From Alphaproteobacteria bacterium (GTDB taxonomy: Bacteria > Pseudomonadota > Alphaproteobacteria > UBA828): a stretch of DNA of 64,000 bases. Both the position numbers and the translations under genes were made by a program. Shown piece by piece: positions 1 to 64,000 of the stretch (its first letter is position 1; the number at the start of each line of letters is the position of its first letter). The stretch is from NCBI GenBank assembly GCA_965237415.1, contig CBDEFM010000002.1, positions 2,400,001 through 2,464,000 on the forward strand. The letters are read 5' to 3'. A model generated the notes under the pieces. That model saw only the letters and a list, made by a program, of their open reading frames with translations. It made no database searches and had not been told where the DNA came from.

Positions 1-569
1 GCCCGGAAACTCGACATCGTACCCTCCTCGTCGACGAAGAAGGCCGAGTAGATCTCGCTGGTGGCGTCGTCCATGGTCACGATCAGGTCCCACCGGCGGC
101 CCGGCACCCACGCGTGGTGCGAGCCGTCCTGGTGCAGCATCATGCCGGGAAGCGCACGGCGCGGCCGCTTGCGCCGGTGCGCGCCGCGCCGGGGCGCAGC
201 CCGCATGCGCCCACGTGCCTGCAAGGTCAGGCGCACCCAGTTGTAGCTGCGCTCGCAGTCGTGCTCGGCGACCAGCTTCTCGTGGAAGTGCTTGGCCGTG
301 AAGTCCCAGTAGCGGGTGTCGAACAACTCCAGCACCCGCGCCACCTCGTCCGCCGGCGCGCGCCGGGCCGAGACCCGGCCCAGGCGGTGGTCGTAGAGAC
401 CGTCGGCGCCCTCCGCCTCGTAGCGCTCGCGCCAGCGCCGGAAGGTCCGTTCCGACACGCCCAGCACCTCCGCCGCCTCGGCCTGGCTCAACAGCCGTGA
501 CCTGGTCCGCCCATACACCTCCTCGAACTTCATCAATCTCAGTCCCTGTGCCTGCTCCGTCCGACGCAT
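1..569 (-). CDS. ISNCY/IS1202-type DDE transposase, N-terminal part (runs off window)
   Basis: Same frame and start (MRRTEQAQGLR) as 18534..19709; HTH region and HQDGS motif. Confidence 0.88.
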   Translation of the reverse strand, partial: MRRTEQAQGLRLMKFEEVYGRTRSRLLSQAEAAEVLGVSERTFRRWRERYEAEGADGLYDHRLGRVSARRAPADEVARVLELFDTRYWDFTAKHFHEKLVAEHDCERSYNWVRLTLQARGRMRAAPRRGAHRRKRPRRALPGMMLHQDGSHHAWVPGRRWDLIVTMDDATSEIYSAFFVDEEGTMSSFR

Positions 570-652
570 CCAAACCCTCCTTGGTCTGGATGCCTTCTAA
601 AACCGGACAGATCATCTGGTACATAGACCGGACATATCCTGTGTTACCGACA
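1..652 (-). mobile_element. IS1202/IS481-like insertion sequence, left part (truncated by window edge); isoform of the element at 18389..19792
   Basis: 1..652 aligns to 19141..19792 with about 13 substitutions by manual count. Ends in ...GTGTTACCGACA (TGTCGG- on minus) with subterminal TGTCCGGT repeats. Confidence 0.9.
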
Positions 653-675
653 CACCGGGGGCACGCATGCTGTCG

Positions 676-808
676 CTAGTCACCTGAATCTGAAGTTCGC
701 CACATAAAGACAACTATATTGCACGACCACATTCTTCGACAATAGAGCGACTTAGTGTGACGACACTGCCAATTGAAAATGATCTCAACTTCAGTGTCAG
801 GTGACTAG
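676..808. mobile_element. MITE copy 1 (133 bp including both CTAG), inserted in the left IR of the IS
   Basis: 22-bp TIRs CTAGTCACCTGAATCTGAAGTT / AACTTCAGTGTCAGGTGACTAG (2 mismatches); no transposase; identical reverse-complement copy at 39458..39590. Confidence 0.92.
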
Positions 809-877
809 CACATGATGTGTCCGGGTTAGGTAGCACACGAGTTGTCCGGTTTGGTGTCTCCGTGGGGAGGGACCGCG

Positions 878-2062
878 ATGAGCCGGACGACGTTGCTACA
901 GGAACGCAGGATGCAGACGTTTCAGAATGTGCTGGGGCACTGGCAGGCACGGCGCCTGTCTGCGCTGGAGGCGGCGGAGATGCTGGGGATGAGCGAGCGG
1001 AGCTTCCGCCGCTATCGACGACGCTACGAGGAAGAGGGTGTCTACGGCCTCGTCGGCCGCAGGCTCGGCGAGGCGTCTGCGCGCCGCGTGCCGACCGATC
1101 AGGTGACCTGGGTGCTCGACGAGTACCGCACCCGTTACCGGGGCTGGACGGTCAAGCACTTCCACGACCATCTGCGCGACCGCCACGGCTTCGTCTGGAG
1201 CTATACCTGGACCAAGACCGCCCTGCAGCGCGCAGGCCTGGTGTCCAAGGCACCCAGGCGCGGCGCCCACCGCCGCAGGCGCCAGCGCAAGCCCTGCATC
1301 GGCATGATGCTTCATCAGGACGGCTCGCGCCATGAATGGCTTGCTGGCCAGCCCCCGCTCGACCTCATCGTCACCATGGACGACGCCACCAGCGAGATCT
1401 ACTCGGCCTTCCTGGTCGAGGAGGAAGGCACCGCGTCCACCTTCCGCGCGCTCAAGCAGGTGTTCCGCGCCAAGGGCCTGCCCAGCAGCCTCTATACCGA
1501 CCGCGCCAGCCACTACTTCCACACGCCTGAGGCCGGCGGCAAAGTCGCCAAGGATCAACGCACCCAGGTCGGCCGCGCCCTCCACCAGCTCGGCATCGAG
1601 CACATCGCTGCCTATTCGCCCGAGGCCCGCGGCCGCTCCGAGCGCGCCTTCGGCACCCTCCAGGACCGCCTCGTCAAGGAACTGGCGTTGGCGGGGATCG
1701 CAACGGTCGAAGCCGCCGACCGCTTCATCGCAGGCACCTACCTGCCCGACCACAATCGCCGCTTCGCCACCCCGCCCGAACTCGAAGACAGCGCCTTCGT
1801 GCCCCTCGAACACCCCGGCCAGATCGACGACATCCTCTGTCGCCGCACAGACCGCACGGTCGCCCGCGACAACACCGTGCGCTACGAAAGGCGCGTCCTC
1901 CAGATCCCCGCTACCCCGGCCAGACACCACTACGTCAAGGCCACGGTCCGGGTCCATGAGTATCCGGACGGAACCCTCGCCCTCTTCCACGGGCCCCGAT
2001 GCCTCGCCCGCTACACCGCCAACGGCGAGCCCATCGAAACCCCAACCCGGCAGGCCGCGTGA
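878..2062 (+). CDS. ISNCY/IS1202-type DDE transposase
   Basis: N-terminal HTH, HQDGSRHEW, MDDATS, YTDRAS, RGRSERAFGTLQDRL motifs; ATG 878 preceded by GGGGAGG. Confidence 0.93.
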   Translation: MSRTTLLQERRMQTFQNVLGHWQARRLSALEAAEMLGMSERSFRRYRRRYEEEGVYGLVGRRLGEASARRVPTDQVTWVLDEYRTRYRGWTVKHFHDHLRDRHGFVWSYTWTKTALQRAGLVSKAPRRGAHRRRRQRKPCIGMMLHQDGSRHEWLAGQPPLDLIVTMDDATSEIYSAFLVEEEGTASTFRALKQVFRAKGLPSSLYTDRASHYFHTPEAGGKVAKDQRTQVGRALHQLGIEHIAAYSPEARGRSERAFGTLQDRLVKELALAGIATVEAADRFIAGTYLPDHNRRFATPPELEDSAFVPLEHPGQIDDILCRRTDRTVARDNTVRYERRVLQIPATPARHHYVKATVRVHEYPDGTLALFHGPRCLARYTANGEPIETPTRQAA

Positions 2063-2223
2063 GACGCTTCGACGCGACCGGCCGGCGCCCTGTGGACAAG
2101 TGGACAGCCGCGCCGCGCCTGACCACTTCCCCACAGGGCAAACCGCAACAACAGAAGCGGACAAATGATGTGCTACCTAAACCGGACAAATACACTTGCT
2201 AGCGACACCGGGGGCACGCATGC

Positions 2224-2251
2224 TTGACAGGGGGCCGGCGGGTGCTAGGGT
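2224..2251 (+). promoter_or_regulatory. Putative sigma70 promoter of the miaB operon
   Basis: TTGACA (2224-2229), 16-nt spacer, TGcTAGGGT extended -10-like box, about 80 nt upstream of the miaB GTG. Confidence 0.5.
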
Positions 2252-2333
2252 CGGCGACCTGCGAACGGGGTGGGGAGCGGCACGATTGGCGGGCCGCGCG
2301 GCCACCAGCGAGGCCCCGACGCACGGCGAGGCC

Positions 2334-3755
2334 GTGGCGAAAAAGCTTTACGTCAAGACCTTCGGCTGCCAGATGAACGTCTACGACTCTGCCCGCATGG
2401 CGGATGTCCTGGCGCCGCTCGGCTACCGCTCGACGACGGAGATCGAGGACGCCGATCTGGTCGTCCTCAACACCTGCCATATCCGCGAGAAGGCAGCGGA
2501 GAAAGTCTATTCCGAGCTCGGGCGGTTGCGCGCGTTGAAGCAGGCGCGCAAGCAGAGCGGCGGCGAGATGCTGCTCGCCGTTGCCGGCTGCGTCGCGCAG
2601 GCCGAGGGTGACGAGGTCGCAGCGCGTGCGCCCTACGTGGATATCGTCGTGGGCCCCCAGGCCTATCACCGGCTGCCTGCCATGGTGGCCCGCGCGTCCC
2701 GGGCACGCCGTACCGCCGTCGATACCACCATGCCGGCGGAATCGCGGTTCGATCATTTGCCGGAAGAGCTGGCCGGTCGGCAACCGGGGCGGGGGGTCTC
2801 GTCGTTCCTCACGATTCAGGAGGGGTGCGACCGCTTCTGCACCTTCTGCGTCGTGCCCTACACCCGCGGGGCCGAAGATTCGCGTCCCGCCGCTGCGGTC
2901 GAGGCCGAGGCGCGGCGCCTGGTCGCCGCCGGCGCGCGCGAGATCGTGCTGCTCGGCCAGAACGTCAACGCCTATCACGGCGCGGCCGGCGGAGCTGACG
3001 CGGGCGAGCTTGACCTGGCAGGGCTGATCGGCCGCCTGGCCGCGATAGAGGGGCTCGAGCGGCTGCGCTACACCACCTCGCACCCACGCGACATGACGCC
3101 GGCGCTGATCCGCGCTCACGGCGCTGAGCCGAAGCTGATGCCCTTCCTGCATCTGCCGGTGCAGTCGGGATCCGACCGCGTGCTTGCCGCCATGAATCGA
3201 GGCCACACCGCCGATCGGTACCTGCGTCTGGTGGAGACGCTGCGCGCCGAACAGCCTGGGATTGCGCTCTCCAGCGACTTCATTGTGGGCTTCCCCGGCG
3301 AGACCGAGGCGGATTTCGCGGCGACGCTGGCGCTCGTGCGCGAGGTCGAGTACGCGCAGGCCTTCTCGTTCAAGTACAGCCCCCGCCCCGGCACCCCGGC
3401 AGCCGAGCGCGACGATCGCGTTCCAAATGAGGTTGCGGCCGAGCGCTTGAGCCGCTTGCAGCGCTTGCTCGACGATCAGAAGCGGCGCTTCAACGCGAGC
3501 ATGGTGGGGCAGGCGCTCCCGGTCCTGTTCGAGAAGCGCGGCCGCCACGCCGGCCAGGTCGCCGGACGCACGCCGTTCATGCAGTGGCTCCACGTCGACG
3601 GCGACGACGCTTTGATCGGCACCGTCGCCGAGGCGACCGTAATCGAGGCATCGCCCAACGGTCTCGGCGGTGCCCTGGCGGGCTCTGCCGCTGTGCCTGT
3701 CAGGGCGCATGGCGACGGCACCTGCGTGGATGCCATCGGAGGCGTTCCCGCGTGA
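2334..3755 (+). CDS. miaB: tRNA-2-methylthio-N6-dimethylallyladenosine synthase
   Basis: [22 protein letters not shown], radical-SAM [20 protein letters not shown]-like C-terminus; start set at GTG 2334. Confidence 0.96.
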
Positions 3756-4813
3756 GTCGTCCCGCACCCGGGGCGCCGGGCGAGGCCGGCGCGCAGATTC
3801 GCTTCGACGACAATACCCTGCTGCCGCTCCTCTTCGGCGACCATGACCGCCATCTGGTGCGGATCGAACATGGGCTGGGCGTGGTCCTGCGCTCTCGCGG
3901 CAACGAGGTCGCGATCAGCGGTCCGCCCTCCTCGGTCGCGGCCACCGAGGCGGTGTTGCGCACACTCTACGACAAGCTGAAACAGGGACTGCCGATGGGT
4001 GGCGGTGAGGTCGAGGGGGCGATCCGCATGGCGATGGGGCCGGGCGCCGGGGGCGCGGCGAGCACGGCCGACGCGCGGGCCGAGCCCGAGTCCGGCCTCG
4101 TCCTCCGCACCCGCAAGCGTCCGGTCAGCCCGCGCTCACCGCGCCAGGCCGATTACGTGCGCGCGATGATGGACAACGATCTGGTGTTCGGGCTCGGCCC
4201 CGCCGGCACCGGCAAGACCTACCTCGCCGTGGCGATGGGGGTCTCGCTCTATCTCGCCGGCCGGGTCGAGCGCATCGTGCTGTCGCGGCCGGCTGTCGAA
4301 GCGGGCGAGCGCCTCGGCTTTCTCCCCGGCGACCTGAAGGACAAGATCGATCCTTATCTCCGCCCGCTCTACGACGCGCTGCACGACATGCTGCCTGCGG
4401 ATTTGGTCGCACGGCGCATAGACTCGGCGGAGATCGAAATCGCGCCACTCGCCTTCATGCGCGGGCGGACGCTCTCCCAAGCCTTCATCATCCTCGACGA
4501 GGCGCAGAACACGACGCCGCTGCAGATGAAGATGTTCCTCACCCGCCTCGGCGAGGGCTCGCGCATGGCCGTCACCGGAGACCTAACGCAAGTGGACCTC
4601 CCGGCCGGGGCCCGCTCGGGCCTCCGCCATGCCGTCTCGACGCTGGAGGGGCTGAGCGAGGTCGAATTCATCCGCTTCGGCACCGCCGACGTCATGCGCC
4701 ATTCCCTGGTGACCCGCATCCTTGAAGCCTATGACGCGGCAATCCCCGACGATGACCGAGATCGAGATCGCGATCAGCCTCCGCGATTCGGCGTGGTCGA
4801 CCGCTCTTCCTGA
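3752..4813 (+). CDS. phoH: PhoH-family ATPase (YbeZ)
   Basis: [42 protein letters not shown]; GTGA overlap with miaB stop. Confidence 0.95.
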
Positions 4814-5246
4814 CGCCGCCGCCGTGGCCCGCCGCGCCGCCGTCGCAGCCCTGGAGGCCGTGGAAGGCCTGCCGGCCTCGGTCGAGCTCGGCGTGGTGCT
4901 TGCGGACGATTCGTTCGTGCGAACGCTCAACCGGACCTACCGGGGGCAGGATCGCGCGACGGACGTTCTTTCCTTCCCGATTCACGAGCAGCCCTGCCAC
5001 GCCGAGCCGCAGGCCGAGCAACCGCTGATGCTTGGCGATGTCGTGCTTGCCCGTGAGACCGTGCAGCGCGACAGCGGGTCCGCCGGCGTGGAACTCGCCG
5101 ATCGGGTAAGCCATCTGGTCGTCCATGGCGTGTTCCATCTGCTCGGCCACGACCACGACGAGCCAGTCGCCGAACGCCGCATGCGCGCACTCGAGTCCCA
5201 AACTCTATTGGCACTTGGCTTATGCGATCCCTACGTTAACCTGTGA
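4752..5246 (+). CDS. ybeY: rRNA maturation endoribonuclease YbeY
   Basis: LNRTYRGQDRATDVLSFP and HLVVHGVFHLLGHDH zinc motif. Confidence 0.95.
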   Translation: MTEIEIAISLRDSAWSTALPDAAAVARRAAVAALEAVEGLPASVELGVVLADDSFVRTLNRTYRGQDRATDVLSFPIHEQPCHAEPQAEQPLMLGDVVLARETVQRDSGSAGVELADRVSHLVVHGVFHLLGHDHDEPVAERRMRALESQTLLALGLCDPYVNL

Positions 5247-5289
5247 GAGTCCGAAATGCCCCGCGGCAGACGATCGCGGAGGCGGAACA

Positions 5290-6216
5290 ATGAGCGCCGA
5301 CGACAAACCTCCATCTAGCGGCGACAGTTCCAGCGGCGACCGAAGCGGGCGGGTTCGCGCGTCGGTCGTGAGCCTCATTGGCAATTGGCTGCGCAAGGGG
5401 CTCGGCCGCGGCAACGGCGTGTCCTGGCGCGAGTCCCTCGGCGAGGTCCTTGCGGAGGAAGAGATCGCCGAGCAGATCAGCCCCCACGAGCGCGACCTGC
5501 TGCGCAACCTTCTCCGCTTCGGCGGGCTGACAGCAGAAGACGCGATGGTGCCCCGCAACGACATCACGGCGGTCGAAATTTCCGCGACCCTCGACGAGGT
5601 CGTCGCCACGATCAAGGAGAAGGGCCATTCGCGTATGCCGCTCTATCGCGGCGATCTGGACGACATCGTCGGCATGATCCACATCCGCGACGTGATGCGC
5701 CATTGGGGCGAGGACGGCTCCTTCGACCTGAACGCAATCCGGCGTGACATCCTGTTCGTGCCCGAATCCATGCCGATCCCCGCGCTGCTCAAGGAAATGC
5801 GCGAGACCCGCCTGCATATGGCGGTGATCGTCGACGAATACGGCGGCACCCACGGCCTGGTCACGATCGAGGATGTGGTGGAGGAAATCGTCGGCGAAAT
5901 CGAGGACGAGCACGACGAGATCGAGGCTCCCGCCCTGATCCATCTCGACGACGGCGCGATGGAGGCGGACGCGCGCGTGCGGGTGGATGAGCTGGAGCGA
6001 CACCTGGCGGTCCGCTTGCTCGACGGTGACGAGGAGGACGCGGTCGACACCCTCGGCGGCCTCGTGTTCACGCTTGCCGAGCGGGTGCCGCGTACGGGCG
6101 AGCGAATCCGCCACCCGGCCGGCCTCACCTTCGACGTCCTGGAGGCCGACCCGCGGCGAATCAAGAGGCTCCGCGTCAGCCGTACCGAATCGCTCCCGGC
6201 GCACGGTCGCCTGTGA
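5290..6216 (+). CDS. corC: CBS-domain / CorC-HlyC family protein
   Basis: MVPRNDI, GHSRMPLY, VDEYGGTHGLVTIEDVVEEIVGEIEDE; canonical position between ybeY and lnt. Confidence 0.9.
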   Translation: MSADDKPPSSGDSSSGDRSGRVRASVVSLIGNWLRKGLGRGNGVSWRESLGEVLAEEEIAEQISPHERDLLRNLLRFGGLTAEDAMVPRNDITAVEISATLDEVVATIKEKGHSRMPLYRGDLDDIVGMIHIRDVMRHWGEDGSFDLNAIRRDILFVPESMPIPALLKEMRETRLHMAVIVDEYGGTHGLVTIEDVVEEIVGEIEDEHDEIEAPALIHLDDGAMEADARVRVDELERHLAVRLLDGDEEDAVDTLGGLVFTLAERVPRTGERIRHPAGLTFDVLEADPRRIKRLRVSRTESLPAHGRL

Positions 6217-7841
6217 ACGGCCCAGGGCGGCCCGCCGCAGCGCGGTTCGCGGCGCTCGCGCGCACGGTCGGCGCTGCGACGGGCTGGCACCGTTCGGCAC
6301 TGGCGGCCGCACTCGGCACCCTCTCGGCAACGGCGCTGCCGCCGGGGCACGCGCTCCCACTGTTGCTGGTCTCGTTCACCGGCTTGGTCTGGTTAATTCA
6401 CGCCAGCCACTCGCCGTGGCGCGCTGCCGTCGCCGGCTGGTGGTTCGGCTTCGCTCATTTTCTCATCGGCCTGTATTGGATCGGCGCCGCGTTTCTGACC
6501 GATCCCTCCCGTTTCGGCTGGCTGATGGCACCGGCGGTAATCGGGCTCTCTGCGTTCTTCGCGCTCTTCCCGGCGCTGGCGGCGTTCGCGGTGCGGCTGA
6601 ACAGATTGCCGATCGCGGGCCGCGTTCTCGCCCTCGCCGTCGCCTGGACCGCCGCAGAGTGGCTGCGCGGCAACATCCTGAGCGGCTTTCCCATGAACCT
6701 GATGGGCACGGTCTGGATGCCGTCGATCGGCATGATCCAGTCCACGGCGCTGTTCGGGGTCTATGGACTCAGCTTCGTGACCGTCCTTGCCGCGGCGGCG
6801 CCTGCGTCATTGGCTGTGCCGCGCGCAGACGAGCGTTCTGGCCGACGGCCCTGGCTGCTGCCCGCCGTCGCGTTCGCGCTGCTGGGGGCAATCTGGGTCG
6901 GCGGGCAGGCGCGCCTCGCGCTGGCGCCCGATCTGGCGCCGACGGAGGTCAACCTGCGCCTGGTGCAGGCCAACGTCGATCAGTCGCGAAAATGGGAGGA
7001 TGGCGCGCGCGAGGCGGCGTTGGCACGGCACGTCGTCCTGTCGCACGAGCCAGGGTTCGACGAGGTCGACATCGTGATCTGGCCGGAGGCGGCGGCAACG
7101 TTCCTCCTGGACGAGAGCAGGACGCTCATGGACTTCGTGTCGCGGGCAGCGCCGCCCGGCGGCCATGTGATTACCGGCGCGCCCCGGCGTACCCGATCGG
7201 CGGGGCGGACGATCGCCTACTGGAACAGCCTCCATGCGCTGACACCGGCGGGCACCATCGTTGCGTCCTACGACAAGCATCATCTGGTGCCGTTCGGGGA
7301 GTACATGCCGCTGCGCGTGATCATCAATTTGCGGGCACTGACCTTCGGCGCGGTCGACAGCTCCTCCGGGCCGGGGCCGCGCACATTGCGGCTGCCGGAC
7401 GTGCCGCCCTTCAGCCCGCTGATCTGCTACGAGGCGATCTTCCCCGGCGAGGTTGTGGCCGACGGCGCGACGCCAAACGAACGGCCGCAATGGCTACTCA
7501 ACGTCACCAACGACGCCTGGTTCGGGCATACGGCCGGGCCCTACCAGCATTTCCAGGCGGCCCGCTTGCGCGCCGTCGAGGAGGGTATGCCGCTCGTTCG
7601 GGCGGCGAACACCGGTATCTCCGCCGTTGTCGACTCGTACGGCCGTGTCGTGGGCCGGCTCGGGCTAGGCGAAGCCGGCGTCCTCGACGCACCGCTGCCG
7701 CCGGCGCTCGAAACACGGACGCCAATGGCCCGGCTGGGGGGCTGGACTCTGGCCATCCTCCTGCTTCTCGCCGCGGCGGTCACGCTCGCCATCGGCGTCC
7801 GGCACCGGTGGGGAGCCAAGCGGCGCGGTCAGGGAGAGTAG
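6213..7841 (+). CDS. lnt: Apolipoprotein N-acyltransferase
   Basis: Multi-TM N-terminus; IWPE, YDKHHLVPFGEY, LICYE, TNDAWFG, RAANTGIS. Confidence 0.95.
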   Translation: MNGPGRPAAARFAALARTVGAATGWHRSALAAALGTLSATALPPGHALPLLLVSFTGLVWLIHASHSPWRAAVAGWWFGFAHFLIGLYWIGAAFLTDPSRFGWLMAPAVIGLSAFFALFPALAAFAVRLNRLPIAGRVLALAVAWTAAEWLRGNILSGFPMNLMGTVWMPSIGMIQSTALFGVYGLSFVTVLAAAAPASLAVPRADERSGRRPWLLPAVAFALLGAIWVGGQARLALAPDLAPTEVNLRLVQANVDQSRKWEDGAREAALARHVVLSHEPGFDEVDIVIWPEAAATFLLDESRTLMDFVSRAAPPGGHVITGAPRRTRSAGRTIAYWNSLHALTPAGTIVASYDKHHLVPFGEYMPLRVIINLRALTFGAVDSSSGPGPRTLRLPDVPPFSPLICYEAIFPGEVVADGATPNERPQWLLNVTNDAWFGHTAGPYQHFQAARLRAVEEGMPLVRAANTGISAVVDSYGRVVGRLGLGEAGVLDAPLPPALETRTPMARLGGWTLAILLLLAAAVTLAIGVRHRWGAKRRGQGE

Positions 7842-8683
7842 GTCCAGGGCGGCTGCCCCCCGCTGATCACGGTTGCCAGGATCAACGCGAACACAACCGC
7901 GGCGAAGGCGTCGCCGCGGTCCAGAATACCGCCGTGACCGGGGATGAGACGGCCCGAGTCATCCGCGCCGATGCGCCGCTTGAGCGCCGATTCCGCGAGA
8001 TCGCCCATCTGCCCCACGATCGAGCCGAGCGCGCCGACGGCAATCAGCAGAGCGAGCGAAGGGCGCTCCGCCACCCAACCGGCGAGCGGCATCAGCCAGC
8101 CGAGCAGGATGCTCGCGCCCACCGCCGCTGCCACGCCGCCGAGCGCGCCCGCCCAGGTCTTGGCCGGGCTGATGCGGGGAGCGAGGCGAGGGCCGCCAAA
8201 TGCGCGCCCGGTGGCATAGGCACACGTATCGCTCGCCCAAACCACGGCGAAGAGCCAGAAGATCGTCGCCCGGCCTGCCGGGTCGTCGCCCCGTAGCGCG
8301 AGCGTTGCGATAACGAGGAAGAGAATGAGTCCGGCCCCCGCCAGACCCGTGGCGCGGGTCCGCAGCGGGCCTCGCTCCACAGCCGCAACGACGAGTGCGG
8401 CTGCGGCGACGGCAGCGGCGGCCGCTGCCACCCCAACCATGGCGAAGAGCCCGCAGGCCGCAGCCAGGCCCGCGATACCGGCCACGCCCGCGGCATCGAC
8501 GGCCGGCTTGGCGAGAAGCCGCCGCAATTCGAGCCAGGCGAAGAGAGCCGCCACCCCCACTGCAGCGATGAAGACCGGCCCACCGAGATAGGCGGCGCCC
8601 AGCGCGGCGGGCGTGAGGACGGCCGCCGAGGCCGCGCGCAGGCCGAGACCGCCTCCGCCGCTGCCCGTCCGCTGGCCCGTCAT
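7829..8683 (-). CDS. cdsA: Phosphatidate cytidylyltransferase
   Basis: VWASDTCAY, PRISPAKTWAG, GDLAESALKR, LIPGHGGILDR. Confidence 0.92.
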   Translation of the reverse strand: MTGQRTGSGGGGLGLRAASAAVLTPAALGAAYLGGPVFIAAVGVAALFAWLELRRLLAKPAVDAAGVAGIAGLAAACGLFAMVGVAAAAAAVAAAALVVAAVERGPLRTRATGLAGAGLILFLVIATLALRGDDPAGRATIFWLFAVVWASDTCAYATGRAFGGPRLAPRISPAKTWAGALGGVAAAVGASILLGWLMPLAGWVAERPSLALLIAVGALGSIVGQMGDLAESALKRRIGADDSGRLIPGHGGILDRGDAFAAVVFALILATVISGGQPPWTYSP

Positions 8684-8946
8684 GCCCGATCCTGCCACAT
8701 CAATGCCACAATCGACCGCTAGATCAGAATACGGGTGACGGTGAAGCGCTTTGTCCCTCCCGCTGTCACCCACACGACCGGTCGATCCTCCAGCTGGGGC
8801 GGTCCTCGAGACCGCCCCAGTTTCTTGTCGGCATCGGCTGCCCGCGCTTCTTCCGCCGACCGCCTCGTCCCTACCCGCGCGTGCCGTTCCGGTACAGCGG
8901 GCGATGGGATAGCATGACGCCCGACTGCCGACCACGGGACAACGCC

Positions 8947-9381
8947 ATGCCGATCACGCCAATTCACCATATCCCTCTCAAGCCGGAATACCGCAGCCCC
9001 TTCAGCGCTGCCTTCGCGGTCGAGAACGCCCGGCTGCTGCTGTTCTCGGGCTGCGGTCCGATTCCGATCTACCACGGACACCCGCACGATCCGATGGCCG
9101 AGGCCGAGTGGCTGGCTGGCGGTATGCGCGAGCAGACCGAGAAGACCTTCGCAAACATCGGCACCATCCTGGAGGCAACGGGGGCGGACTTCTCCCAGAT
9201 CGTCAAGCTCAACATCTATCTCACCGACATGTCGGGGCAGAATGTCGTGAACGAGATCTCCGCCCGTCATTTCGACCCTGCGAACCCGCCGCCGCGGACG
9301 CTCGTCGGCGTGACCGAGCTCGCGCATCCCGGAATGCTGATCGAGATCGAGGGCATAGTGGCGACGCCGCTCGGCGCCTGA
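8947..9381 (+). CDS. RidA/YjgF family protein
   Basis: QIVKLNIYLTD, PPPRTLVGV, IEIEGI. Confidence 0.88.
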   Translation: MPITPIHHIPLKPEYRSPFSAAFAVENARLLLFSGCGPIPIYHGHPHDPMAEAEWLAGGMREQTEKTFANIGTILEATGADFSQIVKLNIYLTDMSGQNVVNEISARHFDPANPPPRTLVGVTELAHPGMLIEIEGIVATPLGA

Positions 9382-9499
9382 GCGGCCCTCCGGCCGTTTG
9401 ATCGGGTCTGCGGGCGGCGGCACAATTAGCAACAAGAAGAAATAGCATCGGCGGAAGACGCGCTCCGTTCGGTGGGCGGACGGAGAACGGGAGGCGGTC

Positions 9500-10576
9500 A
9501 TGCAGAACGGAGCAGTGAGAGTGCTCGTGGTGGGCGTCGGCAACATGGGGCTCAGCCACGCGCTCGCATACGAGAAGATCGATGGCTTCGAGCTCGTCGG
9601 GCTGTGCAGCCGGAGCATCCGCGGACGCAACGACCTGCCCGCCGAACTCGCGTCTCTGCCACGCTACGAGAACGTCGACGAGGCGATTGCCGAGTCCCGC
9701 CCCGACGCGGTCTCGATCAACACCTACCCGAACACCCACGAGGAGCTCTGCCTCAAGGCCTTCGACGCCGGCTGTCACGTCTTCGTCGAGAAGCCGCTGG
9801 CCACCACCGTGGCCGGCGCCCAGGCGGTGGTGGACAAGGCGCGCGAGGCCGGCAAGAAGCTGGTCGTCGGCTACATCCTGCGCGTGCACCCGGCCTGGCA
9901 GGAGTTCATTCAGCGCGCCCGCACGCTGGGCAAGCCGCTGGTCATGCGCATGAACCTCAATCAGCAGAGCCGGGGGCCGGCCTGGAATTGGCACCGCAAC
10001 CTCATGGATTCGCTGACGCCGATCGTCGATTGCGGGGTCCACTACGTGGACGTCATGTGCCAGATGACCGGCGCGAAGCCGGTCCGCGTGCATGGCATCG
10101 GCGCCCAGCTCTCCGACCAGACCAAGCGGCAGAACTACGGCCACCTCCATGTCGAGTTCGACGACGGCTCCGTGGGCTGGTACGAGGCCGGCTGGGGCCC
10201 GATGATGAGCGAGGTCGCGTTCTTCGTGAAGGACGTGGTCGGGCCCAAGGGCTGCGTCAGCATCGTCATGCCGCAGGAGGGGCAGGATCACGCCGCCTCC
10301 GACGATATCGACTCGCACACCAAGACGAACGCGCTGCTCTGCCATTCGAGCGAGATCGACGAGGCCAACAACTTCGTGCACGAGGATGAGTGGGTCGACA
10401 TGGCCGACGAACCGACCCATCAGGAGCTGTGCGACCGGGAGCAGGCGTTCCTGCTCAAGGCGATCCGCGAGGACCTCGACCTTTCCGAGCACATGGAGAG
10501 CGCGGTCAACAGCCTGCGCATCGTTATCGCCGCCGATGAGAGCATCAAGCGGCGTGAGGTCGTGCATCTCGGCTGA
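9500..10576 (+). CDS. Gfo/Idh/MocA family oxidoreductase
   Basis: VGVGNMG Rossmann motif, HVFVEKPLA, DCGVHYVD. Confidence 0.9.
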   Translation: MQNGAVRVLVVGVGNMGLSHALAYEKIDGFELVGLCSRSIRGRNDLPAELASLPRYENVDEAIAESRPDAVSINTYPNTHEELCLKAFDAGCHVFVEKPLATTVAGAQAVVDKAREAGKKLVVGYILRVHPAWQEFIQRARTLGKPLVMRMNLNQQSRGPAWNWHRNLMDSLTPIVDCGVHYVDVMCQMTGAKPVRVHGIGAQLSDQTKRQNYGHLHVEFDDGSVGWYEAGWGPMMSEVAFFVKDVVGPKGCVSIVMPQEGQDHAASDDIDSHTKTNALLCHSSEIDEANNFVHEDEWVDMADEPTHQELCDREQAFLLKAIREDLDLSEHMESAVNSLRIVIAADESIKRREVVHLG

Positions 10577-10630
10577 GGGCGCGCATCGTCGCGGCCGGGG
10601 GCACGAGAAGAGTCCTAGGAGGGGCAAGTC

Positions 10631-12058
10631 ATGGCAACGGCGGATCTCGAGCTTTGCTATCTGACGGCGAGCGAGGCGTTGGGGCGGTTCAAGGCGCGCA
10701 CGCTCTCGCCGGTCGAGCTGTTGGACGCGCAAATCGCGCGTGCGCGGGCGATCAACCCCAAGGTCAACGCCATCACTTACGATTTTTTCGACCGGGCGCG
10801 TGAGCAGGCGAAGAAGGCCGAGGCCAAGTACGGGCAAACCGACGGTCGCGTACGGGCACTCGAAGGCGTGCCGGTGGCGATCAAGGACTTTCACCCGGTC
10901 AAGGGCGAAATCACGACCTTCGGCTCCAAGATCTTCGAGGACTTTCGGCCGGACTACACCGCGCCGACGGTCGACCGGCTGTTGCGCGCCGGCGCCATCA
11001 TGCACATGCGCACCACGTCCCCCGAATTCGCATACTCCGGTGCCACCCATAGCCCGCTCTGGGGGATCACGCCCAACCCGTGGAACCTGGAGTACACCTC
11101 CGGCGGCTCCTCCGGCGGCGCGGGCGCGGCGGCGGCCGGCGGTATGACCACGCTCGCCGACGGGACCGACGGCGGCGGCTCGATCCGTATCCCGGCGTCG
11201 GCCTGCGGCCTCTTCGGCTACAAACCGCCTTACGGTCGCAATCCGCTGGATCGCGACCATCCCTTCGAGACGATCCTGCATTACGGTCCCATAGTCCGCA
11301 GCGTCGCCGATGCCGCGCTGATGCAGAACGTCATGTCCGGCCCGCACCCGGAGGATCTCAGCTCCCTGCCAGGGAGGGTCCGGCTGCCTTCGACCTACGA
11401 CGACATTCGGGGCTGGAAGGTCGCTTTAAGCATGGACCTCGGCTACCTCCAGATCGACCCGGAGGTGCAGGAGAACACGCGGCGCGCGGCCGACACATTC
11501 CGCGCCCTCGGTTGCGAGGTCGAAGAGGTCGATCTCGGCTGGAATTTCGGCGTCCTCGACTGCTGGATGACGTGGTGGGAAGGCCTTTTCGCCGGCATCG
11601 CCGGCGAGTTCCTGCCTCGCTGGCAGTATGAGATGGACCCATTCGTCGTGAGACTGCTGGAGAAGGGGATGAGCCACAGCGCCGCCCGCCTCTACCAGTG
11701 CTACAGCTTCCGCGGCTGGATGTGGCAGCAGCTGCAGCCGATCCTCAAGTCCCACGACATTTTGATCTGCCCGACGCTCGCAGTGCCGGCGGTGAAGGCC
11801 GATCACGACGACGCGGACCCCGATTTCGAGATCAACGGGGTCCGCCTTCCCGCCTATGTCGGCTGGGTCTGCACCAACCCCTTCAATCTGCTCAGCCAGT
11901 GCCCGGTGATGAGCGTGCCGACCGGCTTCTCCTCCTACGGCGTACCGACCGGCATGCAGATCGTGGGCCGGCCCTACGACGATCACGCCGTGTTCCGCGC
12001 GTCCGCCGCCTTCGAGGGCGCGACGACACCCTGGCGCGACAAGCGGCCTGCGATCTAG
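10631..12058 (+). CDS. Amidase signature family protein
   Basis: GVPVAIKD, GGSSGG, GTDGGGSIRIPA. Confidence 0.93.
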   Translation: MATADLELCYLTASEALGRFKARTLSPVELLDAQIARARAINPKVNAITYDFFDRAREQAKKAEAKYGQTDGRVRALEGVPVAIKDFHPVKGEITTFGSKIFEDFRPDYTAPTVDRLLRAGAIMHMRTTSPEFAYSGATHSPLWGITPNPWNLEYTSGGSSGGAGAAAAGGMTTLADGTDGGGSIRIPASACGLFGYKPPYGRNPLDRDHPFETILHYGPIVRSVADAALMQNVMSGPHPEDLSSLPGRVRLPSTYDDIRGWKVALSMDLGYLQIDPEVQENTRRAADTFRALGCEVEEVDLGWNFGVLDCWMTWWEGLFAGIAGEFLPRWQYEMDPFVVRLLEKGMSHSAARLYQCYSFRGWMWQQLQPILKSHDILICPTLAVPAVKADHDDADPDFEINGVRLPAYVGWVCTNPFNLLSQCPVMSVPTGFSSYGVPTGMQIVGRPYDDHAVFRASAAFEGATTPWRDKRPAI

Positions 12059-12096
12059 GGCTATAACGCCATGTGCCACGCCCAAAGGAGTCCGCA

Positions 12097-12726
12097 ATGA
12101 AACTCTACAGTTGGGGCGCCGCGCCCAATCCGCGCCGGGTGTTGATCTATTTGGCCGAGAAGGGCATCGAGCTTGAGGTGGTGGAGGCGGGCGAGGGCGC
12201 GCATCTCACCGACCACTATCTCGCCCGCTACGACGGGCGCATCGTACCGATGCTGGAGCTCGACGACGGCACGCAGATCGGCGAGGCGATGGCGATCTGC
12301 CGCTACCTCGAAGACGGGTACCCCGCGCCGCCGCTCTTCGGCGTGAACCGGCGGGACCGCGCCCTCGTCGAGATGTGGGAACGCCGCGCCGAGACCGAGG
12401 CCTTCGCCGGCTTGGCGGAGGTGTTTCGCAATTCGACCCCCGCCTTCGCCGGCCGGGGCCTGCCGGGCTTCGAGGAGCCGATCGAGCAGATTCCGGCCCT
12501 GATCGAGCGTGGCAAGAAGCGGCTCGCCCGCTTCTACGGACGCATCGAGCGCCAGCTTGCGGACAACCGCTTCATCGCGGGCCCACGCTTCAGCGTCGCC
12601 GACATCACCGCATTCTGCGCCGTTGAGTTTGCGACCAAGGCCGCCAAGGTCGGGCTGCCGGAGGATCACACCAACGCCCGGCGCTGGCACGCCGAGGTCT
12701 CCGCCCGCCCGAGCATCGCCGGCTAG
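12097..12726 (+). CDS. Glutathione S-transferase family protein
   Basis: APNPRRV, VPMLELDDG, AICRYLE, FSVADI; AGGAG upstream of ATG. Confidence 0.9.
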   Translation: MKLYSWGAAPNPRRVLIYLAEKGIELEVVEAGEGAHLTDHYLARYDGRIVPMLELDDGTQIGEAMAICRYLEDGYPAPPLFGVNRRDRALVEMWERRAETEAFAGLAEVFRNSTPAFAGRGLPGFEEPIEQIPALIERGKKRLARFYGRIERQLADNRFIAGPRFSVADITAFCAVEFATKAAKVGLPEDHTNARRWHAEVSARPSIAG

Positions 12727-12772
12727 CGCCCGGCCCGCCGGCGGCTCCCACCCGCGGAACCGGAGACGGTGC

Positions 12773-12812
12773 TTGTGGCTGCTGCCTGACGTAGCTACAA
12801 TAGGCCTACATC
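12773..12812 (+). promoter_or_regulatory. Putative TA promoter/operator
   Basis: TTGTGG-17 nt-TACAAT, overlapped by GTAG...CTAC inverted repeats (GTAGCTACAATAGGCCTAC) upstream of the antitoxin gene. Confidence 0.5.
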
Positions 12813-12827
12813 TAAGGAGCGACACAG

Positions 12828-13085
12828 ATGAGCGCCGATAGCGTCGTACGGGCGCGGATCGACAGCGATACCAAGGCGCGGGCCACGGAGGCTCTTCATG
12901 ATATGGGGCTGACGGTGTCCGATGCGATCCGCTTGATGTTGCTGAGGGTGGCCGACGAGAAGCGGCTGCCATTCGCGGTACAGGTGCCCAACGCCACCAC
13001 CGTCAAGGCCATGAGGGAGCTGGAGGAGGGCAAGGGAAAGCGCTTCGCCGACACGGACGAGCTGTTCGAGGACATCGGCGTCTGA
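12828..13085 (+). CDS. dinJ: RelB/DinJ family type II antitoxin
   Basis: VVRARID...GLTVSDAIRLML...LPF...PNATT. Confidence 0.9.
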   Translation: MSADSVVRARIDSDTKARATEALHDMGLTVSDAIRLMLLRVADEKRLPFAVQVPNATTVKAMRELEEGKGKRFADTDELFEDIGV

Positions 13086-13086
13086 C

Positions 13087-13359
13087 GTGCTGATCCCGGT
13101 CCGGTCCACGCAATTCAAGCGGGACGTGAGGAGAGCGCAAAGGCGCGACAAGGACCTGACCAAGCTTCGACCCCCGTTGACGGCGTTGATCCGGCAACAG
13201 TCCTTGCCCGCCCGCTATCGCGATCACCCGCTGCGAGGGGGTTGGCAGGGTTATCGGGAAATTCACATCGAGCCGGACTGGCTGCTGATTTACTGTGTCA
13301 GGGGAGATGAGTTGCGGCTGGTCCGCACAGGCTCGCACGCCGACCTCTTCAACAAGTAG
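13087..13359 (+). CDS. yafQ: YafQ family mRNA interferase toxin
   Basis: QFKRD, YRDHPLRG, REIHIEPDWLLIY, RTGSHADLF. Confidence 0.92.
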   Translation: MLIPVRSTQFKRDVRRAQRRDKDLTKLRPPLTALIRQQSLPARYRDHPLRGGWQGYREIHIEPDWLLIYCVRGDELRLVRTGSHADLFNK

Positions 13360-13416
13360 CATCGTTGGCCGGGCCCGCTGCTTGCCGCGCGTCGGGGCAC
13401 ATCTTAGACTCGTTCC

Positions 13417-13665
13417 ATGGGACAGGGCGGTGAGAAGGACGGCGAGGCGCAGACCTTCGAGAGCGCGATGCGCGAGCTCGAAGGAATCGTGCACGAGCTG
13501 GAGGCGGGAGACACCGGACTCGAAGCGGCCATCGCGGCCTATGAGCGCGGGGTCAAGCTAAAGAAATTTTGCGAAGACAAGCTCAAGCAGGCCGAGCTCC
13601 GGGTCGAGAAGATCGACGGCGATGCGGACGGCGCCGTTCGGACCGAGCCGTTCGAGACCGGCTGA
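13417..13665 (+). CDS. xseB: Exodeoxyribonuclease VII small subunit
   Basis: FESAMRELEGIV..LE...YERGVKL...C...L..AELRV. Confidence 0.93.
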   Translation: MGQGGEKDGEAQTFESAMRELEGIVHELEAGDTGLEAAIAAYERGVKLKKFCEDKLKQAELRVEKIDGDADGAVRTEPFETG

Positions 13666-13674
13666 GGGCGCCGG

Positions 13675-14562
13675 GTGACGCCGCTGGAGGATACGCTCCG
13701 CGAGTCCGCGGAGGCCGTGGACGCAGCGCTTGAGTCACTGGTCCCCGCGCCCGACGGCGCCGACGGGCGGCTCTTCGAGGCGATGCGTTATTCCCTCTTC
13801 GCGGGCGGCAAGCGGCTCAGGCCCTTCCTGGTGCTCTCGGGTGCCGACCTCTTCAATGTGCCGCGCGCCTGGACAGTCAACACCGCCGCCGCCATCGAGA
13901 TGGTGCACACCTATTCCCTGGTTCACGACGACCTGCCGGCGATGGATGACGACGACCTCCGCCGCGGCAAGCCGACCTGCCATGTCGCCTTCGACGAGGC
14001 GACGGCGATCCTGGTCGGCGATTCCCTCCTCACCCTTGCCTTCGAGGCGGTGACGGCGCCGGAGGGGCACCCGGACCCTGCGGTGCGCGCCGAGCTCGCC
14101 TGCGTGCTGGCGCGGGCCGCCGGTGGCGAAGGGATGGCCGGCGGCCAGGCCATCGACCTCGCGGCGGAGACCCGGCAGCTCACCCTCGACGAAGTGATCC
14201 AGCTGCAGCGGCTCAAGACCGGTGCGCTGTTCAACTTCTCCTGCGAGGCCGGCGCCATCCTCGCGCAGGAAGACGGCGCCGCCAGGGCGGCGCTCCGCGA
14301 CTACGCCGCCTGCATCGGGCTTGCGTTCCAGATCGCCGACGACCTGCTCGATCATGAAGGCTCGGAGGCCGATCTCGGCAAGGCTGTGGGCAAGGACGCC
14401 GCGGCCGGCAAGGCGACATTCGTGGGTCTGCTGGGTGCGGAGGAAACGCGGCGACGGGCCGAGGCGCTGGTGGATGACGCCATCGCGGCGCTCGGCGTCT
14501 TCGACGAGAAGGCGAAGCCCCTTCGCGCCGTCGCCCGCTATATCGTGGAGCGGCGCCACTGA
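13675..14562 (+). CDS. ispA: Farnesyl-diphosphate synthase (polyprenyl synthetase)
   Basis: GGKRLRP, SLVHDDLPAMDDDDLRRGKPT, FQIADDLLD. Confidence 0.93.
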   Translation: MTPLEDTLRESAEAVDAALESLVPAPDGADGRLFEAMRYSLFAGGKRLRPFLVLSGADLFNVPRAWTVNTAAAIEMVHTYSLVHDDLPAMDDDDLRRGKPTCHVAFDEATAILVGDSLLTLAFEAVTAPEGHPDPAVRAELACVLARAAGGEGMAGGQAIDLAAETRQLTLDEVIQLQRLKTGALFNFSCEAGAILAQEDGAARAALRDYAACIGLAFQIADDLLDHEGSEADLGKAVGKDAAAGKATFVGLLGAEETRRRAEALVDDAIAALGVFDEKAKPLRAVARYIVERRH

Positions 14563-15347
14563 GCCGCCATCCTGCGCAGGGCGCAACTCGCGCGCCGACC
14601 CGCCGCCCGCCAGGCAAGGAACGGCTCGACACCCTGCTCGTGGCGCGCGGCCTCGCCGAGACCAGGGCCAAGGCGCAGGCGCTGCTGCTGGCCGGCCGGG
14701 TGTTCTCCGGCGAACGCCGGCTCGACAAGGCGGGCATGCAGGTCGATCGCGACGTTGCGCTCACGGTGCGCGGCGCGGAGCACCCCTGGGTCTCGCGCGG
14801 CGGCCAAAAACTCGACCACGCGTTGACGCACTTCGGGATCGACCCGCAGGGCCTCGCTGCACTCGATGTCGGCGCGTCCACCGGCGGCTTCACCCATGTG
14901 TTGTGCGAACGCGGCGCGCGGCAGATCTATGCGGTCGATGTCGGCTACGGCCAGCTTGATGCGCGGCTGCGAAACGACCCTCGCGTAATCGTGCTGGAGC
15001 GGACCAACGCGCGTTATCTGACGAGCGCAGAGGTGCCGGAGCCGGTCGACCTCATCGTCTGCGACGCGAGCTTCATCGGCCTCCGCACGGTTCTGCCGGC
15101 GCCGCTCGCGCTCGCCGCGTCGGGCGCCCGGCTTATCGCCCTCATCAAGCCGCAGTTCGAGGCCGGGCGCGCCCGCGTGGGCAAGGGAGGCATCGTCCGC
15201 GACCCCGCCGTCCACGACGAGGTCTGCGCGACGATCCGCGATTGGCTTACAGCAGGAGGCTGGCCGGTGACGGGCCTCGTCGAAAGCCCCATCAAGGGCC
15301 GCGACGGCAACACCGAGTTTCTGATCGCCGCGCGACGCGGGCCGTGA
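14559..15347 (+). CDS. tlyA: TlyA family RNA methyltransferase (start probably CTG 14559; first canonical start is GTG 14640)
   Basis: VSRGGQKL, DVGASTGGFT, LIKPQFE, GNTEF. The S4 motif KERLDTLLVARG begins upstream of 14640 in frame. Confidence 0.9.
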   Translation: MSRHPAQGATRAPTRRPPGKERLDTLLVARGLAETRAKAQALLLAGRVFSGERRLDKAGMQVDRDVALTVRGAEHPWVSRGGQKLDHALTHFGIDPQGLAALDVGASTGGFTHVLCERGARQIYAVDVGYGQLDARLRNDPRVIVLERTNARYLTSAEVPEPVDLIVCDASFIGLRTVLPAPLALAASGARLIALIKPQFEAGRARVGKGGIVRDPAVHDEVCATIRDWLTAGGWPVTGLVESPIKGRDGNTEFLIAARRGP

Positions 15348-15413
15348 CCGTGGTGAGAAGTGCGGGTTAACCCGAAACTCGACAGCACGCTCGTCGGAGG
15401 CAAGCGGTCGAGA

Positions 15414-15899
15414 TCAAGACTTAAGTGCCAGGTCGGCGGGTGAGATCAATACGCCAAACTGGACGCACCAGATGACGACGCTCGGATAGTCTTTCAGGTC
15501 GACGCCTTTGGGAATGGGGTATTTCTGACTCCCCTCGAACGCGCGCAACTTGCCGAGATCGATATACATCGTTCCCTTGACATCCGAGGATTCGCGGATT
15601 TGTTCGTGGGGTACGAGATAGACGCGAAACGCGGGCCCCGGCCCAACTTTGAAGTCCTCTTCGAGGAACACTAAATCTTCGTAAACGGTCACGTTTCCCT
15701 CTCCGTAATGGATGGGATCGGAGGGGTTCGCGTGAATGAACATTCCCTGCGCGACGACGTCCGTTTGCTCCTCGGCGGTGAGGGTTTCCATCGCGGGCGG
15801 CGGTGGAAACACGTAAGGAAAGATGAAGAAGCCGACGGCCACGCCGAAGGCCGTTCCCATAACCCCGCCAACGAAGAATGCAATAATCCATTTCCGCAT
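15414..15899 (-). CDS. DM13 domain membrane-anchored protein
   Basis: N-terminal TM, GPGPAFRVYL, DLGKLR...GSQKYPIP, VVIWCVQF. Confidence 0.85.
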   Translation of the reverse strand: MRKWIIAFFVGGVMGTAFGVAVGFFIFPYVFPPPPAMETLTAEEQTDVVAQGMFIHANPSDPIHYGEGNVTVYEDLVFLEEDFKVGPGPAFRVYLVPHEQIRESSDVKGTMYIDLGKLRAFEGSQKYPIPKGVDLKDYPSVVIWCVQFGVLISPADLALKS

Positions 15900-16564
15900 C
15901 GCCACCTCCTTCAGCTCTACTGGCCGCAACCCTGCCCATTTTAGCCGCAATGCAAGACCACAAAAAAAAGGAATGGAACGCGCATACTTTGCAAACAGAA
16001 CGGACTCAGACGATAAATCCGAATCGAACTAATTACCTTCAATATAGAGAGTAGTTCCGTCGCTCTGCCCTTTCAAGGGGTGACGGCTGACGTTGTTGAA
16101 ATCCCTGAACGGAGCGTCGTCGCGGAAGGCTCATGGTCCTGTGCCGACCGTAGCCACCTCCGATCTGCCCCTACGCTTGGGCTGGGGCGGGCGATCCGGC
16201 CAAAGCAGGCTCCGAACGTCGATTTCCATCACTTGATCCGGACCATGGTGCGATGCACGGGGCGCGGCCCCTGCACCAGGATCGCGCCATGCGGCGCGAG
16301 GACGAACGGGGCACGGCATGTGGAATGAGCAGGCGCGGGCGCACCGGTCCCGCGCGCACGACGTTGCGCGACTCTCGTGTGGCCGTTCAGGCACGGCTAA
16401 CCCAGGTACGCGCGACCCGCGCCACGCGCCGCCGGTCGTCTCGCGGAATCCCACTTATCCCACTTAATCCCGGCAAATCCCGCACAAAAAAGTGCGTGAT
16501 TATCCCCTTGACGTACGTTTCCTGCTGAGACACGATCCCCCCCTTACTGAGGGAGGGCCCGGGT

Positions 16565-16870
16565 TTGCCGGACGATCAAGGGAAGCTTACCGAGGCGGAC
16601 AAAGCCACGGTGAAAGAGTGGCTGCAGAACAAGTGGTCACAGGATTCTCGTTGCGCCGTGTGCAACCAGAACAATTGGTCTGTGGGCGACCATACAGTAG
16701 CCGCTGCAACCGTAAACGATCACGGCTCTGCCCTTTTTTCCGGCCCAATGTACCCGCACGTAATGCTCATTTGCATGAACTGCGGGCACACAATATTCTT
16801 CAATGCCGCTCTTATGGAGATCCTGGCGAGTATCGCAAAATCAAAAAACGAGGACGCCGATGGGGAGTAA
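16565..16870 (+). CDS. IS passenger: small zinc-ribbon protein
   Basis: CAVC...CMNCGH; GAGG upstream; lower GC than host; inside the IRs. Confidence 0.7.
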   Translation: MPDDQGKLTEADKATVKEWLQNKWSQDSRCAVCNQNNWSVGDHTVAAATVNDHGSALFSGPMYPHVMLICMNCGHTIFFNAALMEILASIAKSKNEDADGE

Positions 16871-17270
16871 CGACCCTGGGAGTGGCGGTCCCCGACTCAA
16901 CCTCCGGCCGGACAAAACATACACAATTAAGCGTACGCAACCGGACGAGATCGTCCGGCATGACATATCAGACGAGGAGTTGACTGCCTTGTCTGATACC
17001 AAGAGGGGTGGCCTCTGGGAGGCAATGTGGATCGCGCTTGGAATGTCTGCCGGTTTTGCAGAGACCGCAGTTTCGGCGATAGTCGACCGCTTCTCGAGCG
17101 ACGAAGTGCAACCGATCAGTGCTGGTGACTTAGCACAAGCAATAATTTTCTTCTGCGCGTTGATTGCTTTTGTAATTTTATGGCTCGTGCACGGGAGCAA
17201 GAGAAAGGGGGCTAAAGAACTCGTAGAAGAAATACGGCGGAGATCAACACAGGAGGTGGACAGTGGCTAG
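16860..17270 (+). CDS. IS passenger: two-TM membrane protein
   Basis: Two hydrophobic segments; ATG 16860 with GAGGA upstream, overlapping the previous stop. Confidence 0.7.
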   Translation: MGSNDPGSGGPRLNLRPDKTYTIKRTQPDEIVRHDISDEELTALSDTKRGGLWEAMWIALGMSAGFAETAVSAIVDRFSSDEVQPISAGDLAQAIIFFCALIAFVILWLVHGSKRKGAKELVEEIRRRSTQEVDSG

Positions 17271-17553
17271 GGGACGCTATCTTAGTCTTGATGAGGCTCG
17301 GCGGGACAGCCAGATTGGGCAGTTCTGCAGGGAGCATCCATCTGAGGGTGATCCAAGGCAATTCACAAAACTGATGTCAGCCATGACTAGAACGCTGCCA
17401 ACAGTCGATCAAACATCCGATCCGGGCTCGTCCGCATATTGTAGCGATACTCAAACTCCTTCACGTACTTCGGCAGATGCTTCCCCGAAACGTGAACATG
17501 AGTCCCGCGAATCGACAGCTTCAGACGCGCCCAAAAGCCCTCAAGGCCATTGA
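17263..17553 (+). CDS. IS passenger: small hypothetical protein overlapping the transposase 3' end in antisense
   Basis: AGGAGG ribosome-binding site before GTG 17263; coupled to the upstream ORF. Confidence 0.55.
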   Translation: MARGRYLSLDEARRDSQIGQFCREHPSEGDPRQFTKLMSAMTRTLPTVDQTSDPGSSAYCSDTQTPSRTSADASPKREHESRESTASDAPKSPQGH

Positions 17554-18241
17554 CGTGACTGTCGCCGCTCACATACTCGCCCAGCCCGTGATTGACCGTC
17601 TCGTGCCTGTAGCCGGCTTTGTCGAGGCCGGTGTAGGAACCCAGCTCGTCGGTATGGACGGTGCTGCCCGGCTCGACATTCTCGGCAATGATTGGATGCA
17701 GCGTGCGCTTACGGACGTTCGGAACGACATTCGCCATGATGTCGCCGCTACGTTCCAACATCCCGAAGACGATGGTCTTGTTCGGAGCACCGCGCCCACG
17801 CTTTCCGCCAGACCGTTTCCCGCCAACATAGGTTTCGTCGGCCTCAACAGCGCCGCCCAACGGGGGCTCGCCGTTCACTTTGGCCATGTATTTGCGAATC
17901 TCGTGCCCCATGCGCCATGCGCATTTGTAGGTGACGCCCAATTGCCTTTGCAGCTCCTTCGCGGGGACGCCATGCCGCGTCGTGGTGAACAGGTACATCG
18001 CATAGAACCACTTCTGAAGCGGTGTGTGGGACTTCTCAAATGGCGTCCCGACCATTGGGTGAATGTGGTGACCGCAGCGCGGGCAGGAATAGGCCGGTTT
18101 CTTGCTCAGGCGGTAGAATTTGCCCACCTTCCCGCACTTGAGGCACTCAACTTCATTGCCGTAGCGGGTTTGCCACAAATGCTCCAAGCAAGCATCGTCG
18201 GTCGGGAACTGGCGGAAGAACTCTGTGACGGTGAGTGTCAT
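17387..18241 (-). CDS. IS1595 family transposase
   Basis: Zn ribbon CLKC/CPRC, HTH, EADETYVGG, HTDE, NGLEGFW, EFEYRYNMR; AGGAGG upstream of ATG. Confidence 0.95.
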   Translation of the reverse strand: MTLTVTEFFRQFPTDDACLEHLWQTRYGNEVECLKCGKVGKFYRLSKKPAYSCPRCGHHIHPMVGTPFEKSHTPLQKWFYAMYLFTTTRHGVPAKELQRQLGVTYKCAWRMGHEIRKYMAKVNGEPPLGGAVEADETYVGGKRSGGKRGRGAPNKTIVFGMLERSGDIMANVVPNVRKRTLHPIIAENVEPGSTVHTDELGSYTGLDKAGYRHETVNHGLGEYVSGDSHVNGLEGFWARLKLSIRGTHVHVSGKHLPKYVKEFEYRYNMRTSPDRMFDRLLAAF

Positions 18242-18388
18242 GGCATTGCCTCCTGACACTCAATATAGGGACTCTGGCCACGTACGTCAAGGGGATAATC
18301 GCCAAAAAGTGTGTTGCCCGAGGTGGGACGCGGAACCGGACCGCGAGGGTGGTGAGAAATGCGGGCCAAGCGGTGGCCCATGTTGACC

Positions 18389-19792
18389 TGTCGAGAACAT
18401 TTTGAGTTGACCGGTTTATGTACCAAATGAGTTGACCGCTTCTGTTGATGTGGTTGGGCCTGTGGGGAAGTGGTCGGGCGCGGAGCGGCTGTCCACTTGT
18501 CCACAGGGCACCGGCGGGCTGCGTCGAAGCGGATCACGCGGCCTGCCGGGTTTGGCTGTCGATGGGCTCGCCGTCGGCGTTGTAGCGGGCCAAGCATCTG
18601 GGGCCGTGGAAGAGGGCGAGGGTTCCGTCTGGATACTCGTGCACCCTGACCCTTGCCTTGACGTAGTGGTGGCGATGGCGGGCGGGTGGGATGTGCAGGC
18701 TCAGGCCGTGGTAGCGCACGGTGTTGTCGTTGCCGACGGTGCGCTCCTGCTGCACGCAGAGGATGTCGTCGAGCGCGCCTGCGAAGGGCACGAAGGCGGA
18801 GCCCTTGTCCTCGGCCGGGGTTGCGAAGCGGGCGTTGTGGAGCGGCAGGTAGAGCTCCCTGAGGAAGCGGTTGGCCTCGGCCATCTCGGTGATGCCGGCG
18901 AGCCTGAGTTCCTGGGGCAGGCGTTTCTGCAAGGTCCCGAACATGCGCTCGGAGCGCGCCCTGGCCTCGGGCGAATAGGCCGCGATCGGCTCGATGTCGA
19001 GCTGCTGAAGCGCACGGCCGACCTGGGTCGGCTTGTCCTTGTCCACCGTGCCGCCGGCCTCGGGCGTGTGCCAGTAGTGGCTGGCCCGGTCGGCGTAGAG
19101 CGAGCAGAACAGGCCCTTGGCCCGGATCACCTCGGACAGCGCCCGGAAACTCGACATCGTACCCTCCTCGTCGACGAAGAAGGCCGAGTAGATCTCGCTG
19201 GTGGCGTCGTCCATGGTCACGATCAGGTCCCACCGGCGGCCCGGCACCCACGCGTGGTGCGAGCCGTCCTGGTGCAGCATCATGCCGGGAAGCGCACGGC
19301 GCGGACGCTTGCGCCGGTGCGCGCCGCGCCGGGGCGCAGCCCGCATGCGCCCACGTGCCTGCAAGGTCAGGCGCACCCAGTTGCAGCTGCGCTCGCAGTC
19401 GTGCTCGGCGACCAGCTTCTCGTGGAAGTGCTTGGCCGTGAAGTCCCAGTAGCGGGTGTCGAACAGCTCAAGCACCCGTACCACTTCGTCCACCGGGGCG
19501 CGCCGGGCCGAGACCCGGCCCAGGCGGCGGTCGTAGAGACCGTCGGCGCCCTCCGCCTCGTAGCGATCGCGCCAGCGCCGGAAGGTCCGTTCCGACACGC
19601 CCAGAACCTCCGCCGCCTCGGCCTGGCTCAACAGCCGTGACCTGGTCCGCCCATACACCTCCTCGAACTTCATCAATCTCAGTCCCTGTGCCTGCTCCGT
19701 CCGACGCATCCAAACCCTCCATGGTCTGGATGCCTTCTAAAACCGGACAGATCATCTGGTACATAGACCGGACATATCCTGTGTTACCGACA
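18389..19792 (-). mobile_element. IS1202/IS481-like insertion sequence (1404 bp)
   Basis: TGTCG...CGACA ends; 16-bp DR GTGGCCCATGTTGACC at 18373..18388 and 19793..19808. Confidence 0.93.
18534..19709 (-). CDS. ISNCY/IS1202-type DDE transposase
   Basis: HQDGSHHAW, MDDATS, YADRAS, RSERMFGTLQKRL; homologous to 878..2062. Confidence 0.93.
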   Translation of the reverse strand: MRRTEQAQGLRLMKFEEVYGRTRSRLLSQAEAAEVLGVSERTFRRWRDRYEAEGADGLYDRRLGRVSARRAPVDEVVRVLELFDTRYWDFTAKHFHEKLVAEHDCERSCNWVRLTLQARGRMRAAPRRGAHRRKRPRRALPGMMLHQDGSHHAWVPGRRWDLIVTMDDATSEIYSAFFVDEEGTMSSFRALSEVIRAKGLFCSLYADRASHYWHTPEAGGTVDKDKPTQVGRALQQLDIEPIAAYSPEARARSERMFGTLQKRLPQELRLAGITEMAEANRFLRELYLPLHNARFATPAEDKGSAFVPFAGALDDILCVQQERTVGNDNTVRYHGLSLHIPPARHRHHYVKARVRVHEYPDGTLALFHGPRCLARYNADGEPIDSQTRQAA

Positions 19793-19959
19793 GTGGCCCA
19801 TGTTGACCATGCGGAGGCACAAGTGCGGTGTTATCATCCCTGCGGGTCGCGCAGACCGCGACGCCCTTCTTTGAACTGCTGTCGCACGGAATGACGGCCG
19901 CAGCGGCGATCGGACAGGATGGTTCGGCTCGCCGCGCCACAACAAGGGGAGGAACATCG

Positions 19960-21180
19960 ATGATCAAGACCAAGAAGCGGATCGATTCGAAATCGGAATC
20001 GACGCAGCGCCGCCCGCGCCGTGTATCGAGGCGAAGCGTGCTCAAGGGAGCCGCCGCGGCGGCGGCAGTTGCCGGGTTCACCTGGAAGAGCACCGGTCCC
20101 TTCGTGCGGGACGCGAAGGCGGCGACGCTGGAGCTACGCTGGCTCGGTTGGGAGCACTACAACGTCAAGAGCCTGACCGCCGAGTTCGAGAACCGGCACG
20201 GCGTCAAGGTCAGCGCCGGATTCTTCGACGGCAATTCCGAAGCCTGGAACAAGCTCCGGGCCGGCGGCACCCAGGACTTCGACCTGGTGATGGCGGACGG
20301 ATTCTGGCCGCGCCTCTATGCCAGGCAGGGGCTGGTTCAATCGATCGACTATTCCAAGCTGGACCTGAGCAACGTGTTCGACGACTTCGTGCCCCCGAAA
20401 TTCACCCTGCTGCGCGAGGAGGGCGGCGACAACATGATCGCCGCGCCCAACTGCTGGGGTGGGTATGGGTTGACGGTCAACACCGACAAGGTTGCGGCCG
20501 AGGATCAGGAATCCGTGAGCCTTCTGTTCAACGAAAAGTACGCAGGGCACCTCTCGACCAGTGCCCGCTTCGAGGAGAACATCGCGCTGGCCGGCGTCCT
20601 CGCCGCACACAACATGGGCACGCAGGATGGCGCGCGCCCCGACGGCAAGAGCTTCAACCCCTACGTGCTGTTTGACGAGGAGCTCGAAGAGTGCAAGCGC
20701 CTTCTGATCAAGCAGAAGGAGCTGCTGGTCAATCGCTGGAACGACGAGGACACGCTCGAGCGGCTGCTGCGGGCTCAAGTGGTGTGGGCCTCGCCGGAGT
20801 GGTCCGGGATCTACCGGCGTATTCACTTCGACAAGCTGGACGGCAACTCGGATCTCAACATGCGCCACGTCCTCAAGCCCACGGAAGGCGGGCTCGGTTG
20901 GGTGGACCAGTGGTCCATTACGTCGGGCGTGACCGACAGCGAGAAACTGGAGATCGCGCATAAGTGGATCGATTTCCGGCTTGAGCGCGAGAGCATGAAG
21001 ACGGTGGCGGTCGAAATCGGCTGGGCGCCCACCGTCGACGTTCGCGACATGCTTTCGGACCGTTACGTCGACACCCTCTTCCTCAACGAGACCGCGGCGA
21101 TTCACGGCCTCTACCAGTTCGACGCGCCCTCCTCGCCTGAGAAATGGGAGCGCATCTGGTCGGCAGTGGAAGCAGCCTAG
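19960..21180 (+). CDS. ABC transporter substrate-binding protein (PotD/PotF-like), Tat-exported
   Basis: SRRSVLK twin-arginine signal, KLRAGG..FDLV, PTEGGLGWVD; GGGAGG RBS. Confidence 0.88.
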   Translation: MIKTKKRIDSKSESTQRRPRRVSRRSVLKGAAAAAAVAGFTWKSTGPFVRDAKAATLELRWLGWEHYNVKSLTAEFENRHGVKVSAGFFDGNSEAWNKLRAGGTQDFDLVMADGFWPRLYARQGLVQSIDYSKLDLSNVFDDFVPPKFTLLREEGGDNMIAAPNCWGGYGLTVNTDKVAAEDQESVSLLFNEKYAGHLSTSARFEENIALAGVLAAHNMGTQDGARPDGKSFNPYVLFDEELEECKRLLIKQKELLVNRWNDEDTLERLLRAQVVWASPEWSGIYRRIHFDKLDGNSDLNMRHVLKPTEGGLGWVDQWSITSGVTDSEKLEIAHKWIDFRLERESMKTVAVEIGWAPTVDVRDMLSDRYVDTLFLNETAAIHGLYQFDAPSSPEKWERIWSAVEAA

Positions 21181-21205
21181 CCTCATAGTTCGTGACACCC
21201 GGGCG

Positions 21206-21240
21206 GAGAGGGATCGGACCCCACGGTCCGGTCCCTCTTT
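21206..21240 (+). terminator. Stem-loop after the SBP gene (attenuator or mRNA stabiliser)
   Basis: AGAGGGATCGGACC-CCAC-GGTCCGGTCCCTCT followed by TT. Confidence 0.6.
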
Positions 21241-21309
21241 CTGGGCGCTGACGTTGTTCGCCAGACCGCTAAGCGAGAGGGCGCCGCCCGCGGTGGCGGT
21301 CATGGTGCG

Positions 21310-22404
21310 ATGAGCGATCAGCCAATCCTGCGCATCGAGGCGGTCGAGAAACGCTTCGGCACGGTTCGCGCGGTCGACGGTGTGAGCCTTGAGATCGGCC
21401 GTGGCGAGTTCTTCGCGCTGCTCGGGCCCAGCGGGTCGGGCAAGACCACGCTGCTGCGCATCGTATCCGGCCTGGAGACTCCCGATCGCGGCCGGGTGGA
21501 GATCGGCGGCACCGACGTGACGGCGCTGCCGCCCTATCTGCGCCGCATCGGCATGGTGTTCCAGGATTTCCTTCTGTTTCCGCACCGGACGGTTGCGGAG
21601 AACATCACGTTTCCACTCAAGATGCAGGGCCGGAGTTCGGCCGAGCGGCAGGAACAGCTCGCCTGGATCCTCGGTTTTGTCCACATGGAAGGCCTCGGCG
21701 AGCGCTTCCCCCATCAGCTTTCAGGTGGCCAGAAGCAACGAGTCGCCCTGGCGCGGGGCCTGATCGCGCGGCCCGAGCTTCTCTTGCTCGACGAGCCGCT
21801 GGCCAATCTCGACCGCGAGCTGCGCAAGGAAATGGAGATCGAGGTGCGTCGCTATCAGGAGGAGCTTGGCATCCCCTTCGTCTACGTGACGCACAATCAG
21901 GAAGAAGCGCTGACCATGAGCGACCGCATGGCGGTGATGCACCAGGGCGGCCTGGAGCAGATCGGACCCAAGCTCGAGGTCTACAACGCGCCTGTCACAC
22001 GCTTCGTCGCCTCCTTCGTAGGCGCGCCGAACAAGCTTAGCGGGCGCGTGATCGACGGCGACGGCGAGCGCCTGCGCATCGATTGGGGGGGTATCACGCT
22101 GACCGGTCGCGGTGCGAGCGGAGCCCGGCCGGACGATCCGGTGGAGTTGTTTCTCAAGAGCGAGCGTATCGCCCTCAGACCCGCGGCGGACGGCATTCAA
22201 CACGAAAACCGGATCGAAGGGACGGTGCGGGACATCATCTTCAAGGGTCAGTTCGCCGACTATATCGTGCGCGCCGACAACGAGGTGGAGCTGGTCGTGA
22301 GCGGGCCGCCCAGCATCGCGGGAGTCGATCGCAATTCCCGCGTGAGCCTGGGCTGGGATGTCGAAGCGGCCGATGTGTTCACGGTCGAGGACGGCGAGCC
22401 GTGA
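21310..22404 (+). CDS. ABC transporter ATP-binding protein (PotA-like)
   Basis: GPSGSGKT, LSGGQKQRVALAR, LLDEP, VTHNQEEA, TOBE-like tail. Confidence 0.93.
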   Translation: MSDQPILRIEAVEKRFGTVRAVDGVSLEIGRGEFFALLGPSGSGKTTLLRIVSGLETPDRGRVEIGGTDVTALPPYLRRIGMVFQDFLLFPHRTVAENITFPLKMQGRSSAERQEQLAWILGFVHMEGLGERFPHQLSGGQKQRVALARGLIARPELLLLDEPLANLDRELRKEMEIEVRRYQEELGIPFVYVTHNQEEALTMSDRMAVMHQGGLEQIGPKLEVYNAPVTRFVASFVGAPNKLSGRVIDGDGERLRIDWGGITLTGRGASGARPDDPVELFLKSERIALRPAADGIQHENRIEGTVRDIIFKGQFADYIVRADNEVELVVSGPPSIAGVDRNSRVSLGWDVEAADVFTVEDGEP

Positions 22405-22416
22405 CTCTGGTGAGAA

Positions 22417-23301
22417 ATGCGGGCTAGGCGCCGTGCCCTGCACCTCGACCCGCGCGTGCGGTTCGCCGCGCTGGTGGGGCCGGGCGCCCTGTTTATCCTC
22501 CTGTTTCTGCTGATTCCGCTTCTCTCGATCCTGGTATTCAGCTTCTGGCGGACCGAAAACTACGAGCTGATCCAGGACTGGAACCTGAACAACTACGGGT
22601 CGGTTCTGGGCGAGTGGATCTACCTCAAGTTCCTGCTGCGCTCGCTTGCCATGGCCGCTGCGGTTTCCACCGTCTGCCTTATCTACGCCTGGCCTTGTGC
22701 ATACCTGATCGCCAAACACGGCGGCGGCTACCGCTTGATTCTCGTGCTGCTTACTGCGGCACCGTTCCTCACCGGCATCCTGCTGCGTATCACCGCAATG
22801 CAGCAGATTCTGGGCCCTATAGGGCTGGTCAACATGGCACTGATGGAGCTCGGTCTGCCTCCGATCGAAGTGCTCATGTACACCAACATCGCCAGCGCAG
22901 TCGGTTTGATCTACCTGTGGATCCCCTTCATGTTGCTCGCCATTTACCTCTCGCTCTTCAACTTCAATTTCGAGTTGCTGGAAGTGGCGAAGGTGTGCGG
23001 CGCAAAGCCATGGCGTGCCTTCATGGAGGTGACGTGGCCGCTCAACTGGATAGGAACGGCCATCGGGATCGTGCTCGTTTTTATTCCCACCTTCGCCGCC
23101 TCGGTGACACCGCGCTTTCTGGGCGGCACGAACGGCGCGATGTTCGTCAACCGTCTCGAGCACCAGTTCGGATCGGCCGGCACGTGGGCCCTCGGCTCGG
23201 CGATGGGGGTGGTGATGTGCGTCGCCTCGCTCGTGGTCACCTTCATGCTCTGGCGCACGATCAGGCTGCGCCGTGCCGGCTTCACAGGCGCGGGGGCCTG
23301 A
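22417..23301 (+). CDS. ABC transporter permease (PotB-like)
   Basis: Multi-TM with EAA-like loop EVAKVCGA. Confidence 0.9.
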   Translation: MRARRRALHLDPRVRFAALVGPGALFILLFLLIPLLSILVFSFWRTENYELIQDWNLNNYGSVLGEWIYLKFLLRSLAMAAAVSTVCLIYAWPCAYLIAKHGGGYRLILVLLTAAPFLTGILLRITAMQQILGPIGLVNMALMELGLPPIEVLMYTNIASAVGLIYLWIPFMLLAIYLSLFNFNFELLEVAKVCGAKPWRAFMEVTWPLNWIGTAIGIVLVFIPTFAASVTPRFLGGTNGAMFVNRLEHQFGSAGTWALGSAMGVVMCVASLVVTFMLWRTIRLRRAGFTGAGA

Positions 23302-23302
23302 C

Positions 23303-24121
23303 GTGGCCGCGGTGAACCCAGGCGAGCGCTTCGCGATCGGCGGCCAGACGGTATTGCTGTTGGCGCTCTACCTGTTCCTCTACTTCCCCATCTTCTACAT
23401 CGGCTACCTGTCGGTCGTGGATAACAGCGTATGGCCGTTCCCGCCGGTGTTTACCGGCGAGTGGTACGGCCGCCTCATGATCATGAGCGACTTCCACACA
23501 GGCCTGTTGAACAGCGTTTTCATCGGTGCCGGCACTGCCGTGCTCTCGACGCTGTTCGCCACGACCGCGGCAATCGGGATTCTCCGCTATCCGCTGCGCC
23601 GCCGAGGACTCATAGTCGTCCTGTTTCTCGTGCCGCTCTTCGTCGCCCAGGTCCTGATCGGCATATCGACCCTGATGTTCAACCGGAACGTGCTCGGCAT
23701 TCCCGGCAACATCGAGTCGGCGATCGTGGCCAACACGACCTACAGCGTGTCCTTCGCGTTTCTCGTGATCCTGGCGCAGCTCGTGCGCTACGACTGGCGC
23801 TTCGACGAGGTTGCCCAGGTGTTCGGCGCGCGGCCGATGCGCTGCTTCCGGGAAGTGACGTTCCCCAACATCTGGCCGGCCGTCCTCGGCGCCTTCATCA
23901 TCAGCTTCATTCTGGGTTTCAACAACTTCGAGATCACCTTCTACAACGTGGCAGCCATTCCGACGCTCCCCACCATCGCCTGGGGGACGCTCCGCCATGG
24001 AATCGAGCCCGAGCTTTACGCGCTGGCGACCATCGTCAATGCGCTGGTCTTCGTCCTTCTATTCGTCATCTACCTGCTGATTCGCGTCGGCGCGCTCCGG
24101 CTCGGCGTGCCGGACAACTGA
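23303..24121 (+). CDS. ABC transporter permease (PotC-like)
   Basis: Multi-TM with EVAQVFGA loop. Confidence 0.9.
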   Translation: MAAVNPGERFAIGGQTVLLLALYLFLYFPIFYIGYLSVVDNSVWPFPPVFTGEWYGRLMIMSDFHTGLLNSVFIGAGTAVLSTLFATTAAIGILRYPLRRRGLIVVLFLVPLFVAQVLIGISTLMFNRNVLGIPGNIESAIVANTTYSVSFAFLVILAQLVRYDWRFDEVAQVFGARPMRCFREVTFPNIWPAVLGAFIISFILGFNNFEITFYNVAAIPTLPTIAWGTLRHGIEPELYALATIVNALVFVLLFVIYLLIRVGALRLGVPDN

Positions 24122-24136
24122 GGTCCGTTCCGGTGC

Positions 24137-25255
24137 CTATGCGGTCACTCGATAGTCGCGAATGACATCCGGATCCGGCTCGGCACCGAGGCCGGGGCCG
24201 GTGGGAATTCGAAAGAGGCCACCCTCGGTCGGGGAGACGAAGCCGGGGTAAAGCGTTGCCTCGAGCCGCGTGTAGAAGCGCTCGGCCCAGCCCCCGCCGG
24301 GCCCGCCGGTGAGCGGCATCGCAGAGAGGAGCTGAAGCGTGGCCAGCCAGCCGGGGCCGAAGTAGGGCGAGTGCGGCATCACCGTCACGTCGTGTCCTTC
24401 GGCCAGCGCCAGCACCTTGTGGAACTCGGTGACGCCGCCCACCTTGGTCACGCTCGGTTGCACGTAGCGCACCGCGCCCGCATCCAGCAGTCGCCGGAAC
24501 TCGAACGCCGTGCACGCGTTCTCACCGCAGGCGAGGTCGATGCCAGACTCCTGCTGAAGCCGTGCCAGCGCCGCAAAATCCTCCGGTGGGAAGATGGGCT
24601 CTTCCAGCCAGTGGAGGTCGTAAGGCTTGAGCCGGGCCGCCATGCTGAGCGCCTCGGCCGGCGTCCAGGGACAGTTCGTGTCCGTGCAGAGCGGCATGTC
24701 CGCCCCCATCGCCTCGCGCGCCGCGGCGATCTCTGCCTCGCCCGTCTCGTGGAGCTTGATGGCGGGGTAGCCTTCGTCGAGTGCGGCACGCACGGTCTGC
24801 GCAACGAGTTCCCGGTCCCGGTACTTCAGCAGGCTTGCGTAGCCGGGAACGAGCGGTGGGGCGGCCGGCCCGCCGAGGAGCTGGCCGAGCGGCAGCCCCG
24901 CTCTTTTTCCCGCGAGATCCCAAAGCGCGATGTCGATGGCCGAGATCCCGAACATGGTGATGCCGTAACGGCCGAAGAGATGCAGCGCCTGCTGGAGCTC
25001 GCGGTTCAGCGACGCGATGGCGGTAGCGTCGCGGCCGATCAGGATGGGCGCCACCGTCGCGTCGACGACCGCCTGCACCGCCGGCAGGCAGTTATAGCTG
25101 AAGGCTTCCCCCCAGCCGGTGGCGCCGTCCTCGGTCTCGACCCGCACCAGGAGGATGCTGAGTCCCTCCCACGCCTGCCCGCCCCAGGCCGGCGGCGGCC
25201 CGCCGTGCTCGTGCGGGATGACGAGGGGGATCGTTTCGATGCGGGCGATTTTCAT
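24137..25255 (-). CDS. Mandelate racemase / muconate lactonizing enzyme family
   Basis: SAIDIALWDL, DTN, WLEEP, GEN, PHS. Confidence 0.9.
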   Translation of the reverse strand: MKIARIETIPLVIPHEHGGPPPAWGGQAWEGLSILLVRVETEDGATGWGEAFSYNCLPAVQAVVDATVAPILIGRDATAIASLNRELQQALHLFGRYGITMFGISAIDIALWDLAGKRAGLPLGQLLGGPAAPPLVPGYASLLKYRDRELVAQTVRAALDEGYPAIKLHETGEAEIAAAREAMGADMPLCTDTNCPWTPAEALSMAARLKPYDLHWLEEPIFPPEDFAALARLQQESGIDLACGENACTAFEFRRLLDAGAVRYVQPSVTKVGGVTEFHKVLALAEGHDVTVMPHSPYFGPGWLATLQLLSAMPLTGGPGGGWAERFYTRLEATLYPGFVSPTEGGLFRIPTGPGLGAEPDPDVIRDYRVTA

Positions 25256-25290
25256 GCGCGTATCCCAAGCGTGGATTGTCGAAACCGAGG

Positions 25291-26025
25291 TCAGGGGAGG
25301 TCGCCGACCAAGTCACGGATGTGGCCGGGCGGTGTCGGCGGCAGTTCGATGCCGAAGCGGCGCTTCAGTGCGTCGGCAATGAGCTCGAAGCAGGCGCCGT
25401 AGCGAACGACCTCGAAGGTCTCCAGGTCGAGTAGGGTCGATGAGGTCCGATACAGGTGAAAGAGGCGAAGCCCGTGGTCGATGACGATGTCCGCAATCGC
25501 GATCAGCTCCGGCTCGATGTCGTCCACGCGGAACTTCGTGCCGGATAGCGAGAGGTTGGCGGACGAGCCGAACAGCGGGTGCAGGGCCTCGCGGCTGAGC
25601 CGGGTGATCGCCGCGTGGAACGGGCCCGCGTTGAGCAGCATCAGCACGGTGCCGGCGCTGGTGGACGCTGCAAGCGCTTCCGGCTCCATCTTCCGCAGGA
25701 TGGGGTGATCCATGCGCGCCGGTGCGATCGCGCCGAGCGGCAGGTCGTAGTCTTCGATCAAGGTGCTGGCGACGTCCCACCCCTTTTGATCGAGGACGTG
25801 AAGCTCGCGATGCAGGGTCAGGTCGCCGAGCATCGCGTTCAGCTTCGACGGAGTGCGCCGCTTGGTCTCGAAGATCGTCTTCAGCGCCGCGGCCGACCCG
25901 CCGATCGCAGAGTAGCCGACGCTCATGGGCAGGATGGCAATTCCGCCGCGTTCGAGAACGGCGAAGGCACGCTCGGCATCGCGCTGAACGTCCGGTCTAC
26001 CTGTCACGTTCGGAATTCCCTCCAC
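25291..26025 (-). CDS. Sua5/YrdC-like protein (divergent; start uncertain)
   Basis: GGIAILP..VGY, FETKRR, GSSANLS, SSTLLD. Confidence 0.7.
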   Translation of the reverse strand: MEGIPNVTGRPDVQRDAERAFAVLERGGIAILPMSVGYSAIGGSAAALKTIFETKRRTPSKLNAMLGDLTLHRELHVLDQKGWDVASTLIEDYDLPLGAIAPARMDHPILRKMEPEALAASTSAGTVLMLLNAGPFHAAITRLSREALHPLFGSSANLSLSGTKFRVDDIEPELIAIADIVIDHGLRLFHLYRTSSTLLDLETFEVVRYGACFELIADALKRRFGIELPPTPPGHIRDLVGDLP

Positions 26026-26061
26026 GGCCGTGCAAGCCGTGACCGTGGCAAGATTTTCGGG

Positions 26062-27972
26062 CTAGCCCTCCGCCGGCGGGCCGCCGTAGCCGAGCGGGCG
26101 AACCGCGTCCGCGATCTCGCCCAAGATCGCCGGATCGTCGATCGTTGCCGGGATCTTGACCTCTTCCCCGTCGGCGATCTTCGCCATGGTGCCGCGCAGA
26201 ATCTTGCCCGAGCGGGTCTTCGGCAGGCGCTCCACCACCGCCGCCTGCTTGAAGGCGGCGACCGGGCCGATGGTCTCGCGCACCATGCGCACGAGCTCCA
26301 CCACGATCTCGTCCGCCGGCCGGTTGACGCCCGACTTCAGCACGACGAATCCCAGTGGGAGCTGCCCCTTCAGCGCGTCGGCGACGCCGACGACCGCGCA
26401 TTCCGCCACGTCCTGATGCGCCGCCAGCACCTCTTCCATGGCGCCGGTGGAGAGCCGGTGGCCCGCCACATTGATGATGTCGTCGGTGCGGCTCATGATC
26501 CAGAGATAGCCGTCCTCGTCGACGACGCCGGCATCGCCGGTCAGGTAATAGCCGGGGAAACGCGTGAAGTAGGCTTCCTCGAAGCGCTTGTCGTTGTTCC
26601 AGAGCGTCGGCGTGAAGCCGGGCGGCAACGGAAGCCGGACCACGATCGAGCCGATGCCGCCCGGCGGCACCTGTTCGCCCGCTTCATCCACCACCTCGAT
26701 CCGATAGCCCGGCACCGGTTTGGTGGGTGAGCCGGGCTTCACCGGCAGCGCGCCGAGGCCTGTGCAGTTGGCGCCCATGGGCCAGCCGGACTCGGTCTGC
26801 CACCAGTGGTCGAAGACGGGGCGCTCCAGATGACGCTCGGCCCAGGCGAGGGTGTCGGGATCGGTGCGCTCGCCGGCGAGGAACAGCGTATCGAAGCAGG
26901 AGATGTCGTAGTCCGCGAGGCGGGCTGCGTTGGGGTCGTCGCGCTTGATCGCACGGAACGCGGTCGGCGCGGTGAACATGGCGCTCACCCCGTGCTCGGA
27001 GATCACCCGCCAATAGGCGCCGGCGTCGGGGGTGCCGACCGGCTTGCCCTCGAAGAGGATCGACGGGCAGCCGTAGATGAGCGGCGCGTACACGATATAG
27101 GAGTGGCCGACCACCCAGCCGATATCGGACGCCGCCCACCACACTTGGCCCGGCGCCCGGTTGTAGACGCCGCTCATGCTCCAATGGAGCGCCACCAGGT
27201 GCCCGCCGTTGTCGCGCACGATGCCCTTGGGATCGCCGGTGGTGCCGGAGGTGTAGAGGATATAGAGGGGGTCGGTCGCGGCGACGGGCACGCACCCCAC
27301 CGGCTCCGCCTGCGCCATGACCTCCTCCCAGGTCTCGTCGCGGCCGGCCGTGAGCGGCGCCTCCAGCTCGGGCCGTTGCACGACGATGCACCGCTCCGGC
27401 TTGTGGCGCGCGCGCTCGATCGCCTCGTCCACTAGCGGCTTATAGGCGATGACCCGGTTCACCTCGATGCCGCAGGAGCCACAGACGATGACCTTGGGCT
27501 TCGCGTCGTCGATCCTGGTCGCAAGCTCGTTCGCCGCGAAACCGCCGAACACCACGGAGTGAATGGCGCCGATGCGGGCGCAGGCCAGCATCGCGATGGC
27601 AGCTTCCGGGACCATCGGCAGGTAGAGAACGACACGGTCGCCCCGGCCGACACCGCGTGCGCTGAGCGCACCGGCGAAGCGCGCGGCGAGCCCCTGCAGC
27701 TCGGCATAAGTGAAGCTCTGGACGATGCCGGTGACGGGACTGTCGTAGATCAGTGCCGTCTGTTTGCCGCGCCCCGCGTCCACGTGGCGATCCAGCGCGT
27801 TGTGGCAGGTATTGACCTCGGCGCCAGGGAACCAGCGGTAGAAGGGCGGGCGTGAGTCATCGAAGACACGGTCCCACCGCTTCACCCAGTCGATGCCTTC
27901 GGCCGCCTCGGCCCAGAAGGCCTCGGGGTCTTCGAGCGAGCGCGCATAGGTCTCGTCGTAGCGGCTGGTCAT
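26062..27972 (-). CDS. prpE: Propionyl-CoA synthetase
   Basis: YTSGTTGDPKG, DHWWQTE, NVAGHRL, LPKTRSGKILR, PATIDDP. Confidence 0.9.
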   Translation of the reverse strand: MTSRYDETYARSLEDPEAFWAEAAEGIDWVKRWDRVFDDSRPPFYRWFPGAEVNTCHNALDRHVDAGRGKQTALIYDSPVTGIVQSFTYAELQGLAARFAGALSARGVGRGDRVVLYLPMVPEAAIAMLACARIGAIHSVVFGGFAANELATRIDDAKPKVIVCGSCGIEVNRVIAYKPLVDEAIERARHKPERCIVVQRPELEAPLTAGRDETWEEVMAQAEPVGCVPVAATDPLYILYTSGTTGDPKGIVRDNGGHLVALHWSMSGVYNRAPGQVWWAASDIGWVVGHSYIVYAPLIYGCPSILFEGKPVGTPDAGAYWRVISEHGVSAMFTAPTAFRAIKRDDPNAARLADYDISCFDTLFLAGERTDPDTLAWAERHLERPVFDHWWQTESGWPMGANCTGLGALPVKPGSPTKPVPGYRIEVVDEAGEQVPPGGIGSIVVRLPLPPGFTPTLWNNDKRFEEAYFTRFPGYYLTGDAGVVDEDGYLWIMSRTDDIINVAGHRLSTGAMEEVLAAHQDVAECAVVGVADALKGQLPLGFVVLKSGVNRPADEIVVELVRMVRETIGPVAAFKQAAVVERLPKTRSGKILRGTMAKIADGEEVKIPATIDDPAILGEIADAVRPLGYGGPPAEG

Positions 27973-28284
27973 GGGGCGGATCCCGGTCGGTGGCGGTGCC
28001 GCCGATATTGGCGCGCGCTCACGGGCCGGGCAAGCGTGGGCGGCCGCCGGCAAGTCGTGGGACATGAGGAGGGCCGGGTCGCAAGGCGGCCCGGACGGCG
28101 CGACCGCGCCGCGCGCGTATGCGCGTAGGCAAGCGAGCGGAGCTCGCGCCCGCCGATTGAGGGATATGATTAACTTCGCGCCCGGCGCCTGAGGGGCATA
28201 ACGAGAAACTTGGCGGCTTGTCTTGGGTCCGTAATCCTGTACCGTGCGCCCGGTCTTTCGTGACGACGCCGAGACGCCGGGGTC

Positions 28285-29748
28285 ATGGCCGACCCGTCCA
28301 CCCTCGCTGCTTTCATCGAATCACTCGGCTTGAGCCGGGTCGCCTGCGTCGGCGACGTGATGCTGGACCGGTTCGTCTATGGGCGGGTCGAGCGCACCTC
28401 GCCCGAGGCGCCGGTGCCGATCCTCCGTACCGACCACGACGTCTACATGCTCGGCGGCGCCGGCAATGTGGTGCGCAATCTCGTCTCGCTCGGCGCGCAG
28501 GCGACTCTGCTCTCGGTGATCGGGGACGACGAGGTGGGGCGCAGGCTCACCGGCCTGGTCGGGCGCGAGGAGCGGGTCGAGCCCCACCTGCTGGTGGAGC
28601 GGGGGCGGCTCTCCACCGAAAAGACCCGCTTCGTCGCCGGCGGTCAGCAGCTTTTGCGCACCGATTCGGAGACGACCGACGCGATCGCCCAGCGCTCGGC
28701 CGAGAGTCTCCTTGGCCTCGCCCGGGACGCCTTCGCGACTTGCGACGTGGTCGTGCTCTCGGATTACGCCAAGGGCGTGCTTCCTCCCGAACTGGTGCGG
28801 CAGCTGATAGAGACGGCCCAGAGCGCCGCGAGACCGGTGGTGGTCGATCCCAAGGGCCGCGACTTCGCGCGCTACGCCGGCGCCACGGTGCTGACGCCCA
28901 ACCGCGCCGAGCTCGGGTTTGCTGCGGGGGAGAGCCTGGAAACCGACGACGCCATCGTTGTCACGTGCCGCGACCTCATCGCCCGGCACCGCCTGGGCGC
29001 GATCCTGGTCACGCGCAGCCGCGACGGGATGACGCTCGTCTCCGCCGACGGCCGGGTTGCCCATCTCGGGGCGGTTGCGCGCGAGGTCTTCGACGTCTCC
29101 GGCGCCGGAGATACGGTGGTGGCGACGCTTGCCGCCGCGCTCGGCCAGAGCATCGACCTCATCGCCGCCGCCCAGCTCGCGAACGCGGCCGCCGGCGTCG
29201 CGGTCGGCAAGGCAGGCACCGCTGCGGTCCGCGCAGGCGACCTGCTGCACGCGGTCCGCGCAGGCGACCTCTCCGCCTCCGAGGCCAAGATCATGCCGCT
29301 GGCAGGCGCGCTTGAGGCCGTCGCCGGCTGGCGCGCGCAAGGGCAGCGCATCGGCTTCACCAACGGCTGCTTCGACCTCCTCCACCCCGGCCACATTTCG
29401 CTGCTGCGCCAGGCGCGGCAGGCGGCGGACCGGCTCGTCGTCGGCCTCAACGGCGATGCCTCGGTGCGGCGCCTCAAGGGGGCAGACCGGCCGGTGCAGG
29501 GCGAGTCGGCGCGCGCGCAAGTGCTGGCCTCGCTGGAGACAGTCGATCTGGTCGTGGTCTTCGCCGAGGACACGCCGGTGCGCCTGATCGAGGCGCTGCG
29601 CCCCGACTGCCTGGTCAAGGGCTCCGACTACACGGTGGACCAGGTGGTGGGCGCGGATATCGTGCAGGGCTACGGCGGCACCGTGCTGATCGCCGAGAAC
29701 GAGCCCGGCTACAGCACCACCGGCACCATCAGGCGCCTGCGCGGCTGA
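28285..29748 (+). CDS. hldE: Bifunctional heptose 7-phosphate kinase / heptose 1-phosphate adenylyltransferase
   Basis: GDVMLD, SPEAPVP, DVSGAGDTV, FTNGCFDLLHPGH, KGSDY. Confidence 0.95.
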   Translation: MADPSTLAAFIESLGLSRVACVGDVMLDRFVYGRVERTSPEAPVPILRTDHDVYMLGGAGNVVRNLVSLGAQATLLSVIGDDEVGRRLTGLVGREERVEPHLLVERGRLSTEKTRFVAGGQQLLRTDSETTDAIAQRSAESLLGLARDAFATCDVVVLSDYAKGVLPPELVRQLIETAQSAARPVVVDPKGRDFARYAGATVLTPNRAELGFAAGESLETDDAIVVTCRDLIARHRLGAILVTRSRDGMTLVSADGRVAHLGAVAREVFDVSGAGDTVVATLAAALGQSIDLIAAAQLANAAAGVAVGKAGTAAVRAGDLLHAVRAGDLSASEAKIMPLAGALEAVAGWRAQGQRIGFTNGCFDLLHPGHISLLRQARQAADRLVVGLNGDASVRRLKGADRPVQGESARAQVLASLETVDLVVVFAEDTPVRLIEALRPDCLVKGSDYTVDQVVGADIVQGYGGTVLIAENEPGYSTTGTIRRLRG

Positions 29749-29772
29749 GCGCCGAGCTTCTCGAAGTACGCA

Positions 29773-30519
29773 ATGCCCACGAATCGCGACATCCGCGACA
29801 GGTACACTGAGATCATTGGCCACTTGGTGAGAGAGCATGGATCGGCGGTCTCCGGCTACGAGATTTCCAAGGATGCTCCCCTCGCGCAGTGCATCGGGTA
29901 CGCGCGGCGTTTCGTCGTAGGAGGTGCGCGCGATGAGCCGCACTATCGATACGACCGGTACATGCGAGTGTTGCAATCAGCGTGTCGGTGGCAACCAATA
30001 CACGCGGGAACGGTGATTCATGTAGATATTGGATGTGGCCCGGGGCTGTTTACTTGGGTAGTCAGAGATTATTTTCGCGCTAACTTGCCGGTTCATGTTG
30101 AATTATACGGTTATGACCACGCAATATGCATGGTTGAACTCGCGACTTCAATATGGGACCTGCTGGAAGAGAACGCAAACTATTCGTGCCATCATGATCT
30201 TTGTGAGTTGATTTCGGATGCAAAACCAGTGGTCGCTGATGCGTGCCGCGTGCTGATTACGCTGGGTCACGTACTCATTCAAACTGTCGATGACAACTCT
30301 GCCGCCGACGATTTTGCGAGAATCATTGCAATGTGTGCACGAATAGCCAATTGTCTATTGGTAGCAGTGGATGCCCAGATGGGGGACCGGCCAGAAGATT
30401 TCCGTAGGGCGCACGACCAGCTGCAAGCCGCTCTGGAGCAACGTGGACTGACTTGCAGTATTCCCGTGATGGGCCGGTCAGACATGGTGATGAGCGTCCG
30501 AGTGACGGATCGGCCATGA
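29773..30519 (+). CDS. Class I SAM-dependent methyltransferase-like protein
   Basis: VIHVDIGCGPG motif I and LYGYDH motif II; GC visibly lower than flanks. Confidence 0.7.
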   Translation: MPTNRDIRDRYTEIIGHLVREHGSAVSGYEISKDAPLAQCIGYARRFVVGGARDEPHYRYDRYMRVLQSACRWQPIHAGTVIHVDIGCGPGLFTWVVRDYFRANLPVHVELYGYDHAICMVELATSIWDLLEENANYSCHHDLCELISDAKPVVADACRVLITLGHVLIQTVDDNSAADDFARIIAMCARIANCLLVAVDAQMGDRPEDFRRAHDQLQAALEQRGLTCSIPVMGRSDMVMSVRVTDRP

Positions 30520-31169
30520 GCGAGCAGCTTCACCTTGACCTCGACGGCGGCGCGAACACGCAACGTCAAACGTCAGTGCTTGACGGCAGCGCTGCCTCCG
30601 TACCGGAAATTCCCGGTCTGAAATACATACCGCGGTTCCTCTCTGACGATGAGCGGGAGGCTGCGATCCGATACATTGACGATGCGCCCTGGCGCAGCGA
30701 TCTGGAACGTCGGGTCCAGCACTATGGCTGGCGATACGACTACCGTGCGCGGACCGTCGAACGCGACATGCATATCGGGCCGCTGCCGCTGTGGCTTCAG
30801 GACATCGCCAAACGGCTCTACACCAGGACCGACCTCTTCGACCGCGTGCCCGACCAAGCGATCGTAAACGAGTATTTCCCCGGCCAGGGAATTGCCATGC
30901 ATGCAGATCGGCAGTGCTTCGGCCCCACGGTCGCGACGATCTCCCTCGGTGACGCTTGGCGGATGGACCTGCGACTCGCCGGTGGCAAGGCCGACACACG
31001 GGTTGACATTCTGCTGGAAGAGGGATCGGCGCTGCTGATGACCGACGACGCACGTTGGCTTTGGTTCCACGGCATCGCCAAGCGCCTGAAGGAACGCACG
31101 GACCACGGATCGCGCCCGCGCAAGCGCCGTGTTTCGCTCACCTTCCGTACAGTGCTGCAGAGCACCTAG
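30516..31169 (+). CDS. AlkB-family 2OG-Fe(II) dioxygenase
   Basis: RRVQHYGWRYDY, NEYFPGQGIAMHAD (HxD), WFHGI, RVSLTFR; ATGA overlap with the upstream gene. Confidence 0.9.
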   Translation: MSEQLHLDLDGGANTQRQTSVLDGSAASVPEIPGLKYIPRFLSDDEREAAIRYIDDAPWRSDLERRVQHYGWRYDYRARTVERDMHIGPLPLWLQDIAKRLYTRTDLFDRVPDQAIVNEYFPGQGIAMHADRQCFGPTVATISLGDAWRMDLRLAGGKADTRVDILLEEGSALLMTDDARWLWFHGIAKRLKERTDHGSRPRKRRVSLTFRTVLQST

Positions 31170-33457
31170 ACGCTGTCGGCGGGCTGAACGAAGCGGTCGA
31201 TGATCTTCTTGATGCCGGCCTTGTCGAAGGCGACTTCGAGCTTGTCGCCGTCCACCGCCCGAATTCTTCCGTAGCCGAACTTCCGGTGAAAGACTCGCTC
31301 CCCGGCTGCATAGCCGCCGGGCCCCGCCCCGCCGGCGACGGGCAAAGGTGCTGCGTCGATGACGGGCGGCATCCGCCGGCTGCGGTATGTCGCGTGTTCG
31401 GACATGAGGCGCCGCGCGGCAGCAGCCCCGCCATGGCCCCGATAGAGCCCGCCCGGCCCCGGCTGCATGCCCGTTCCTTCGGAAAGCGTCACGTGGTCCG
31501 GGGCCAGCTCGTCGACGAAGCGCGAAGGGATCGCGCTGACCCACTGACCGTGCCGGTGCCGGTTGGCCGCGAAGAGGACATGGGCGCGGCGGCGCGCGCG
31601 GGTGAGCCCGACGTAGGCGAGGCGGCGTTCCTCCTCCAGCCCCGCAGCGCCCGATTGGTCGAGCGCCAGCTGATGGGGGAACAACCCTTCCTCCCAGCCC
31701 GGCAGGAACACGGTGTCGAACTCGAGGCCCTTGGCGCCATGCAGCGTCATGATGTTGACCATCTCTTCCGCTCCGTCTCCCTCCCGGTCCATGACCAGGC
31801 TCACGTGGTCGAGGAAGGCGGCGAGGTCCTCGAATTCGGAGAGTGCCTCGACCAGCTCCTTCAGGTTTTCGAGCCGGCCGGGGGCGGCGGGTGAGCGGTC
31901 CTTCTGCCACATCTCGGTGTAGCCGGATTCGTCGAGCATCGTCCCGACGACCTCGGCATGGGGCGTCTCGGCGAGGGCAGCGCGCCAGCCGCGAAGCCGG
32001 CCAATCAGCCCAGCCAACGCCGAACGGGCGCGGGGCTTGAGCTCGTCGGTCTCGATCAACCGCTCCGCTGCACGATGGAGGGAGAGGCCGGCCGCGCGCG
32101 AAAGCTCGTGGACCGGGCGCAGCGAGGCCTCGCCGAGGCCGCGCTTGGGCAGGTTCACGATGCGCTCGAAGGCGAGGTCGTCGTCGGGGCGCATCACAGC
32201 GCGGATGTACGCCACGGCGTCCCGGATCTCCTGGCGCTCGTAGAAGCGCAGGCCGCCGATCACGCGGTAGGGCAGGCCGATGCTGAGGAATCGCTCCTCG
32301 AACGCGCGGGTCTGGAAGCCGGCGCGGACGAGAATGGCGATACTGTCGAGGCTCTCGCCCCCACGCTGCAGCGCCTCGATGGCCTCTCCGACGGCGCGCG
32401 CTTCCTCATCGCCATCCCAGTTCTCGGTGATGCGGATCTTCTCGCCGTCCTCGCCCTCGGTCCAGAGCGTCTTGCCGAGGCGGCCGGCATTGTGGGCGAT
32501 CAAACCCGATGCGGCGGCGAGGATGTGCCCGGTGGAGCGGTAGTTGCGCTCCAGCCGGACCACGCTTGCGCCGGGAAAATCCTGCTCGAAGCGGAGGATG
32601 TTGCCGACCTCGGCGCCGCGCCAGCCGTAGATCGACTGATCGTCGTCGCCGACGCAGCAGATGCTGTGGTGGGTCTGCGCCAGCAGCCGGAGCCACAGGT
32701 ACTGCGCGACGTTGGTGTCCTGATACTCGTCCACCAGCAGATAGCGGAAGCGCCGCTGGTAGTCGGCGAGCACGTCCGCGTGCTGCGTGAAGAGGCTCAG
32801 ATTGTGCAGCAGGAGATCGCCGAAATCGGCGGCGTTCACGGTGCGGAGCCGCGCCTGATAGGCCGCGTAAAGCGCCGGCGCGCGTCCGTTCGCGTAATCG
32901 GCGCCGTCCGCACCCGCTACCTTGTCGATGGTCAGCCCCCGGTCCTTCCAACGCTGGATGATGATCGAGAGAGTGCGGGCCGGCCATCGCTTCTCGTCGA
33001 TGTCCGCCGCCCGGATGATCTGCTTCAGCAGGCGGACCTGGTCGTCGGTGTCGAGGATGGTGAAGTCCGGCTTGAGCCCGGCGAGCTCGGCATGGCGACG
33101 CAAGATTCGCGCGGCCATGGCGTGGAAGGTGCCAAGCCAGAGCCCGGCGGCGGAGCGTCCAATCAGTCGCTCCACGCGGCCGATCATTTCGCGCGCCGCC
33201 TTGTTGGTGAAGGTGACCGCGAGCACTTGCCCGGGCCGGGCGCGGCCGGTGGCGAGAATGTGGGCAAGGCGCGTGGTGAGCACGCGGGTCTTGCCGGTGC
33301 CGGCGCCCGCGAGCACGAGCAGCGGACCGTCGAGCGATTCCGCCGCCCGGCGCTGCTCCGGATTCAGGCCGTCGAGATAGGTCGACGTTGCCACCGGCGG
33401 CGGCGGGGCGTCGGGCTCGGCGGGCAGGCTGAGCGCGGGTTCGAAGGGCTCGTTCAT
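31166..33457 (-). CDS. uvrD: ATP-dependent DNA helicase UvrD/PcrA
   Basis: AGAGTGKT, DEYQDTN, VGDDDQSIY, TLHGAKGLEF, EERRLAYVGLTRA. Confidence 0.95.
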   Translation of the reverse strand: MNEPFEPALSLPAEPDAPPPPVATSTYLDGLNPEQRRAAESLDGPLLVLAGAGTGKTRVLTTRLAHILATGRARPGQVLAVTFTNKAAREMIGRVERLIGRSAAGLWLGTFHAMAARILRRHAELAGLKPDFTILDTDDQVRLLKQIIRAADIDEKRWPARTLSIIIQRWKDRGLTIDKVAGADGADYANGRAPALYAAYQARLRTVNAADFGDLLLHNLSLFTQHADVLADYQRRFRYLLVDEYQDTNVAQYLWLRLLAQTHHSICCVGDDDQSIYGWRGAEVGNILRFEQDFPGASVVRLERNYRSTGHILAAASGLIAHNAGRLGKTLWTEGEDGEKIRITENWDGDEEARAVGEAIEALQRGGESLDSIAILVRAGFQTRAFEERFLSIGLPYRVIGGLRFYERQEIRDAVAYIRAVMRPDDDLAFERIVNLPKRGLGEASLRPVHELSRAAGLSLHRAAERLIETDELKPRARSALAGLIGRLRGWRAALAETPHAEVVGTMLDESGYTEMWQKDRSPAAPGRLENLKELVEALSEFEDLAAFLDHVSLVMDREGDGAEEMVNIMTLHGAKGLEFDTVFLPGWEEGLFPHQLALDQSGAAGLEEERRLAYVGLTRARRRAHVLFAANRHRHGQWVSAIPSRFVDELAPDHVTLSEGTGMQPGPGGLYRGHGGAAAARRLMSEHATYRSRRMPPVIDAAPLPVAGGAGPGGYAAGERVFHRKFGYGRIRAVDGDKLEVAFDKAGIKKIIDRFVQPADSV

Positions 33458-33524
33458 GGACCACGGCGCGGGAGGATTCGCCGACTATAGCACGGGCTCG
33501 GACACCCGCGCCTGACAGGGGAGC

Positions 33525-34199
33525 TCAGGCGGCCTCAGGCTCCCGCGTGCGGTCGTAGCGCATGCCGAGGCTGTAGCGCTCGGCCGTGATCCCGTCGAGG
33601 ACGTGGAACGGGCGGTCCTTGCGGCCGTGAAAGCCGGGGGCCCGCATCAGGATTCCATCGCCGGGCCCGGCTGCGAGCACGCGGGCGCCGGTGCCGCTGC
33701 GGTCGGCGCAGAGGCCGAAGCGGCCGTCCCCGCTGAGTTGGACGATCACCACCAGGCCGACATAGCGGACATGATCCCGGTGCGGCGTGATGCCGCGCGC
33801 GCCGGGCGGATAGCGCTGTAGGACCAGGTCGTTGAGGGGCAGCGCCTCCAGCGGGGGCGACGCCATGGCACCGAGGGCTGCGGCGACCAGCCTCTCTACG
33901 GCTTGTGTCAGCTGCCAAAGGGGGTGCGGTCGGGGGATCGAGAGGCAGATGTCGAAGTCCTGATAGACCGCGCGCTCCCCCTCGCCGATGACCGGCCTTG
34001 CGCTGCGGAAGGCGAGGGCCGCGCCGGCCTCGATGAAGGTCCGGCAGTCCGCCGGTGCCAGCAGCGGCAATACCGCGGCATCCTCGCGCGCCACACGATC
34101 GAGGGCCGCAGCCATCGCGTCAGGGCCCGCGCGCAGCGTCGGCAGCCCGGTCGGTGCCGCGCCGGCTGCGTCCGTTACTGCCTCGCCGCGTCCGGTCAT
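33525..34199 (-). CDS. Putative 2OG-Fe(II) oxygenase
   Basis: QRYPPG..ITPHRD (HxD), distal H in RPFH, RYSLGMR. Confidence 0.7.
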   Translation of the reverse strand: MTGRGEAVTDAAGAAPTGLPTLRAGPDAMAAALDRVAREDAAVLPLLAPADCRTFIEAGAALAFRSARPVIGEGERAVYQDFDICLSIPRPHPLWQLTQAVERLVAAALGAMASPPLEALPLNDLVLQRYPPGARGITPHRDHVRYVGLVVIVQLSGDGRFGLCADRSGTGARVLAAGPGDGILMRAPGFHGRKDRPFHVLDGITAERYSLGMRYDRTREPEAA

Positions 34200-34271
34200 G
34201 GTGGCCTCCCGCTTCTCTGACTATCGCGGAAGCCGCCCCGCCATGCCAGTCCGTCGGATTGCCGTTCGCCA

Positions 34272-34478
34272 CCCACCTCTCCCTGTCCCTCTCCCCAACT
34301 ATTCATTTCCCTCGACGGCGGGCGCGAGCTCCGCTCGCTTGCCTACGCGCCATGCGGCGCGGCACGCGGTCGCGTGCTCCGGACCTGCGGTCCGGGAGGG
34401 CGGAGGGGGGACGCAGGCGTCGAGGGCGGAGCCTCCCTCTCCTCCCCTGCGGGGAGGAGAGGGCCGGGGTGAGGTGGG
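34272..34478. repeat. REP-like inverted palindromic pair
   Basis: CCCACCTCTCCCTGTCCCTCTCCC at 34272 is an imperfect inverse of AGGAGAGGGCCGGGGTGAGGTGGG ending 34478; internal hairpin CCCTCTCCTCCCC-TGC-GGGGAGGAGAGGG at 34435..34463. Confidence 0.6.
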
Positions 34479-34653
34479 GGTGCTTGCTTCCTTCAGCCTC
34501 AGCGCGGGGCACGCTTCGCGTCTTTGACCCAGCCCTGAACCTACGCATAGAGCTAAGTCGCGGCCGCCTGCGGCATCGGCTTTGCCGCCGGTGGCCGCAG
34601 CCCTATAGTCCCGCCGCCGCACCGGCGGCAGCCATGCGGGGAGGAGTAAGGGG

Positions 34654-35649
34654 ATGGGGTCAGGGTTGGATGTCGTCGGGATCGGCAACGCGATCGTCGA
34701 TGTCGTGGCCGAGGCCGACGACGCGCTGCTCGCCGAAGAAGGCCTCCCCAAGGGCTCGATGACCCTGATCGATGCCGAGCGCGCCGAGGCGCTCCGCGCG
34801 CGCATGGGCCTCGCGGTCGAGGTCTCCGGCGGCTCGGCCGCCAACACCATGGCGGGCGTCGCCATGCTCGGCGGCGCGGCCGGCTACATCGGCAAGGTGC
34901 GGGACGATGCGGCGGGTGCGGTGTTTCGCCACGACATCCAGGAGGCGGGCGTCGCCTTCCCCACCCCGGCGGCGGCGGACGGCGCGGCGACCGCGCGTTG
35001 CCTGATCTTCGTGACCCCCGACGCCCAGCGCACGATGAACACCCATCTCGGCGCCTGTGTCGAGCTCGGCCCCGGCGATATCGATCCGGACTTCATCGCG
35101 AGCGCCCGGCTGCTCTACATGGAGGGCTATCTCTGGGACCCTCCGGCGGCCAAGGAGGCCTTTCGCAAGGCACTCGGGATCGCCCACGCGGCAGGCGGGC
35201 GGGTCTGCCTCTCGCTCTCCGACAGCTTCTGCGTGGACCGCCACCGGGCGGAGCTTCGCGAGCTGGTGGCGAACCACATCGATGTGCTGTTCGCGAACGA
35301 GGACGAAGCGATGGCGCTTTACGAAGTGCGGGACTTCGACGCGGCCCTCGCCGCCGCCCGCGCGGACTGCGCCATCGCGGCCCTCACCCGAAGCGCCCAG
35401 GGCTCCGTGGTCGCAGGCGACGGCGCGGTCCACACCATCGAGGCGGCGCCCATCGCCCGGCTGGTCGATACCACCGGCGCAGGCGACCTCTACGCCGCAG
35501 GCTTCCTCCTAGGATTGGCCCGGGGCTTCGACCTCGCCCGCTGCGGCCGCCTCGCCTCGCTCACGGCGGGCGAGATCCTCGGCCACTACGGCGCCCGGCC
35601 CGAGGCGGACATCGCCCCCTTCGTCGACGCGAGCCAGCATCCGCTTTAG
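34654..35649 (+). CDS. Adenosine kinase-like PfkB carbohydrate kinase
   Basis: GIGNAIVD, GGSAANT, RTMNTHLG, DTTGAGDLYAAGF. Confidence 0.9.
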   Translation: MGSGLDVVGIGNAIVDVVAEADDALLAEEGLPKGSMTLIDAERAEALRARMGLAVEVSGGSAANTMAGVAMLGGAAGYIGKVRDDAAGAVFRHDIQEAGVAFPTPAAADGAATARCLIFVTPDAQRTMNTHLGACVELGPGDIDPDFIASARLLYMEGYLWDPPAAKEAFRKALGIAHAAGGRVCLSLSDSFCVDRHRAELRELVANHIDVLFANEDEAMALYEVRDFDAALAAARADCAIAALTRSAQGSVVAGDGAVHTIEAAPIARLVDTTGAGDLYAAGFLLGLARGFDLARCGRLASLTAGEILGHYGARPEADIAPFVDASQHPL

Positions 35650-35721
35650 CCCGAAATTCTAGGGGATTATATGGTCGGGAGGCGGTTGCGGTGGCGAGAA
35701 TTGACTGCTGATTGACAGGGG

Positions 35722-36084
35722 CTAGGAACCGCCAATCAGGGCCTTGCTCGCTGCTTCCGTCGGGAAATGGTGTGCGTCAGATTCTTTGAATCCCCGAAAG
35801 ACGCCAAGCAGCACAAACACTATAATAATGGTGATGCCTAAAAGTGGTGCAATCGCCAAAAGGATGAACAAGTCGCTGATTTCAGTTTGGCATTCGAGAA
35901 GATACTGTAATAGACGCCATTCCAGGACGCCATACGCTATAATGACAGTACCGGCCGCAATAACCGCTATCCAGCGAAGCCATATTCTTTGGCTTGCCGC
36001 TTGCAGAGCATAGTCCGGAGTGCTCCGATCCAAGCTTTCTGCTTCAATTACTGCATCCGGGTCTTGGGATGGCACGTCAGGCAT
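35722..36084 (-). CDS. Two-TM membrane protein, candidate Panacea-paired toxin/effector
   Basis: Two long hydrophobic helices; ATG overlaps the Panacea stop by 8 nt. Confidence 0.7.
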   Translation of the reverse strand: MPDVPSQDPDAVIEAESLDRSTPDYALQAASQRIWLRWIAVIAAGTVIIAYGVLEWRLLQYLLECQTEISDLFILLAIAPLLGITIIIVFVLLGVFRGFKESDAHHFPTEAASKALIGGS

Positions 36085-36568
36085 TCTGCGCCCGCGCCAG
36101 CTTGTCCTTATAGTGTGCGGCGATGATATCGTCAGGAATGGGTTGGAACTTTGCCCCCTGCCGATACACCGTGTGCCACGGGCCACCCTTGATGTGCGTT
36201 AGGCGAGACAACTGAGAGGCAGACAATTCTTTATAAAGATCATCTACTTGCACCAATAGAGATTCAATGTCGCCCTCTAATGTGCGCTCGTGCATGTCCA
36301 ATGGGCGGATATCGTGAACACCCCGCGGACGAAAGGCATGATAGATAGCCGGGATCACTGGTCCGTAGTCCCACGCTTCAATACGGTCCTGTATCAATGG
36401 GCGGTCTCGCACCGCAAGGCACCATCCATGTGCCATATACACGATCTTCAGCACATGCATGATCGACATTGATCGGCCGCGCGCGTGCGCTCGACGGATA
36501 AACCAGTTGGCTATCTGCCGGCTATCGTATGGATGCGGCGTTTGTTGCTGTTGGGTTGCGAGTGCCAT
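36077..36568 (-). CDS. Panacea / SocA-like (DUF4065) antitoxin domain protein
   Basis: IANWF, LKIVYMAHGW, IEAWDYGPV, LSRLTH..GGPW; GGAG RBS. Confidence 0.88.
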   Translation of the reverse strand: MALATQQQQTPHPYDSRQIANWFIRRAHARGRSMSIMHVLKIVYMAHGWCLAVRDRPLIQDRIEAWDYGPVIPAIYHAFRPRGVHDIRPLDMHERTLEGDIESLLVQVDDLYKELSASQLSRLTHIKGGPWHTVYRQGAKFQPIPDDIIAAHYKDKLARAQNA

Positions 36569-36592
36569 TGCAGTTCTCCGGAGGCTACCCGG

Positions 36593-36757
36593 TTATGGCT
36601 CCACCTCCCCTTTGGCCTGACGCCGCTCAGCGCCGCCGCGCGTGACGGCCCACGCCAACGCTTTGGGCGTGGCATCGATGCTCACGTCCTCTTCCATGTC
36701 GGATTTGGTGGGTTGGTGGGCGGCCGGGTCGCTGACCCTCATGCCTTCCTCTACCAT
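36593..36757 (-). CDS. Small hypothetical protein upstream of the Panacea gene
   Basis: ATG 36757 preceded by GGAGG; co-oriented with the Panacea gene inside the cassette. Confidence 0.45.
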   Translation of the reverse strand: MVEEGMRVSDPAAHQPTKSDMEEDVSIDATPKALAWAVTRGGAERRQAKGEVEP

Positions 36758-37335
36758 CGCCTCCCTCCGTGACGCCGTGTGCCACACGATGGTCATTATG
36801 GTAACGCACTAGCCATCCTTGCACACACTGTGTGCATGGGACACCCCCAAAATGTGCATGCGTGACATTTTCGGCACGGCCATGCCTAATAGCGCATGGA
36901 CGTCGCAGAGGCCGGCATATGGGGAGCTTCGGCACTATTCGATATAATTCCCAAATTCTAACCTGGACCATGGTGCGGTGCAGGGCGCGTGCCGCCGGTG
37001 CCAGTATCGCGCCATGCGTCGACTATGTTCCCGCGCGCGTATCCGCGCGACTTACCGCGCGCACGCGACTCATATTCTGCGCCCGCGACCTTTCAGGCGC
37101 GGGCGACTCGGGCGTGCGCGTCCCTGTCCCGAGGAATCCCACTTATCCCACTTAATCCCGCCGAATCCCGCCCACAAATTAAGTTGCAAGACTCGATATT
37201 CCGGGCGCACGACCCTGCGGGCGTGCGCGACATCCCACTTATCCCACTTAATCCCGGCGAATCCCGCCCAAGAATTAAGTGTTGAGCCCGAGGCGGGGGG
37301 TGGAACCGGATCGCGACCCTGGCGAGATTTCCGGG

Positions 37336-38415
37336 CTATGCGACCTTCGGCAGAACCTCGTTCTTGAGCAGTGCCATGGATTCGTACCAGGCCTCGTAGG
37401 GATCCCAGTCGTGCCCCATGGCGAGCAGCGTTCCGAAGGGGCCGATCTCGCCCCGCAGGTCGTTCAGCTTCTGCGCGACCTCGTCGACGCTGCCGACGAT
37501 GAAGACGTTGTCCACGAGGTACTCGATGGTCACGTCGCTGTCGGGCATGTCCCGATCGTTCTTCAGCAGGGGGAGCATCCCGACCTTGGGCAGGAGGCGG
37601 AGGAAGTAGTCGCGGAAATCGCGGGCGAGGACCCCCTCGCACGCAAGCTTCCGGGCCTTGGCGCCGGTTTCCGCCACCACGACCTCACGGGCGACGCGCC
37701 ACACGCTGGCATCGGGGGTACGGCCCGCCTCGCGCGCTCCTTCCTCGATCGCGTCCCAGTGCGTCTTGAGCAGCACCGGGGGCACGAGGTTGATGGACAT
37801 GGGCATCCAGCCCTTGGCGGCGGCCATCTTCAGCGTGGACGAGCGGGGCGAGACGCCGGCGACACCGATCGGGGGATGCGGCTTCTGGTAGGGGCGAACG
37901 TGTGCTCTCAGCCCGATGTCTGTCTCGGTCTCGGGCACGGTGAAGCGAAAGCCGTCGCTCTCGTAGACGCCGGGCGCGGGGTCGGTCCAGAGCTTCAGGA
38001 TCGTGTCCAGCGCGGCCCGCGTGTAGCTCTGGTTGTTGATGGCGGGGTTGTCGCCCCAATAGCCGAAGACCTGCATGTCGCCGGGGAAGCTGCCGGTGCC
38101 GACACCCCAGTTGAAGCGGCCCTCCGCCATGTGGTCGAGCTGCGCGATCCGGTGGGCGAGAACGAAGGGATCGTGGTTCGGGATACAGCTCACGCCCGTG
38201 CCCAGCCTGATCTGCTTGGTGAGCGGGATCGCCTGCGCGATGAGCAGGTCCGGCGCGGGGATGTTCTCCCACTCCGACGTGAAGTGCTCGCCGATCCAGA
38301 CCTCGGCGTAACCGAGCTCGTCGAGCTTGACGATCTGATCCAGGTCCGCCTTGAGCGTCTCGGTGAAGTTCGCGCCCGGCGGGTGCAGCGGCATGGTGAA
38401 AAGACCGAGTTGCAT
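37336..38415 (-). CDS. LLM-class (luciferase-like) flavin-dependent monooxygenase
   Basis: MQLGLFTMP, WIGEHF, IRLGTGV, PYQKPHPPI. Confidence 0.9.
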   Translation of the reverse strand: MQLGLFTMPLHPPGANFTETLKADLDQIVKLDELGYAEVWIGEHFTSEWENIPAPDLLIAQAIPLTKQIRLGTGVSCIPNHDPFVLAHRIAQLDHMAEGRFNWGVGTGSFPGDMQVFGYWGDNPAINNQSYTRAALDTILKLWTDPAPGVYESDGFRFTVPETETDIGLRAHVRPYQKPHPPIGVAGVSPRSSTLKMAAAKGWMPMSINLVPPVLLKTHWDAIEEGAREAGRTPDASVWRVAREVVVAETGAKARKLACEGVLARDFRDYFLRLLPKVGMLPLLKNDRDMPDSDVTIEYLVDNVFIVGSVDEVAQKLNDLRGEIGPFGTLLAMGHDWDPYEAWYESMALLKNEVLPKVA

Positions 38416-38496
38416 AGAACCGTCTCCAGCCGTGTTCATCCACAGAATGCGCTCAGGATACCGGGGACGTCACGCCCTCGCGAATCCCGGCGCTGT

Positions 38497-39465
38497 CTAG
38501 CTCGGCGGCGGCGCGCCGGCCTTGGCGGCGATGGTGGCGCGGGCGACCTTGGCCTCGCGGTAGGCGAGGTAGAGGGTGCTCGCGAAGATGACGACGCCGC
38601 CGATCCAGACGTAGAGCACCGGGATTTCGTTGAACAGCAGGTAGCCGTAGAGCGACGACCATATCAGGCGGAGGAAATCGACCGGGAGCACGACCGTCGC
38701 GTCCGCCTCGCGGAAGGCCTGGGCCAGGCAAAGATGGCCGAGGGTGCCCACGCTCCCCATCAGCGCGAACCAGCCAAGGTCCTCCAGCGTCGGCCATTGC
38801 CAGACGAAGGCCGCCGCGATCGACGAAAGCGGTGTAAGGAAGACCGCCATGTAGGCGGTCATCGTCAGGCTCGATTCCGTGCGCGACAGCAGCTTGATGA
38901 GGATCAACGCCGCGGCCCAAACGGCCGAGGAGCCGAGCACCAGAAGCGAGCCGGGGTCGAGCGCCGCCATGCCGGGGCGGATGATCACGAGCGCGCCTGC
39001 GAAGCCCGCGATGAGCGCGACGATACGCCGGACGCGCACCGCCTCGCCGAGCAGGAGCACCGCACCCACAGTGACAAAGAGCGGCGCCGTGAAGCTCAGA
39101 GCGGCGACGGTGCCGAGTGGCGTGATCGGCACCGCCAAGAAAAACATCAGCATGGCCGCGATGTGGACCGCACCGCGTGCGGCATGGAGCGGAAGCTTGC
39201 GCGTGTGCAGCGCCCCGAAGCCGTGGCGCAGCAGGAACGGCGCGATGAAGACGAGGCCGAAGAGATTGCGGAAGAAAGCGACTTCGAAGGGGTGCTGCTC
39301 GCTCGATGCGATGCGGATCACGGCGTGCATCGACGCGAAGCCGATGGTGGCCCCCAGCAACAGCAGCATGCCGCGCGTCGGCGGCGGCAGGGCAAGGTAG
39401 GCGGCGAGCAGCGGCGCGAGCGGCCCGGCCCAGCGCGGCAGGCCGGCCGGCGGGGGGCTAGTCAC
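38497..39465 (-). CDS. DMT/EamA family transporter (GTG start lies in the MITE end)
   Basis: About 10 TM segments; FFRNLFG, LGEAV..RR, P.DF.RLIW. Confidence 0.88.
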   Translation of the reverse strand: MTSPPPAGLPRWAGPLAPLLAAYLALPPPTRGMLLLLGATIGFASMHAVIRIASSEQHPFEVAFFRNLFGLVFIAPFLLRHGFGALHTRKLPLHAARGAVHIAAMLMFFLAVPITPLGTVAALSFTAPLFVTVGAVLLLGEAVRVRRIVALIAGFAGALVIIRPGMAALDPGSLLVLGSSAVWAAALILIKLLSRTESSLTMTAYMAVFLTPLSSIAAAFVWQWPTLEDLGWFALMGSVGTLGHLCLAQAFREADATVVLPVDFLRLIWSSLYGYLLFNEIPVLYVWIGGVVIFASTLYLAYREAKVARATIAAKAGAPPPS

Positions 39466-39590
39466 CTGACACTGAAGTTGAGATCATTTTCAATTGGCAG
39501 TGTCGTCACACTAAGTCGCTCTATTGTCGAAGAATGTGGTCGTGCAATATAGTTGTCTTTATGTGGCGAACTTCAGATTCAGGTGACTAG
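39458..39590. mobile_element. MITE copy 2 (133 bp), opposite orientation
   Basis: Exact reverse complement of 676..808; CTAG at both ends. Confidence 0.92.
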
Positions 39591-39982
39591 GGACGCGGCT
39601 TCTCCTCGGTGGGGCCGCCGGCCTCCTTCCACGCACCGAAGCCGCCCGCGATGTGCGCGACCGGCGCAAACCCCATGTTCTGCGCCGCCTGTGTGGCCAG
39701 CGCCGAGCGCATGCCGCCTGCGCAGAAGAAAACGAACTTCTTGCCGCTCGCGAAGAAGGGCTTGTGATAGGGACTATCGGGGTCGATCCAGAATTCGATC
39801 ATGCCCCGCGGCACGTGGCGTGCGCCGGGGACGGCACCTTCCCGCCAAAGCTCCCGGATATCGCGGATATCGACGAGCTCGATGTCGGGGTCATCCATCA
39901 GCGCGATGGCCTCCTCGGCCGAGAGGGTTTCGATCTCGGCCTCGGCCTCGGCCACCAGCTGCTCGATTCCCTTGGTGATCAT
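39587..39982 (-). CDS. Rhodanese-like domain protein
   Basis: VDIRD, PRGMIEF, FFCAGGMRSAL, GGFGAW. Confidence 0.9.
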   Translation of the reverse strand: MITKGIEQLVAEAEAEIETLSAEEAIALMDDPDIELVDIRDIRELWREGAVPGARHVPRGMIEFWIDPDSPYHKPFFASGKKFVFFCAGGMRSALATQAAQNMGFAPVAHIAGGFGAWKEAGGPTEEKPRP

Positions 39983-40066
39983 GGCTCCTCCTTGCCGCGC
40001 ACTGGAGCGCCGCGATGATGGCCGATCCTTGGCGTTGCCGACAGCGGCCGGCGCACTCGGGCCGCG

Positions 40067-41029
40067 CTACGCTGGGTCTGACGGCTTCGCCGGCGCCTCA
40101 AGCGCCGCCAGCAGGGCGAGCAAACGCGCATCGCGGTCTGCCGCGAGCGACGGAATCGACTGGCCCTCCAGCATCTCGTCCACCGCGCGGCTCATGGTCT
40201 CGATCGCGTCTGAATCGAGGCGGGGCGTGCCGAAATCGGCCCACCAGCTTTCCAGGGCGGGTCCGAAATGGTTGAGTGCCCCGCGCACGCCGCCCTCGCC
40301 GCCGGCAAGATGCATGGTGCGGAACGGCCCCATGAAGGCCCAGCGGAGCCCAGGACCGTGGGAGACTGCCGCGTCGATGTCGGCGGCGCTCGCCGTGCCC
40401 GAAAGCAGCAGATGAAAGGCTTCCCGCAGGAGCGCCGCCTGCAACCGGTTGGCGATATGGCCCGGCACCTCGCGCTCGACCTTGATCGCCCGCTTGCCGT
40501 GGGCGTTGTAGAAGGCGAGCGTCCACTCGACCGCCTCCGGATCGGTGCCGCTACCGCCCACCACCTCGACCAGGGGAACGAGATGGGGCGGGTTGAAGGG
40601 ATGGCCCACGACGAAGCGCGCACCGTTGCGAAAGCCTTCCTGCAGCGAGCTGATCAGGAGCCCCGACGAGCTCGAGGCGACCACCGCGTCCGCCGTCAGT
40701 ACGGGATCGATACGACCGTAGAGCGCGCGCTTGAGCGCCTGGTCCTCCGGCGCGTTCTCCTGAACGAAGACCGCGCCTTCGACCGCTTCCTCCGGCTCGT
40801 CCACCACGCGCACTCGTGCAGGGTCGGCGCCCGGGCTGAGGCCGAGCCGCTCCATCGCGGGCCAGGCAGCGTCGACGAAGGCGCGGAGGCGCCCGGCGGT
40901 ATCGGGTGCCGGGTCCCATGCGGTGACCGAGAAGCCGCGTGCCATGAAATAGGTCGCCCAGCTGGCTCCGATCGTGCCGGTGCCGAGCAGCGCGATTTCG
41001 CCGACCTCCGCAGGTGCAGGCCGTGCCAT
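40067..41029 (-). CDS. 3-hydroxyacyl-CoA dehydrogenase NAD-binding family (carnitine dehydrogenase-like)
   Basis: [35 protein letters not shown]. Confidence 0.88.
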
Positions 41030-41177
41030 GAGAGCCTCCTTCGCTTGCCGGCGAACCGCCTATGGGGCGGCTCTGTCGATTTTGCCGCCTGGCCGCGCCG
41101 CCCGGCGCTATATATACCGCGAGCGCCCGGCAATCGAGGGACCGGGGCAGGGCGGCGTGCTGCCGAAGGAGGACATC

Positions 41178-41597
41178 ATGGTGGAAAAGGTGGTGAAGTC
41201 GGACGCGGGATGGCGCGCGGCGCTGACCGAAGAGCAGTACCACGTGACCCGGATGAAGGGCACCGAGCGGGCCTTCACGGGCGCTTATTGCAGCGAGAAG
41301 GCGCCGGGCGAATACGCCTGCGTCTGCTGCGGCGCCCTTCTCTTCAACTCCGGCGATAAATTCGAGTCCGGAACCGGATGGCCGAGCTTCGCCAGGCCGA
41401 TCGATGAGGCCAACGTCGGCACGGTGGAGGACACAAGCTACGGCATGCGCCGGATCGAGGTCGTGTGCATCCGCTGCGACGCCCATCTCGGCCACGTCTT
41501 CCCGGACGGACCGGCGCCCACGGGATTGCGCTATTGCATGAATTCGGCCGCGCTCGTGCTGACGCCCAGCGATGAAGGTGGGTCGGAAGGCGCCTAA
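41178..41597 (+). CDS. msrB: Peptide-methionine (R)-S-oxide reductase
   Basis: [31 protein letters not shown]. Confidence 0.95.
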
Positions 41598-41645
41598 CCG
41601 AGAATTTTGCCGCGGTCACGCTTTGCAGCTCGGGGGAGACGGGCC

Positions 41646-42572
41646 TCACTCGTCTCGAGACGACGTCACCTCCCGTACGATGTCCCTGAAGAGGCCGAAT
41701 GGCGACAGGTCGTCGGCGGACCGCCGCGAGATCATCCCCGCGCGGTAGCGGTATGAGCCGAACGCTACCGGCAGAGGTTTCAGAGGTTGTCCGGGGAGCC
41801 TGTCGAGGAAGGTCAGCGAGAGCCATGACAGGTAAGAGCCTGCTCCCATCAGGAACAAACCGCCGCACCCGGCACGGGTGACGGTTTTCACCCGCTTGCT
41901 CGTCCTGTCGTAGAGCTGGTCGAGAACCCCGGTCAACCCCGGCCGCCCGTTGGCGGTGTAAGTCCGCAAGGGCGCGTCGAAGTCAATCCACGGGTAGTCG
42001 GCGAGCGCCCCTTCGTTCAGCGTACCCGAATGGAGCGGATGGTTCTTGTGGGCGACGATTCCCCACGTCATGTCGAGGAAGCGTTCGCTCCTCAGGAACT
42101 GTGGCAGGGGTTCGTTGCCGCTGATCCCACCGCAGTGGAGGTCGCTGTCGCCGTTCGCCAAGAGGCGGATCCCCTCCGACAAGGGGGTGGTTTTCAGTTT
42201 GAGCTCTACCCCGGGGCAGGTCTCGTGGAACCTGGCGATGACATCGGGGAGAACGGCCCCCATCCACACAGGCCCGGCCGTGACCCGCAGACTGCCAGTG
42301 CGGCCGGAGAGCGTCGCACTGATTTTCTCTTCGGCAACTTCGATTTCATAGAGGATGTGGCGTGCCAGATCGGCGACCACGGCGCCGAGCGGCGTGAGCC
42401 GGACACCCGTGGACATGCGGTCGAACAGCCGGCCACCGAATTGGCGCTCGAGCCTTGCGACAACCCGCGAGAGGGCAGGCTGCGTGATGCCGAGCTTGTC
42501 GGCCGCAGACAGAATCGCGCCTGCTTCCGCGACGGCGAGGAATTTAGTCAGGTCCTTGCGTTTTTCAAACAT
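41646..42572 (-). CDS. LysR family transcriptional regulator
   Basis: AADKLGITQPALSR...LE...G.RLFDR helix-turn-helix. Confidence 0.92.
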   Translation of the reverse strand: MFEKRKDLTKFLAVAEAGAILSAADKLGITQPALSRVVARLERQFGGRLFDRMSTGVRLTPLGAVVADLARHILYEIEVAEEKISATLSGRTGSLRVTAGPVWMGAVLPDVIARFHETCPGVELKLKTTPLSEGIRLLANGDSDLHCGGISGNEPLPQFLRSERFLDMTWGIVAHKNHPLHSGTLNEGALADYPWIDFDAPLRTYTANGRPGLTGVLDQLYDRTSKRVKTVTRAGCGGLFLMGAGSYLSWLSLTFLDRLPGQPLKPLPVAFGSYRYRAGMISRRSADDLSPFGLFRDIVREVTSSRDE

Positions 42573-43241
42573 CTTGCGTCCACATCCTTCGGGAATTAAC
42601 TCCATGTCCCTCACATGTGGATGTGGCAAGCATGGTGAATGGCGTCTAACAACGAATTCTGATTCAGCCGATAGGATATACTTATCCGAGATCGGCACGG
42701 GGCGCGAGACAGCTCCGGTGAGGCCGACAGCGCGACTCGTGATCTCTCAAAGTTGTGATGCAGCGCCCAACGGTCGCCCGGTTGACCATTCGACACTCGA
42801 AACTGACGTATCGGCTCTTCCGAAATACCGGTAACTCGTTGTCTTTACTGAAATACCTCAATGCGGCGGTGACGCACGAAGGGCCGGCGCCAGCCACCGG
42901 CCACGAGGTTCATTGATCGAAGCCCAAGGTTCAGCCCCGCCTAAGGCTACTTCGCTCACTTAGACGGTGTTAGTCCTTTTTTGGCCCGGAGCGAGCGTTC
43001 TGTACAAGCGTCCCACACCGCATTATGCCGTTTTGGCATTTATTTTCTCTGGACAGTTATTCTTTGTGTCGATCGTTCTCAGCTTGGCGAGTCGGATGGG
43101 ACAGACTTGGTATCTGCGGGATCGTTGAATTGACGCGCAATCTCGACGAGTTGGTGGGAACGATGGGTCTTGCGCGAATACCGCCGTTTGCCCGCTGTGT
43201 CGCGGCGCGACGCCTTGGCGAAGACCCGTCATCGTAGTCGC

Positions 43242-43281
43242 GTGTCGCGCAACGGTCATATGGGTGCCAACGAGCCGTAAC
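43242..43281 (+). promoter_or_regulatory. Degenerate Pho-box array upstream of phoX
   Basis: Four 7-mers at exact 11-bp period (GTGTCGC, CGGTCAT, GTGCCAA, CCGTAAC) resembling CTGTCAT. Confidence 0.35.
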
Positions 43282-43370
43282 CGGCCATGGTTATCACCGG
43301 CCACGCCTGTAGCGCCGGGGTGGCGGCGCAGGCTCCGGTGCTAAGCTTTATTCGACCACGGGAGATGGAC

Positions 43371-45278
43371 ATGCGAGATCACGCGGTGGCCGCACGCGAT
43401 GCGGTCTCACGGGGCGACGCCGGCGACATGAACGACTGGCGCACCTCACCCACCGATTTCGAGCGGCTGGCCGCGCGGGCGATCTCGCGGCGCGGATTCC
43501 TTTGCGGCACCGCGGCCTGCGGCGCGACCGCGTTTGTGCTGAGTGCCGGCGGATTGGCGGCGCAGCCCGCGCGCGCTGCGGTGGCGGGCCTCGATTTCAC
43601 GCCCGTCGCCGCCAACGGCCTCGACACGGTTACCGTACCCGACGGCTACAGCTGGCATGTGGTGGCCCGCTGGGGCGATCCGCTCTGGTCGACAGGCGCC
43701 GCCTTCGACCATGCGAGCCGCGGCACCGGCGAAAGCCAGGAGGCCGCCTGCGGCGACAACAACGACGGCATGGCGCTCTACACCGACGGCGACAAGAACG
43801 TCCTCGCCGTGAACAACGAGTACGTGAACCTCGACATCATGTTCGCCAACCGGGAGTCGGGGAAACCCGAGACCGCCGACGACGTGCGCAAGTGCAAGGC
43901 GGGCCACGGCGTCTCCGTCATCGAGATCGCGCAGCAGGACGGCGCCTGGCGGATCGTCCAGGATTCGCCTTACAACCGCCGCGTCACCCCCAACACGCCG
44001 ATGGAGATCACCGGGCCCGCGCGCGGGCACGACCTCGTGAAGACCGCCGCCGACCCCGCCGGCACGACCGCGCTCGGCACCTGGAACAACTGCGGCAACG
44101 GGCGCACGCCCTGGGGCACCTATCTGGCCTGCGAGGAGAATTTCAACGGCTACTTCTCGTCGAGCGATCCCGACTTCGCGCTGCCCGCAGGCTACGAGCG
44201 TTACGGCATCAAGGCGGAGGACCGCGGCTACGGCTGGGCGATGACGGACGAGCGCTTCGATGTTTCCAAGCATCCCAACGAGCCCAACCGCGCGGGCTAC
44301 GTGGTGGAGATCGACCCGCTGGATCCCGCGTCCATGCCCAAGAAGCGCACGGCGCTCGGCCGTTTCAAGCACGAAAACGCGGAGGTGACGCTCGCCGCCG
44401 ACGGCCGCGTCGTGGTCTATCTGGGCGATGACGAGCGGGGCGAGTTCCTTTACCGCTTCGTGAGCGACGGCGTCTATGCCGAGGGCGGCGACAATCGCGA
44501 CCTGCTGGAGAGCGGCACGCTCTCCGTCGCCAGGTTCGCGGACGATGGCACAGGCGAGTGGGCCGCGCTCACGCCTGAGTCCACCGGCATGGCGTCCCAG
44601 GCTGAGATCTGCATTCACACCCGCCAGGCTGCCTCGGCGGTGGGCGCAACGACCATGGACCGGCCCGAATGGGTGGCGGCCAACCCGAACAAGGCCGAGG
44701 CCTACTGCTGCCTCACCAACAACAAGAACCGCGGCGTGAAGCCCAATGCGGGCGGCGACTTGACACCGGTGGGCGGACCCAACCCGAGGGAGAAGAACAA
44801 GTACGGCCAGATCGTGCGCTGGATGCCCGATGGCGGCGACCATGCGTCCACCGCGTTCGCCTGGGACCTCTACGTCATCGCCGGCAATCCGACGATCCAC
44901 GGCGACGCGCGCGCCGGCTCCGCCAACGTGAATGCCGACAACATGTTCAACTCGCCGGATGGCATCGCCTTCGACAGCCAGGGCCGCCTCTGGATCCAGA
45001 CCGACGGCAAGTACTCCAACGAGGGCGACTTCGCCGGCCTGGGCAACAACATGATGCTGGTGGGCGACCCCGCCACCGGCGAGATTCGCCGCTTCCTCGT
45101 TGGCCCGCGCGAGTGCGAGGTCACCGGGATCGCCTGGAGCGCCGACCGCAAGACCATGTTTATCGGCATCCAGCATCCCGGCGAAAAGGGCGACAGCCAC
45201 TTTCCCGAAGGCGGCGAGGCCACGCCCCGCTCCGCCGTGGTCGCGATCACCCGTGACGACGGCGGTGTGATCGGCTGA
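43371..45278 (+). CDS. phoX: PhoX family alkaline phosphatase (Tat-exported)
   Basis: SRRGFL, NNDGM, NCGNGRTPWGTYLACEEN, GRFKHE, MDRPE, IQHPGE. Confidence 0.93.
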   Translation: MRDHAVAARDAVSRGDAGDMNDWRTSPTDFERLAARAISRRGFLCGTAACGATAFVLSAGGLAAQPARAAVAGLDFTPVAANGLDTVTVPDGYSWHVVARWGDPLWSTGAAFDHASRGTGESQEAACGDNNDGMALYTDGDKNVLAVNNEYVNLDIMFANRESGKPETADDVRKCKAGHGVSVIEIAQQDGAWRIVQDSPYNRRVTPNTPMEITGPARGHDLVKTAADPAGTTALGTWNNCGNGRTPWGTYLACEENFNGYFSSSDPDFALPAGYERYGIKAEDRGYGWAMTDERFDVSKHPNEPNRAGYVVEIDPLDPASMPKKRTALGRFKHENAEVTLAADGRVVVYLGDDERGEFLYRFVSDGVYAEGGDNRDLLESGTLSVARFADDGTGEWAALTPESTGMASQAEICIHTRQAASAVGATTMDRPEWVAANPNKAEAYCCLTNNKNRGVKPNAGGDLTPVGGPNPREKNKYGQIVRWMPDGGDHASTAFAWDLYVIAGNPTIHGDARAGSANVNADNMFNSPDGIAFDSQGRLWIQTDGKYSNEGDFAGLGNNMMLVGDPATGEIRRFLVGPRECEVTGIAWSADRKTMFIGIQHPGEKGDSHFPEGGEATPRSAVVAITRDDGGVIG

Positions 45279-45297
45279 GTATTCGCTGAGACATTTC

Positions 45298-45328
45298 GGA
45301 GCCGCTCCTCACGGGGCGGCTCCCTTTC
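45298..45328 (+). terminator. Rho-independent terminator after phoX
   Basis: GGAGCCGCTCC-TCAC-GGGGCGGCTCC followed by CTTT. Confidence 0.65.
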
Positions 45329-45544
45329 GACGCCCCTAATCGCCCCGAGCGCCCGCGCCCGCGCTGCGGTCCTCGCCGGCGCGATCTATATGATATTCTT
45401 ATGAATATAGAAAATAAACGGTATTGGAAGTTATATTCTCAGATCGATAGGCTGCCCCGATACGGCATAGCGCTGACTGACGGTCAACCGACTCCCTCAG
45501 CCGGCGGCCGGTTCAGAAGGGTAACGACTTGTGAGTAGGAGACG

Positions 45545-45739
45545 ATGATGAGCGCCAAGAAAGAGATCGCAATCCGAGAGACCGAACAACGTCCGAATAG
45601 CGGGAACAAGACAATCTGGCTGCGCCATGGGGCCTTCATCGCGCTCGTCGCGGCCCTCGTGGCCGTCACCACGACCGTCCTGATTATCGGCGGAACGGAG
45701 CCGGCGAACGCCTGCTTCCTGGTCATTCCATACTGGTAG
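45545..45739 (+). CDS. Small signal-peptide-like protein (64 aa)
   Basis: AGGAG RBS; one hydrophobic helix followed by PANA-CFLVIPYW-stop. Confidence 0.5.
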   Translation: MMSAKKEIAIRETEQRPNSGNKTIWLRHGAFIALVAALVAVTTTVLIIGGTEPANACFLVIPYW

Positions 45740-45867
45740 GAGCTGAGCTTGGTTGATTCTGCTGATGCGCTTGGCCCAGTGGGGAGGTGGTCATGCCCAC
45801 GGCCTCGGCCAGTCGCGGTTGACCGTCGCCAGCAAGGCGGTAGTATCGGCGCACCGGTCTTGCAGGT

Positions 45868-46070
45868 GAACCCCGAGGGAGAGTCCGTGCGGCCCAGCCG
45901 TGCGGCGCCGAAGGAGCAAGCGTCCCGGAAACTCTCAGGCATCAGGGACCGCGGGGGGATGCAACTCTGGAAAGCAGGCGGCGGACGCCACGCCGCCTCA
46001 CCGACGGGGTAAGCCGGCGGCGGGCCATCGGCCGCACGGTTAATCTCTCAGGTTCCGAGACAGAGGGGGC
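45868..46070 (+). ncRNA. Tandem glycine riboswitch
   Basis: Aptamer 1: GGAGAG..CGCCGAAGGAGCAA..AAACTCTCAGG. Aptamer 2: CTCTGGAAAG..CACCGACGGGGTAA..AATCTCTCAGG..GACAGAG. Directly upstream of gcvT. Confidence 0.95.
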
Positions 46071-46126
46071 ACCGGACGATCCCACGCGGGATCGTTGCCC
46101 CGTGTCTGTGTGAGCCTGGAGATGCC

Positions 46127-47245
46127 ATGAGCGACGACACCGGTACCGACGCCCTCGCCCGGACTCCGATCTTCGACGAACACCGCGCGCTCGGCGCCAC
46201 GCTGGTGGGCTTCGCCGGCTATGCCATGCCGGTGCGCTACGCCGCCGGAATCATGGCGGAGCACACGCATACGCGCAGCGCCGCCGGCCTCTTCGACGTC
46301 TCCCACATGGGTCAGCTGCGGCTCACCGGCCCCGACGCCGACGCCGCTCTGGAGCGCCTCGTGCCCGGGGATATCGCGGGCCTCGCGCCCATGGCCATGC
46401 GCTACACGCAGTTCACCGACGGCGGCGGCGGCATCCTCGACGACTTGATCGTGACCCGCACCGCGGACGGTCTCCTCCTGGTCGTCAACGCGGGTTGCAA
46501 GGATGCCGACATCGCTCACCTGAACGAGAGGCTCCACGGGAACGTGGTCCTCGAGGTGCTCGCTGAGCGGGCGCTCATCGCTCTGCAGGGGCCGCAGGCG
46601 GCGGCGGTGCTCGAGCGCCATGCGCCGGGATGCGCGGGGCTCTCCTTCATGACCGCAGGCCGGTTCGCCATCGGCGCCGTAGACACGCTGATTTCGCGCT
46701 CTGGCTACACCGGCGAGGATGGCTTCGAGATATCGGTATCCGCAGACGAGGCAGCGGCGCTCTGGCGGCGTCTTAGCGCCGAGCCCGAGGTCGAGCCTGT
46801 AGGGCTCGGCGCCCGCGATTCGCTTCGCCTGGAGGCGGGGCTCTGCCTCTACGGCCACGACATCGACGAGAGCACCTCGCCGGTGGAGGCCGGGCTTGCG
46901 TGGTCCATCGGCAAGCGGCGCCGGCAGGAGGGCGGCTTCCCCGGTGTGTCACGCATTCAGCGAGAGCTGGCCGAGGGGCCCCGGCGCCGGCGCGTCGGCA
47001 TCCTGCCTGATGGCCGGGCGCCGGCGCGCGAAGGCACGTCCGTGTTGGACGCAGACGGCGCCGCCATCGGCACCGTCACCAGCGGCGGCTTCGGGCCGAC
47101 CGCCGGCGGGCCGGTGGCCATGGGCTACGTCGCGGCCGAGGCCGCCGAGACCGGCAGGCCGGTGTCGCTGCTGGTGCGGGGCAAGCCCCGGCCGGCGACC
47201 ATCGTCAAGCTGCCGTTCGTCCCCCACACCTATCACCGAGGATGA
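46127..47245 (+). CDS. gcvT: Glycine cleavage system T protein
   Basis: GLFDVSHMGQ, RSGYTGEDGFEI, GLGARDSLRLEAG. Confidence 0.96.
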   Translation: MSDDTGTDALARTPIFDEHRALGATLVGFAGYAMPVRYAAGIMAEHTHTRSAAGLFDVSHMGQLRLTGPDADAALERLVPGDIAGLAPMAMRYTQFTDGGGGILDDLIVTRTADGLLLVVNAGCKDADIAHLNERLHGNVVLEVLAERALIALQGPQAAAVLERHAPGCAGLSFMTAGRFAIGAVDTLISRSGYTGEDGFEISVSADEAAALWRRLSAEPEVEPVGLGARDSLRLEAGLCLYGHDIDESTSPVEAGLAWSIGKRRRQEGGFPGVSRIQRELAEGPRRRRVGILPDGRAPAREGTSVLDADGAAIGTVTSGGFGPTAGGPVAMGYVAAEAAETGRPVSLLVRGKPRPATIVKLPFVPHTYHRG

Positions 47246-47258
47246 GCCGGAGGATGCC

Positions 47259-47642
47259 GTGAGCGGGCTTAAGTACAGCAAGGACCATGAATGGGTGCTC
47301 GTCGAGGGCGATATCGCCACCGTCGGCATCTCCAACTACGCGCAGGAGCAGCTCGGCGACGTTGTCTACGTCGAGTTGCCGGAGGTCGGCAGAGCCGTCG
47401 GCCAGAGCGAGGAGGCCGCAGTGGTCGAATCGGTCAAGGCCGCGAGCGAGGTCTACGCGCCGGTCTCCGGCGAGGTCGTTGAGGTCAACCAGGCGCTGGA
47501 AGACGACCCCGCGCTGGTGAACCGCGAACCGACGGGCGAGGGCTGGTTCCTCAAGCTCCGGCTGAGCGCGCCCGGCGAGCTGGACGGGCTGATGGACGAG
47601 GGATCTTACGCCGAGTACGTCGCCGGCCTCGGCGACGGCTAG
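47259..47642 (+). CDS. gcvH: Glycine cleavage system H protein
   Basis: YSKDHEW and VESVKAASE lipoyl-lysine motif. Confidence 0.96.
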
Positions 47643-47743
47643 GGGCGACGACTGAGCATGTCGCCGCAATCGGCGACAACACGGTGTTGGCGGGACGCGG
47701 CGAGCATAAGCCGGCGCCCGCCGTCGGGGAGGGAGCGATCGCG

Positions 47744-50641
<2,898 letters not shown>

Positions 50642-50678
50642 GGAGGCGGGCCGCGTCGGGCGGCGCTGACTCTCCGCC

Positions 50679-51233
50679 CTATCGATTGGCGCCGGGCACC
50701 CAGAGCGTGTCTGCCGCGCCGTCCTCGTTGAGGTGGCGGGCGAGCACGAAGAGGTGGTCGGAGAGCCGGTTGGCGTAGATCACTGCCAACGGGTTGACGG
50801 GCTCCTGCTCCGCGAGCGCCGTGATAAGCCGCTCGGCACGGCGGACCACCGTGCGCGCGAGATGTAGTGGTGCAGCGGCGCGGCCGCCGCCCGGTAGAAT
50901 GAAGGACTCGAGCGGCTTCAAGCGCTCGTTCATGGCATCGATCTCGCCTTCGAGCCGATCGATCTGCGACTGGACAATGCGCAACCCCTCGTCGAGCGAT
51001 CCGGGCCGGCAGAGGTCGGCGCCGAGGTCGAACAGATCGTTCTGGATGCGCTCCAGCATCGCGTCCGCTTCGCCCTCGGTCTCCAGGCGCGCGAGGCCGA
51101 TGGCCGCGTTCGCCTCGTCGACCGTGCCGTAGGCTTCGACGCGGGCGTCGTGCTTCTTCACCCGCGCGCCGCCGCCGAGCGAGGTCTCCCCCGCATCGCC
51201 GCCGCGGGTGTAGATCTTCGTGAGTCGGACCAT
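50679..51233 (-). CDS. PduO-type cob(I)alamin adenosyltransferase
   Basis: KIYTRGGDAGET, AYGTVDE, RRAER, NRLSDHLF. Confidence 0.93.
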   Translation of the reverse strand: MVRLTKIYTRGGDAGETSLGGGARVKKHDARVEAYGTVDEANAAIGLARLETEGEADAMLERIQNDLFDLGADLCRPGSLDEGLRIVQSQIDRLEGEIDAMNERLKPLESFILPGGGRAAAPLHLARTVVRRAERLITALAEQEPVNPLAVIYANRLSDHLFVLARHLNEDGAADTLWVPGANR

Positions 51234-51238
51234 CCGCG

Positions 51239-51433
51239 CTACTTCTGGACGACAAACACCAGAAGAGCGAGCAGTGCGATCGCCGCAAACTGGAGCCCGA
51301 CCCGCCAGCGCATGAAGACGTTGCTCTTGCTATTCTTGCCGCCGCCGTACATCGCGCCGAGCCCGAGCACGAGCGCGACCACGACCGCGCCCATCAGGAC
51401 GTAGACGGCGATTTCGAGAATCTCGGCCAGCAT
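51239..51433 (-). CDS. HIG1-like twin transmembrane small protein
   Basis: SNVFMRWRVGLQ; usual neighbour of the PduO-type gene. Confidence 0.85.
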   Translation of the reverse strand: MLAEILEIAVYVLMGAVVVALVLGLGAMYGGGKNSKSNVFMRWRVGLQFAAIALLALLVFVVQK

Positions 51434-51630
51434 GGCTGTCCTCGCGGCCTGGCCAGCGGCGCGTTCGGGAGCGGCCTTCCGCCGCGGTTATAGCGCGTCC
51501 CACCTGCGCTGCCCACGTCAATCGGCCACGCTCCGAACACCGTCGCGCTTGTTCCGCCTATCCCCGAGTGCAATCTTGAGATCGGTAAGAAAGAAGCGTG
51601 CCCCATATGGAGTTTTTGCGAGGTGATTCC

Positions 51631-52626
51631 ATGAAGTTGGCACGAGAGGCGCGAACCGAGGCGGTTCGAACCGGCGAATTCAAGTACCTGGCGACGTCGG
51701 TCGCGAGCTCGCTCTACCGCAACGGCAAGGTGTTCACCCGCCGTGACAGCAGCGGCAACGACATCCCCTGGGTGGGCGCCGGCATGGAAAAGCGGCAGAT
51801 GCCGGTTCATGACGCGCGCGACCTGGTTAGGGCGCAACGCCGCACGCTCGACGCGAGTGGCTTCGAATTGCTCGAGCAATCCAGCGCGCCTCCGGATATC
51901 GACTTTCTGCATCACGACCAGGTCGTGCGTGCCTACTATCCGCAGTGCTGCGACATTATCCGGGAGGCGACGGGCGCACGCCTCGTCGCGGCCTTCGACC
52001 ACAACATCCGGTCGGTCTCCGGCAATCAGAGCAGGCGCCGTATCGAGGGCGGGCAACAGGTGCAGCCCCCGGCCCGCGTGGTTCACGGCGATTACACGTT
52101 GACCAGCGCGCCGCAGCGATTGCGCGACCTGGCCCAGCCGCCCACCGGCAACGACACCTACCGAACCCTGCTATCCGATGGCGACACGCTCCTCGACAGG
52201 GCACATGTTGCGCGCGCCCTCGAGGCAGGACGGTTCGCGATCATCAATCTATGGCGCAATATCGCGGAGGAGCCGGTGGCCCGCCATCCGCTTGCGCTCT
52301 GCGACGCGTCCAGCGTGTATCCCGACGATCTGGTGGTCTTCGAGATCCATTACGCCGACCGCATCGGCGAGAACTACTTTGCCAAACACTCGGACGACCA
52401 TCGCTGGTACTTCTATTCCGCCATGACCCGCGAGGAATCCCTGCTGATCAAGCAGTGGGATTCGGCCGGCGGGCTGGCGCGCTCCGAGGGCGCGAATGCG
52501 GACGCCATGAGCCCGGATGCGCCCTGCACCTTCAGTTTCCACAGCGCCTTCGAGGACCCGACGACGGCACCGGATGCACCCGACCGCTGGAGTATCGAAG
52601 TGCGCTGCGTCGTGCTCTACGACTAG
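51631..52626 (+). CDS. CmcJ/NvfI (AsaB-like) family oxidoreductase
   Basis: FDHNIR, VHGDYT, INLWR, PLALCD, HSAF, SIEVR. Confidence 0.8.
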   Translation: MKLAREARTEAVRTGEFKYLATSVASSLYRNGKVFTRRDSSGNDIPWVGAGMEKRQMPVHDARDLVRAQRRTLDASGFELLEQSSAPPDIDFLHHDQVVRAYYPQCCDIIREATGARLVAAFDHNIRSVSGNQSRRRIEGGQQVQPPARVVHGDYTLTSAPQRLRDLAQPPTGNDTYRTLLSDGDTLLDRAHVARALEAGRFAIINLWRNIAEEPVARHPLALCDASSVYPDDLVVFEIHYADRIGENYFAKHSDDHRWYFYSAMTREESLLIKQWDSAGGLARSEGANADAMSPDAPCTFSFHSAFEDPTTAPDAPDRWSIEVRCVVLYD

Positions 52627-52661
52627 CCCGGCACTCGCGCCACGATCATGGGAGGAGCGGC

Positions 52662-53321
52662 TTGAGCGCCTTGACGGGTCCGGAACGGCCGCCGGCATCG
52701 GGAGGGCCTGCCCGCAAGCTCGTCCTCCTTCTGCATGGGCTTGGCGCCGACGGCAACGACCTGATCGGCCTCGCCGAGCCCTGGGGGCGGCTCGTGCCCC
52801 ACGCCTGTTTCGCCGCGCCGGACGCGCCCGAGCCCTGCGACATGGCGCCGATGGGGCGGCAGTGGTTCAGCCTCAGCGACCGTTCGCCCGCAAGCATGGC
52901 CGAAGGCGTCGCCCGCGCCGCAGAGGCGCTCAACGCCGATATCGATGCAAGGCTGGAGAGGCTCGGGCTCGGTGAGGGCGACCTCGCGCTGGTGGGTTTC
53001 AGCCAGGGCACGATGATGTCGCTCCACGTCGCCTATCGCCGCGCCGCGCCCTGCGCCGGCGTACTGGGCTTCTCGGGCCGGCTCGTGGACACCGAACGCC
53101 TCGGAAGCGAGCTTCGCGCGCGCCCGCCGGCGCTGCTGATCCATGGCGACGCGGACGATCTCGTGCCGGTCGGCGCGCTCTTCGAGGCGGCGACCATGCT
53201 CGGCGCCTGCGAAGTCCCGGTGCAATGGCATGTGAGCCGTGGCATTGGCCACGGCATCGCGCCGGACGGGCTGGAGATCGGCGGCCTCTTCCTCCGCGAC
53301 GTGCTGGCACCCGGAGGCTGA
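52662..53321 (+). CDS. Phospholipase/carboxylesterase
   Basis: LLHGLGADG, GFSQG, HGDADD, GHGI; GGAGG RBS before TTG. Confidence 0.9.
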   Translation: MSALTGPERPPASGGPARKLVLLLHGLGADGNDLIGLAEPWGRLVPHACFAAPDAPEPCDMAPMGRQWFSLSDRSPASMAEGVARAAEALNADIDARLERLGLGEGDLALVGFSQGTMMSLHVAYRRAAPCAGVLGFSGRLVDTERLGSELRARPPALLIHGDADDLVPVGALFEAATMLGACEVPVQWHVSRGIGHGIAPDGLEIGGLFLRDVLAPGG

Positions 53322-53355
53322 GCGTGCCGGTTGCGGTGAGATCGACGCCCGTGTG

Positions 53356-54597
53356 TCAGTCGATGCCGGTGTCGCTCTCGCGGAGGGCCTGCAAAGCCGC
53401 GTCGTCGAGATCGAGCCAGTCGCGCAGCACGGTATCGGCGTCCTCGCCCAGCATCGGGGCTGCGCGCGGATAGTCGACCGGCGTCTCCGAAAACTTGATC
53501 GGGTTCGCGGGATAGTCCACCTCGACGCCGAGGCTGTGCGGGATGCTCACCTTCATGCCCCGCGCCTGAACCTGCGGGTTGGCGAAGACTCTATCGAGGG
53601 TGTTGATCGGCCCGCAGGGGACGCCCACCGGCTCCAGCAGGGCGCTCCACTCGTCCATCGTCCGCTGCCGCGTGATGTCGTTCAATGTGGCGATCAGCTC
53701 CACGCGGTTGCGCAGGCGGCCGATGTTGGTCGCGAAGCGCGGGTCTTCGGCAATCTCCGGGCGGCCGGCCACCGCGCAGAATTTGCGGAGCTGGCTGTTG
53801 TTGCCGATGGCAAGCGCGAAGTGACCGTCGCGGGTGGGGAAGACGCCGTAGGGCACGATGTTCTGGTGCTCGTTGCCGGCGCGGGACGGCGCCTCGCCCC
53901 CGATCAGATAGTTCATGGCCTGGTTCGCGAGCCACGCCACCTGCGTGTCCAAGAGCGCGAGGTCGATGTGCTGGCCGCGCCCGGTCCGTTCGCGGCTCGC
54001 GAGCGCGGCGAGGATTGCGGTCGACGCATACATGCCCGTCATCAGGTCGGCGGCGGCGACACCCACTTTTTGCGGCCCGCCGCCGGGCAGGTCGTCCCGC
54101 TCGCCGGTGATGCTCATGATGCCGCCCATGGCCTGCGCAATCAGATCGTAGCCGGTGCGGCGCGCGTAGGGCCCCGACTGGCCGAAGCCGGTGATCGAAC
54201 AGTAGATGAGGCGCGGGTTGAGCGCCGCAAGGGCGGGGTAGTCGAGGCCGTACTTGGCGAGGCCGCCCACTTTGTAGTTCTCGATGAGGATATCGGCGCG
54301 TGCGGCGAGCCGCTTGACCACCGCCTGCCCTTCGGGCGTGGCGATGTTGAGGGTGATCGAGCGCTTTCCCCGGTTGGCCGACATGTAATAGGCGGCATCG
54401 CTGGTCTCGGCCCCGCTCGCGTCGCGGAGGAAGGGCGGACCCCAGGCTCGCGTGTCATCGCCCGTACCCGGCCGCTCGACCTTGACGACGTCGGCACCGA
54501 AATCGGCCAGCAGCTGGCCCGCCCAGGGGCCTGCGAGGATGCGGCTGAGGTCGAGCACTTTGAGGCCGACCAGCGGGCCGGTTCTGGGCTGATTCAT
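53356..54597 (-). CDS. CaiB/BaiF class III CoA transferase
   Basis: DLSRILAGP, GADVVKVE, NRGKRS, SITGFGQSGP. Confidence 0.93.
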   Translation of the reverse strand: MNQPRTGPLVGLKVLDLSRILAGPWAGQLLADFGADVVKVERPGTGDDTRAWGPPFLRDASGAETSDAAYYMSANRGKRSITLNIATPEGQAVVKRLAARADILIENYKVGGLAKYGLDYPALAALNPRLIYCSITGFGQSGPYARRTGYDLIAQAMGGIMSITGERDDLPGGGPQKVGVAAADLMTGMYASTAILAALASRERTGRGQHIDLALLDTQVAWLANQAMNYLIGGEAPSRAGNEHQNIVPYGVFPTRDGHFALAIGNNSQLRKFCAVAGRPEIAEDPRFATNIGRLRNRVELIATLNDITRQRTMDEWSALLEPVGVPCGPINTLDRVFANPQVQARGMKVSIPHSLGVEVDYPANPIKFSETPVDYPRAAPMLGEDADTVLRDWLDLDDAALQALRESDTGID

Positions 54598-54606
54598 GGG
54601 TAATGC

Positions 54607-55182
54607 CTAGGTGTGGTCCGCTGTGGGGTCCGCGTCGCCGGGGACAATGCCCAGCGCGCGGAGGTTCTCTTGCGTGGTGTGATCGAAGGCGATACCGCAA
54701 TCCGCCGCCGCGTGGACGGCGCGGCGCACGATCAGCTCGAACCCTTCGATCTGCGAATCGATTCTGAGATTCCGTCGCCCGGCCTTGAGGGTGAGCTGCA
54801 TCCACCCGCGCTCCCGGTTCCGCCTGGTGGCGTAATAGCCGAGCGTGCAGCGGGTCAGCCGGTCCCAGGGCAGGTGCCGGCGCATGAGGCCCTCCACGAC
54901 AAGCCCCTCTTCATTCACCCTCAGGCACGTCCGATGCCGGAGCGCGGTGCGGGCGCCGTAGGCGGCGAAGAGCGCGGCGAGCCCGCCAAGCACCCAGGCG
55001 GCTGGTCCGGAGGGCGCCGTGCCCGCGAGGGGCCCAAGTGTGAAGAGCAGACCGAGTCCGGCGTAGAGGTAGTCCAACAGCACGGCGCGCGCGGGATAGC
55101 GGTGGCGGCTCTCCCCCGCCTCGGCTGCCCGCATCTCCTCGAGGGCGGACTCAGGGGCGGTCTCCGGGACGGGCGCGCTCAC
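54607..55182 (-). CDS. Hypothetical membrane protein (two TMs plus soluble domain)
   Basis: GTGA overlap with the CoA ligase stop; two hydrophobic helices. Confidence 0.7.
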   Translation of the reverse strand: MSAPVPETAPESALEEMRAAEAGESRHRYPARAVLLDYLYAGLGLLFTLGPLAGTAPSGPAAWVLGGLAALFAAYGARTALRHRTCLRVNEEGLVVEGLMRRHLPWDRLTRCTLGYYATRRNRERGWMQLTLKAGRRNLRIDSQIEGFELIVRRAVHAAADCGIAFDHTTQENLRALGIVPGDADPTADHT

Positions 55183-56819
55183 CCTGCGCGCCCCAACCGC
55201 TCGCGCCTGATGCGAACGCCGGCGGCCTCGCGGTCCCAGCTGTCCGGCGTGACGCCCTCTGCCCGCAATCTGTGCTTCTCGATCTTCTCGGTCGGCGTCT
55301 TCGGCAGGGCATCCACGATGCGCACGTAGCGCGGGATCATGAAGTGGGCGAGGCGCGGCTCGAGGAACGCCAGCAGCGCCGCCGGATCGAGTTCCTGCCC
55401 CGGCAGCAGCGCGACCACCGCCATGACCTCGTCCTCGCCCAGCTCGCTCGGCACCGGGATCACGGCGGCCTCGCGCACCGCCGGATGGGCTGCGACCTCG
55501 GTCTCGACCTCCAGCGAAGAGATGTTCTCGCCGCGGCGGCGGATCGTGTCCTTCAGGCGATCGACGAAGTAGAGATTGCCGTCCTCGTCCATGCGGCCGG
55601 CATCGCCGGTGTGGAACCACCCGTTGCGCCAGGCCCGCGCCGTGGCCTCCGGTTCCTTGTAGTAGCCGTGGTTGATGGCCCATGGCGTGTCGGCGCGCAC
55701 CACGATCTCGCCCACGGCGCCCGTCGGCACCTCGCAGTCGTTGACGTCGACCACGCGGAGCTCGCAACCGGGCCGTACCCGGCCGGCGCTCCCTGGCACG
55801 GTCATGGGCACGGTGGTCATCACCGGGCAGCAGAGCTCGGTCATGTTGTAGATCGAATAGACCTCGACGCCGAAGCGCTCCATGAACGCGTCCACGTCGT
55901 TCACAAGCGGCACCATGCCGACCGTGCGCAAGGGGTGGTCGCGGTCGTCCGGCGTGGGCGGTTCCTTCTCCAGGAACGACGCCATGACGCCGAGCATGAA
56001 CACCGACGTCACCCCGGTGCGCCGCACCGTCTCCCAGAACAACTGTGTCTTGAAATACTCGACCAGCGTGATCGACGCGTGCTGGCAAAGCATTCCGTAG
56101 GCGATGGTCGCGCCGCCGAGATGGAAGAGCGGCAGGCTGATGAGGTAGCGGTCCTCCGGCGTGATGAAGCGCCACGTATCGGGTCCGAAGTTCGAGAAGG
56201 CGTGGCAATAGGAGCTGAGCACCGCCTTGGACGGCCCCGTGGTGCCGGAGGTGAAGATGATCGATTGGGTGTCCCACGGCTCGATCGGTCGCTCGAGCGG
56301 GTCCAGCGTCCCGCCTTCGGGGTGAAGCGCGGCCTCACCCAAGGCTGCGAGACCCTCGATGGCAGGCGGCGGGCCGCCGACGGCTACCAGGGTCTCCAGA
56401 TCGACGCGGCCGACTGTGGCAAGCCTGGGCGCGAGCTCCGCATGGGCGACGATGATGCGGGCGTCGGAGCGCGCCACGACATGCTCCAACAGCCGGCCCT
56501 TGTAGGCCGTGTTGATGGGCACGTAGACGGCACCCATGTAGTTGGAGCCCAGGAAGATTCGAAGCGCGTCTGCGCCGTTGGGCAGCCATGAGAGCACGTG
56601 GTCGCCCTGGCGCAAGCCGAGCGCCTGCAGGCCGATGGCGGTCTGGATCACCTCGGCGCGGGTGCGCGCGTAACTCCACGCCGTGCCGTCCTCGAAGACA
56701 CAAAAGATCTTGCCCGGCGTCGCCGCAGCGAGCCGGTCGAGCAGGTAGCGCAGCACGCACCTGTCCGCTGCCGGGACCCGCGGATCGCTGTGAGACGCCG
56801 CCCTATGTTCCACGACCAT
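55179..56819 (-). CDS. AMP-binding acyl-CoA ligase (CaiC-like)
   Basis: FTSGTTGPSK, YNMTE, WFHTGD, IRRRGENIS, LPKTPTEK. Confidence 0.92.
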   Translation of the reverse strand: MVVEHRAASHSDPRVPAADRCVLRYLLDRLAAATPGKIFCVFEDGTAWSYARTRAEVIQTAIGLQALGLRQGDHVLSWLPNGADALRIFLGSNYMGAVYVPINTAYKGRLLEHVVARSDARIIVAHAELAPRLATVGRVDLETLVAVGGPPPAIEGLAALGEAALHPEGGTLDPLERPIEPWDTQSIIFTSGTTGPSKAVLSSYCHAFSNFGPDTWRFITPEDRYLISLPLFHLGGATIAYGMLCQHASITLVEYFKTQLFWETVRRTGVTSVFMLGVMASFLEKEPPTPDDRDHPLRTVGMVPLVNDVDAFMERFGVEVYSIYNMTELCCPVMTTVPMTVPGSAGRVRPGCELRVVDVNDCEVPTGAVGEIVVRADTPWAINHGYYKEPEATARAWRNGWFHTGDAGRMDEDGNLYFVDRLKDTIRRRGENISSLEVETEVAAHPAVREAAVIPVPSELGEDEVMAVVALLPGQELDPAALLAFLEPRLAHFMIPRYVRIVDALPKTPTEKIEKHRLRAEGVTPDSWDREAAGVRIRRERLGRAG

Positions 56820-56902
56820 TGCTCGCTCGTTGCCTGCTATCTCAGACGGCCCCCTTGTAGCCCGGAGCCGGTCCACGATTAACCCGGATTCCTCATCGCC
56901 GT

Positions 56903-58045
56903 TCAGGCGTCGGTGAGCGCGGCGTCGAGGGCGTGCTGGAGGGTGGCGGCGGCAGTTTCCAAGCCGTGGTGGTCGCGCACCCGTGCCGCCGCGGCCGCGC
57001 TCATTGCGCGACGCTTCTCGGCATTCGTCGAGAGCTCGACCGCCGCGCCCGCGAAGGCCACATCGTCGTTGCGCGGCGTGAGCAGCCCGGTCTCGCGATC
57101 GGCGACGACGGCGGCAGCGCCGGGCCAGTCCTGGGCTACCACCGGGAGACCGGCGGCCTCTGCCGCCAGAACCGCCATGCTGAGGGCTTCCCGATATGCC
57201 GGCCAGACATAGACGTCGCAGGCCGCGTAGACCTCCGGCAGCGCTTCGTCTGGCCAGGCACCGGCGAAGACCGCGCGGCCCGGCCCGAGCGGCTCCAGCG
57301 CCTCCTCCACCAGCGTGCGGGCCTCGCCCTCGCCGACCGCGAGGAGCTGCCAGGGCGGGTCGGCGATGAGGCCGAGCGAGCGGCCCAGCAGACGCCAGGA
57401 AGCGAGCGCGTCGCCGGGGCGCATGGGTGCGACTGCCAGCAGCCAGGGGCAGGCGGGGTCGAGCGGCAGCGTCGTCGCGAGTGCACGCCGGGCGGCATCG
57501 CGCTCGGCTGCCCGGTAAGGCGCAGGGTCGAGGAAGGGCGCGAGCCTGTAGAGCCGTGCAACGCTCGCGACCAGGGGCCTGATGCTCTCCTCGTCCTCGG
57601 CCGTGAGCGAGAGCACCGCTCGCGCCCGTGCGATGGCGCGGGCCGTGTACGAGAGCCCGCGCCCATGAGCGCCGCCGGCCTCCGCCCGCGCGCAGGATGC
57701 GCCCACCAGCAGGTAGGGAATGGCAAGAGTCTCGGCCACGACGGGGCCGATCAGGTCCGGCGCCGCGTGATGGAGGTGGCAGGTAAGCCACGCGTCGGGC
57801 CGCGCGACGGTCGGCAGATCGCGGTACGTGGCGACGAGGCGGGTCACGTGCTTGGCGGCCTTTCGCTCCAGCGCCGCCTGCCTGCGGCCCTCTTCGTGGC
57901 CCTCGTCACTGCGAAACTCGGAGGGCGCAAACGCTTGATGACCGACAAGATCGAGTGCCCGCGCGAGCAGGTGCACCAGAGCCGGTCCGCCCCATGCCGT
58001 GGTCGAATGGGGATGATCCGTCGGTGTGTAGAGCGCGATCCGCAT
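56903..58045 (-). CDS. Glycosyltransferase family 4
   Basis: DVYVWPA..EA.SMA.L.A.A.GLPVV GT-B motif. Confidence 0.85.
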   Translation of the reverse strand: MRIALYTPTDHPHSTTAWGGPALVHLLARALDLVGHQAFAPSEFRSDEGHEEGRRQAALERKAAKHVTRLVATYRDLPTVARPDAWLTCHLHHAAPDLIGPVVAETLAIPYLLVGASCARAEAGGAHGRGLSYTARAIARARAVLSLTAEDEESIRPLVASVARLYRLAPFLDPAPYRAAERDAARRALATTLPLDPACPWLLAVAPMRPGDALASWRLLGRSLGLIADPPWQLLAVGEGEARTLVEEALEPLGPGRAVFAGAWPDEALPEVYAACDVYVWPAYREALSMAVLAAEAAGLPVVAQDWPGAAAVVADRETGLLTPRNDDVAFAGAAVELSTNAEKRRAMSAAAAARVRDHHGLETAAATLQHALDAALTDA

Positions 58046-58157
58046 GTCACGGTGCAGCACGAGTTCTGCGGCACGGCGCAGCGGTGGACGTATTGGCGTT
58101 TGCGCCGGGCTCCCTCCATCGGCGATCATCCGGCGCCAGCAACAGGGAGGAACCCCG

Positions 58158-58865
58158 GTGACCGAGACACCCCTCAACGAGGCCGAGTTGGCTGCATTGC
58201 GCGCCTATGACACGCCCACGATCTGCAACGCGCTCGAAATCGTCTGCCCCGAGCGCCGCGCCCTCGGCTTCACGACCGAGACGCTGATCTGCTCCTTCCC
58301 GGCGCTTGAGCCGATGGTGGGCTATGCGCGGACCGCCACGATCCGCGCGATGGAGAAGCCTACGAAGGATGGCGATGCGATGACCGCCGACCGTGTGGCC
58401 TACTACCGCTATGTGGAGGAAGGCCACCAACCCTCGATCATGGTCATCCAGGACATCGACTCCCGGCCCGGCGCAGCCGCCTGGTGGGGCGAGGTGCATT
58501 CCGCCGTGCACCAGGCCTTGGGCTGCCTCGGCGTCGTGACCAACGGCGCCGTGCGCGATCTCGACATGATCGCGGACGGCTTCCAGTTCCTCTCCGGCAC
58601 GGTGGTGCCCTCCCATGCCTGGGTCCATCTGGTCAGCCACGGCGAGACGGTGGACATCTGCGGCATGGTGACGCTCACGGGCGACCTCGTGCACGCCGAT
58701 CGCCACGGCGCGGTGATCATCCCCCACGAGGCGGCGCGCGATGTTCCGGCGGCGGCCGAGCTCTGCATGCGCCGGGAGGCGCCGATCCTCGCGGCGTGCA
58801 AGGAACCCGGCTTCTCGGCGGCGGTGATGGAGCGGGTCTTGCGCGAGGCGAAGGAGATTCACTAG
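58158..58865 (+). CDS. RraA / HMG aldolase family protein
   Basis: DTPTICNA, WGEV, VTNGAVRD, GDLVHADRHG. Confidence 0.87.
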   Translation: MTETPLNEAELAALRAYDTPTICNALEIVCPERRALGFTTETLICSFPALEPMVGYARTATIRAMEKPTKDGDAMTADRVAYYRYVEEGHQPSIMVIQDIDSRPGAAAWWGEVHSAVHQALGCLGVVTNGAVRDLDMIADGFQFLSGTVVPSHAWVHLVSHGETVDICGMVTLTGDLVHADRHGAVIIPHEAARDVPAAAELCMRREAPILAACKEPGFSAAVMERVLREAKEIH

Positions 58866-59635
58866 CTCGGAGCAGCCGTCCGGGAGGCAGCCCGCGCCCG
58901 CGTCGCCTCGCCGAAGGCACCGAAGATCGCCATCGAGAACGGGTCGTCCGTGACCTTCCATTCGGGGTGCCATTGAACGCCGAGCGCGAATGAGGAGGCG
59001 TCGCTGACCCGCACGGCCTCGATCTGACCGTCAGGCGCGGTCGCCTCGACCACGAGCGGCGGGGCGAGGCGATCGATCCCTTGCGCGTGCAGCGAGTTGA
59101 CCGCGACCTCCGGCGCGGGCCAGAGCGAGGCCAGCAGGCCGCCGGCGGCAAGGGTCACGTCGTGGGCCGGCCCGTACTGCACGTCGCGGGGCTGGCCGTC
59201 GTCCGAGCGATGATCGATCCGCCCCGGCACGCGGTGAACAGCTTGGTGGAGACTGCCGCCGAGCGCGACGTTGAGCTCCTGCACGCCGCGGCAGATACAG
59301 AAGATGGGAATGCCCCGCTCGATCGCATTGCGGATCAGCGGCAGGGTCGTCGCGTCCCGCTCGGGATCGTGGAGCGTGCCATCGGCGCTCGGCGGCCCGT
59401 CGTAGCGGGCGGGTTCCACGTTCGACGGGCTGCCGGTGAAGAGCAGGCCGTCGAAACGGTCGAGGACGGTATCGACGTCCAGCGCCGCGCCGAACGCGGG
59501 CACCGTCAAGGGCAGGCCGCCGGCAGCCTCGGCAACCGCCCGCATGTACTTGTCGCCGACGACATGGAACGGGTGGATGCCGATCTCCCGCGCGCACGCG
59601 GGTATGCCGATCAGCGGAACCGGCGGTACGGTCAT
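58862..59635 (-). CDS. puuD: Gamma-glutamyl-GABA hydrolase family (peptidase C26)
   Basis: TGSPSNV, ICRGVQE, VNSLHAQG, GVQWHPE. Confidence 0.85.
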   Translation of the reverse strand: MTVPPVPLIGIPACAREIGIHPFHVVGDKYMRAVAEAAGGLPLTVPAFGAALDVDTVLDRFDGLLFTGSPSNVEPARYDGPPSADGTLHDPERDATTLPLIRNAIERGIPIFCICRGVQELNVALGGSLHQAVHRVPGRIDHRSDDGQPRDVQYGPAHDVTLAAGGLLASLWPAPEVAVNSLHAQGIDRLAPPLVVEATAPDGQIEAVRVSDASSFALGVQWHPEWKVTDDPFSMAIFGAFGEATRARAASRTAAPS

Positions 59636-59648
59636 GGCGGCTCAGCTA

Positions 59649-61001
59649 TCACGGGGCGTGGCCCGAGGGCAAGAAGCCGCCCCGTCGCTGGATGCGCACA
59701 TAGATCGCACCGAGACCGATGCCGCGCACCGCGTAGAGCAGCGTCATCGCGAGCCACAACCCGTGATTGCCCATCGGCTCGCGCAGAAGCCAGGCGCAGG
59801 GCACAAAGACGAAGAAGGCCAGCATCATCGTGTTTCGCATGTCGGCGGTGCGCGTGGTGCCGGTGAACACGCCGTCGAAGAAGATGCCCCAGACAGCCAC
59901 CAGCGGAAGCACAATCAGCCAGGGAAGGAAGTCGTAGGCGACGGCGCGCACATCCTCGATATCGGTGAGCACGCGGACAATCGGCGCGCCGGCCGCACCG
60001 TAGATGGCGACGGTGAGGAGGGCGAGCAGAAGGCACCAGAGGAGGCAGGCCCGGATGGCGCGGGCGAGATCCCCACGCCGCCCGGCACCGAGCGCGCGGC
60101 CGGTGAGCGCCTCGGCCGCGAAGGCGAAGCCATCGAACGCAAAATTAAAGAAGATGACGAAGTTGAGCAGCACCGCGTTCGCAGCCAGCACCACGTCGCC
60201 CTGGCGCGCGCTGAGCGTGGTGAAGAGCGCGAACGCCGTGATCACGAAGAGGGTGCGCAGGAAGATATCGCGGTTGGTGCCGAGGAAGCGCCGCATGGCG
60301 GCGGCATCGAGGACGAGGCGCGCGCGCCAGTGGCCGCCATGGCGGCGGGCGAGGCGGGCGGTGACGGCGACACCGAGGATCAGCCCGGCATAGTCGGCGG
60401 CCACCGTGGCCCAGGCGACGCCGGCGACAGCGAGGTCGAAGCCCAGCACCAGCACCAGGTCGAGCACGATGTTGATCCCGTTCACCGTCAACAGCAGCGC
60501 GAGCGCGGCGCGGGTGTTCTGCATCCCGATGAACCAGCCGACGAGCGCGATGTTGGCGAGTGTCGCAGGCGCACCCCAGATGCGGATGAAGAAGTAACGC
60601 ATGCCTTCGCCGGCGACCGCCTCGCTCGGCTCGACCAGATAGAAGGCGAGCCAGCCGATCGGCCCTTGCAACGCGAGCAGCGCCGCCGCGAGCACGAGGG
60701 CAATCAGGAACGCGCGGGCAAGCGTGGCGCGGGCGGCGTCGAAGTCGCGGGCACCGAAAGCCTGGGCGGTGAGCCCCGTGGTGCCCATGCGCAGGAAATT
60801 GCAGCCGAAATAGAGTGTGTTGAAGATCAGCGCGCCGACCGCGACCGCGCCGAGAAAATGCGGCTCGGGCAGATGGCCGATCACCGCCGTATCCACCGCG
60901 CCGAGCAGCGGAACCGACAGGTTGGAGACGACCATCGGCCAGGCCAGGCGCCAGACCCGCCGATGCCAGGCCCACTCACGCATCAACGGAGACCGCCGCA
61001 T
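59649..61001 (-). CDS. MATE family efflux transporter (DinF-like)
   Basis: PLLGAVDTAVIG, FLRMGTTG, RDIFLRT, LAANAVL, DGVFTG. Confidence 0.9.
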   Translation of the reverse strand: MRRSPLMREWAWHRRVWRLAWPMVVSNLSVPLLGAVDTAVIGHLPEPHFLGAVAVGALIFNTLYFGCNFLRMGTTGLTAQAFGARDFDAARATLARAFLIALVLAAALLALQGPIGWLAFYLVEPSEAVAGEGMRYFFIRIWGAPATLANIALVGWFIGMQNTRAALALLLTVNGINIVLDLVLVLGFDLAVAGVAWATVAADYAGLILGVAVTARLARRHGGHWRARLVLDAAAMRRFLGTNRDIFLRTLFVITAFALFTTLSARQGDVVLAANAVLLNFVIFFNFAFDGFAFAAEALTGRALGAGRRGDLARAIRACLLWCLLLALLTVAIYGAAGAPIVRVLTDIEDVRAVAYDFLPWLIVLPLVAVWGIFFDGVFTGTTRTADMRNTMMLAFFVFVPCAWLLREPMGNHGLWLAMTLLYAVRGIGLGAIYVRIQRRGGFLPSGHAP

Positions 61002-61050
61002 CAGACCCTTCTACCGGCGGGAGGGCGGGCAGCCAGGCTGCACCGGACGA

Positions 61051-61710
61051 TCAGCGGTTCAGGGGGGTCTTGGTGCGCGGATCGTCAAACACGAAGAGCC
61101 CGCGCGGCAGTCTGATATTGGTTTCGAGATCGTGCAGGGTGACGGCGGTGACCAACCCCTGGGCGTCGGTCACTCGCCATTGAATCAGGCGCAGAGGGTC
61201 GGCGCTCAGGACCAGAGTCAAGCTCCCGCCGCGGGGGTCGTCCTCGTGCACCACGGTGATCTTGATCAGCCCGTCGTTCTCCGCGAATGCCGTAACCTCC
61301 AGGTCCTCGCCGAAGCGAGTCTCCTCCCTCGTGAGCGCGCCAAGCGGGGTTTCGTAAATGAACCAGTCGTTGACCTGGCCGAGCTCCATGTCGTGATAGT
61401 GGATCCAGAGGCCATCGCCCACGATCAGCACCGGCACCGGCGGTGCGTATTCCACGCGCAGCAACCCGGGCCTTTGCATATAGATGACCCCTTCGGCGGG
61501 CTCGCCCTGAGGCCCGATCTGCGAGAAGTTCGCCTTCAGGGATTGGAGCCCATCGAGATAGCGCTCGACGGCGGCGAGCGTTTCCTGCGCCGCCCCGTCG
61601 AGGGCGGCAAAATCTGACTCCTGAGCCTGCGTGGGCTGGGCGGCGACAAGCCACACGGCGAGCATGGGTGCGAGGCAGAGCAGCGCAGCAGCGCGGATCA
61701 ACATCGGCAT
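61051..61710 (-). CDS. lolA: Outer-membrane lipoprotein carrier LolA family
   Basis: Signal peptide, ANFSQ, RPGLLRVEY, TPL; downstream of ftsK. Confidence 0.87.
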   Translation of the reverse strand: MPMLIRAAALLCLAPMLAVWLVAAQPTQAQESDFAALDGAAQETLAAVERYLDGLQSLKANFSQIGPQGEPAEGVIYMQRPGLLRVEYAPPVPVLIVGDGLWIHYHDMELGQVNDWFIYETPLGALTREETRFGEDLEVTAFAENDGLIKITVVHEDDPRGGSLTLVLSADPLRLIQWRVTDAQGLVTAVTLHDLETNIRLPRGLFVFDDPRTKTPLNR

Positions 61711-61761
61711 GGTTTGGAATGTAGGGTGCGTGGGCCGCGCAAACAATCGCTAGCCCGGAAT

Positions 61762-64000
61762 TCAGCTGGCGGAGTGGTCGGAGACCAACACCTCGCGCTT
61801 GCCGACATGGTTGGCCTGGCTGACCACCCCTTCGCTCTCCATCCGCTCGATGATGCGGGCGGCGCGGTTGTAGCCGATCTGGAGATGGCGCTGAACGAAG
61901 CTGGTCGAGGCCTTGCGCTCCGCCGCCACGAGCGCCACGGCCCGGTCGTAGAGCGGATCCTGCTCCGCGTCCTCGCCGACCCCGGCGGCGGCCGCTTCGG
62001 GCTCCTCGGTGATGCCCTCGACATAGTTCGGCCGCCCGGTGGCGCGCAGGAAGTCGGTCACCCGCTCGACCTCGGCATCGCTCACGAAGGGCCCGTGTAC
62101 CCGCGTCACGCGACCGCCGGGGCCGAGATAGAGCATGTCGCCCTGGCCCAGCAGCTGCTCGGCGCCGGCGTCGCCGAGGATGGTGCGGCTGTCGATCTTG
62201 GACGTGACCTGGAAGCTGATCCGCGTCGGGAAGTTGGCCTTGATCGTGCCGGTGATGACATCGACCGAGGGCCGCTGCGTGGCCATGATCAAATGGATGC
62301 CGGCGGCGCGGGCCATCTGCGCAAGCCGCTGCACCGCGCCCTCGATGTCCTTACCGGCGACGAGCATGAGATCGGCCATCTCGTCCACCACCACGACGAT
62401 TAACGGCATCGCCGTGAGGTCGATCTCGAATTCCTCGTGGATCGGGGCGCCGGTCTCGGCGTCCATGCCGACATTGAGGCGCCAGGTCAGTCGCTCGCCC
62501 TTCTCGCGGGCTTCCGCCAGGCGCTTGTTGTAGCCCGAGATATTGCGCACCCCGAGCTTCGACATCGCCTTGTAGCGGGTCTCCATCTCCCGCACCGCCC
62601 ACTTCAGCGCGACGACAGCCTTGCTGGGCTCGGTCACCACCGGCGTGAGCAGGTGCGGGATGTCGTCGTAGACCGAGAGCTCGAGCATCTTGGGGTCGAT
62701 CAGGATCAGCTTGCACTGATCAGGCGTCAGCCGATAGAGGAGCGACAGGATCATGCTGTTGATCGCGACCGACTTGCCCGAGCCGGTAGTGCCGGCGACC
62801 AGCAGGTGGGGCATGCGCGCGAGGTCGGCAACCACGGGGTTGCCGCCGATATCCTTGCCGAGCGCGAGGGCGAGGCTGGAATCGGTGTTCTCGAAGTTGG
62901 CGCTCGCCAGCAACTCCCGCAACACCACGGTCTCGCGTTCACCGTTGGGCAACTCAATGCCGATGACGCTCCGCCCCGGGATTGTCGCGGCGCGAACCGA
63001 AATCGCGCTCATCGAGCGTGCGATGTCGTCGGCGAGCCCGATTACCCGCGAGGTTCGCGTGCCGGGCTGCGGTTCGAGCTCGTAGAGCGTGACTACCGGC
63101 CCGGGCCTGACCTGGGTGATCTCGCCGAAGACCCGGAAATCCTCGAGAACGGAGACCAGCATCTCCGCGTTCTGCCGCAGCGCTTCGTTGCTCACGCTGC
63201 GTGCGACGCCGGCGCCATCCGCATCGGCCAGCAGCGCCAGCGCCGGCAACGCGTATACCTCATTGTCTTCCAGATCGAGGTCGGGCTGACGCTCCTTCCT
63301 TTCCCGCTTGCCGGGTTTCACCTTGCGCCGGCGCTTCTCGACGATGCTGGGCTCCGGCGGCTGCTCCTCGACCTCGCCCGGCGCCCGCGGCAGCAGGCTC
63401 GGCTCTCGCCGGTGCGCGCGATCCGCCGTCGCCTCCGAGCGTTCGCTGCGACGCAGCCGGTGTGCGCGGACAGGTTTCTCGTCATCCGCGGTGCGCTCTA
63501 CACGCTCGCCGCGATCGCCGGACCTGCCGTAAACCCAGCGGGCAAGCCACACAGCGCCGCGCAGCGTGCGCCGCAGGACCCAGTAGGCGCTGCGCATCAA
63601 CACGCGCCATTCCCGCCACGGCACCCCGAGTGCTATCACCAGCGCAAGGGCAGCGGCGATCAGGAACACCGCGCCGATACCGGCCGTGACCATCTCGGCG
63701 CCACCGAGCCCCAAGGTACTCAGCTGAGACAACAGGACCCCGCCGGCAGCTCCGCCCGCCCCGCCGGCGGCCGGCCAGTCGGCCACGCCCAACGATGCGC
63801 AGCCTGCGGCGGTGAGCAGGACCGCTAGCGGCACGAGGGCGAATCTCAGCGGCTTCCGCGTGAGACCGCGGTGGCTGAGCAGCCCCCAGGCCCAGGCACC
63901 GAGGATCAGCGGCAACAGGCCTGCGGCGAGGCCGAGCCACTGCAGCAGCAGGTCTGCGCCGTAGGCACCGGGGCGGCCGATCAGATTGGCCGGTGCGGCG
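61762..64000 (-). CDS. ftsK: DNA translocase FtsK (5' end outside window)
   Basis: PHLLVAGTTGSGKS, DEMADLM, ATQRPS, gamma domain IGYNRAA. Confidence 0.96.
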   Translation of the reverse strand, partial: AAPANLIGRPGAYGADLLLQWLGLAAGLLPLILGAWAWGLLSHRGLTRKPLRFALVPLAVLLTAAGCASLGVADWPAAGGAGGAAGGVLLSQLSTLGLGGAEMVTAGIGAVFLIAAALALVIALGVPWREWRVLMRSAYWVLRRTLRGAVWLARWVYGRSGDRGERVERTADDEKPVRAHRLRRSERSEATADRAHRREPSLLPRAPGEVEEQPPEPSIVEKRRRKVKPGKRERKERQPDLDLEDNEVYALPALALLADADGAGVARSVSNEALRQNAEMLVSVLEDFRVFGEITQVRPGPVVTLYELEPQPGTRTSRVIGLADDIARSMSAISVRAATIPGRSVIGIELPNGERETVVLRELLASANFENTDSSLALALGKDIGGNPVVADLARMPHLLVAGTTGSGKSVAINSMILSLLYRLTPDQCKLILIDPKMLELSVYDDIPHLLTPVVTEPSKAVVALKWAVREMETRYKAMSKLGVRNISGYNKRLAEAREKGERLTWRLNVGMDAETGAPIHEEFEIDLTAMPLIVVVVDEMADLMLVAGKDIEGAVQRLAQMARAAGIHLIMATQRPSVDVITGTIKANFPTRISFQVTSKIDSRTILGDAGAEQLLGQGDMLYLGPGGRVTRVHGPFVSDAEVERVTDFLRATGRPNYVEGITEEPEAAAAGVGEDAEQDPLYDRAVALVAAERKASTSFVQRHLQIGYNRAARIIERMESEGVVSQANHVGKREVLVSDHSAS

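Follow-up and report, generated by a model that had tools for sequence, protein, structure and literature searches.

A probable remnant of an IS1595-family transporter element that retains a putative PanAT operon

A low-GC segment of 1291 bp, at 35662..36952 of the window (the 64,000-nucleotide stretch of alphaproteobacterial DNA analyzed here), is bordered on one side by the stop codon of a pfkB-family kinase gene and on the other by a host REP-like repeat. It raises the question of whether it is a mobile cassette bringing in a new toxin-antitoxin or anti-phage system, as proposed in the initial annotation, or what is left of a larger element. Its termini are GGGGATTATAT and GGGAATTATAT, and a perfect 8-bp duplication, AAATTCTA, abuts both (Table 1). 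Over 11 nt, the left inverted repeat (IR-L, GGGGATTATAT) and the end of the right one (IR-R, the reverse complement GGGAATTATAT, 36942-36952) are complementary at 10/11 positions. GGGRATTATAT with at most one mismatch occurs at two places in the 64-kb window, both of them insert termini, against a mean chance expectation of 0.25; 2 of 100 shuffles reached two. GC content is 0.47-0.58 within the insert versus ~0.70 outside, and 0.555 for the element overall versus 0.667 for the genome. The repeats, the duplication and the GC drop confirm the IR-bounded 1291-bp insert with its perfect direct repeat as first described.

The empty site proposed as a check on the insertion exists in the sister species G004. 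The flanks there are contiguous, uninterrupted and 95-96% identical to the window flanks, and the 8-bp AAATTCTA is present as a single, diverged copy. Another nine genomes of the genus lack the element, and their two flanking genes are separated by 11-34 nt. The host repeat begins at ~36962-36965, 1-4 nt beyond the duplication, and is complete whether or not the element is present. Nothing in the repeat is therefore restored by taking the element out, and the idea that excision would rebuild the end motif of the repeat does not hold.

Table 1. Window coordinates of the element, its genes and its borders
Feature	Position	Strand	Basis
Left target-site duplication copy, AAATTCTA	35654..35661	.	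Identical to 36953-36960
Left inverted repeat remnant, GGGGATTATAT	35662..35672	+	Terminal 9-11 nt of the 25-nt IR left
IS1595 transposase 3' end remnant, 14 codons (MVGRRLRWRELTAD) and stop	35671..35715	+	tblastn, translation, DNA alignment
120-aa two-TM protein, putative membrane PanT-like toxin	35722..36084	-	Acidic N-terminus, two TM helices
PanA (Panacea/SocA-like domain) antitoxin gene, 163 aa	36077..36568	-	PF13274 SocA_Panacea
54-aa acidic small ORF, pI 4.75, GGAGG Shine-Dalgarno	36593..36757	-	Codon-position differences, homologues
Conserved non-coding block, candidate operator/promoter	36785..36826	-	Upstream of small ORF; alignment of 10 copies
Intact 25-nt right inverted repeat, sense GGGAATTATATCGAATAGTGCCGAA	36928..36952	-	Same 25-mer family in relatives
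Right target-site duplication copy, AAATTCTA	36953..36960	.	Read from sequence

The left end of the element is truncated. Past nt 11, IR-L resembles neither the right IR nor the IRs of relatives, and the remnant is joined directly to a transposase stub (element nucleotides 10-54) that encodes the last 14 transposase codons, a pattern expected of internal deletion. In a small tblastn search the stub matched residues 299-311 of the transposase of a relative, L025, at 61.5% identity (E = 0.033), and its DNA was aligned to the 3' ends of four transposase genes. The IS1595 transposase with its zinc ribbon (PF12760) and DDE_Tnp_IS1595 domain (PF12762) is absent; only the C-terminal stub remains, and the window copy is therefore a derivative and not an autonomous IS1595 member. 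In L024, a sister PanAT element, a transposase truncated at its 5' end (aa 174-310) converges on the two-TM gene. The description of the segment as an IS1595-type, transposase-free, cargo-bearing insert is supported, with the stub as the trace of the transposase. Rather than a clean mobile cassette, the window element is what an internal deletion has left of an IS1595-family "transporter IS".

Cognate-type transposases with GGGRATTATAT ends, for which the initial annotation proposed a search, are found in the same genome. Four elements of 3.2-4.1 kb carry GG(G/A)(G/A)ATTATA(T/C) at their termini, lie between 8-bp duplications and encode transposases that combine Zn_ribbon_IS1595 with DDE_Tnp_IS1595, and sister transporter ISs of the genome carry methylase or restriction-modification cargo, which is of the defence type. 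Two relatives, L025 and L028, are complete: they share the 25-nt IR and the small-ORF module and encode a full transposase with both the zinc ribbon and the DDE_Tnp_IS1595 domain. L028 is 2278 bp long and has both IRs and the duplication ATAAGTTT. Three apparently intact same-clade transposases, encoded in the genome at G000:C1:278437-279429, C1:159412-160425 and C2:3241923-3242891, share 59-66% identity with the L025 and L028 enzymes, and for one of them the first 19 nt of the element IRs equal the right IR of the window element. The duplication is 8 bp in the window element and in 5/5 complete relatives checked. Both termini of the window element begin GGG(G/A)ATTAT; the right IR is a full 25-mer and the left is cut after 9-11 nt. 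The element is probably ISNwi1-like, the ISNwi1 subgroup of ISfinder having ggnnatTAT ends, an 8-bp duplication and passenger genes. The comparison first drawn with the other IS1595 of the window (transposase 17387..18259) is only partly right: that copy has a GGCGATTAT-type right end, near 18303. Its transposase shares no more than 36-38% identity with the transposases of the cassette's family, and better cognates lie elsewhere in the genome.

Ten elements bear the module of right IR, palindrome and small ORF described below. The transposase is full in two of them, truncated in two, a 14-codon stub in one (the window element) and without a match in five, as judged by tblastn at E < 1 over the 6.5-kb locus. 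These states form a pattern of decay. They bear on a rival account, in which the 1291-bp unit still works as a mobile insertion cassette and was moved here by an ISNwi1-type transposase of the same genome, supplied in trans and acting on an 11-nt left and a full right end. The perfect duplication abutting both termini, the conservation of the terminal 11 nt at both ends and the three apparently intact transposases, one with IRs matching over 19 nt, are consistent with it. A mobile insertion cassette should have two complete IRs and signs of trans-mobilization such as several copies or copies at different sites, but here IR-L keeps 9-11 of 25 positions fused to a transposase remnant, and the cassette is single-copy in its genome and lies at the same site in 3/3 public runs covering it. 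None of the loose ends listed for these runs falls at the cassette termini or gives an alternative junction, and the exact 30-nt left junction had 0 matches in metagenome contigs. The decay pattern also argues against the account, as does the failure to find, among the module-bearing elements, two transposase-less copies that are identical but differ in their flanks. Two G004 copies, L022 and L023, were considered as a case of transposase-less mobility and rejected: they are 82.6% identical over 1340 bp, and at either end the homology continues for ~65 nt into the same host repeat, so that a clean transposition is not evident from them. The earlier term "trans-mobilized" is unsupported, given one copy in the genome and an unchanged position in all three runs. 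Deletion in situ explains the cassette at least as well, and we consider a functional cassette unlikely.

The right end is intact and shared. The 25-mer IR family bounds elements in 6/9 relatives' loci, and the first 19 nt of the right IR equal the IR of the autonomous element G000:C1:278360-281776. Per-site differences in the small ORF are 0.21/0.20/0.38 at codon positions 1/2/3, versus 0.42/0.44/0.40 in an upstream control. Its 126 homologues at E ≤ 0.01 (homologue alignment A5) include none with a Pfam domain, and the few named in their source are all "hypothetical protein". The ORF first annotated here stands as a real gene; its start is probably the ATG at 36757, which gives a length of 54 aa and not 67 aa. 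An AlphaFold2 prediction with 33 homologues gave a poor model of three short helices (mean pLDDT 62.7, pTM 0.20), and the top scores of a stored homologue, P0007, against the ESM Atlas (0.80-0.81) were within the chance range. The small ORF counts among the conserved backbone genes of the IS group and belongs to no known family.

Upstream of the small ORF, the conserved non-coding block contains the perfect palindrome TGCACAC-N3-GTGTGCA (36810-36826), present in the window element, L062, L063 and L073, and a -10-like CATAAT on the sense strand (36785-36790). A consensus promoter and terminator scan of the locus returned 0 sites, so the block is a candidate promoter/operator; Rfam gave 0 matches at E ≤ 1 over 35500-37400. 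In nine relatives' loci the right-end module adjoins different cargo (HigB-like, protease-like, M78 peptidase and unassigned gene pairs), and more distant small-ORF homologues precede ParDE, methylase and other cargo. Literature searches returned no paper on a right-end module of small ORF and palindrome common to differing cargo. The right end is the more novel part of the element than the PanA/two-TM pair. It could even be a dedicated cargo platform of ISNwi1-type elements, with a fixed promoter and regulator behind which addiction or defence genes are captured and exchanged, a reading we hold to be distinctly unlikely.

The cargo of the window element is the PanA/two-TM pair. PanA matches PF13274 at E = 6.7e-16 (59.6 bits, cut-off 25.7). 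Its score of 96.7 bits to NCBIfam SocA_antitoxin (NF047745) is under the equivalog cut-off of 190, so that PanA does not score as the SocA of a SocAB type VI toxin-antitoxin. Hydrophobic segments of the two-TM protein span residues ~35-53 and 72-95, and the two genes overlap by 8 nt, ATGCCTGA. Both ORFs are as initially called, and PF13274 and the overlap support a Panacea gene with a translationally coupled two-TM gene. The two-TM protein belongs to no Pfam, NCBIfam or PADLOC family, and 0 PADLOC defence families were matched by the small ORF, PanA or the two-TM protein. A predicted complex of PanA (alignment A4) and the two-TM protein (A3) scored 0.23 and 0.20 against a mark of 0.32, which indicates neither way.

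The two-TM family has 278 representatives at E ≤ 1e-3, and its members are rare in isolate genomes. PanA lies directly upstream and co-directional in 6/6 intact loci examined: the window element, L024, L041, L042, L086 and Paracoccus phage Psul1. L087 is the L086 stretch under a second record name and was counted once. Outside this count are L040 (a remnant with an internal stop), L088 (at a contig end), L032 and L043 (weak matches) and L037, the sole match from the A2 profile scan of genome contigs, rejected as a spurious match of 33 residues. The L024 homologue is 43% identical (E = 7e-25). The Psul1 member was found by profile comparison alone (hhalign probability 97.3, E = 2e-11), and its pair lies ~1 kb from a CI-like repressor gene in this temperate phage. 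The two-TM protein had no tblastn match in plasmids or phages; PanA had matches at E ≤ 1e-3 in 143 phage records.

The layout of the pair is that of the PanAT systems described by Kurata et al. 2022 (PMC8832971), in which a Panacea gene precedes, at a distance of a few bases or overlapping it, the gene for a small protein whose N-terminus is charged and whose TM helices are C-terminal; known pairs lie on prophages and near transposases. That paper reports three small TM-helix PanTs that are toxic, depolarize membranes and are neutralized by their own PanA, and PanAs that form complexes with their toxins. It includes 88 toxin clusters, and its Dataset S1 lists IS1595 transposases beside PanA genes. 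The window pair differs in that its two-TM family has no detectable similarity to one T12-cluster partner or to an annotated E. coli-phage PanT. In hhalign, the A3 profile gave a probability of 1 against the T12-cluster partner of Aggregatibacter phage S1249 and of 4 against the annotated PanT of E. coli phage PhiR47_1 (a 32-column match to the last TM helix); these T3/T12 comparisons use one sequence per cluster, with the PhiR47_1 PanT assumed to be in T3. Among the T10 entries of Dataset S1 that were covered, none shares its organism with a tblastn match of PanA in plasmids. Because membrane-disrupting PanT toxins are already validated (Kurata 2022), PanA and the two-TM protein are most likely a PanAT pair of the known kind. 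With PanA and small membrane toxins experimentally validated (PMC8832971), to call the locus the best candidate for a new system was an overstatement.

Two other readings of the pair were weighed. The two-TM protein might be a membrane anchor or sensor and PanA, for example, a SocA-like proteolytic adaptor, so that the pair would not be a toxin-antitoxin. The partial match to the SocA model (96.7 bits) and the lack of homology to any validated toxin point that way. However, the 190-bit equivalog cut-off is missed, the pair is strictly conserved over distant contexts (6/6), and the architecture is that of validated membrane PanTs (charged N-terminus, C-terminal TM helices, antitoxin gene first, overlap), which makes this reading highly improbable. 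In the second reading, the pair acts mainly in phage defence or superinfection exclusion: a phage product would inactivate or titrate PanA, the membrane protein would abort infection, and stabilization of the element would be secondary. The pair near the Psul1 repressor gene, the PanA matches in phage records and the restriction-modification cargo of sister transporter ISs favor it, and we count on the same side the CapRel toxin-antitoxin fusion, whose antitoxin part reportedly senses a phage capsid protein. No PADLOC model matches, however, and chromosomal copies such as L042 are flanked by housekeeping genes, the ORF listing of that locus showing no further defence gene. A mainly anti-phage role is possible and somewhat on the unlikely side.

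The best explanation of the locus, with a probability of about 0.7, is a decayed ISNwi1-like transporter IS with a surviving PanAT operon. An ISNwi1-like IS1595 with passenger genes would have inserted between the kinase stop codon and the REP-like repeat, duplicating AAATTCTA. Its ancestral layout would have been IR-L, a rightward transposase and then three genes pointing back at the transposase from inside IR-R, in the order small ORF, PanA and two-TM gene from IR-R inward. An internal deletion of ~1 kb would then have occurred, with one end at nt 10-12 of IR-L and the other at about transposase codon 297, leaving a remnant of 1291 bp that has no transposase and probably cannot move. The operon that survives would be read from the conserved promoter/operator block just inside IR-R and would yield the 54-aa acidic backbone protein, PanA and the translationally coupled two-TM protein. 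The analysis shows the anatomy, the insertion, the deletion, the conserved pairing of PanA with the two-TM protein and the family of cargo-swapping elements, whereas toxicity, neutralization by binding, the trigger and the timing of the deletion are inferred. In a most likely type II-like PanAT, the two-TM protein would enter the inner membrane and depolarize or permeabilize it, PanA would bind and neutralize it, and loss or sequestration of PanA would free the toxin. Such a PanAT would stabilize the element by addiction and could give an abortive-infection-type phage defence.

IS1595 "transporter ISs" with passenger genes (Siguier, Gagnevin, Chandler 2009, Res Microbiol 160:232, as cited in PMC3129680) share the 8-bp duplication, the GG..ATTAT termini and the location of the passenger genes, which lie between one IR and the gene for the transposase; the window copy differs in lacking the transposase and most of IR-L. 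MIC231 of Bacillus cereus, as described by De Palmenaer et al. 2004, likewise has IS-derived ends around non-transposase genes and no transposase, but a MIC has two functional IRs and is mobilized in trans, whereas one IR of the window element is cut to 9-11 nt and no sign of mobility was found. The toxin-antitoxin pairs of Tn3-family transposons (Lima-Mendez et al. 2020, as cited in PMC8832971) are also addiction-type modules inside a transposable element; they belong to another transposon family and toxin-antitoxin type, and the window pair has outlived its transposition machinery. This remnant of a cargo-carrying element with a toxin-antitoxin pair adds a further case to kinds already known and does not constitute a new system.

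The locus offers a concrete, datable example of an IS-delivered toxin-antitoxin pair kept after transposase loss, and it fits the view that selection retains addiction or defence cargo and not the transposase. It also brings to notice a PanA-linked membrane-protein family of 278 representatives outside Pfam, NCBIfam and PADLOC models, and a very conserved 54-aa IS-borne protein, without a described function, that lies with a candidate operator beside many cargo genes. If the right-end module were indeed a cargo platform, the small protein would be an undescribed IS-encoded regulator tying cargo expression to the element, and these ISs would be shuttles for toxin-antitoxin and defence genes (PanAT, HigB-like, ParDE, restriction-modification and proteases) whose cargo outlives the transposase.

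The 1291-bp cassette is directly adjoined at each terminus by the 8-bp duplication AAATTCTA. The terminus pattern, searched with at most one mismatch, had two matches in the 64-kb window, both of them the cassette ends, against 0.25 expected; two or more matches also arose in 2 of 100 shuffles. GC drops from about 0.70 outside to 0.47–0.58 within the cassette, and the overall value is 0.555 for the element versus 0.667 for the genome. The termini, the duplication and the GC drop bear out the initial annotation, which had described a segment bounded by inverted repeats (IRs) and a perfect 8-bp direct repeat. An empty site, proposed there as something to look for, is found in the sister-species genome G004, where both flanks are contiguous, 95–96% identical to those of the window, and the target is present as a single, diverged copy. 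A pfkB-type kinase gene and a luciferase-like monooxygenase gene lie 11–34 nt apart in 9 more of 20 other genus genomes; in the remaining genomes the pair is split between contigs or widely separated. A single copy of the cassette is present in the 4.75-Mb source genome.

Features of the cassette, the window and related loci (window positions unless a genome or contig is named; C1 and C2, contigs of the source genome G000)
Feature	Location	Details
Left terminus	35662-35672	GGGGATTATAT
Right terminus	36942-36952	reverse complement of GGGAATTATAT
2-TM gene	35722..36084(-)	120 aa
PanA gene	36077..36568(-)	163 aa
Small ORF	36593..36757(-)	54 aa
Right-end module	36593-36952	last ~360 bp
REP-like repeat	36962-37330	49-nt copies at 37136-37184 and 37232-37280
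In-window IS1595 transposase	17387..18259	its IS1595 copy has right end GGCGATTAT
In-window IS1595 copy	17431-18303	right end GGCGATTATCC
Sibling of in-window IS1595	C2:2036791-2037661	79% identity over 872 bp
~965-bp repeat	18388-19360	
Low-GC 500-nt bins	501-1000, 30001-30500, 42501-43000	GC 0.52-0.56
IS1595 transporter IS	C1:278360-281776	duplication GAACTTTT
IS1595 transporter IS	C1:157195-161176	duplication CTAAATTG
IS1595 transporter IS	C2:3241845-3245073	duplication CTTCCTTT
IS1595 transporter IS	C2:3432661-3436765	duplication TAAACATT
L040, decayed 2-TM gene	G017:C12:720487-723864	~1500-1900 of locus
L051, three-gene layout	G093:C1:1651849-1654968	1498-2555 of locus
L056, degenerate small-ORF homologue	G000:C2:2945166-2945309	

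A host REP-like repeat family starts 1–4 nt past the duplication, with two 49-nt copies at a spacing of 96 nt. It has many copies in the source genome and its relatives and very high depth in the sequencing runs. Two sister cassettes in G004 (L022 and L023) are likewise bordered by the repeat at left and right, a hint of insertion beside REP ends. Elsewhere in the window, the three low-GC bins (genome, 0.67) may be other foreign inserts.

The IS1595 transposase domain has 24 matches in the source genome. A genome-wide terminus scan identified four transporter elements of 3.2–4.1 kb (L033–L036) that have the termini of the cassette and 8-bp duplications, which places cognate-type transposases with such ends in the cassette's own genome. 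Over its first 19 nt, the cassette right IR matches the IR of the C1:278360 element without a difference. The transposase is uninterrupted in three of the four (322–337 aa, zinc ribbon and DDE domain) and split in the fourth. Three of the four carry passenger genes of restriction-modification type: an N6_N4 methylase fused to HNH, a methylase with a SmaI-like nuclease (E 8e-6, under the Pfam cut-off) and an 861-aa Eco57I-type restriction-modification enzyme. The passenger ORFs of the remaining element are all without a family. The autonomous IS1595 in the window, whose ends had been likened to those of the cassette, does have such a right end; its transposase is only 36–38% identical to the relevant clade versus 59–72% for the four elements. 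This in-window copy (PF12762, 159 bits) sits within a low-GC stretch at about 15.5–18.5 kb and does not have a left end in common with its sibling. The ~965-bp repeat, with at least 17 other genome copies at 76–99% identity, is presumably another insertion sequence.

The cassette left end past nucleotide 11 has no likeness to any IR. Nucleotides 10–54 encode MVGRRLRWRELTAD followed by a stop, and this stub aligns with the transposase C-terminus/3' end of three related elements (L024, L025 and L028) and of the C2:3241845 element. The match identifies the left end as a deletion scar and the cassette as a transporter IS that has lost the inner part of IR-L and ~297 transposase codons. L024, a sister PanAT element in genome G005, shows an intermediate state: it lacks a left end and retains transposase residues 174–310, which run convergently with the 2-TM gene. 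Among the 10 module-bearing elements first studied, the transposase is full in two (L025 and L028), truncated in two (L024 and L026) and a stub in the window copy; in the other five, no part of the 6.5-kb locus matched a transposase at E < 1.

Public sequencing runs were used to follow the junctions. Contigs cross the same junctions in the three covering runs (X7, X10 and X12), and a single 1382-nt contig in X7 covers both. The sole alternative form listed for the runs is a G004-like empty site, in X10, and none of the loose ends listed lies at a cassette terminus. The exact left junction had no match in metagenome contigs. A single copy, the same junctions in three runs and the absence of the left junction from metagenome contigs leave the proposed trans-mobilisation of the cassette unsupported.

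The right-end module recurs in relatives at 73–83% identity beside different cargo. Its parts are a 25-nt IR (found at 6 of the 9 loci in relatives), a variable stretch, a conserved block, a GGAGG Shine-Dalgarno and the small acidic ORF. Within the block are the perfect palindrome TGCACAC-N3-GTGTGCA and a -10-like hexamer. The small ORF is coding: its codon positions 1/2/3 have 0.21/0.20/0.38 differences per site versus 0.42/0.44/0.40 upstream (45 pairs from 10 copies). Six of the 10 copies keep it intact; the others are broken by TAG (L022), TAA (L030) or a frameshift (L026), or are degenerate (L027). The ORF has 126 homologues at E ≤ 0.01, none with a Pfam domain, and the few with a source name are called "hypothetical protein". 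The core DPAAHQPTKADMEEDVSIDATPEALAWAVTRGGAERRE is near-invariant and the predicted structure is poor (pLDDT 62.7). Homologues were found in 8 of the 401 class-sample genomes and in 13 of the 21 genus genomes (29 matches). Given its constant position behind the palindrome, the ORF may encode a regulator or an IS accessory factor. In the source genome, the degenerate homologue at L056 is followed by a gene for a 303-aa ClpP-like SDH-type serine protease.

Cargo downstream of the small ORF was assigned by Pfam scans, the second covering 49 ORFs selected from 112 candidates; 18 of the 49 had a family at E ≤ 1e-3. PanA occurs three times (the window copy, L024 and L051), and HigB-like pairs are found at L062 and L073 (the same places as L022 and L023) and at L078 (a homologous pair by blastn). 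The HigB-like Pfam match is limited to the L022 copy (E 1e-3, under the cut-off), and the three 92-aa ORFs of these pairs had no family in the second scan. Other cargo comprises ParDE, Trypsin_2 (twice), Peptidase_M78, a ClpP-like protease, a nucleoside 2-deoxyribosyltransferase-like protein, N6_Mtase, DUF2158 (twice), HTH_73 and many ORFs without a family; the DotD, TcpQ, DctP and Cache matches are probably neighbouring genes rather than cargo. L051, from a different family of the same class, has the three-gene layout of the cassette with a different membrane partner: a divergent small-ORF homologue, PanA (E 4.2e-16) and a 119-aa protein with a charged N-terminus and a TM that falls outside the 2-TM family (hhalign probability 8).

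PanA of the cassette matches PF13274 (E 6.7e-16) and scores under the SocA equivalog cut-off. Its stop overlaps the start of the 2-TM gene within ATGCCTGA. The N-terminal third of the 2-TM protein is acidic (7 acidic against 2 basic among the first 34 residues); the protein also has two hydrophobic helices and no match among Pfam, NCBIfam and PADLOC models. Word-index search gave only two relatives; profile search of 1.84 billion representatives gave 278 at E ≤ 1e-3, of which 96 reach E ≤ 1e-10, with lengths mostly of 110–150 aa. Conserved features are a Q-R..LR motif, TM1 and LAISPI..IT.IVIF.LIGVFRGFR..D around TM2. The family is rare in isolate genomes: 2 of 401 in the class sample (one match doubtful), 3 of 21 in the genus and, in a phylum-level draw, 3 of 401, which all belong to the class of the window and include one weak match. 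A Panacea gene lies directly upstream, usually overlapping, in all six intact loci readable upstream, namely the window copy, L024, L041, L042, L086 (also on record as L087) and p14/p13 of Paracoccus phage vB_PsuS_Psul1, whose 2-TM member aligns with an hhalign probability of 97.3 (E 2e-11). Outside this count are L040, a stop-bearing remnant, L088 (contig end), L037 (spurious) and the weak matches L032 and L043. The L040 remnant has an internal TAA and an 84-aa C-terminal ORF; it lies in a low-GC patch of 600 nt, and there is no PanA in its vicinity.

Three small TM-helix PanTs have been validated as depolarising toxins, each neutralised by its PanA, and PanA–PanT complexes were reported, in a study that distinguishes 88 toxin clusters (Kurata et al. 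2022, PMC8832971). The 2-TM family is of the same kind by architecture; no similarity was detected to either of the two such partners compared. Dataset S1 of that study shows, for six genomes, IS1595 transposases beside PanA as false-positive "toxins" or accessory genes; the IS1595–PanA association had thus been seen before, without analysis in that dataset. The observation in the initial annotation is confirmed, and its interpretation, a trans-mobilised TA or anti-phage module, is right in part. The element represents two known kinds, a decayed IS1595 transporter IS and a PanAT pair that includes a putative membrane toxin, and the right-end backbone module is the undescribed, less ordinary part. 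We infer the following mechanism. From a start at the conserved block inside IR-R, transcription would run through the small ORF, PanA and the 2-TM gene in that order, with PanA and the putative toxin gene translationally coupled. PanA would sequester the putative membrane toxin, and on loss of PanA the toxin would depolarise the membrane. Such release would stabilise the element and may also abort phage infection.
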